A DNA stretch of 32,000 nt, taken from positions 3,540,001 to 3,572,000 of the forward strand of contig CP091279.1 in assembly GCA_021650915.1 (NCBI GenBank). Direction: 5' to 3'. Below the pieces are notes generated by a model. The model was given only the letters and a program-made list of their open reading frames with translations, was not told the origin of the DNA and made no database searches. The stretch comes from Candidatus Brocadia sp. (lineage in GTDB: Bacteria > Planctomycetota > Brocadiia > Brocadiales > Brocadiaceae). Positions 1 through 32,000 of the stretch are shown here, one piece after another. Both the position numbers and the translations under genes were made by a program. The stretch's first letter is position 1. Every line of letters begins with the position of its first letter.

Positions 1-64
1 CCCGGCCAGTATCAGGATGACTTGAATCGCATCCTCTCTGTTCATCTCCAGGATGGCTCGGGCT

Positions 65-946
65 TCATCCCTGGTCATGAGCAAGAAGCCTCCGGAAATT
101 TTTCTCAAGAGGATACAGGTAGAGTTCCTTCGTCTGGCCATGATACCGATAGGTATTGCCCCGTTTTGCACTGCCTTTGGTTTTTCCTACACGGAGCCAA
201 TTAGCTGCCTGATAGCAAGTGCCTTGAAATCGCGCGGTATCAACAAAGGTCTCCGCCAAATACACGGGATGTCCGTAGACAGCTTCCCAGTCATCTGACA
301 AACGCTTGAGGGCAAGGGATAATACCTTGGATGCAAGGTGTTTGACCGTAACCCAGGGGGGAATGAGGAATCGCACGTTACTGGCAATTAAATGCAAGTG
401 GGTGCGTTTGGTGGTCTCATCCCATCCGATGAAACGGTCACGGTCTTTGACCTTCCATGCTGCGCTTGCCCATCCAAGACAGGCAACGACCTGATTGCCG
501 ATATGTACGATGTGCCTGACGTGTTCTCCAACAAGCCGGGGACATCCGAGGTAGTGGTAGTGATAGAGGAGATAACCCCAGAGGTAACTCTCTTGAGGGT
601 CTTTTACCACCTGGATCGTCGGGATTTCATACCCGGTGATAGTGCCTCCCAGTGTGCTTTTGACAAAAAGGGGTATCTGATCAAATATCTTAGGTTTCAG
701 ATTGTTTTTTGGTCGTATGCGGCCTGGAAGCGCTACCAGGCCCTGCTCTTCCAATCGCAGAAGGAGGTCTCGTGCCGCGTATTCTTTCAGCTTGCCATTG
801 GGCTGCACCCAGTTCCAACTTTTGCAAAGTTCACGGGAAATATAACTCCGCCCTTTGAGAAAATAACTATCAATGAGCGCCTTGATAAAGGCTATATCGT
901 CTGTATGCAGTTTCCGTGAACGGTATTGGAATAGTATTGGCTTCAT
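65..946 (-). CDS. DUF4338-like protein of unknown function
   Basis: 293-aa ATG-initiated ORF with a weak SD (aaaggaa) upstream. Motifs GWASAAWKVKDRDRFIGW, ASNVRFLIPPWV and LAETFVDTARFQGTCYQAANW match my memory of the DUF4338 family. Not verified by search. Confidence 0.55.
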   Translation of the reverse strand: MKPILFQYRSRKLHTDDIAFIKALIDSYFLKGRSYISRELCKSWNWVQPNGKLKEYAARDLLLRLEEQGLVALPGRIRPKNNLKPKIFDQIPLFVKSTLGGTITGYEIPTIQVVKDPQESYLWGYLLYHYHYLGCPRLVGEHVRHIVHIGNQVVACLGWASAAWKVKDRDRFIGWDETTKRTHLHLIASNVRFLIPPWVTVKHLASKVLSLALKRLSDDWEAVYGHPVYLAETFVDTARFQGTCYQAANWLRVGKTKGSAKRGNTYRYHGQTKELYLYPLEKNFRRLLAHDQG

Positions 947-1074
947 AAACAGGTTCCTTTTCTCTGAAGCCTTTTATACCACAAATGGAAAACTGACGTC
1001 AGCTTTTTTTGTATCTTAACGCCCTGATGGTTAAAACGCCTTCTGGGTTTGCTTATAAAACCGCTTGTTAATTT

Positions 1075-1113
1075 TTCAAAGAACTAAAGTGTTACAAAAA
1101 TTTATTCTTTGAA
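1075..1113. promoter_or_regulatory. Inverted repeat TTCAAAGAA-N21-TTCTTTGAA upstream of the antitoxin gene, a possible TA operator
   Basis: Perfect 9-bp arms at 1075-1083 and 1105-1113, ending 18 nt before the antitoxin ATG. Type II TA operons are commonly autoregulated through palindromic operators. Confidence 0.3.
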
Positions 1114-1131
1114 CAAGTAAGGGGATTAACT

Positions 1132-1389
1132 ATGAAAACTAAAACTATCTATGAAAAAGAAATTTTAAAAGACATACAAGATTTGCCTGAGCCTATGCAA
1201 GAGAAACTCGCTAAAATTATTCGTCTTCTCAAAAAAGAGTTTGTTCTGCCTGAACTCAAAAAAAAATCTGCAACAGAAGAATTCCTTTCTGTATGTGGAA
1301 CATGGGAAGACGACAGAAGCATTGAGGAACAAATAAAGGTTATCTATTCGAGTAGAAAATCATCTACAAAAATGGAGAAGGTATTTTGA
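1132..1389 (+). CDS. Type II antitoxin, VapB-like / DUF2281-like
   Basis: 85-aa ORF with SD aagggga. The N-terminal ILKDIQDLPEPMQEKLAKIIRLLKKE pattern is typical of small antitoxins paired with PIN toxins. Its stop overlaps the TTG start of the downstream PIN ORF (TTTTGA junction). Confidence 0.55.
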   Translation: MKTKTIYEKEILKDIQDLPEPMQEKLAKIIRLLKKEFVLPELKKKSATEEFLSVCGTWEDDRSIEEQIKVIYSSRKSSTKMEKVF

Positions 1390-1796
1390 AATATCTTCTC
1401 GATACAAATACGTGTGTTTACTTGCTCAATGGTAATGAGATTCTCAAAAGGAAGGTTGCGTAAATCGGTGTTCATTCTTTATCGATATCTAATTGCGTAC
1501 TGGCTGAATTATACTTTGGGGCTTATAATTCAAAGAGAGTTGAGGAAAATTTAGGGAGGATAGATTTATTTAAAAAGAATCTTTCTGTTTTGTTTGATAG
1601 CGAGGAATCCGCCAGACTCTTTGGAAAGATCAAAGCGGATTTAAGAACCAAAGGCACAATTATCGACGACTTTGACATTTTAATTGCCAGTATAGCTACT
1701 GCCAACAACCATATTTTAGTAACGAATAACACAGGCCATTTTGAAAGGATAGAAGGTTTAACGATACAGGATTGGTTAAGGAAGAATCCTTATTGA
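1386..1796 (+). pseudogene. vapC: VapC-family PIN-domain toxin interrupted by an in-frame TAA at 1461-1463
   Basis: My translation in one frame gives (M)KYLLDTNTCVYLLNGNEILKRKVA*IGVHSLSISNCVLAELYFGAYNS...IIDDFDILIASIATANNHILVTNNTGHFERIEGL. PIN acidic positions are present (LLDTN, AELYF, DDFDILIA, VTNN). The track shows only the distal 68-aa piece (1590..1796), which is in the same frame. Confidence 0.7.
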
Positions 1797-1982
1797 CATC
1801 ATCAATAGCTTTTTACTTTAATTGACCGTGACCAAAACGTGACCGACTTCATGAAAAAAGGCAGGACTCCACAGGAATCAGCAGGAAATGAAATTGTATC
1901 ATAAGTTATTTTGTTGAAAAATATTACAGTTGTAAGAGACGCACTCCCAGCCACTTATAAAGAATAACAAAAAATGCAAATT

Positions 1983-2021
1983 TTTGCTTCACACGCAAGG
2001 GATCGGTGGTTCGAATTCACT
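1983..2021 (+). other. tRNA-like 3' fragment: anticodon arm with CAC (Val) plus T arm, with no 5' half
   Basis: TTTGC/TTCACAC/GCAAG is a 5-bp stem with a 7-nt loop carrying U33, anticodon CAC and A37. It is followed by the 5-nt variable GGATC, then GGTGG/TTCGAAT/TCACT, a T arm with the canonical GGTTCGAAT loop. No acceptor or D arm can be formed upstream. Confidence 0.3.
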
Positions 2022-2026
2022 ATTGT

Positions 2027-3100
2027 CTAATTGCATAAGTTTCTTATAGTATTTCTTAGTTGCGAACCCCGAACTTCCCTTTTACGCCATACGAAAGGTT
2101 TGGCATTAGGCTGATAAGCTTCAATGAATTCCGCTATTGCAGTTCTCAGGTGCTCTATACTCTTGAAGCTGGCGTTCTTCAAGGCTTTTCTGGAGAGAAT
2201 GCCAAACCATATCTCTACCTGATTGAGCCAGCTTGCAGAAGTCGGAGTAAAATGGAACTTAACATTCGGATGTGCTGCCAGCCACCCCTCATTTCGTTTG
2301 TGAATGCAGTAGTTGTCAAGGATGACATGGACTTCTTTCTTGTCGCTCTCCGGCAAATCCAAAAGGAGTTGATCCATAAATGCCAGGAATTCTACGCGTC
2401 TTTTTAATTCTGTTGTTTGTGTATGAATAGCCCCCGTTGCTACATTGAGCGCTGCAAACAGGTTCAGTGTTCCGTGACGTTTATAGGTGCTTTTAAGTCC
2501 ACGCACAATTTTTTTGTTACTGGTACATACAGAACCTGTTGTCCGCTCCAAGGCCTGAATGCTTGGCTTTTCGTCAACGGAAATCACCAAGGCGTTTTCT
2601 GCAGGAGCAAGGTATAAGCCACCTATATCAGCCGCTTTTGGCCCAAACTCCGGGTCGGTGCTGACACACCAGCTTCTTTGCCGGGCAAGACAAATGCCTT
2701 CTTTGCGAAGAACACGCCAGACAGTGTCGTCTGATGCTCCCAAGTAGCGTGAAAGAGAGGGGCCATCCCACTTTGATTGTCCTTTTGGCGACGGTAGCTC
2801 TACTGTTTTCAATACCCGCGTACGGAACTCCTTATCATATTTCGGAGGTTTGCCAGTGCGAGGCAGATCGTACAAGCCTTTTATCCCGCTTGTTATAAAA
2901 CGTTTCCTCCATTCTATAACAGTATTTTGTGATGTCCCTATATCTCTGGCCACCTTTTGCACCTGTTCCCCCGCAAGTAACTTTTTAATGATTCTGGCGC
3001 GCTCAACAAGCCGACACTCCATGCTCCGACTATTGACCCACTCATATAGAGTCTGCCAATCACTCTCGGAACAATAGGGTATTGGTGCTTTTCTTGCCAT
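2027..3100 (-). CDS. IS630-family DDE transposase (intact)
   Basis: 357-aa ORF with an N-terminal HTH region (VERARIIKKLLAGEQVQKVARDIGTSQNTVIEWRKRF). DDE signature: SVDEKPSIQALER, HVILDNYCIHK, TPTSASWLNQVEIWF. SD aggggga lies 7 nt before the ATG. Confidence 0.9.
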   Translation of the reverse strand: MARKAPIPYCSESDWQTLYEWVNSRSMECRLVERARIIKKLLAGEQVQKVARDIGTSQNTVIEWRKRFITSGIKGLYDLPRTGKPPKYDKEFRTRVLKTVELPSPKGQSKWDGPSLSRYLGASDDTVWRVLRKEGICLARQRSWCVSTDPEFGPKAADIGGLYLAPAENALVISVDEKPSIQALERTTGSVCTSNKKIVRGLKSTYKRHGTLNLFAALNVATGAIHTQTTELKRRVEFLAFMDQLLLDLPESDKKEVHVILDNYCIHKRNEGWLAAHPNVKFHFTPTSASWLNQVEIWFGILSRKALKNASFKSIEHLRTAIAEFIEAYQPNAKPFVWRKREVRGSQLRNTIRNLCN

Positions 3101-3105
3101 TGTAG

Positions 3106-3150
3106 TCCCCCTTTGTTAAGGGGGAATTGGTTGTGGCTGTGCTGCGTTAT
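3106..3150 (+). repeat. 45-bp copy of the 3' tail of the long-hairpin repeat family (copy D)
   Basis: tccccctttgttaagggggaattggttgtggctgtgctgcgttatg aligns with the tails of the repeats ending near 27250 and 31900, and with the reverse complement of the copy starting at 22409. It lies in the leader directly upstream of the IS630 transposase ATG on the opposite strand. Confidence 0.6.
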
Positions 3151-3672
3151 GAAATGATGAATGATCCTACCGAAACGAAAATACCAATGCAAGACATTTT
3201 TCATAACAGTTTATTGGTGGAATTGGTGCACTCTGTGGCTTTCGCAATTTATTACAAAACTATGATTGTGTGTGCAATGGTTACAGAATGGTTATGTTAC
3301 AAAAAGTAGCGGCTCTGTTTTGGTCTTTATTGCAGGGAATTGAGCAACTTTATCTGGGACATCCTCAGGAAATGTTACCATTGGTTATGTTGCTCTTTAT
3401 AGAGATGTCCGCTAATCATACTTTTTTTAACGATCACAACATTAATCTGTGTATAGCGTTATAACTCCAAGACAAAATGGGATGCTTTTTTATGGTTCGT
3501 GGCATACTATCTGCTCTTTGCTTAAGGGCAGTGGCAAAGCATTCAAGGCATCGTATTTTATTTATCTACGGGTCACTTTTTATTGTGTTTTTGCTGGTGA
3601 TCCACTCATTGAAAGAGAATCTGGACGTATATTTTTCTTGATATGATAAAGAAGAAGGAGGAAAAATAGAGA

Positions 3673-4521
3673 ATGGAATTCGCACTCCGGGTGTACCTAA
3701 AAGATCTAAAAAAAATATCTCCGCTTACTATGGAAGAAGAACGAATGTTATTTGAAAAGATTAACGGTGGTGATTTACAAGCACGGGAGTCTATTGTAAC
3801 GGCATATCTTCCCCTGGTGATAAAGATTGCCAGTAGATTTGTTTACTATGGAACCTCCCTCTTGGATTTGATTGGCGAAGGGAATATTGGACTTATCCGG
3901 GCAATGGAAAGGTTTGACTATACACTCGGTCAACGATTTGGCACGTATGCTTCGTGGTGGATTAAATGGACTATCCAGCGCGCCTTGATTAATAATTCCA
4001 AGACTGTACACATTCCCATTTATATGGCGGATCGGGTCTCTAAGTGGAAAAAGACATCATCAAGGTTAACAAATACTCTTCGTAGATTACCGGATCGGAA
4101 TGAAATTGCACAAGCGTTGAATCTTAATGAAAAACAGGCTCAATGGGTTGAACGGGCGGTGATGCATACCTATACTCTGGCTGAAACGAGTTTGAAACCA
4201 GATGATTCGTCAGAACTAAGTGAGCAATTTTTTGATAAGAACACAAAAATGCCTGATGAGGAGTTGATTGAAACTCATGATAGGAAAAAATTGATAAGAC
4301 TGCTTGAGACAATTGATTGTCAGGAAGCAAAGGTGTTAAAAATGCGATACGGATTTGATAATGCCGAACCCATGACCCTTCGTGAAATAAGCAAAAAGCT
4401 TAATATTAGCCGCGAGTGGGTAAGGAAGATTGAAAAGAAAGCCTTGTCAAGGTTAGGTCAGCTTATGAACTGTCGCGAGCAGAGTATCAATAAGAAAAGC
4501 ATGCTCAAAAATGCATGCTGA
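3673..4521 (+). CDS. Sigma-70 family RNA polymerase sigma factor, with regions 2-4 and no region 1.1
   Basis: 282 aa with SD gaaggagg. Region 2 reads LIGEGNIGLIRAMERFDYTLGQRFGTYASWWIKWTIQRAL. Region 4.2 HTH reads MTLREISKKLNISREWVRKIEKKALSRL. Confidence 0.85.
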   Translation: MEFALRVYLKDLKKISPLTMEEERMLFEKINGGDLQARESIVTAYLPLVIKIASRFVYYGTSLLDLIGEGNIGLIRAMERFDYTLGQRFGTYASWWIKWTIQRALINNSKTVHIPIYMADRVSKWKKTSSRLTNTLRRLPDRNEIAQALNLNEKQAQWVERAVMHTYTLAETSLKPDDSSELSEQFFDKNTKMPDEELIETHDRKKLIRLLETIDCQEAKVLKMRYGFDNAEPMTLREISKKLNISREWVRKIEKKALSRLGQLMNCREQSINKKSMLKNAC

Positions 4522-4589
4522 GAAGTGAGCCAGGTTGAGAGCGTTCTCTATGGTTCAGGGTAGGTTTGTAAAATAGGAGGAGATGAATT

Positions 4590-4769
4590 ATGAAGGGATT
4601 TTGTTATAGTTTTGCGGTAGTGAGTGCATTGATGTTTGGCGCCGGCGTTGTGAATGCTGCTTTTGTTGGTTCCGCCATGGCAGAGGAAAAGAATTGCGAT
4701 AAATGCGGACATGTCCCGGCAAAGGCAGAAAATGATTGCAAGTGTGATTGTCATAATGCAAAGCACTAA
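4590..4769 (+). CDS. Small exported Cys/His-rich peptide (59 aa, below the ORF-track cutoff)
   Basis: AGGAGG lies 7-8 nt upstream of the ATG at 4590. My translation: MKGFCYSFAVVSALMFGAGVVNAAFVGSAMAEEKNCDKCGHVPAKAENDCKCDCHNAKH. It has a hydrophobic N-terminal signal or anchor and a C-terminal 28 aa with 5 Cys and 3 His. The ORF starts 68 nt after the sigma-factor stop and is followed by a terminator hairpin. Confidence 0.5.
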   Translation: MKGFCYSFAVVSALMFGAGVVNAAFVGSAMAEEKNCDKCGHVPAKAENDCKCDCHNAKH

Positions 4770-4811
4770 ATAAAATGCGAAGGTTTCTCTGTAGATATGT
4801 TGAAGGTGAAA

Positions 4812-4848
4812 CAAAGAGCCAACTCACATGAGCTGGCTCTTTGTTTGT
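4812..4848 (+). terminator. Rho-independent terminator after the small peptide ORF
   Basis: 10-bp stem caaagagcca/tggctctttg (4812-4821 / 4834-4843), a 12-nt loop, then TTTGTTTGT. Confidence 0.6.
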
Positions 4849-5087
4849 AAACAGTGTTATCCACTGCGTCGTTGAGAAAGGTAAATCATACCCCACTTTG
4901 GGAACATCATCAGTTCTTATACCGTCAGCGTTAGGTGAGAACATGATATGCCTGGCCAAAGATTTTGTTTTTATTTGCAACCTTTCAATAGTTCTCCATG
5001 AATTGATAAACGAAACGTCAGATTAGGAAGAAGTAGAATCCTTTCAAAAAAGGGTCAGGACAGTTCGTACAGAGATCCCTCCCTAAG

Positions 5088-5969
5088 TCAATGCCGCCTA
5101 CCTATAAAGATGTCCAGTATGGTAATACCCATGAGACCAACGCTGATAATTCCATTCACAGTAAAAAAGGCGGTATTGATTTTGGACAGGTCGTTTGGTT
5201 TTACAAGGGAATGTTCGTAGATAAGCAAGCCGGTAACAATGCATACGCCAACGATATATATGATACCTAAGCCTGTGTACCGGGATACCGCCAGCAGCAC
5301 CCACACCATAAAAAGATGCAATACGGCAGAGAGGATTAATGCCCGTTTGATGCCTAATCTCTTGGGAATGGAATACAATCCCGATTTTATGTCATGTTCC
5401 AGGTCCTGACACGCATAGATAATATCGAATCCCGCCGTCCACAGGACTACGGCAAAGGCTAGCAAAAAGGGCACCGCTGTCAGTGTTCCTTGAATTCCTA
5501 CCCATGCTCCGACGGGTGACAGCCCTAATGCAAGGCCAAGGACAAAATGGGAGAAGTGGGTAAACCGTTTTGTGTACGAATATCCAAAGATGATAAGGAT
5601 GGCCAATGGGGCCATAAAGAAGGCCAATTGATTGAGCATCCATGCGCAGGTAAAGAAGAATATGACGCACAGGATAGTAAATACCCACACAGAGCTTCTT
5701 CCGATGTTCCTTTGTAGTACAACCCGGTAAGCGGTGCGCGGGTTGTGGATATCGTACGCAGTATCGACCAACCGGTTAAACGACATGGCGGCGCTGCGTG
5801 CCGTTACCAGTGCCGCGAGGATTAACAATAATTGTTTCAGTCCGGGTATGCCGTCCGCAGCAAGAAATGCGCTCATTACGGCAAACGGGAATGAAAAGAG
5901 GGTGTGGCTGAATTTGATTAAATCAAGTATCGAGATAAGTCTTCTCAGCAGGGTAGAAAGAATCATCAT
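5088..5969 (-). CDS. UbiA-family aromatic polyprenyltransferase (4-hydroxybenzoate polyprenyltransferase-like, possibly a menaquinone MqnP type)
   Basis: Multi-TM protein with both UbiA Asp-rich motifs (NRLVDTAYDIHNPRT and YACQDLEHDIKSG). The track ORF (to 6119) begins at a TTG. I place the start at the ATGATG at 5969, giving about 294 aa, typical for the family. Confidence 0.8.
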   Translation of the reverse strand: MMILSTLLRRLISILDLIKFSHTLFSFPFAVMSAFLAADGIPGLKQLLLILAALVTARSAAMSFNRLVDTAYDIHNPRTAYRVVLQRNIGRSSVWVFTILCVIFFFTCAWMLNQLAFFMAPLAILIIFGYSYTKRFTHFSHFVLGLALGLSPVGAWVGIQGTLTAVPFLLAFAVVLWTAGFDIIYACQDLEHDIKSGLYSIPKRLGIKRALILSAVLHLFMVWVLLAVSRYTGLGIIYIVGVCIVTGLLIYEHSLVKPNDLSKINTAFFTVNGIISVGLMGITILDIFIGRRH

Positions 5970-6395
5970 AGTTTTTCGGGAATTTATTCGCCGTGTGGCT
6001 AAAACTTTGCGTTGATTATTTAAAATTATGGGAGAAATTATAGTGTCAGGCCGTGTATTAATCAAGAACGGAGTCGGAACCGTATACGGCAGATATACCT
6101 GCCAGAGTGACAGTAACAAAAACTTGCGTGCCTTTAAAGTGTCAAAATGACAACAGCAAAATCGCGTTGATTAATAAAATAAAAATTTGTAGAACGAATT
6201 GCAAGCGGATTTCTACAAAATGTTAAGTCATTGTATTGTAAAGCACTATGCAATATCATATGCCAGGTTAAGTTGGTCCACTGTCCGGCGGTCGATCCGC
6301 CGGGTATTATGAGAGGAGGCATAAAGAATATGTTGGTATATTATTTGCTTAATTTGCACATAACGTTTTTTTAAGATTGAAGTGAGGATTTGATT

Positions 6396-6800
6396 ATGAT
6401 GGCATTATTGGATCCGCGTGCAGGGCATTATTCCCTTCTGATAACAGACGATGACGAGTCATGCCGTGACAGCATAAAAGACATTTTCGAACCGAAGGGT
6501 TATACCACTTATCTTGCCAGTTGCGGGAGGGAGGCTATAAAGATAGCCAGAAGTGAAGAGGTGCATCTTCTGATTTTAGATGCGCACCTTCCTGATTATA
6601 GTGGTTTGGAGACATTTAAAATTATTAAAAAGGAAATCAGTCTTGTCATTCCCTGCATCTTTATGTCTGGCGCAATAACAAAGGAGCTTCAAATAGATCT
6701 TATTAGCGCAAATGCCTATACGTTGATACCCAAGCCAATAAACATTAATATATTACGGGATTCTGTTGATCAGGTCATCGCAAAGTATTACGGAAGGTAA
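6396..6800 (+). CDS. Stand-alone CheY-like response regulator receiver
   Basis: Receiver signature: ITDDDE acidic pocket, LILDAHLPD (phospho-acceptor Asp), FMSGA, IPKP (conserved Lys). No output domain. The ATG at 6396 is preceded by gtgagga. Confidence 0.8.
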   Translation: MMALLDPRAGHYSLLITDDDESCRDSIKDIFEPKGYTTYLASCGREAIKIARSEEVHLLILDAHLPDYSGLETFKIIKKEISLVIPCIFMSGAITKELQIDLISANAYTLIPKPININILRDSVDQVIAKYYGR

Positions 6801-6887
6801 CTGGTCAGACCCGTGCTTTTTAGCAGAAGATAAGCACATGTGGTAAAAGGTTTTGTGGATAATATAAAGAAAGGAGTGATGTGAGAT

Positions 6888-8812
<1,925 letters not shown>

Positions 8813-8984
8813 TTTCGTACGAAGATATAGCTTCATCATAGACCGTTGCCGCAGCGAGTGTGATGGAGCAGATGGATGACATCCGTGAGGCAAAAAAACG
8901 TAGGAAAAAGAAGTTTTTCAGGAAAACCTGAATAAAAAACCGTGATGATCTGATAGTTTCTTTGATCCAGGAATGAAATGGGTG

Positions 8985-9027
8985 AAAGAGGCGTTGTGCT
9001 GAGACAGCCAACGCCTCTTTTCATTTC
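8985..9027 (+). terminator. Rho-independent terminator downstream of groEL
   Basis: 12-bp perfect stem aaagaggcgttg/caacgcctcttt (8985-8996 / 9009-9020), a 12-nt loop, and a T-rich tail. Confidence 0.65.
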
Positions 9028-9133
9028 AATTGATTTTTGTCCGTTTCTTATTACAATACCCTTCGGCTATTGAGTTTCAACGTATTAAGAATAATAACAG
9101 AGATAGTGACTAACAGCGTAATTGAGTAAGTTT

Positions 9134-10588
9134 ATGCCATCCACCACCCCATACACTACCTATCAATCCCCCCTTTCTGAGCGATACGCCAGCAAAGAAA
9201 TGTGTTCTCTCTTTTCTGATCAATACAAATTTAGCACGTGGAGACGACTTTGGATTGCACTTGCAGAGGCGCAGCAGGAGTTGGGGTTGCAGGCGATTAC
9301 TCAGGAACAGATTGGGGAGATGCGCCATTTTCAGGACTCAATCAACTTTGATGCGGCCAGGGCATATGAGAAAAAACTCAGACATGATGTCATGTCACAT
9401 ATTCATGCCTATGGTGATCAGTGTCCGAAGGCAAAGCCGATTATTCATCTTGGCGCAACCAGCGCCTACGTGCAGGACAATACCGAACTCATCCAGATGA
9501 GGGAAGGACTGCGCATTATCTTTGCAAAGCTGGTCAATATTGTCGGTGCGCTTTCAAGCCAGGCAATGAAATATAAAGACCTTGCAACCTTAAGTTTCAC
9601 ACACTTTCAGCCGGCCCAACCAACCACCCTGGGGAAACGGATCTGTCTGTGGATTCAGGATTATCTTCTGGATATTGAAGAAGTGGACCTGCGAATCGCA
9701 GGACTTCGGTTCCATGGCGTAAAGGGCACCACCGGTACACAGGCGAGTTTCCTGTCGCTCTTTCATAATGACGCCGAAAAGGTGAAGCAGCTCGACGAAC
9801 TGGTTACCAAAAAGATGGGCTTTGATAAGTATTATCCCGTAACGGGGCAGACCTACAGCAGAAAAGTCGACAGCCAGATCGTATTTAGCCTGGCAGGGAT
9901 TGCGCAATCCTCCCAAAAATTTTCCAACGATATGCGGTTGCTCCAACATCTGAAAGAGGTGGAAGAGCCCTTTGAAGAAGAACAGATCGGTTCCTCGGCC
10001 ATGGCCTACAAGAGAAACCCCATGCGTTCTGAACGTGTTGCAGCTCTTGCGCGATACGTGCTGTGTAATTGTCTCAATCCCGCATTTACCGCTGCGTCAC
10101 AGTGGTTTGAACGGACATTAGATGATTCTGCCAACAAGAGGATTGCCGTCCCTGAGACATTTCTTGCCATTGACGGCATAGTAAATATTGTGTTCAATGT
10201 TGTCTCCGGTTTCAGCGTTTATCCCCAGGTTATCAGCCGCCACCTCGCCGATGAGTTGCCCTTCATGATAACGGAAAATATCCTTATGGAGGCCGTGAAT
10301 GCGGGTGGAGACCGGCAGGCGCTGCACGAAGGAATTCGCAGGCACGCGATGGAGGCTGCCCGCGCAATGAAGGAAGAAGGAAAAAACAATGATCTTTTGG
10401 AGCGAATCGAACGGGACCCTTCTTTTTCGCGGATAAAATCGAGGTTGAAAATAATTGCCGAACCGAAGAGCCTTGTTGGCAGGGCGCCGCAGCAGGTGGA
10501 AGAATTTATGCAGCAGTCAATAAACCCTCTCTTGAAAAGATTTGGCCATCTCCTTGACAAAAAATGCATTCCCGCCCTGCACGTATAA
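9134..10588 (+). CDS. purB: Adenylosuccinate lyase
   Basis: YQSPLSERYASKEMCSLFSDQYKFSTWRRLWIALAEAQ at the N-terminus and the fumarate-lyase signature GSSAMAYKRNPMRSE. Start taken as the ATG at 9134 (the track uses the TTG at 9122). Confidence 0.9.
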   Translation: MPSTTPYTTYQSPLSERYASKEMCSLFSDQYKFSTWRRLWIALAEAQQELGLQAITQEQIGEMRHFQDSINFDAARAYEKKLRHDVMSHIHAYGDQCPKAKPIIHLGATSAYVQDNTELIQMREGLRIIFAKLVNIVGALSSQAMKYKDLATLSFTHFQPAQPTTLGKRICLWIQDYLLDIEEVDLRIAGLRFHGVKGTTGTQASFLSLFHNDAEKVKQLDELVTKKMGFDKYYPVTGQTYSRKVDSQIVFSLAGIAQSSQKFSNDMRLLQHLKEVEEPFEEEQIGSSAMAYKRNPMRSERVAALARYVLCNCLNPAFTAASQWFERTLDDSANKRIAVPETFLAIDGIVNIVFNVVSGFSVYPQVISRHLADELPFMITENILMEAVNAGGDRQALHEGIRRHAMEAARAMKEEGKNNDLLERIERDPSFSRIKSRLKIIAEPKSLVGRAPQQVEEFMQQSINPLLKRFGHLLDKKCIPALHV

Positions 10589-10627
10589 CCCGCAGAATTC
10601 GATAGGAGACGCATTGCTGCAGTTTCG

Positions 10628-11293
10628 ATGAACAGGCAACAGATCAACAATCTTTCCCTGGTTCTGATTACAGACAGGAATCTCTGCAAGCAATCATTCC
10701 TCCAGACCATAAGACTTGCGCTAAAGGGCGGCGTCAAAACGGTGCAATTACGGGAAAAGGGGGTTGCCGCCCATGAGTTGTATTGTTTGGCGCGTGAACT
10801 GCGCAGGGCAACTCTCGATTTTTGTGCAACCTTCATTGTGAACGAGAGGGTTGACATTGCCCTTGCCGTGGAGGCGGATGGTGTCCATTTGGGCTGGCAA
10901 TCGATTCCCGTTGTCGCAGCAAGGAGATTGCTTGGCTCTGAAAAACTTATCGGGGTATCTACCCACAGTCGCCAGGAGGCATTGCAAGCCAGGGATGCCG
11001 GGGCCAATTACATTACCTTTGGTCCGATATTCAACACGCCTTCAAAGGAAGGACTCGTTTTGCCCACGGGCGCCGAAGCAATCCGGAGTCTCAAAAATGA
11101 GGTTGGCAGGCCCGTTATTGCACTGGGAGGAATTCATCAGGACAACGTGGAAAATGTTTTGCATGGCGGAGCGGACGGCATCGCGGTTATTTCAAGCATC
11201 ATGGCTGCCGACAATCCCGAAGAGGCAGCCAGATCTTTGGCTGAGAAGATTACAACATTTTGGTCTGGAACATCCCGATTGACAGACGGGTAA
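10628..11293 (+). CDS. thiE: Thiamine-phosphate synthase
   Basis: 221 aa with VQLREKG, FIVNERVDIALAVEADGVHLG, IGVSTHS, GANYITFGPIFNTPSK, IALGGI, GADGIAVISSI. Confidence 0.85.
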   Translation: MNRQQINNLSLVLITDRNLCKQSFLQTIRLALKGGVKTVQLREKGVAAHELYCLARELRRATLDFCATFIVNERVDIALAVEADGVHLGWQSIPVVAARRLLGSEKLIGVSTHSRQEALQARDAGANYITFGPIFNTPSKEGLVLPTGAEAIRSLKNEVGRPVIALGGIHQDNVENVLHGGADGIAVISSIMAADNPEEAARSLAEKITTFWSGTSRLTDG

Positions 11294-11378
11294 ACAGAGA
11301 GATCCCATGTTTTTCTGCCTTACATTTACGATGCTTCCAGGATTTATTTGAAACCAACCATGTGAAAGGAGATGTGGT

Positions 11379-11762
11379 ATGCAACTTTTAGAAAAATTAC
11401 ATTTCAATGAAAAGGGGCTTATTCCGTCAGTGATTGTTGATGTTTGCGACGGGAAGGTACTTACCCTCTGTTATATGAACAAAGACGCCGTCGAAAAGAC
11501 CATTGAAACGGGCAAGGTACATGTGTTCCGGCGATCTCAGAACCGGTTAATGATCAAGGGTGAAACCTCAGGGCATATACAGGTGGTAAAAAAGGTTTTT
11601 TTTGATTGTGAAGGGAACTCCCTTGTTTTTGCCGTAGAACAGCATGTTGCAGCGTGTCATGCGGGGTATAAAACATGCTTTTATCGGGAATATATCCCAG
11701 GAACGGATAGCATTCAGATTGCCGAGAAGAAGCTCTTTGACCCTGATAGGGTTTACCGGTAA
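11379..11762 (+). CDS. hisI: Phosphoribosyl-AMP cyclohydrolase
   Basis: 127 aa with GLIPSVIVD, VLTLCYMNKDAVEKTIETGKVHVFRRSQNRLMIKGETSGH, FDCEGNSLVF...ACH. SD aaaggag. Confidence 0.85.
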   Translation: MQLLEKLHFNEKGLIPSVIVDVCDGKVLTLCYMNKDAVEKTIETGKVHVFRRSQNRLMIKGETSGHIQVVKKVFFDCEGNSLVFAVEQHVAACHAGYKTCFYREYIPGTDSIQIAEKKLFDPDRVYR

Positions 11763-11916
11763 TCGAGACGTACGAGAGGATCAATGAAAATGAAAGTCAC
11801 TGAAAAAACGCTTGAAAACAAGCATGCCAGATGTTATATTTTAATTATATTGTTGAATTTTTTGGCCGTCTTGACGGTAGAGAACTTTATTCTGTTTTAC
11901 CCGCTGGAGGAAAAAA

Positions 11917-12690
11917 ATGTTGAAAAATGGGAAGTACATTAAGCTTTTCCTTTTGATAGTTTTTGCAGGAATGTCGGGTTGTGCTGAGATGAATGAGCTG
12001 AGAAATTTAAACAGAAGACAGGCAATTACCATACGAGATCAATCGGAAGAAATTGCAAGGCTGAAGGGGCAGCTTTCTTCAACATCAGATAAATTAAAGG
12101 CAAATGAAGCTGAGATGGAAAAACTCAGAAAGCTTGCACGGTCGATTGGTGAAGGCGCCACGGTCCGGGATACGGTAGAAGGGCCGGTGCTTCTCTTCCC
12201 TGAAAGAATACTCTATGACTCCGGTATGGCCACGATAAAGCCCCAGGGTGAGATTGCCTTAAAGAAGGTCGCGGTCTTTCTTAATGAAAATCCTCAGATC
12301 TCCATCAGGATTGACGGTCATACCGACACCGACCCCATTAGGAGGACAAAGCATCTGTGGGATTCCAATCATCATCTGTCCGCAGCGCGTTCATTGAGCG
12401 TATTTCATTTTTTGACAAAGAGTGAAGGTATCAGGGAAGGAAGGATTTATGTTGCCGGTTTTGGCCCAAATCGTCCTATCGCATCCAATAGCACGACTGC
12501 CGGAAAGAAAGAAAACAGACGTGTCGAATTCCTGATATTAACAGCAGTTGCCTCACTACCACCAAAGGAATCTTCAATACTCACTGAGCGAATACCTGAA
12601 TCTGCTGGACGACCGGAAGCAATACCGACAGAGACAGGAACTACTGAGGCAGAAGTATCCGAAGAAATAGAAGAGGGTGAAGGAAAGTAA
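11917..12690 (+). CDS. OmpA/MotB-family peptidoglycan-binding lipoprotein with a coiled-coil linker
   Basis: Lipobox LLIVFAGMSGC, a coiled-coil segment, the OmpA_C core (IRIDGHTDTDPI...SNHHLSAARSLSVFHFL...NRRVEFLI) and an acidic C-terminal tail. Confidence 0.8.
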   Translation: MLKNGKYIKLFLLIVFAGMSGCAEMNELRNLNRRQAITIRDQSEEIARLKGQLSSTSDKLKANEAEMEKLRKLARSIGEGATVRDTVEGPVLLFPERILYDSGMATIKPQGEIALKKVAVFLNENPQISIRIDGHTDTDPIRRTKHLWDSNHHLSAARSLSVFHFLTKSEGIREGRIYVAGFGPNRPIASNSTTAGKKENRRVEFLILTAVASLPPKESSILTERIPESAGRPEAIPTETGTTEAEVSEEIEEGEGK

Positions 12691-12948
12691 GTTGTTTGTG
12701 GAAAGAGTTTCTTCCGGGAGTTTTGTGTTGCCGGAAGAGCTATTGGTTGGGAAATTGTAGTCATTCAAAATAACCAGAATCATCAAGCCTGCGTTATCCA
12801 CAATTCACAGACCAAGTTTCGAAACAACCCCGGTTAGAGAAGCTCTATCACATCAAGGATTGGAAAGCTGAATCGACGCACGTAATATCTACGAAATCTG
12901 CAAGAATGCAGGGAGGGAATTTTTTAGTCATTTTCTGTAGCAAAAATT

Positions 12949-14820
12949 ATGAACAATGGACGACAAAATCAATCGCATATGATAACAGAAACGAAAGAGA
13001 ACAAAAAGAAGCCGGATCAGATTTCTATACATCAAACAGAACAAAGGAATTCGAATAAAGTCTGGGAATTCTTCTGTTCAGTCAAGCTAGCCGTAGTAAT
13101 TATTCTGGTCATGGTTGTGGCGTGCATCTTGGGAACAGTGATCCTGCAAGGAAAAACCCTGGATGAATATACCGCAAAATATGGATACGCACTCGCTACT
13201 TTTTTCAGAATAACGGAATTAAACAACGTTTTTTACTCGTACTGGTTTGCATTCCTTTTGGTATTGCTGTGCGCGAATCTCATCTGCTGTACGATCAAAA
13301 GGTGGAGAAATACCTTCATGCAAACAGGCTTTATCCTTACTCATCTCAGCCTTGTTTTGATATTAATCGGCGGCGTGGTAAAGTTTCAGCTTGGTGTAAA
13401 GGGCGGGGTAAACGTTTACGAGGGAAAAACGGTAAATTATTTTCTGACGCAACTGATCACCCGGCAGGGAAAATTAGATTATGTCAAGAAGGACTTGCCA
13501 TTCTCTATTGCTCTGGAGGATTTCATACTAGAGAAAAATGAACCAAAATTTCAACTGGTGTCCTATGTAAAAAATAAAGACCGGCAGAAAATTTTAGAGG
13601 TAAAGGTGGGAAAACGTCAGCGTGTCCCCGGATCAGACTACAAAGTAACGATCAAGGACTATGTTCCCGATGCGGAACTACATCAGGAACCGGTAAATAC
13701 ATCGGATACGCCCGACAATCCTGCCATTTATGTGAAACTGCTTGGTTCCGATAAGGTTGCTGCCGAGGGGTGGTTGCTCGCGCATGACCGTAACTATTAT
13801 GAGGATAAAAAGCAAAATCTGCGCGTCGAGTATATCTGGTTGTCTTCTCAGGAAGAATTGGAAAAGACGATTAGCTCTATCGAAACCGCACATCCTAAAG
13901 TATCGGTTATGATATCCGAACAGGGGATATCGTACGACTATCCCATGGAATTAAATAAGAACTTCAAACTTGAGGGAACTAATTATTCCCTGCGGATGTT
14001 ACAATACGTGCTTAACTATGGTGACCGGCGGCCGCTGGGTGAACAACCAACGGATAATCCTGCCGTACAGGTGGAAATCAACGGTCCGGAGGGTTCTGAA
14101 ACCCGGTGGGTATTTGAAAAATTCCCCGACTGGGATAAAATGCATCCGGCGAAGTATAAAAATATGAAAATCACGTGTAGTGGGATCGCCAGCGGGCATA
14201 TGGCCAAAAATACGATACGATTGTTTCAGTCTCCGGAAGGAAAGCAGGTGATGGTTTCTATCAAGGACAACCGTATTATCAGCACCATTCCCTGGGAATT
14301 GGAAAAAAAATATCCCATTGCCGACTTAAATCATCAACTCATGGTATCAAATTATTTCCCTTCCTTTGATTTCAAGAGAGAGGTGATTAAGAAATCGGAT
14401 GAGGTTGGGATGCCTGCGATTTTTGTTGAAGTAGAGGGGCCAAGCGGTACGGTTGATGACTGGCTGTTTTCCAATAATCAATACGCCACCTGGTATACCG
14501 ACAATAATTTAGCGCTTGTCTATGAATCTACGGGTGATTCGATCAAACACTTTACCAGTAAGCTAAGAATTGAAGAAAACGGTCAAACTGTTGCGGAAAA
14601 GACGATCAGGGTAAACGATCCTTTAACCTACAAAGGGTATGTTATTTATCAATCAAGTTACGATCCTGAGGCGGGAACTTTTTCCGGATTGCAGATTGTG
14701 AAAGACCCTGGTATCCCCATCGTATATGCTGGTTTTGGGGCATTATGTTTTGGGGTAGTATTCATATTTTACATTAAACCGTTCCTGCGAAAAAAACAAA
14801 AACAAGAGGTGGAGGGCTAA
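12949..14820 (+). CDS. resB: Cytochrome c biogenesis protein ResB/CcsB (system II)
   Basis: 623 aa. N-terminal TM segments (FFCSVKLAVVIILVMVVACILGTVILQG), a large soluble loop and a C-terminal TM segment. It lies immediately upstream of ccsA. The exact start is uncertain (alternative ATG at 12979). Confidence 0.8.
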   Translation: MNNGRQNQSHMITETKENKKKPDQISIHQTEQRNSNKVWEFFCSVKLAVVIILVMVVACILGTVILQGKTLDEYTAKYGYALATFFRITELNNVFYSYWFAFLLVLLCANLICCTIKRWRNTFMQTGFILTHLSLVLILIGGVVKFQLGVKGGVNVYEGKTVNYFLTQLITRQGKLDYVKKDLPFSIALEDFILEKNEPKFQLVSYVKNKDRQKILEVKVGKRQRVPGSDYKVTIKDYVPDAELHQEPVNTSDTPDNPAIYVKLLGSDKVAAEGWLLAHDRNYYEDKKQNLRVEYIWLSSQEELEKTISSIETAHPKVSVMISEQGISYDYPMELNKNFKLEGTNYSLRMLQYVLNYGDRRPLGEQPTDNPAVQVEINGPEGSETRWVFEKFPDWDKMHPAKYKNMKITCSGIASGHMAKNTIRLFQSPEGKQVMVSIKDNRIISTIPWELEKKYPIADLNHQLMVSNYFPSFDFKREVIKKSDEVGMPAIFVEVEGPSGTVDDWLFSNNQYATWYTDNNLALVYESTGDSIKHFTSKLRIEENGQTVAEKTIRVNDPLTYKGYVIYQSSYDPEAGTFSGLQIVKDPGIPIVYAGFGALCFGVVFIFYIKPFLRKKQKQEVEG

Positions 14821-14824
14821 TAAA

Positions 14825-15670
14825 ATGAGCATAATCAATATCACGTTAATTGTGTATATTATCGCGTCGGTTGCTTACATAGCGAGGGAAATCTGGAGAT
14901 CTACTTCTATAAAATGGGTATCTCTTGGGCTGTTGATCCTGGCATTTTGTTTAAATCTGACCATGGTAATTAAGCGTTCCGTAGAAGCAGGACATCCACC
15001 CTTTTCTAATTTGTATGAATCTTTAGTCTTTTATGCATGCTGCACGGCGTTTGTATACATTATCTTTGAGTTTGTTTATAATTTCAGAGTCGTCGGCGCC
15101 CTTGCATCAGTGCTTGCAATGTTAATATTACTCTATGCAACGCTTCAGGATGATTCCATACGGCCTATTATGCCGGCGTTAAAGAGTAACTGGATGCTGG
15201 TACACGTGATTACCTATATGATTGGTTATGCCGCCTTTGGCATTTCGTTTGTTACCAGCATTATTTTTCTCGTTGTTAAACCTTTTGCTAAAAAAGAAAT
15301 TAAAGAGGCGCGGGACGAAAGAGAGATATTGCCAAGGAATTTTGACAAATTGAGTTATAAAATCGTTGCCTTCGGGTTTCCCTTTCTTACCCTTGGCCTG
15401 GTTACCGGCGCAGTGTGGGCAAAGAAGGCGTGGGGCGATTATTGGTCATGGGATCCCAAAGAAACATGGTCTTTGATCACATGGTTTGCATATTTAGTGT
15501 ATCTCCATACTCCTCTTATTTTACCCAAGATGAACGTTAATAAGTCCAAGGCCTCCGTTATCCTGGCCTGCTGGTTGCTCTTTTCTTTTGGGATTGTGAA
15601 CTTTACCTTTGTGGGTTTAAACTATTTGCCATCTGCATCTGATAGCGAGCACATTTACGGTTCCCAATAG
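14825..15670 (+). CDS. ccsA: Cytochrome c biogenesis heme-handling protein CcsA
   Basis: 281-aa polytopic membrane protein with the Trp-rich WWD-type motif GAVWAKKAWGDYWSWDPKETWSLITW. Confidence 0.85.
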   Translation: MSIINITLIVYIIASVAYIAREIWRSTSIKWVSLGLLILAFCLNLTMVIKRSVEAGHPPFSNLYESLVFYACCTAFVYIIFEFVYNFRVVGALASVLAMLILLYATLQDDSIRPIMPALKSNWMLVHVITYMIGYAAFGISFVTSIIFLVVKPFAKKEIKEARDEREILPRNFDKLSYKIVAFGFPFLTLGLVTGAVWAKKAWGDYWSWDPKETWSLITWFAYLVYLHTPLILPKMNVNKSKASVILACWLLFSFGIVNFTFVGLNYLPSASDSEHIYGSQ

Positions 15671-15688
15671 ATCAGGAAAAACGAGCAT

Positions 15689-15970
15689 ATGCCTATGACA
15701 AGGGCACATGTTTATGTCCGTGGCAGAGTTCAGGGTGTGTTTTTTCGGGCTTCAACCAAAGATAGAGCGCTGACCCTTGGTGTTACCGGATGGGTTAAGA
15801 ATTGTTTGGATGGCAGTGTTGAAGCCGTCTTTGAAGGTAAAAAAGACCTTGTTGATAAAATAGTAAATTGGTGCAGAAAAGGGCCGTCCGGCGCCCGTGT
15901 TGAACAGATCGATGTATCCTGGGAAGATTTTACCGGTGAATTTGACGCATTCTCCGTAGTTTATGAATAA
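15689..15970 (+). CDS. acyP: Acylphosphatase
   Basis: 93 aa with VRGRVQGVFFRASTKDRALTLGVTGWVKNCLDGSVEAVFEG, the classic acylphosphatase signature. Confidence 0.85.
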   Translation: MPMTRAHVYVRGRVQGVFFRASTKDRALTLGVTGWVKNCLDGSVEAVFEGKKDLVDKIVNWCRKGPSGARVEQIDVSWEDFTGEFDAFSVVYE

Positions 15971-15971
15971 C

Positions 15972-16014
15972 TGCACAATATCAGGCAGGGGTTATAAGCG
16001 CCCGATATTGTGCA
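15972..16014. other. 11-bp inverted repeat between acyP and the DUF167 gene
   Basis: tgcacaatatc (15972-15982) pairs with gatattgtgca (16004-16014) around a 21-nt loop. No clear U-tract, so a terminator role is uncertain. Confidence 0.35.
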
Positions 16015-16026
16015 TATGCATTTGTT

Positions 16027-16320
16027 ATGCTTGACATTGCCACGACAAACTCAGGCGTTATTCTATCCATCCGAACCCTACCGGGTTCAAGTAAAAATCG
16101 TATTGTCGGAGAATATGGAGGGCGTTTAAAATTGGCCGTTACAGCAGCCCCGGAGAAGGGTAAGGCTAACAAAGCCGTCATTGAACTGCTGGCGGACATA
16201 CTCCGCATTAATGAATCCTCTATCCATATCATTTCAGGCGAATCCTCACGAGACAAGAGATTAATGATTGAAGGATTAACCCCCGAATACGTAAAACCTT
16301 TGCTAAACCCTTCATCGTAA
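16027..16320 (+). CDS. DUF167 (YggU-like) protein
   Basis: 97 aa with LSIRTLPGSSKNRIVGEYGGRLKLAVTAAPEKGKANKAVIELLADIL, the typical YggU/DUF167 pattern. Confidence 0.75.
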   Translation: MLDIATTNSGVILSIRTLPGSSKNRIVGEYGGRLKLAVTAAPEKGKANKAVIELLADILRINESSIHIISGESSRDKRLMIEGLTPEYVKPLLNPSS

Positions 16321-16337
16321 CAAAATTATCTATCATT

Positions 16338-19154
16338 ATGGACTATAAAAATACCCTCAATCTGCCTACGACCAAGTTTCCCATGAAGGCGGATTTACTG
16401 AGAAAAGAACCGGAAATCCAGAAAAAATGGGAAATGGAGCATCTCTACGAGCAAATCCGAAAGGCACATGCAGGCAGGGAAAAATATGTCCTGCACGACG
16501 GCCCTCCTTACCCGACAGGAGAACTTCATATTGGTACCGGCTTAAACAAAATACTCAAAGATTTTATTGTGCGATTTCACACCATGAAGGGTTACGATGC
16601 GCCGTATGTCCCTGGCTGGGATTGTCACGGCCTGCCGATCGAACACCGCGTTATGCAGGAGGTTGGTGAGGAAAGAAAAAATTTAACCAAACCAGAAATC
16701 CGGAAAAAATGCAAAAAATATGCAGAAAAATTTGTAAAACTTCAAAAGGCACAGTTTCAAGCCCTTGGGGTCATGGGGGATTGGGAACGCCCATACCTCA
16801 CCTTTAACCCTCAGTATGAAGCGGGCATTATTGAGGTGTTTGGGAAGCTGGTCGAAAAGGGATACGTCTACCGGAGCAAGAAGCCCGTTCACTGGTGCCC
16901 AAATGAACTCGGGCAAACGACTCTCGCAGAGGCAGAACTTGATTACCGGGAAGAAACAAAGAGCCCTTCCATTTATGTGAATTTTAAACTCACGGACACC
17001 ATCAGCGATCTCTTCAAAGATGCAGGGATCGACGGTTCTTGTATGATGATATGGACAACAACTCCCTGGACACTTCCGGCAAACGTTGCCATTGCCGTTC
17101 ACCCCGAACATGAATATGCCGCCGTCCGTTACGATAATCCAAAAACGCACAAAGAAGAAGTTGCCGTCATTGCTGATAAGAGAGCAGAAGCAGTTATGTC
17201 ATCGTTAGGAATCAGGAATTACCGCTGTCTTGGCAAGATACCGGGGCGTTTCCTGGAAGGGAAAAAATACCGGCATCCTTTTATGGACAGGACGGGCTCC
17301 GTCGTACTTGCGGACTATGTAACCTTATCGGACGGGACCGGTTGTGTTCACACAGCGCCCGGACACGGTCAGGAAGATTATTTTACCGGCCTAAAGTATC
17401 ACCTCCCTCTGTTGAGCCCCGTTGATGAAAAGGGCAATTTTACCAAGGAAGCGGGTGAATTTACCGGTCTCAGCATCCTCAAGGAAGGAAACGACGCGAT
17501 CGTGAAAAAGCTGGAGTCGGTAGGGGCATTGCTTGATAAAAAAGAGATTGCACATTCCTATCCCCATTGCTGGCGATGTGACGATCCGGTTATCTTCAGG
17601 GCAACGGAACAGTGGTTTGTCAGCCTTGACTATAAAGGCCTGCGCCAGCGGGTATTGGAGGAGGTAAAACGGACGAAGTGGATACCCTCATGGGGTGAGA
17701 GCAGGATGGCAAAGATGGTTTCGGAGCGTCCTGACTGGTGTATCTCCCGGCAGCGCTCATGGGGTGTGCCGATTCCCGCCTTTCATTGTGTGCATTGCCG
17801 TCAGGCGCATATTAATAGAAGCACGATAGATTATGTGAGAGAGAGATTCGAGAAGGAAGGCGCCGATATCTGGTTTTATAAAGAGGTATCCTATTTTTTG
17901 CCGCCTGACACGAAATGCTCTCACTGCGGAGGTAGTCAGTTTCAAAAAGAAATGGATATCTTCGATGTCTGGTTTGAATCCGGATCAAGCCATCACGCCG
18001 TTTTACAGAAGCGCAGCGAACTGTCATATCCGGCCGACCTCTATCTGGAAGGAACGGACCAGCATCGCGGCTGGTTTCAGCTTTCCTTGCTGCCATCGGT
18101 TGGGGCCTGGGACAGGGCGCCTTTCAAGTCTGTTTTAACCCACGGCTTTGTCGTTGATGAACAGGGTAAAAAGATGTCCAAATCCCGGGGAAATTTTATA
18201 TCAGTGGAAGACGCCGTAAAGGAATTTGGCGCCGATGTGCTCAGATTATGGACTTCTTCCCTGGACTATCAAAATGATATGAGCGTGTCCCGTAATTTAA
18301 TCGTCAGATGCTCGGATGCCTACCGACGCGTTCGTAATACCTTCAGATATTTACTGAGCAACCTGTACGACTTTGATCCAAAGACAAACGCAATACCGTA
18401 TGGAGAATTACTGGAAATAGATAAATGGGCATTGCATAAGACACAGGAATTAATTAAGAATGTTGTGTCGGCCTATGAGTCGCTGCTGTTTCATCGTGTG
18501 TTTCATACGATCTATAATTTCTGTACGGTGGAAATGAGCGCCTTTTATCTGGATATTTTAAAAGACCGATCATATACCTTTGCAAAGAATTCACAGGAGC
18601 GGCGAGCCGGACAAACGGTGCTATACGTCATCCTGTTAAACCTCGTTAAATTGTCAGCGCCAATTCTTGTCCATACGGCGGAAGAAGTATGGTCGGCGAT
18701 TATCCATAAGGATGAGGACGCCGCCAGCGTTCATTTAGCGACATTTCCCAAAGAAAACCCCGCCTGGACAGACAACGCCCTCCATGAGAGATGGGAAAAG
18801 TTAATCAATATCAGAACTGACGTTGCGCGTGAGCTGGAAAAGATGCGTGCCGCCAAGTTGATCGGCAACTCTTTGGAGGCATCCGTCAATCTTTCTACAG
18901 AAGACGAAGACCTCTGGCAGTTTCTCAAAGGTTACGAAAAGGATCTTTCCATGATCTTTATCGTCTCTGAGGTAAAACTCGACAGAAGTATTGCTTCTCA
19001 GGCGGTGAAAGGGGAATTGAATGAAAATCTCTGGATAGAATGCAAGGTATCGCAACACAAGAAATGCGAACGATGCTGGAATTTCAGGGAGACCGTCGGA
19101 CACAACAAAGATCACCCAGCCATTTGTACCCGATGTGTTGCTGCACTTCAATAA
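16338..19154 (+). CDS. ileS: Isoleucine--tRNA ligase
   Basis: 938 aa with a HIGH-type motif (PYPTGELHIGTGLNK), KMSKS, the editing-domain insertion and a C-terminal Zn-finger (CERCWN...CTRC). Confidence 0.95.
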   Translation: MDYKNTLNLPTTKFPMKADLLRKEPEIQKKWEMEHLYEQIRKAHAGREKYVLHDGPPYPTGELHIGTGLNKILKDFIVRFHTMKGYDAPYVPGWDCHGLPIEHRVMQEVGEERKNLTKPEIRKKCKKYAEKFVKLQKAQFQALGVMGDWERPYLTFNPQYEAGIIEVFGKLVEKGYVYRSKKPVHWCPNELGQTTLAEAELDYREETKSPSIYVNFKLTDTISDLFKDAGIDGSCMMIWTTTPWTLPANVAIAVHPEHEYAAVRYDNPKTHKEEVAVIADKRAEAVMSSLGIRNYRCLGKIPGRFLEGKKYRHPFMDRTGSVVLADYVTLSDGTGCVHTAPGHGQEDYFTGLKYHLPLLSPVDEKGNFTKEAGEFTGLSILKEGNDAIVKKLESVGALLDKKEIAHSYPHCWRCDDPVIFRATEQWFVSLDYKGLRQRVLEEVKRTKWIPSWGESRMAKMVSERPDWCISRQRSWGVPIPAFHCVHCRQAHINRSTIDYVRERFEKEGADIWFYKEVSYFLPPDTKCSHCGGSQFQKEMDIFDVWFESGSSHHAVLQKRSELSYPADLYLEGTDQHRGWFQLSLLPSVGAWDRAPFKSVLTHGFVVDEQGKKMSKSRGNFISVEDAVKEFGADVLRLWTSSLDYQNDMSVSRNLIVRCSDAYRRVRNTFRYLLSNLYDFDPKTNAIPYGELLEIDKWALHKTQELIKNVVSAYESLLFHRVFHTIYNFCTVEMSAFYLDILKDRSYTFAKNSQERRAGQTVLYVILLNLVKLSAPILVHTAEEVWSAIIHKDEDAASVHLATFPKENPAWTDNALHERWEKLINIRTDVARELEKMRAAKLIGNSLEASVNLSTEDEDLWQFLKGYEKDLSMIFIVSEVKLDRSIASQAVKGELNENLWIECKVSQHKKCERCWNFRETVGHNKDHPAICTRCVAALQ

Positions 19155-19282
19155 GGCACCAGGTCGTTTCTGAAAAATCTCCGTAAAATGAAAGTTGCAA
19201 AACTTTTGGCGCTCTTCCGGCTCATTCGGGTTTAGGACGATGATAAGGCCATTCAAAGCGTAACTGAATATCAAAAGTACCC

Positions 19283-20857
19283 ATGATCGACCTCCACAAC
19301 TATCCCCAGGATTGTTTTTCACCGGTCTATCAACAGGTGGTGGGCTTCTGTTGTGAAAAAGCCGCAGGGGCAAATGGCCCTTTGCCCTTACAAGTTCTGG
19401 AAGGTACGGAAAGGCTCATCAAGGAAGAGCTTGTTCGGTGTGTCTGGTTCGGGCAACATATCAAAAAGGATAAGCTTTTTACCGACGATGGCTCGCGCAT
19501 CGAAATTCTTTCGCCCGGCTGGTGGAACTCTGAAGGTGGACCCGATTTCAAACACGCAGAGATCCTCCTGGAAGGCAAGGGACTCCTCAAGGGCGACGTC
19601 GAGGTGCATGTGCTTTCATCCGACTGGAAACGGCATCAGCACGAAAAGCAAAATACGTATAACACCGTATGTCTGCACGTTGTTATGTGGAATGATAATG
19701 AGGAAGCATATATTAAAAATTGCAGCGGACAATGCATTTCCCAGATAACGCTCTCCAAATATTTAGACGCGGAACTGGACGACCTGATAGAGATGATTGA
19801 CGTTGAATCCTATCTGAAAGGAAAGAAGATAAATCCCGGACATTGTCAGGCAGAAGTAGAAAAACAGAAGGTGAAGGAGCAGGGGATTGGTCTTTTTCTC
19901 GATTATGCCGGTGACGAGCGCATTCTTCAGAAGGCACAACGGTATGAACAATGGGTAGAGAAAAGCCCCTTTGAACAAGCGCTCTACGAAGCGATTATGG
20001 AATCGCTGGGATACAAGAACAATAAGGAGCCGTTCTTAACGTTAGCCTCCCGTGTGCCGCTTGAAGATATCCGGTATTTCATCCCGGAAGACGCTGCTGT
20101 TGAAAGGAAAAAGATAGCGATACAGTCGCTTCTCCTGGGCTCGGCCGGTTTGTTGCCGCAAGAGGAGAATGCACCATCGTACGACAACGAAACGGCGGCG
20201 TACCTCAGTGATGTTAAAGAGGCATGGCGTGAATTCCAAAAGAAAAGAAACCGGGATCCGCTGACAAGGCATGACTGGAACTATGCGGGGATCAGACCTG
20301 CAAATTTCCCCGAAAGAAGGATTGCAGCCATGGCCAATATCCTTTCTGAAGGTTCGTCTCTCAGCATCTTCCGAAACATCTTATGGATAGTTGAAAAGGC
20401 TGAAAATTACCGGGAAGAGCATACCATCATTAAGATGTTACCGGAAAATATCCTTGCCCTCTTTCTGAATGTTTCCGATCCCTATTGGTCGTATCATTAT
20501 ACCATGCAGGGGAAGAAACTGGCTAAGCCCGTTACCTTGCTGGGAAAAGAAAGGGCTTCCCATATATTCATCAATGTTATTATTCCCATCCTGCTGGTCT
20601 ATGCCCGAAGGCACGGGAACACAAAAATAGAAAAAATGCTCCATCTTATGTACCGAAACTATACTCCCCTTCCCGGCACCAGCGTGACGAAATTCATGTG
20701 CAGTCGTATCTTTGGAAAACCTGATACGGCAAAAAAACTTATTACCTCTGCCAGGAGACAACAGGGATTATATCAAATCTTTAAGGATTTTTGTGAAAAC
20801 GACAACATGAGCTGCAATAAGTGCGCCTTGTATTTATCTGTGGTTAAAAACTCGTGA
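19283..20857 (+). CDS. DUF2851-family protein of unknown function
   Basis: 524 aa. The N-terminal block LSPGWWNSEGGPDFKHAEILLEGKGLLKGDVEVHVLSSDWKRHQHEKQNTYNTVCLHVVMWND matches my memory of DUF2851. Not verified. Confidence 0.65.
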   Translation: MIDLHNYPQDCFSPVYQQVVGFCCEKAAGANGPLPLQVLEGTERLIKEELVRCVWFGQHIKKDKLFTDDGSRIEILSPGWWNSEGGPDFKHAEILLEGKGLLKGDVEVHVLSSDWKRHQHEKQNTYNTVCLHVVMWNDNEEAYIKNCSGQCISQITLSKYLDAELDDLIEMIDVESYLKGKKINPGHCQAEVEKQKVKEQGIGLFLDYAGDERILQKAQRYEQWVEKSPFEQALYEAIMESLGYKNNKEPFLTLASRVPLEDIRYFIPEDAAVERKKIAIQSLLLGSAGLLPQEENAPSYDNETAAYLSDVKEAWREFQKKRNRDPLTRHDWNYAGIRPANFPERRIAAMANILSEGSSLSIFRNILWIVEKAENYREEHTIIKMLPENILALFLNVSDPYWSYHYTMQGKKLAKPVTLLGKERASHIFINVIIPILLVYARRHGNTKIEKMLHLMYRNYTPLPGTSVTKFMCSRIFGKPDTAKKLITSARRQQGLYQIFKDFCENDNMSCNKCALYLSVVKNS

Positions 20858-20879
20858 GGCAGGCAAAAAAACGGTTGAA

Positions 20880-21533
20880 ATGAAAAAGCTCAAATTCTTT
20901 CTGGTGGGGATTCTGGGAGCCTGGTTCATAAGATTGCTGGCCTTTACCATCCGCATTCAGGATAATCCCAGGGGATTTAATAAAAAAATCACCAACACCC
21001 ACGCTATTTACACCTTCTGGCACTGCCTGATGCTTATCCCTGCCTATGTGGGTCGCCACAGAAACATACAGGTACTCATCAGCCAGCACTCCGATGGCGA
21101 ATATATCGCACAGGTAATAAAAAGGCTTGGTTTCGGTGTCATACGAGGATCAACCACACGGGGCGGCGCCCGTGCAGTAAAGGGCATGATTAATAAGATT
21201 CGGGAAGGATATCCGATTGCAATTACACCGGACGGTCCACGCGGCCCCCGATGCATTGTTCAACCAGGATGCATCTACCTCAGCCAAAAAGCGAGGCTCC
21301 CGATTATTCCTGCGACGATTGGATTGTCCCGTTACTGGAAGCTTCCCAGTTGGGATCAATTCCGCATCCCGAAGCCATTTTCCCGTGCATTGATGATGTA
21401 TGGCGATCCTATCCACATCCCACCCAGGCTTACTGAGGAAGAATCAGAGCGCTACCGGCTTCTGATAGAAAACCGTATGAATGAAATGACAGAAAAGGCG
21501 GATGCCTTAGTCCGGAAACGAAAGCCGGCTTAG
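20880..21533 (+). CDS. DUF374 / lysophospholipid-acyltransferase-like protein
   Basis: 217 aa with an N-terminal TM segment and FWHCLMLIPAYVG...VLISQHSDGEYIAQVIKRLGFGVIRGSTTRGGARAV...ITPDGPRGPR. Confidence 0.7.
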   Translation: MKKLKFFLVGILGAWFIRLLAFTIRIQDNPRGFNKKITNTHAIYTFWHCLMLIPAYVGRHRNIQVLISQHSDGEYIAQVIKRLGFGVIRGSTTRGGARAVKGMINKIREGYPIAITPDGPRGPRCIVQPGCIYLSQKARLPIIPATIGLSRYWKLPSWDQFRIPKPFSRALMMYGDPIHIPPRLTEEESERYRLLIENRMNEMTEKADALVRKRKPA

Positions 21534-21536
21534 GTT

Positions 21537-22217
21537 TTATTTACCGGTAAAACGAAACGCTGTGGCAAAACCGCTCCGCCCGTCATAATTCCATTCCCGA
21601 TTACCCTCCTGGAATCGATGGGTGGCGGCCTTTCCCATGTTCAGCGCCATATCAAACTCCTTCGCCCAGAGCGAAAAATTTTTGTTTACAATCTGGGTTG
21701 GTTTGCCGGGATCTCCTACCCCGCGCAGTAATTCAATGTCTAAAGTCAGATTATTGGCTGCAATCGCCTTCTTGCGCCAGGGGGAAGACTCCACGTGAAG
21801 CGGTACATATCTTACGGTAATCCTGTCGTGAGGAACTTTTGCAAAACGAAATACATGGTTTTTAAAGATGTCCAATAATGCATTCTTCTGGACGGCTGCG
21901 GCCTTTTCATCGAGATAAAAGACGATCCAGTTTTTATCAGGTTGTGCCGTTAAGTCCGTTATGCCAATTACGGTCTGGCCATCCAACGTATGTTGACCGT
22001 AATTTCCCGTTCGAATGTGAAAGACACCGCTGATCTTGCACGTTTTATTATGGGTCGGCTCGCTCCCAAAGAGGCACGGGCAGCCGGGATTGCAGGTGCA
22101 TCCCTCAAAATATTCACCTTCGATTGACCAGGCGGGCTCGGCAACGACCGCACGGCCAAACCAACACAACAAGATGGAAACGATACATCCAGCGAACAAA
22201 GATCGATTCAGAAACAT
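21537..22217 (-). CDS. Secreted DUF1326-family protein
   Basis: 226 aa with a signal peptide (MFLNRSLFAGCIVSILLCWFGRAVVA). DUF1326 core: WSIEGEYFEGCTCNPGCPCLFGSEPTHNKTCKISGVFHIRTGNYGQHTLDG. SD aaggagg. Confidence 0.65.
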   Translation of the reverse strand: MFLNRSLFAGCIVSILLCWFGRAVVAEPAWSIEGEYFEGCTCNPGCPCLFGSEPTHNKTCKISGVFHIRTGNYGQHTLDGQTVIGITDLTAQPDKNWIVFYLDEKAAAVQKNALLDIFKNHVFRFAKVPHDRITVRYVPLHVESSPWRKKAIAANNLTLDIELLRGVGDPGKPTQIVNKNFSLWAKEFDMALNMGKAATHRFQEGNREWNYDGRSGFATAFRFTGK

Positions 22218-22408
22218 AGTTCAGCTCCTCCTTCCCCTGGTGAAATGAGATATCAAACCGGACACAGATCTACAAACGTGCCGTCTTTCCTATCCTTCGG
22301 CAGTCGTTTGTCTTTGGAATTTCGCTAGCATAATCGGACAAGCGCTCTTTTTCAAGAATTATAGAGCCTGCGCATAAACCGAAAGACAAACCATTCAAAG
22401 GCGGAAAT

Positions 22409-22587
22409 GCATAGCGCAGCAAGGCCGCAACCAATTCTCCGTTGTGAAAGCGGGGAGATTGCTTCGGAAAAGGCCCTCGCAATGACAGCGACCATGCACT
22501 TTGATGGCACACGGCATGTTGTCATTGCGAGTGAAGCGAAGCAATCCTTCTCTTATAAATAAACAGTACCTTCTGACAAGGGATAAA
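22409..22587 (-). repeat. Long-hairpin repeat, copy A, proximal part (interrupted by IS copy 1)
   Basis: The reverse complement aligns with 27071-27250 and 31725-31900, including the core gattgcttcgcttcactcgcaatgaca...tgtcattgcgagggccttttccgaagcaatc. Confidence 0.8.
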
Positions 22588-24440
22588 TAGTGTTTGAACG
22601 GAAACCCCCCAGAGCCCTGTAAAGTAAGGAGAAGCTGGTGAAAAATGTTCATGAAAGTCATTGAATTTTTTCGGGTAAAAGGGTAAAATATGGCGAAAAT
22701 GAAGGGATTCTGGGTATAAAGAGTCCAAATATTCGGTTCATTAACCCACTAGCCAAAGGACATTCGATAGAAGATGAGAAAGAGATTTGAGCAGCAATTG
22801 AAGCTTGGCATCATACCCATTTCAGGGGTAAAACTGCCAATAAAGAGTCGAGATGAGCTACCACCGATACTGAGGGCGTTGCAACATATCTATGTTACAC
22901 CGGAGTTGAACGAGGAGGTATTCCGGATATTAGAGGCGAAGGTAACGAAGGGGAAGAAAAAGACGGGAAGATATGGGATGGATTTATGGCATATTTTGGT
23001 GTTGTCGGTGGTAAGATTAGGGTTAGATGCCGATTATGACAGGTTGGAGGATTTTGCCAACCATCACAAACTTATCAGGCAGATAATGGGGGTTGAGACG
23101 GCATTTGGAGAGGCGAAGGTTTTTTCGATGCAGAGCATCAAGGACAATATAAGATTGTTGGATGAGGAGACCCTCAGGCAGATAAATGAAGTGGTGATAT
23201 CATCGGGGCATCAGTTGGTTAAAAAAAAGGACGAAGGACTGTGTATTAAGGTGGATACGTATGTGTTAGAGACGAATGTACACTTTCCGACCGATATGAA
23301 TTTATTGTGGGATGCGGGACGCAAGAGTCTGGACATGATAGAGGATGCAATAGAGGAAGGCATCCTGGCGGGGAAAGGATGGCGCAAGAGCAAATATTGG
23401 AGGAGAGAGTTAAAAAAGCTGATGAGGATAAGCGCAAAGGCGTCAAGCAGCGGGGGGAAAAACAAGGAAGAGCATGTGAGGAGTTACTTGGAATTATCGA
23501 GGGGTTTGAGTGAAAAGATAGGAGCGAGTCTGTTAGCCATCTACGAAAAGGTGCTAACGACGAACCAGGTAGACAAGCATGCAGGGAAAATAGGGACACT
23601 GGAGTATTTTCACGGGATGTTGAATAAACAGATAGACCTGGTGGAGAGAAGGGTGATCCGGGATGAGGTAATACCGGCGGCAGAAAAGGTTCATTCGTTG
23701 TTTGAGCCGCATACGGAGTGGCTGTACAAAGGCAAGTCAAACAAAAGGGTAGAGTTGGGACATAATATTCTGGTAGCAAGCGATCAGTGGGGTTTCATCG
23801 TGGACCATGTGGTAGGAGAAAAACAGGCGGATGTATCGTTGGTAATTCCATTGGCAGATAGGTTGTTGAGCCGTTACGGAGAAGGCACAATAAAGAGTAT
23901 AAGTTTTGATAAAGGTTTTTACAAGAAAGAGAATAAAGAGTTGCTGAGTTTGTATATACCAGAGGTAATCCTTCCCAAGAAGGGCAAGAAGAATAAGGCG
24001 GAACAGGAAGAGGAATCGGGTAAGACATTTAAGAAGCTAAGGCACAAGCACTCGGCGGTAGAATCGGATATCAATCGTTTGGAGCATCACGGCTTGGATA
24101 GGTGTCCGGACAAAGGGCTGCATGCCTTTAAAAGATATTGTGCAATGGGCGTGTTAGCTGCGAATTTGCACAAGCTGGGAAACGTGCTGCAGGAGAAGGC
24201 ACGGAAGCAGTGCGAAAAGTTGCGAAAAGCCGCCTAAGCAAGCAAAAAACACGAAGAAAAACAGTCTGCCGGGAGGCAGGTACGCCCAGACAAGGCTAAA
24301 ATAAAGGGGAAAACAAGGGAAATATGTAAAAGAACAGTATTTTTGCCAAAAACCCTAATCTCAAATCTTAAAATTATCTATTGGTAAATAGAAAATCGAC
24401 CTCGCACTTTTACAAAAAGTGCGTTTTCGTTCAGACACTA
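22588..24440 (+). mobile_element. 1853-bp insertion sequence, copy 1 (IS5/IS1182-like DDE type; family unverified)
   Basis: Identity with the inverted copy starts at TAGTGT and ends at ACACTA. Imperfect 18-bp TIRs: TAGTGTTTGAACGGAAAC / TAGTGTCTGAACGAAAAC. It interrupts repeat copy A, which resumes at 24445. Confidence 0.85.
22774..24237 (+). CDS. DDE transposase (IS4/IS5-superfamily-like, InsH-like N-terminal region)
   Basis: 487 aa. N-terminal GRYGMDLWHILVLSVVRLGLDADYDRLEDFANHHKLIRQIMGV resembles the IS5/IS1182 N-domain. Candidate catalytic residues lie in KVDTYVLETNVHFPTD, ISFDKGFY and HSAVESDINRLEHHGL. Confidence 0.8.
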   Translation: MRKRFEQQLKLGIIPISGVKLPIKSRDELPPILRALQHIYVTPELNEEVFRILEAKVTKGKKKTGRYGMDLWHILVLSVVRLGLDADYDRLEDFANHHKLIRQIMGVETAFGEAKVFSMQSIKDNIRLLDEETLRQINEVVISSGHQLVKKKDEGLCIKVDTYVLETNVHFPTDMNLLWDAGRKSLDMIEDAIEEGILAGKGWRKSKYWRRELKKLMRISAKASSSGGKNKEEHVRSYLELSRGLSEKIGASLLAIYEKVLTTNQVDKHAGKIGTLEYFHGMLNKQIDLVERRVIRDEVIPAAEKVHSLFEPHTEWLYKGKSNKRVELGHNILVASDQWGFIVDHVVGEKQADVSLVIPLADRLLSRYGEGTIKSISFDKGFYKKENKELLSLYIPEVILPKKGKKNKAEQEEESGKTFKKLRHKHSAVESDINRLEHHGLDRCPDKGLHAFKRYCAMGVLAANLHKLGNVLQEKARKQCEKLRKAA

Positions 24441-24444
24441 AATA

Positions 24445-24510
24445 GGGTTGCGAGAAAACTTGCAAAAAAAGAAAGCTTTTATACGGTAATACTCGAGTGG
24501 GTGAGCGCAT
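24445..24510 (-). repeat. Long-hairpin repeat, copy A, distal part
   Basis: gggttgcgagaaaacttgcaaaaaaagaaagcttttatacggtaatactcgagtg aligns with the reverse complement of 27021-27080. Confidence 0.7.
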
Positions 24511-24684
24511 GGATGACCCCGTTGAAAAGCCTCTAAAATTGGGAACGGACAGACACGGACGTTTTGGTTTTTAAAATGCAAAAAGGAGACGATTTTTCGC
24601 CCAGTAATATTTATTAATGAATGAAAAACACGAAGAAAAAAATGAGTTAAATATTTTTTATGAGATACGATACATGAGAGTAAA

Positions 24685-26537
24685 TAGTGTCTGAACGAAA
24701 ACGCACTTTTTGTAAAAGTGCGAGGTCGATTTTCTATTTACCAATAGATAATTTTAAGATTTGAGATTAGGGTTTTTGGCAAAAATACTGTTCTTTTACA
24801 TATTTCCCTTGTTTTCCCCTTTATTTTAGCCTTGTCTGGGCGTACCTGCCTCCCGGCAGACTGTTTTTCTTCGTGTTTTTTGCTTGCTTAGGCGGCTTTT
24901 CGCAACTTTTCGCACTGCTTCCGTGCCTTCTCCTGCAGCACGTTTCCCAGCTTGTGCAAATTCGCAGCTAACACGCCCATTGCACAATATCTTTTAAAGG
25001 CATGCAGCCCTTTGTCCGGACACCTATCCAAGCCGTGATGCTCCAAACGATTGATATCCGATTCTACCGCCGAGTGCTTGTGCCTTAGCTTCTTAAATGT
25101 CTTACCCGATTCCTCTTCCTGTTCCGCCTTATTCTTCTTGCCCTTCTTGGGAAGGATTACCTCTGGTATATACAAACTCAGCAACTCTTTATTCTCTTTC
25201 TTGTAAAAACCTTTATCAAAACTTATACTCTTTATTGTGCCTTCTCCGTAACGGCTCAACAACCTATCTGCCAATGGAATTACCAACGATACATCCGCCT
25301 GTTTTTCTCCTACCACATGGTCCACGATGAAACCCCACTGATCGCTTGCTACCAGAATATTATGTCCCAACTCTACCCTTTTGTTTGACTTGCCTTTGTA
25401 CAGCCACTCCGTATGCGGCTCAAACAACGAATGAACCTTTTCTGCCGCCGGTATTACCTCATCCCGGATCACCCTTCTCTCCACCAGGTCTATCTGTTTA
25501 TTCAACATCCCGTGAAAATACTCCAGTGTCCCTATTTTCCCTGCATGCTTGTCTACCTGGTTCGTCGTTAGCACCTTTTCGTAGATGGCTAACAGACTCG
25601 CTCCTATCTTTTCACTCAAACCCCTCGATAATTCCAAGTAACTCCTCACATGCTCTTCCTTGTTTTTCCCCCCGCTGCTTGACGCCTTTGCGCTTATCCT
25701 CATCAGCTTTTTTAACTCTCTCCTCCAATATTTGCTCTTGCGCCATCCTTTCCCCGCCAGGATGCCTTCCTCTATTGCATCCTCTATCATGTCCAGACTC
25801 TTGCGTCCCGCATCCCACAATAAATTCATATCGGTCGGAAAGTGTACATTCGTCTCTAACACATACGTATCCACCTTAATACACAGTCCTTCGTCCTTTT
25901 TTTTAACCAACTGATGCCCCGATGATATCACCACTTCATTTATCTGCCTGAGGGTCTCCTCATCCAACAATCTTATATTGTCCTTGATGCTCTGCATCGA
26001 AAAAACCTTCGCCTCTCCAAATGCCGTCTCAACCCCCATTATCTGCCTGATAAGTTTGTGATGGTTGGCAAAATCCTCCAACCTGTCATAATCGGCATCT
26101 AACCCTAATCTTACCACCGACAACACCAAAATATGCCATAAATCCATCCCATATCTTCCCGTCTTTTTCTTCCCCTTCGTTACCTTCGCCTCTAATATCC
26201 GGAATACCTCCTCGTTCAACTCCGGTGTAACATAGATATGTTGCAACGCCCTCAGTATCGGTGGTAGCTCATCTCGACTCTTTATTGGCAGTTTTACCCC
26301 TGAAATGGGTATGATGCCAAGCTTCAATTGCTGCTCAAATCTCTTTCTCATCTTCTATCGAATGTCCTTTGGCTAGTGGGTTAATGAACCGAATATTTGG
26401 ACTCTTTATACCCAGAATCCCTTCATTTTCGCCATATTTTACCCTTTTACCCGAAAAAATTCAATGACTTTCATGAACATTTTTCACCAGCTTCTCCTTA
26501 CTTTACAGGGCTCTGGGGGGTTTCCGTTCAAACACTA
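24685..26537 (-). mobile_element. 1853-bp insertion sequence, copy 2 (inverted, identical to copy 1)
   Basis: The reverse complement matched copy 1 at every stretch I compared: both untranslated ends base by base, and the coding region through identical sense and antisense ORF translations. Confidence 0.85.
24888..26351 (-). CDS. DDE transposase, identical second copy
   Basis: The 487-aa translation is identical to 22774..24237. Confidence 0.8.
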   Translation of the reverse strand: MRKRFEQQLKLGIIPISGVKLPIKSRDELPPILRALQHIYVTPELNEEVFRILEAKVTKGKKKTGRYGMDLWHILVLSVVRLGLDADYDRLEDFANHHKLIRQIMGVETAFGEAKVFSMQSIKDNIRLLDEETLRQINEVVISSGHQLVKKKDEGLCIKVDTYVLETNVHFPTDMNLLWDAGRKSLDMIEDAIEEGILAGKGWRKSKYWRRELKKLMRISAKASSSGGKNKEEHVRSYLELSRGLSEKIGASLLAIYEKVLTTNQVDKHAGKIGTLEYFHGMLNKQIDLVERRVIRDEVIPAAEKVHSLFEPHTEWLYKGKSNKRVELGHNILVASDQWGFIVDHVVGEKQADVSLVIPLADRLLSRYGEGTIKSISFDKGFYKKENKELLSLYIPEVILPKKGKKNKAEQEEESGKTFKKLRHKHSAVESDINRLEHHGLDRCPDKGLHAFKRYCAMGVLAANLHKLGNVLQEKARKQCEKLRKAA

Positions 26538-26606
26538 AATATTGAAACAATAATAAGCAGGACAATCAACGAAAAAAGTATTTAGTTATCTGCTGTTATT
26601 ATTTGC

Positions 26607-26636
26607 TTGACACCGATTGTTAGAGCAATATATAGT
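26607..26636 (+). promoter_or_regulatory. Sigma70-like promoter
   Basis: TTGACA (26607-26612), a 16-nt spacer, then TATATA (26629-26634); alternatively an 18-nt spacer to TATAGT. It lies in an AT-rich region just outside the IS copy 2 end. Confidence 0.45.
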
Positions 26637-26686
26637 GCACATAATTCACGCTCTTCACGAAGACATTGTCAACAACACCACGATAG

Positions 26687-26837
26687 AGCGACAAAGGCAA
26701 ACCCTGAGCGATCAGGGGGCGCAAAGTGATAGGGTCTTTCTGTGTACAAGGAAGTAAGGCTGAATAAAACAGGGACACATTGATGCGTTTCTGTTGCTGA
26801 GAAAGGGATGGGAATGAGAAGAGACAGCCTTGCTGCC
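26687..26837 (+). promoter_or_regulatory. Candidate c-di-GMP-I (GEMM-I)-like riboswitch aptamer
   Basis: 26693-26726 reads AAAGGCAAACC-CUGA-GCGA-UCAG-GGGGCGCAAAG. It parallels the V. cholerae Vc2 5' half as I recall it (CAGGGCAAACC-AUUC-GAAA-GAGU-GGGACGCAAAG), with a compensated hairpin and a retained GNRA loop. The candidate 3' strand AGCCUUGCUGCC (26826-26837) resembles AGCCGGGUUGCC. The P3 region appears expanded and I could not fold it with confidence. Confidence 0.45.
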
Positions 26838-26875
26838 GAAGGTATTGAAGGGGAGATTGGTGGTAAGGCTTTTTT
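26826..26875 (+). terminator. Intrinsic terminator, candidate riboswitch expression platform
   Basis: 12-bp stem AGCCUUGCUGCC (26826-26837) pairs with GGUGGUAAGGCU (26859-26870) through 9 Watson-Crick and 3 G-U pairs. The loop is 21 nt, followed by U5-6. Confidence 0.55.
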
Positions 26876-26914
26876 CGTTTGAACAAAAATGGTAACGATG
26901 TAGTTTTTAGAAAA

Positions 26915-27277
26915 ATCCCGAAGGGATGACATGATTATAGAAAAAACCCACCATCCTATTCAACCCCGCAGGGGTGAAATAGCGATACTACGCCACTCCT
27001 ACAGGGTTAACCATAATTGCATGACACTATAGTATTACCCAGTAAAAACTTCTTTTTTTGTAAGTTTTTTCACAAACCCCTTTCAAGAGGTACCGTTTTT
27101 TATGAGTGAAAGATTGCTTCGCTTCACTCGCAATGACAACGTGCCGTGTACCATCAAAGTGCATGGTCGCTGTCATTGCGAGGGGCCTTTTCCGAAGCAA
27201 TCTCCCGTTTTCATAAAGGAAATTTGGTTGTGGCTGTGCTGCTGCGCTAGGCTATAATCATGACATCTCTTCGGGAT
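26915..27277 (+). mobile_element. 363-bp MITE-like composite element, copy B (order TIR-X-Y-TIR)
   Basis: 26-bp inverted termini atcccgaagggatgacatgattatag (26915-26940) and ctataatcatgacatctcttcgggat (27252-27277) match at 24/26. It contains module X (26941-27018) and long-hairpin module Y (27019-27250). No ORF of credible coding character. Confidence 0.7.
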
Positions 27278-27491
27278 TACAGAATCAATATTTTGTTCAC
27301 TCGTAGTGATTGTGAGCGAAAGCACGCTGATGATGGGTTAAGCCTGTCCTGTGTCTGCGAAGGGAGCGAAGATTCGCTGCGTACAAATACCGTGAAAGAC
27401 GGATTTTGTGTACAACCAAGCAGTTTTTTTCGAAAGTTCAGTCATGATTGTAAAAGTCTTCTGGTAAAAACGAGAAAAGGAGGGAAGGGGT

Positions 27492-30400
27492 ATGCAATAC
27501 AGAGATATATTGGGCGTTCTGGCGATGATGCTGGTAATCGGGGCGCTGGATACCGTGCGTGCAGGAGAAACAGACAAGGGGGCCATTCTTGCTAACAAAT
27601 TTGATGAAAAATGTTTTGATACGATTCGGGATTCGATGCCGCCTCAGGACAAACCGGACGAGTCGGCAAGGTTGAAGGCAGCGGAATCCTATGGCAAGCT
27701 GCCATTGTCATTCATCCGGAATGACGGCCAGGTGGATGACCGGGTAAGATATTACGAAAAGGGGGCTGGTCACGCCACGTATTTTACCAAAAGGGGGGTG
27801 TGTCTGTCGCTGGTTGGCGGTGGGACAAGCGCCCCGCCTGTCAGTGAGCAAGTGGACAGCAGTCAGGCAAATGCAGCAGGCCGATTGGACCAAGACGTTT
27901 CCGTTCAGTCTGCAAGCCTGAACCAGCAGGGCAGAGATGAGGATACGATCAGGGGGGCGAAAGGCAAAAAATCCGAAATCCGCAATCCGCAATCCGAAAT
28001 CGTACATCTCATGCCACTGGGCATGGAGAAGGACGTGGAGATTGTTGCCGGAGATGAACAGCCGGGAACGGTGAATTACTTTATTGGCAACGACCCAAAA
28101 AAGTGGAAGACGAACGTCCCTGCGTACGAATCTGTAGTCTATAAAGGGGTGTACGATGGCATAGATATGAAATTCTACGGCAACAACCGTCAGATGGAGT
28201 ATGATATCATCGTACAGCCCGGGGCAAGCCCGTCACGGGTGCAGCTTTCTTATGAGGGGATAGAGGGATTAACGGTGGCGGAAAACGGCGACCTTGAGAT
28301 AAAACTGAAGGAAGGCAAGATCATCCAGAAAAAGCCGTACGTGTATCAGGAGATAGACGGAAAGAGGATTGAGATAAACGGGAAGTTTCGAGTACAAACC
28401 CAAAATCCGAAATCCGAAATCCAACATCCGAAATTCATTTACGGTTTCACGGTCGCCTCCTACGACAAACGCTACCCCCTTGTCATCGACCCCGTGCTCG
28501 TCTATTCCACCTACCTGGGGGGGAGCGCTGATGAGGATAGCGAAGGCATAGCAGTAGACGCTGCGGGAAATGTCTATGTAACTGGCGAAACAGATTCTTT
28601 CAACTTTCCCACGGCCTCACCCTATGATGGAAGTTTTAACGGCGATGGAGATGCCTTTGTAACCAAGTTGAATGCATCGGGCAGCGGCCTCGTCTATTCC
28701 ACCTACCTGGGGGGGAGTGGTGAGGATTTGAGCGCGGGCATTGCAGTGGATGCTGCAGGAAATGCCTATGTGACTGGGGACACAAAGTCTTTCGACTTTC
28801 CCATGTCCTCACCCTATGATGGAAGTCCTAACGGTTATGGAGATGCCTTTGTAACCAAGCTGGATGCATCGGGCAGCAGCCTCGTCTATTCCACCTACCT
28901 GGGGGGAAGTGGTGAGGATGGGGGCGATGGCATAGCAGTGGACGCTGCGGGAAGTGCCTATGTGACTGGTGGCACATCGTCTTTCGACTTTCCCACGTCC
29001 TCACCCTATGATGGAAGTTTTAACGGCGATGGAGATGCCTTTGTAACCAAGTTGAATGCATCGGGCAGCGGCCTCGTTTATTCCACCTACCTGGGGGGAA
29101 GTGGTGATGAGTATGGCGATAGCATTGCAGTGGACGCTACGGGAAATGCCTATGTGACTGGGGACACAGAATCTCTCAACTTTCCCACGGCCTCACCCTA
29201 TGATGGAAGTTTTAACGGCGATGGAGATGTCTTTGTAACCAAGCTGAATGCATCGGGCAACGGTCTCGTCTATTCCACCTATCTGGGGGGAAGTGGTGAT
29301 GATGGGGTTGCGGGCATAGCAGTGGACGCTGCGGGAAATGCCTATGTGACTGGAGACACAGAATCTCTCAACTTTCCCATGGCAGCACCTTATGACGGAA
29401 GCCTTAGTGGTTATGCGGATGCCTTTGTAACCAAGCTGAATGCATCGGGCAGCGGCCTCGTCTACTCCACTTATCTGGGGGGGAGTGATGGTGAGGGTGG
29501 CGATGGCATAGCAGTGGACGCTGAGGGAAGTATCTATGTGACTGGTGCCACAGGGTCTTTCGACTTTCCCACGGCCTCACCCTATGATGGAAGTTTTAAC
29601 GGCGATGCAGATGTCTTTGTAACCAAGCTGAATGCATCGGGCAGCAGCCTCGTCTATTCCACCTACCTGGGAGGAAGTGGCGATGAGAGTGCCTATAGCT
29701 TAGCGCTGGACGCTGCAGGAAACGTCTATGTGTGCGGAGAGACAGATTCTTTCGACTTTTCCACAGCCTCACCCTATGATGGAAGCTATAATGGTGAATT
29801 CGATGCCTTTGTGTGCAAATTCGGATCTACGATACCCACACCCACACCAACGCCGACACCGACACCGGAGCCGACACCGAGTCCAACTCCGTCTCCGACA
29901 CCGATAAAGGCTTGTTATGCCTTCGAAGAAGGCAGTGGCACGATTGCCGGTGATTCGTCAGGCAATGGCAATGATGGGACGGTCAGTGGCGCGACATGGA
30001 CAACCGGAAAAGACGGGGGTGGTTTAAGTTTTAATGGTGTGAATAATTATGTGTCAATCCCTCTCTTCAACAATAGCGAGGTGACTGTTAGCGCATGGTT
30101 CCATAAAAACGCCCATGATACGACGCGGAATGACGCTATATTCAGCGGGTTCAGAAGTGGCGCGAATCGGCAAAATCGTGAAGGGTTTGAATTGCGGTTT
30201 CCCGCAAGCGCCCCAGATACCCTTGAATTTATGCTTGTTACCCAGGATGGGGGTGGCGCCAGGACGAATCGGATTATCCGGCGAACCCTTCTGAATTCCG
30301 TTGGCAATTGGTATCATGCCGTTGGCACCTATAATCAGACTACAGGCCAACAGAAGTTGTATGTAAACGGGGAATTGGTTCGTACGTTCACGCATCCGGC

Positions 30401-31217
30401 AGGAAACACGGTCGTGCCTTTATCGTTTTATCCCGACATGCGAATAGGACATTCGAGGATTAATCACGGTTATTTCAATGGTGTCATCGATGACGTCCGC
30501 CTTTACAATTATGCCCTGAACGACCAGGAAATCAAAAGCTTGTACAACGCCTTTACTGATGACCTGCAGGCCCGGTATGCCCTTGATGAAGGGGCGGGGA
30601 CGATTGCCGGTGATTCGTCAGGCAACGGCAATCATGGTGAAGTCAGCGGAGGAGCGGCATGGACAACGGGGCAGACCGGGAATGGACTGGGTTTTGACGG
30701 TGTGGATGACTCTGTGACGATTCCCCGAATCAACAACGATGAGGTCTCCGTCTGTGCGTGGTTCTATAAAAATGCCAATGATACGGCACAGAATGACGCC
30801 ATCTTTGGCGGATTCAGGAACAGTTCAGACGTGCAGCGCAGGGAAGGATTTGCGCTGAGATTTCCCCCAGGCAATCCTGACACCCTCCAGTTTCTTCTCG
30901 TAACGCAGGATGGAAGCGGCACAAGGATCATGAGAACAGCCCAAAGGAATTTAATCAATTCAGTTGGAAGCTGGCACCATGTCACGGGCACCTATAATAA
31001 GACAACGGGTGAGCAGAAGTTGTATGTAGATGGCGCACTGGTGAATACCCAAATGCATTCTGCAGGGAATACGATCGTGCCATTGAATACGTATGATGTT
31101 ATGGGAATAGGGCATTTGCGGGTAAATGGAGGGCATTTTAACGGCGTCCTTGACGATATTCGTCTTTACCGGAGGGCATTGACTGATCAGGAGGCGCTGG
31201 ACATTTACAATAACTGA
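27492..31217 (+). CDS. Large secreted protein: N-terminal domain, 7 SBBP beta-propeller repeats, Pro/Thr linker and two LamG (concanavalin-like lectin) domains
   Basis: SD aaggaggg and a signal peptide (MQYRDILGVLAMMLVIGALDTVRAGE). YGKLPLSFIRNDGQVDDRV is typical of SBBP-protein N-termini. Seven 64-aa repeats read LVYSTYLGGSG.D...GIAVDAAGNAYVTG.T.S.DFP..SPYDGSFNG..DAFVTKLNASGS. These are followed by PTPTPTPTPTPEPTPSPTPSPTP and two roughly 210-aa repeats with GDSSGNGN.G...W.TG..G.GL.F.GV...V.IP and VRLYN.AL. Confidence 0.9.
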   Translation: MQYRDILGVLAMMLVIGALDTVRAGETDKGAILANKFDEKCFDTIRDSMPPQDKPDESARLKAAESYGKLPLSFIRNDGQVDDRVRYYEKGAGHATYFTKRGVCLSLVGGGTSAPPVSEQVDSSQANAAGRLDQDVSVQSASLNQQGRDEDTIRGAKGKKSEIRNPQSEIVHLMPLGMEKDVEIVAGDEQPGTVNYFIGNDPKKWKTNVPAYESVVYKGVYDGIDMKFYGNNRQMEYDIIVQPGASPSRVQLSYEGIEGLTVAENGDLEIKLKEGKIIQKKPYVYQEIDGKRIEINGKFRVQTQNPKSEIQHPKFIYGFTVASYDKRYPLVIDPVLVYSTYLGGSADEDSEGIAVDAAGNVYVTGETDSFNFPTASPYDGSFNGDGDAFVTKLNASGSGLVYSTYLGGSGEDLSAGIAVDAAGNAYVTGDTKSFDFPMSSPYDGSPNGYGDAFVTKLDASGSSLVYSTYLGGSGEDGGDGIAVDAAGSAYVTGGTSSFDFPTSSPYDGSFNGDGDAFVTKLNASGSGLVYSTYLGGSGDEYGDSIAVDATGNAYVTGDTESLNFPTASPYDGSFNGDGDVFVTKLNASGNGLVYSTYLGGSGDDGVAGIAVDAAGNAYVTGDTESLNFPMAAPYDGSLSGYADAFVTKLNASGSGLVYSTYLGGSDGEGGDGIAVDAEGSIYVTGATGSFDFPTASPYDGSFNGDADVFVTKLNASGSSLVYSTYLGGSGDESAYSLALDAAGNVYVCGETDSFDFSTASPYDGSYNGEFDAFVCKFGSTIPTPTPTPTPTPEPTPSPTPSPTPIKACYAFEEGSGTIAGDSSGNGNDGTVSGATWTTGKDGGGLSFNGVNNYVSIPLFNNSEVTVSAWFHKNAHDTTRNDAIFSGFRSGANRQNREGFELRFPASAPDTLEFMLVTQDGGGARTNRIIRRTLLNSVGNWYHAVGTYNQTTGQQKLYVNGELVRTFTHPAGNTVVPLSFYPDMRIGHSRINHGYFNGVIDDVRLYNYALNDQEIKSLYNAFTDDLQARYALDEGAGTIAGDSSGNGNHGEVSGGAAWTTGQTGNGLGFDGVDDSVTIPRINNDEVSVCAWFYKNANDTAQNDAIFGGFRNSSDVQRREGFALRFPPGNPDTLQFLLVTQDGSGTRIMRTAQRNLINSVGSWHHVTGTYNKTTGEQKLYVDGALVNTQMHSAGNTIVPLNTYDVMGIGHLRVNGGHFNGVLDDIRLYRRALTDQEALDIYNN
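27970..28002 (+). repeat. Imperfect heptanucleotide microsatellite (AATCCGA/AATCCGC, 4.7 units) inside the CDS
   Basis: aatccga aatccgc aatccgc aatccga aatcg, encoding KSEIRNPQSEIV. Confidence 0.8.
28404..28436 (+). repeat. Second imperfect heptanucleotide tract of the same unit inside the CDS
   Basis: aatccga aatccga aatccaa catccga aattc, encoding NPKSEIQHPKF. Confidence 0.75.
28497..29828 (+). repeat. 7 x 192-bp in-frame tandem repeats (the SBBP blades)
   Basis: The repeat-initial ctcgt(c/t)ta(t/c)tcc recurs at 28497, 28689, 28881, 29073, 29265, 29457 and 29649, an exact 192-bp period. Some repeat pairs share runs of about 60 identical nt. Confidence 0.9.
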
Positions 31218-31229
31218 GACCTGACGATT

Positions 31230-31259
31230 CGGAGAGCGAAGCACCCCCTTCGCTCTCCG
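31230..31259 (+). terminator. Strong GC-rich hairpin after the large CDS, a possible terminator without a clear U-tract
   Basis: 12-bp perfect stem cggagagcgaag/cttcgctctccg with a 6-nt loop, starting 13 nt after the stop codon. Confidence 0.4.
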
Positions 31260-31644
31260 GTCGAATTTGCAAGAGAAATGGCGGATGCGCTCCGCCTTAT
31301 CCAGCTTACTGTTGAAAGTTCCGGAGGCAACAGAAACGAAAGGTGGATACGGCGATACAAGACAATCGCCTTAATCCACCCTACCCATGCTGCCCATGCA
31401 TGGTGATATCCGTATTACCGTGGGACAGGGCATGGGGGAGAGCGTTACCGTTCCTTTTGATTTGTGATTCACCCTTTGTGTAGTTCCTAATAAAAAGCAT
31501 TGTAACACTTTAGCTTTTTGAAAAATTCTCTCTATGAACAATATTGTCTTGATAGGGGCAGGTTTCAAACCTGCCCCTACACGGTATGGTAAATATAGCC
31601 TTTATTGGGATTTTTCAAAAAACTAACGTGTTACCGATACTGTA

Positions 31645-32000
31645 ATCCCGAAGGAATGACATGATTATAGCATAGTGTTATAGTATTACTGTATAAAAAC
31701 TTCTTTTTTTGTAAGTTTTTTCATAAGCCCCTTTCAGGAAGTACCGTTTTTTATGAGTGAAAGATTGCTTCGCTTCACTCGCAATGACAACGTGCAGTGT
31801 GCCATCAAAGTGCATGGTCACTGTCATTGCGAGGGCCTTTTCCGAAGCAATCTCCCCACTTTCATAAGGGAAATTTGGTTGCAGCTGTGCTGCGCTATGC
31901 AATTATGGTTAACCCCGCGGGGGGTGGCACAGTATCGCTATTTTCCCGGTATTTCACCCCTTACGGGGTTAAATATGGCGGTGCGTTTTTTCTATAATCA
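31645..32000 (+). mobile_element. MITE-like composite element, copy C (order TIR-Y-X(inverted)-TIR, cut by the window end)
   Basis: It carries the same terminus atcccgaaggaatgacatgattatag (31645-31670), module Y (31671-31900), module X in reverse orientation (31901-31991) and the start of the second terminus, tataatca, at 31993-32000. Confidence 0.65.

What the first reader, a model, noticed from the sequence alone, without database searches (positions are those of the whole stretch)
26607..26880. Candidate c-di-GMP (GEMM-I-like) riboswitch with terminator upstream of the giant SBBP/LamG surface protein
Seen in sequence: a near-consensus promoter (TTGACA-N16-TATATA) is followed about 55 nt later by AAAGGCAAACC[CUGA-GCGA-UCAG]GGGGCGCAAAG. 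As I remember the Vc2 c-di-GMP-I aptamer (CAGGGCAAACC[AUUC-GAAA-GAGU]GGGACGCAAAG), every conserved position in this half matches except one A to G. The hairpin arms differ but stay complementary, and the loop is still GNRA. Downstream, GGGUCUUU (26732-26739) can pair with AGAGAC (26820-26825). That is followed by AGCCUUGCUGCC, which resembles the conserved AGCCGGGUUGCC 3' strand. UUGCU within it can pair with AGCGA (26687-26691) as P1. The same 12 nt also form the 5' arm of a 12-bp terminator hairpin followed by U5-6, the mutually exclusive arrangement expected of an ON-type riboswitch. The next gene is a 1241-aa secreted propeller/lectin protein, the adhesin-like class that c-di-GMP riboswitches often control. 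Caveats: P3 would be unusually large (about 85 nt extra). An alternative P1 partner, GUUGCU, exists at 26793-26798. I also cannot reproduce the full consensus from memory.
Basis: partly seen in the sequence, partly recalled or inferred. Interest (0 to 1): 0.7.

Follow-up and report, generated by a model that had tools for sequence, protein, structure and literature searches.

The report
c-di-GMP riboswitch before anammox surface-protein gene
This is a genuine but ordinary class I c-di-GMP riboswitch with a built-in terminator that most likely turns on a giant secreted surface protein of an anammox bacterium (Candidatus Brocadia) when c-di-GMP is high; it is one of at least ten very similar switches per anammox genome.

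Summary
Rfam's c-di-GMP-I model (RF01051) matches window 26686-26840 (+) over its full length at 46.1 bits, above the gathering score of 35. It is the only family above threshold in the 32 kb. The three ligand-contact positions are canonical: G20 = 26696, A47 = 26723, C92 = 26836. That argues for c-di-GMP rather than cGAMP or the 'GGC' variant.

A 14-bp hairpin followed by U6 (26826-26875) uses the 3' strands of P3 and P1 as its 5' arm. Ligand binding should therefore prevent termination, making this an ON switch.

The same aptamer plus terminator sits upstream of the orthologous SBBP/LamG genes in a Brocadia MAG, Jettenia ecosi and J. caeni. The surrounding leader is not conserved.

A genome scan found more than 120 near-uniform copies, mostly in anammox genomes. 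Of these, 110 gave a core alignment that was 90.5% paired, with covariation in P2.

P1 is 26689-90/26837-38 plus 26681-85/26843-47, not AGCGA/UUGCU. The 84-nt P3 insert is long but within this lineage's range of 6-94 nt.

The 615-nt gap to the gene is mostly nested MITE-like repeats. The switch is a new member of a known kind, of modest interest.

The parts
26607..26636 (+). Sigma-70-type promoter. TTGACA is at 26607-12, and the -10 is TATAGT at 26631-36 (N18) or TATATA at 26629-34 (N16). The inferred transcription start is near 26643.
   Evidence: scores it 11 of 12 matches. Jettenia has TTGAAA-N17-TATAAT/TATAGT at the equivalent place in alignment A2. The transcription start site is inferred, not measured.
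26681..26690 (+). P1 5' strand. The distal part CGAUA (26681-85) pairs with UAUUG (26843-47). The proximal part CG (26689-90) pairs with CG (26837-38). A 3x4 internal loop lies between them.
   Evidence: The RF03167 alignment models the proximal pairs. Across 110 copies the proximal pairs are G-C in 108/110 and a standard pair (mostly C-G) in 103/110, and the distal pairs are 52-74% paired. The window's distal pairing was read directly from the sequence.
26686..26840 (+). c-di-GMP-I (GEMM-I) aptamer as matched by Rfam RF01051.
   Evidence: 46.1 bits (GA 35), E = 3.9e-6, model positions 1-87 of 87.
26696..26696 (+). G20 equivalent. It recognises one guanine of c-di-GMP; an A here marks cGAMP-selective GEMM-Ib.
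   Evidence: Alignment. The role of G20 is described in PMC5888326. The A20 rule comes from my own memory of Kellenberger 2015 and Nelson 2015.
26697..26722 (+). P2 hairpin. It consists of the 2-bp G97-C98/G721-C722 helix, the AAA internal loop, the 6-bp stem 26702-07/26712-17, and the GCGA (GYRA-type) tetraloop at 26708-11.
   Evidence: In 110 copies the four free pairs are 98% canonical and all four covary.
26723..26723 (+). A47 equivalent, the first A after CGC. The Rfam 'GGC' variant consensus has G at this position.
   Evidence: Comparison of the consensus lines. PMC5888326.
26725..26736 (+). P3 5' strand: AGUG, then a bulged AU, then AGGGUC.
   Evidence: CM alignment. P3 is 97.2% paired across 110 copies.
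26737..26822 (+). Variable distal part of P3 (84-nt insert relative to the model, which has 17 nt here). It contains no 11-nt tetraloop receptor.
   Evidence: One search shows *[84]*. The sequence is not conserved in Jettenia, where the inserts are 73 and 60 nt. Family range is 6-94 nt, median 42.5. It has no other copy in the held DNA.
26823..26838 (+). P3 3' strand (GAC, then AG, then CCUUGCU, 26823-34), followed by G26835, C92 equivalent at 26836, and the proximal P1 3' strand at 26837-38.
26826..26875 (+). Intrinsic terminator. The 14-bp stem pairs 26826-39 with 26857-70 and includes several G-U pairs. The loop is 17 nt and the U6 tract is at 26870-75. Its 5' arm is the aptamer's P3 and P1 3' strands.
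   Evidence: MFE folds. The hairpin alone is -18.3 kcal/mol, against a family median of -23.5. It is conserved in Jettenia with a U7 tail. The simple scanner missed it because its loop limit is 8 nt.
26877..27491 (+). Long untranslated leader. It carries MITE-like element X, bounded by 27-nt inverted ends at 26914-40 and 27252-78. Nested inside X is a roughly 220-nt repeat at 27031-27251. The RBS AGGAGGG is at 27478-84.
   Evidence: The leader is not conserved between Brocadia and Jettenia. There are no Rfam hits of note.
27492..31217 (+). Regulated gene: a 1241-aa protein with a signal-peptide-like N-terminus, DUF7948, 6 SBBP beta-propeller repeats and 2 Laminin_G_3 domains.
   Evidence: It is 100% identical to a Candidatus Brocadia sp. 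hypothetical protein.

Best explanation
This is a transcriptional ON-type class I c-di-GMP riboswitch of Candidatus Brocadia.

- Transcription starts about 45 nt upstream of the aptamer, from the promoter at 26607-36.
- At high c-di-GMP, the ligand is bound at the three-helix junction (G26696, A26723, C26836). This locks P1, P2 and P3, so nucleotides 26823-26838 are held in the aptamer and the terminator hairpin (26826-39/26857-70 plus U6) cannot form. Polymerase then reads through the long leader into the 1241-aa secreted SBBP/LamG surface-protein gene.
- At low c-di-GMP, the more stable terminator forms and a leader of roughly 230 nt is released.

What is shown here: family membership by covariance model, canonical contact nucleotides, mutual exclusivity of aptamer and terminator, conservation with orthologues, and covariation among paralogues. 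What is inferred: ligand binding, the direction of regulation in vivo, and that read-through from this promoter is the main source of the gene's mRNA.
For: - Family membership: RF01051 scores 46.1 bits against GA 35 over the full-length model, and is the only hit above threshold in 32 kb. No c-di-GMP-II hit appears at E <= 10.
- Contact positions: G, A and C at the positions equivalent to G20, A47 and C92 (roles described in PMC5888326; PMC11218506).
- Orthologues: RF01051 hits above GA upstream of the orthologous genes, at 41.9 bits in a Brocadia MAG, 52.1 in Jettenia ecosi and 44.4 in J. caeni. Aptamer and terminator align while the flanks and the P3 insert do not.
- Terminator overlap: the terminator 5' arm overlaps the P3 and P1 3' strands. 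The full-length MFE is the terminator fold at -64.1 kcal/mol, against -48.4 for the aptamer-constrained fold.
- Paralogue family: 99 of 136 pattern matches (of the 114 with the 3' motif) have the same terminator, AGCCUUACUGCC...GCAGUAAGGCU followed by a U run.
- Covariation: 110 distinct copies are 90.5% paired, against 27-45% with slid partners, and 0 of 500 shuffles reach this. P2 is 98.6% paired with 4 covarying pairs.
- Downstream genes: DUF7948/SBBP proteins are the commonest family among 99 first downstream ORFs (8 members).
- Literature: Weinberg 2007 describes this exact architecture and its ON logic. GYRA loops lack a tetraloop receptor, and a terminator overlaps the 3' side of the second hairpin in 78 of 322 GEMMs. 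The motif is noted as common in some Planctomycetes (PMC1950547).
- Physiology: higher c-di-GMP correlates with more EPS in anammox granules (PMC11224092).
Against: - No binding or termination experiment exists for this RNA.
- The terminator is weaker than in most paralogues: 14 bp and -18.3 kcal/mol with a 17-nt loop, against a median of 20 bp and -23.5.
- 615 nt separate the terminator from the start codon, and this stretch holds nested MITE-like repeats with strong hairpins. An inverted 27-nt motif carrying a TATAAT faces the gene at 27252-78. It could be a closer promoter that bypasses the switch.
- Proximal P1 is only 2 bp.
- The aptamer fold is not the thermodynamic minimum, so control would have to be kinetic.
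- Many columns of the paralogue alignment were fixed by the search pattern and cannot inform on covariation.
Confidence: 0.85

Rival explanations
1. The aptamer is genuine but functionally uncoupled from the gene. The SBBP gene would be transcribed mainly from a closer promoter brought in or created by the repeat elements in the leader (for example the TATAAT-bearing 27-nt motif at 27252-78). The riboswitch promoter would then mostly produce a terminated RNA of about 230 nt, either a relic or a stand-alone c-di-GMP-binding RNA.
For: - The leader is 615 nt, and about 365 nt of it is repeat-derived.
- The 220-nt nested repeat is absent from the otherwise 99%-identical locus L001, so the leader is being remodelled.
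- The motif CTATAATCATGACATCTCTTCGGGATT points towards the gene.
- Most paralogues have short distances to the next ORF, often under 150 nt.
Against: - The aptamer and terminator are kept intact in Brocadia and in two Jettenia species, while everything around them has diverged.
- Jettenia orthologues also have leaders of roughly 700-900 nt, so a long leader is compatible with retention of the switch.
- The 27-nt motif usually occurs as inverted pairs 118-178 nt apart, like MITE ends rather than promoters.
- The promoter scan, which requires a -35 element, reported no + strand site there.
Confidence: 0.1
2. It senses a different ligand: 3'3'-cGAMP as in GEMM-Ib, or the unknown ligand of the c-di-GMP-I-GGC variant. 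In E-value mode, RF03167 is the best-scoring model of the clan.
For: RF03167 scores 51.6 bits against 46.1 for RF01051. Many anammox paralogues exceed RF03167's gathering score, at 59.5-67.3 bits.
Against: - 51.6 bits is below RF03167's gathering score of 59.
- The position that distinguishes the two consensus sequences (CGCGAAG against CGCAAAG) is A in the window, and A in 139 of 139 copies examined. Position 20 is G in 137 of 137.
- The higher RF03167 score probably reflects its modelled P1 and seeds from related sequences, not the binding site. This last point is inference.
Confidence: 0.04
3. It is a chance resemblance, or a protein-coding or antisense feature. ORFs of 87-88 aa lie on the minus strand across 26620-26932.
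For: The ORF list shows minus-strand ORFs at 26620-26886 and 26669-26932. A promoter-like site on the minus strand lies at 26963-26934.
Against: - The CM E-value is 3.9e-6, with independent hits above GA in orthologous positions.
- The P3 insert differs by 11 and 24 nt between genera, so no reading frame is preserved.
- Conservation follows base-pairing, not codons.
Confidence: 0.01

Closest known systems
c-di-GMP-I (GEMM-I) riboswitch, Rfam RF01051; the subtype with a GYRA tetraloop, no receptor, and a terminator overlapping the 3' side of the second hairpin (Weinberg 2007; Sudarsan 2008)
   Same: - It matches the full model above the gathering score.
- It has the conserved GGCAAAC...GNRA...GRCGCAAAG core and the AGCC...CUGCC 3' strand, with canonical G20, A47 and C92.
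- A terminator competes with the aptamer, giving ON logic.
- It lies 5' of a secreted or surface protein gene.
   Different: - The distal P3 is long (84 nt against about 17 in the model).
- Proximal P1 is only 2 bp, followed by an internal loop and a 5-bp distal helix.
- The 615-nt leader after the terminator is unusually long and riddled with repeats.
- The host is an anammox planctomycete.
Vc2 riboswitch of Vibrio cholerae (crystallised GEMM-I)
   Same: The junction nucleotides and the P2 architecture are the same. The 5' half matches at every conserved position.
   Different: Vc2 has a GAAA tetraloop docking into an 11-nt receptor in P3. The window RNA has a GCGA loop and no receptor sequence. 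The expression platform also differs.
Bc1 c-di-GMP-I riboswitch of Bacillus thuringiensis, with a long expression platform (PMC11218506)
   Same: It is a class I aptamer followed by intrinsic termination signals and a long stretch (220 nt in Bc1) before the start codon.
   Different: Bc1 is reported there to inhibit expression of the downstream genes through a dual terminator. Here a single terminator overlaps the aptamer directly, which predicts ON. The long stretch here is mobile-repeat DNA, not a conserved platform.
c-di-GMP-I-GGC variant (Rfam RF03167)
   Same: The overall fold and much of the sequence are shared. Many anammox paralogues score above this model's gathering threshold.
   Different: The window scores 51.6 bits, below GA 59. 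It has A rather than G at the position that distinguishes the two consensus sequences.

Membership tests
c-di-GMP-I riboswitch (RF01051) | Covariance-model score at or above the curated gathering score (35 bits), with a full-length match | tested here: met
   46.1 bits, model positions 1-87 of 87, E = 3.9e-6.
c-di-GMP-I riboswitch (RF01051) | First hairpin: a 2-bp plus 6-bp stem split by a conserved AAA internal loop, capped by a GNRA tetraloop. An 11-nt receptor in the second hairpin is expected only with GAAA-type loops. | tested here: met
   GC/AAA/CCCUGA-GCGA-UCAGGG/GGC/GC at 26697-26722. The GCGA loop is GYRA type, for which Weinberg 2007 reports that the receptor is almost never present. 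No receptor sequence was seen at 26736-26823.
c-di-GMP-I riboswitch (RF01051) | Ligand-contacting nucleotides G20, A47 and C92 (Vc2 numbering) | tested here: met
   G26696, A26723 and C26836 by alignment to the models. Their roles are described in PMC5888326 and PMC11218506.
c-di-GMP-I riboswitch (RF01051) | Second hairpin (P3) and P2 supported by base-pair conservation and covariation in relatives | tested here: met
   110 distinct copies, mostly from anammox genomes: P2 is 98.6% paired with 4 covarying pairs and P3 is 97.2% paired. Overall 90.5% against 27-45% for slid controls, and 0 of 500 shuffles reach this. Caveat: many columns were fixed by the search pattern.
c-di-GMP-I riboswitch (RF01051) | 5' regulatory position on the same strand as a downstream gene, conserved in orthologues | tested here: met
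   It lies upstream of the SBBP/LamG gene in the window, L001, L002 and L003/L006.
c-di-GMP-I riboswitch (RF01051) | Specific, high-affinity binding of c-di-GMP | not testable with these tools
   This needs in-line probing, ITC or a gel-shift assay.
ON-type transcriptional riboswitch (aptamer/terminator competition) | An intrinsic terminator (G+C-rich stem plus U tract) whose stem shares nucleotides with an aptamer helix | tested here: met
   The 14-bp stem 26826-39/26857-70 plus U6 shares 26826-38 with P3 and P1. It is conserved in Jettenia and detected after 99 of 136 pattern matches.
ON-type transcriptional riboswitch (aptamer/terminator competition) | Ligand-dependent read-through | not testable with these tools
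   This needs single-round in vitro transcription or Term-seq.
c-di-GMP-I-GGC variant (RF03167) | Score at or above the gathering score (59), and G at the A47-equivalent position (consensus CGCGAAG) | tested here: not met
   51.6 bits, below 59. The window has CGCAAAG.
GEMM-Ib 3'3'-cGAMP riboswitch | A instead of G at position 20 (from my own memory of Kellenberger 2015 and Nelson 2015) | tested here: not met
   G is at 26696. G is found in 137 of 137 related copies.
c-di-GMP-II riboswitch (RF01786) | Match to the class II model | tested here: not met
   No hit at E <= 10 in 26300-27700.

The most novel reading that the evidence does not exclude
The window copy is one member of a lineage-wide expansion that appears not to have been described. 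Anammox Planctomycetes (Brocadia, Jettenia, Scalindua, Loosdrechtia) carry at least 7-12 near-uniform c-di-GMP-I ON-switch/terminator modules per genome. Some are in tandem arrays of up to four. They sit in front of SBBP/DUF7948 surface proteins, cell-wall amidases, pilus genes, TPR proteins and sigma-54 activators. If so, riboswitches rather than protein effectors could be the main route by which c-di-GMP controls aggregation and granule formation in these organisms. A subsidiary reading is that, in this particular locus, the repeat-filled leader has uncoupled the switch, leaving a stand-alone c-di-GMP-binding RNA.
Probability: 0.35. Interest if true: 0.5.

Novelty: new member of a known kind. 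Interest (0 to 1): 0.3.

Why it matters
For riboswitch biology this is a textbook GEMM-I with a known architecture, detectable by any Rfam-based annotation pipeline, so it adds little.

Its value is local. It names a concrete c-di-GMP target, a giant secreted propeller/lectin protein, in a group of uncultured, industrially important bacteria. In those bacteria granulation correlates with c-di-GMP, but the effectors are not known.

It also gives a cheap, testable handle. Leader read-through at about ten loci per genome could serve as a readout of c-di-GMP state in reactor metatranscriptomes.

There is a practical caveat for annotators. Rfam's clan competition labels many canonical-site anammox copies as the 'GGC' variant.

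Tried and rejected
- **Unconstrained folding of 26645-26885.** It does not recover the aptamer (z = -0.54). That is not evidence against the aptamer, because the fold depends on ligand and tertiary contacts. The terminator was recovered.
- **The simple terminator scanner.** It missed the terminator because its loop limit is 8 nt.
- **Exact look-up of the window protein.** It found nothing. The representative P0001 did.
- **P0007 (B. sapporoensis).** It could not be located.
- **A functional extra domain in the 84-nt P3 insert.** Rejected. The insert is not conserved in Jettenia, has no other copy, and the length varies from 6 to 94 nt in the family.
- **A second conserved element in the long leader.** Rejected. 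There is no Brocadia-Jettenia conservation, and the only other Rfam matches are far below their gathering scores (miRNA and sRNA families, E 0.08-5.5).
- **A mobile promoter + riboswitch cassette.** Rejected. Conservation among 108 copies begins only about 14 nt before the core and stops at the U tract, and promoter-like hexamers are at no fixed distance.
- **True GGC or A20 variants in the fetched loci.** None were found.
- **The PNAS 2017 variant-riboswitch paper.** It could not be read. The meaning of 'GGC' therefore rests on the two Rfam consensus lines and my memory.
- **Literature linking riboswitches to anammox genera.** Searches found nothing relevant.

Full report
**1. Observation**

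- TTGACA lies at 26607-12, with TATATA 16 nt or TATAGT 18 nt downstream. The scan scores the latter at 11 of 12 matches.
- AAAGGCAAACC is at 26693-703, the hairpin CCCUGA-GCGA-UCAGGG at 26702-17, and GGCGCAAAG at 26718-26.
- GACAGCCUUGCUGCC is at 26823-37, GGUGGUAAGGCU at 26859-70, and U6 at 26870-75.

A cmscan of all 32 kb against Rfam 15 returns exactly one family above its gathering score. This is RF01051 (c-di-GMP-I) at 26686-26840 on the + strand, 46.1 bits against GA 35, E = 3.9e-6, model positions 1-87 of 87, with 84 nt inserted in the loop of the second hairpin. A permissive scan of 26300-27700 at E <= 10 shows no c-di-GMP-II match.

**2. Anatomy from the model alignments**
- G26696 is the unpaired G equivalent to Vc2 G20.
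- G26697-C26698 pair with G26721-C26722.
- P2 is 26702-07/26712-17, closed by a GCGA loop.
- A26723 is the A47 equivalent.
- P3 is A26725-G26728 plus A26731-C26736, paired with G26823-C26825 and C26828-U26834.
- C26836 is the C92 equivalent.
- The RF03167 model also includes P1. It pairs C26689-G26690 with C26837-G26838.

The family consensus (below) shows a distal P1 segment. In the window this is 26681-85 (CGAUA) with 26843-47 (UAUUG), across a 3x4 internal loop, read from the sequence.

The GCGA loop is GYRA type. Weinberg et al. 2007 report that such GEMMs almost never have the tetraloop receptor (PMC1950547). None is seen here.

**3. Which ligand**

In E-value mode the best model of the clan is RF03167 (c-di-GMP-I-GGC) at 51.6 bits, which is below its gathering score of 59. 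The two consensus lines differ at the first A after CGC: CGCGAAG in RF03167 and CGCAAAG in RF01051. The window has A.

G20 and C92 pair with the two guanines of c-di-GMP, and A47 contacts the ligand's ribose through its backbone phosphate (PMC5888326; PMC11218506). From memory, cGAMP-selective GEMM-Ib RNAs have A at position 20; the window has G. The binding site is therefore the canonical c-di-GMP one. Binding itself is untested.

**4. Expression platform**

The minimum-free-energy fold of 26645-26885 contains a 14-bp hairpin, 26826-39 with 26857-70 and a 17-nt loop, followed by U6. Its 5' arm is made of the 3' strands of P3, C92 and proximal P1. Aptamer and terminator are therefore mutually exclusive.

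Forcing the aptamer pairs gives -48.4 kcal/mol, against -64.1 for the terminator fold. Without ligand the terminator should win, and control must be kinetic.

This is the ON arrangement that Weinberg 2007 described for 78 of 322 GEMMs.

**5. Organism and orthologues**

The downstream 1241-aa protein has DUF7948, six SBBP repeats, two Laminin_G_3 domains and a signal-peptide-like N-terminus. It is 100% identical to a hypothetical protein of a Candidatus Brocadia sp. MAG. Its closest full-length relative is from Jettenia ecosi, at 53% identity.

RF01051 hits above GA lie upstream of the gene in all of these:
- the Brocadia MAG (L001): 41.9 bits
- J. ecosi (L002): 52.1 bits
- J. caeni (L003/L006): 44.4 bits

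In a four-way alignment the core, the P3 base, the terminator arms and the U tract align. The P3 insert (84, 73 and 60 nt) and the flanks do not. The rest of the leader shows no Brocadia-Jettenia conservation. Insert length differences of 11 and 24 nt exclude a conserved reading frame on either strand.

**6. A large paralogue family**

A scan of one genome per species was run with a pattern taken from the Brocadia/Jettenia core. Most are from anammox genomes: Brocadia, Jettenia, Scalindua and Loosdrechtia. Individual genomes hold 7-12 or more copies, some in tandem.

All the matches that were re-scanned hit RF01051 (38.7-59.3 bits) or RF03167 (59.5-67.3 bits). Yet all 139 copies examined have A at position 47, and all 137 examined at position 20 have G. 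Rfam's clan competition therefore labels canonical-site copies as the GGC variant.

Their 3' halves are almost uniform: GAYAGCCUUACUGCCGAAGAUGUU...AUCUUUGCAGUAAGGCU followed by U6.

I built a core alignment of 110 distinct copies with the distal P3 removed (A6). The named structure is 90.5% paired, against 27-45% for slid partners, and no shuffle of 500 reaches the observed values.
- P2 is 98.6% paired, with four covarying pairs.
- P3 is 97.2% paired.
- The proximal P1 pairs are nearly invariant and the distal ones are 52-74% paired.
- Columns fixed by the pattern carry no information. The free ones do.

Conservation among paralogues starts about 14 nt before the core and ends at the U tract. 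Promoters are at variable distance. This points to constraint on the riboswitch itself rather than a mobile cassette.

The distal P3 length ranges from 6 to 94 nt (median 42.5), and the window's 84 is among the 4 longest of 110. Terminator hairpins have a median of 20 pairs and -23.5 kcal/mol, while the window's has 14 pairs and -18.3.

Pfam families among 99 first downstream ORFs are led by DUF7948/SBBP (8), TPR (7), Amidase_2 (6) and sigma-54 activators (4). RCC1, PilM, pilin-type N_methyl/DUF1559 and beta-helix proteins follow. This is the usual 'environment, membrane, motility' regulon of GEMM.

**7. The long leader**

615 nt separate the U tract from the ATG at 27492; the RBS AGGAGGG is at 27478-84. 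Most of the leader is repeat DNA.
- A 27-nt motif, AATCCCGAAGGGATGACATGATTATAG, occurs at 26914 (+) and 27252 (-), and again at 31644.
- In other loci it forms inverted pairs 118-178 nt apart, like MITE ends.
- Nested inside is a repeat of about 220 nt (27031-27251). It is absent from the otherwise near-identical L001. Other copies are at 31694-31893 and 22453-22559.

The motif contains a TATAAT facing the gene. I could not exclude that it provides a second promoter, and that is the main rival reading.

**8. Comparison and verdict**

Every testable defining feature of c-di-GMP-I is met. The defining features of the GGC variant, GEMM-Ib and class II are not met.

The architecture (GYRA loop, no receptor, overlapping terminator, surface-protein target) was described in 2007, and GEMM was noted then as common in some Planctomycetes. 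The instance is therefore a new member of a known kind.

No paper in the held library links riboswitches to anammox genera. c-di-GMP is reported to correlate with EPS in anammox granules (PMC11224092). The lineage-wide expansion is thus a modestly interesting lead.

I put 0.85 on the ON-switch explanation and 0.3 on interest.

Noticed in passing
window 22583-24440 and 24685-26542: Two 100%-identical 1858-nt IS copies lie in inverted orientation, 244 nt apart. They carry 487-aa DDE_Tnp_1 transposase ORFs at 22774-24237 (+) and 24888-26351 (-). Both are absent from the near-identical Brocadia MAG locus L001. The right copy ends about 65 nt upstream of the riboswitch promoter.
   Followed up: partly
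window 27031-27251; also 31694-31893 and 22453-22559 (split by the left IS, continuing at 24440-24473): A hairpin-rich, MITE-like repeat of about 200-220 nt. The copy inside the riboswitch-to-gene leader is missing from L001, so the insertion (or its loss) is recent.
   Followed up: partly
window 26914-26940 (+), 27252-27278 (-), 31644-31670 (+); L001, L002, L003, L013, L026, L033, L050: A 27-nt motif, AATCCCGAAGGGATGACATGATTATAG, is conserved across Brocadia and Jettenia. It usually occurs as inverted pairs 118-178 nt apart, with compensatory changes in its small hairpin (AAUCCC/GGGAU against AAGCCC/GGGCU). It may be MITE ends or a TATAAT-plus-5'-hairpin promoter module; this is unresolved. 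Copies lie on both sides of the SBBP gene: in its leader and downstream of it in Brocadia (window, L001), and upstream of the riboswitch and downstream of the gene in J. ecosi (L002).
   Followed up: partly
loci L007-L126 (genome contigs): Anammox genomes hold many near-uniform c-di-GMP-I + terminator modules. In a truncated, pattern-limited scan, B. pituitae has at least 7, and Brocadia AMX1, MAG_8, WS118 and BIN37 have 10-12 each. Tandem arrays include L122 (4 copies within 2 kb), L090, L108, L023 and L085.
   Followed up: partly
L032, L122, L105, L085, L090, L043, L013, L108, L047: Rfam RF03167 (c-di-GMP-I-GGC) scores above its gathering threshold on anammox copies that carry the canonical A at the variant-defining position. 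Clan competition would therefore annotate canonical-site riboswitches as the GGC variant.
   Followed up: partly
L047 1191-2109 (-), Ca. Brocadia pituitae: Two group II intron D1-D4 hits (RF02003) and an Intron_gpII hit lie a few kb from a riboswitch copy.
   Followed up: no
window 26963-26934 (-): A promoter-like site, TTGAAT-N18-TATAAT, lies on the minus strand and points back through the terminator and aptamer. It overlaps the 27-nt motif. It is a consensus match only.
   Followed up: no
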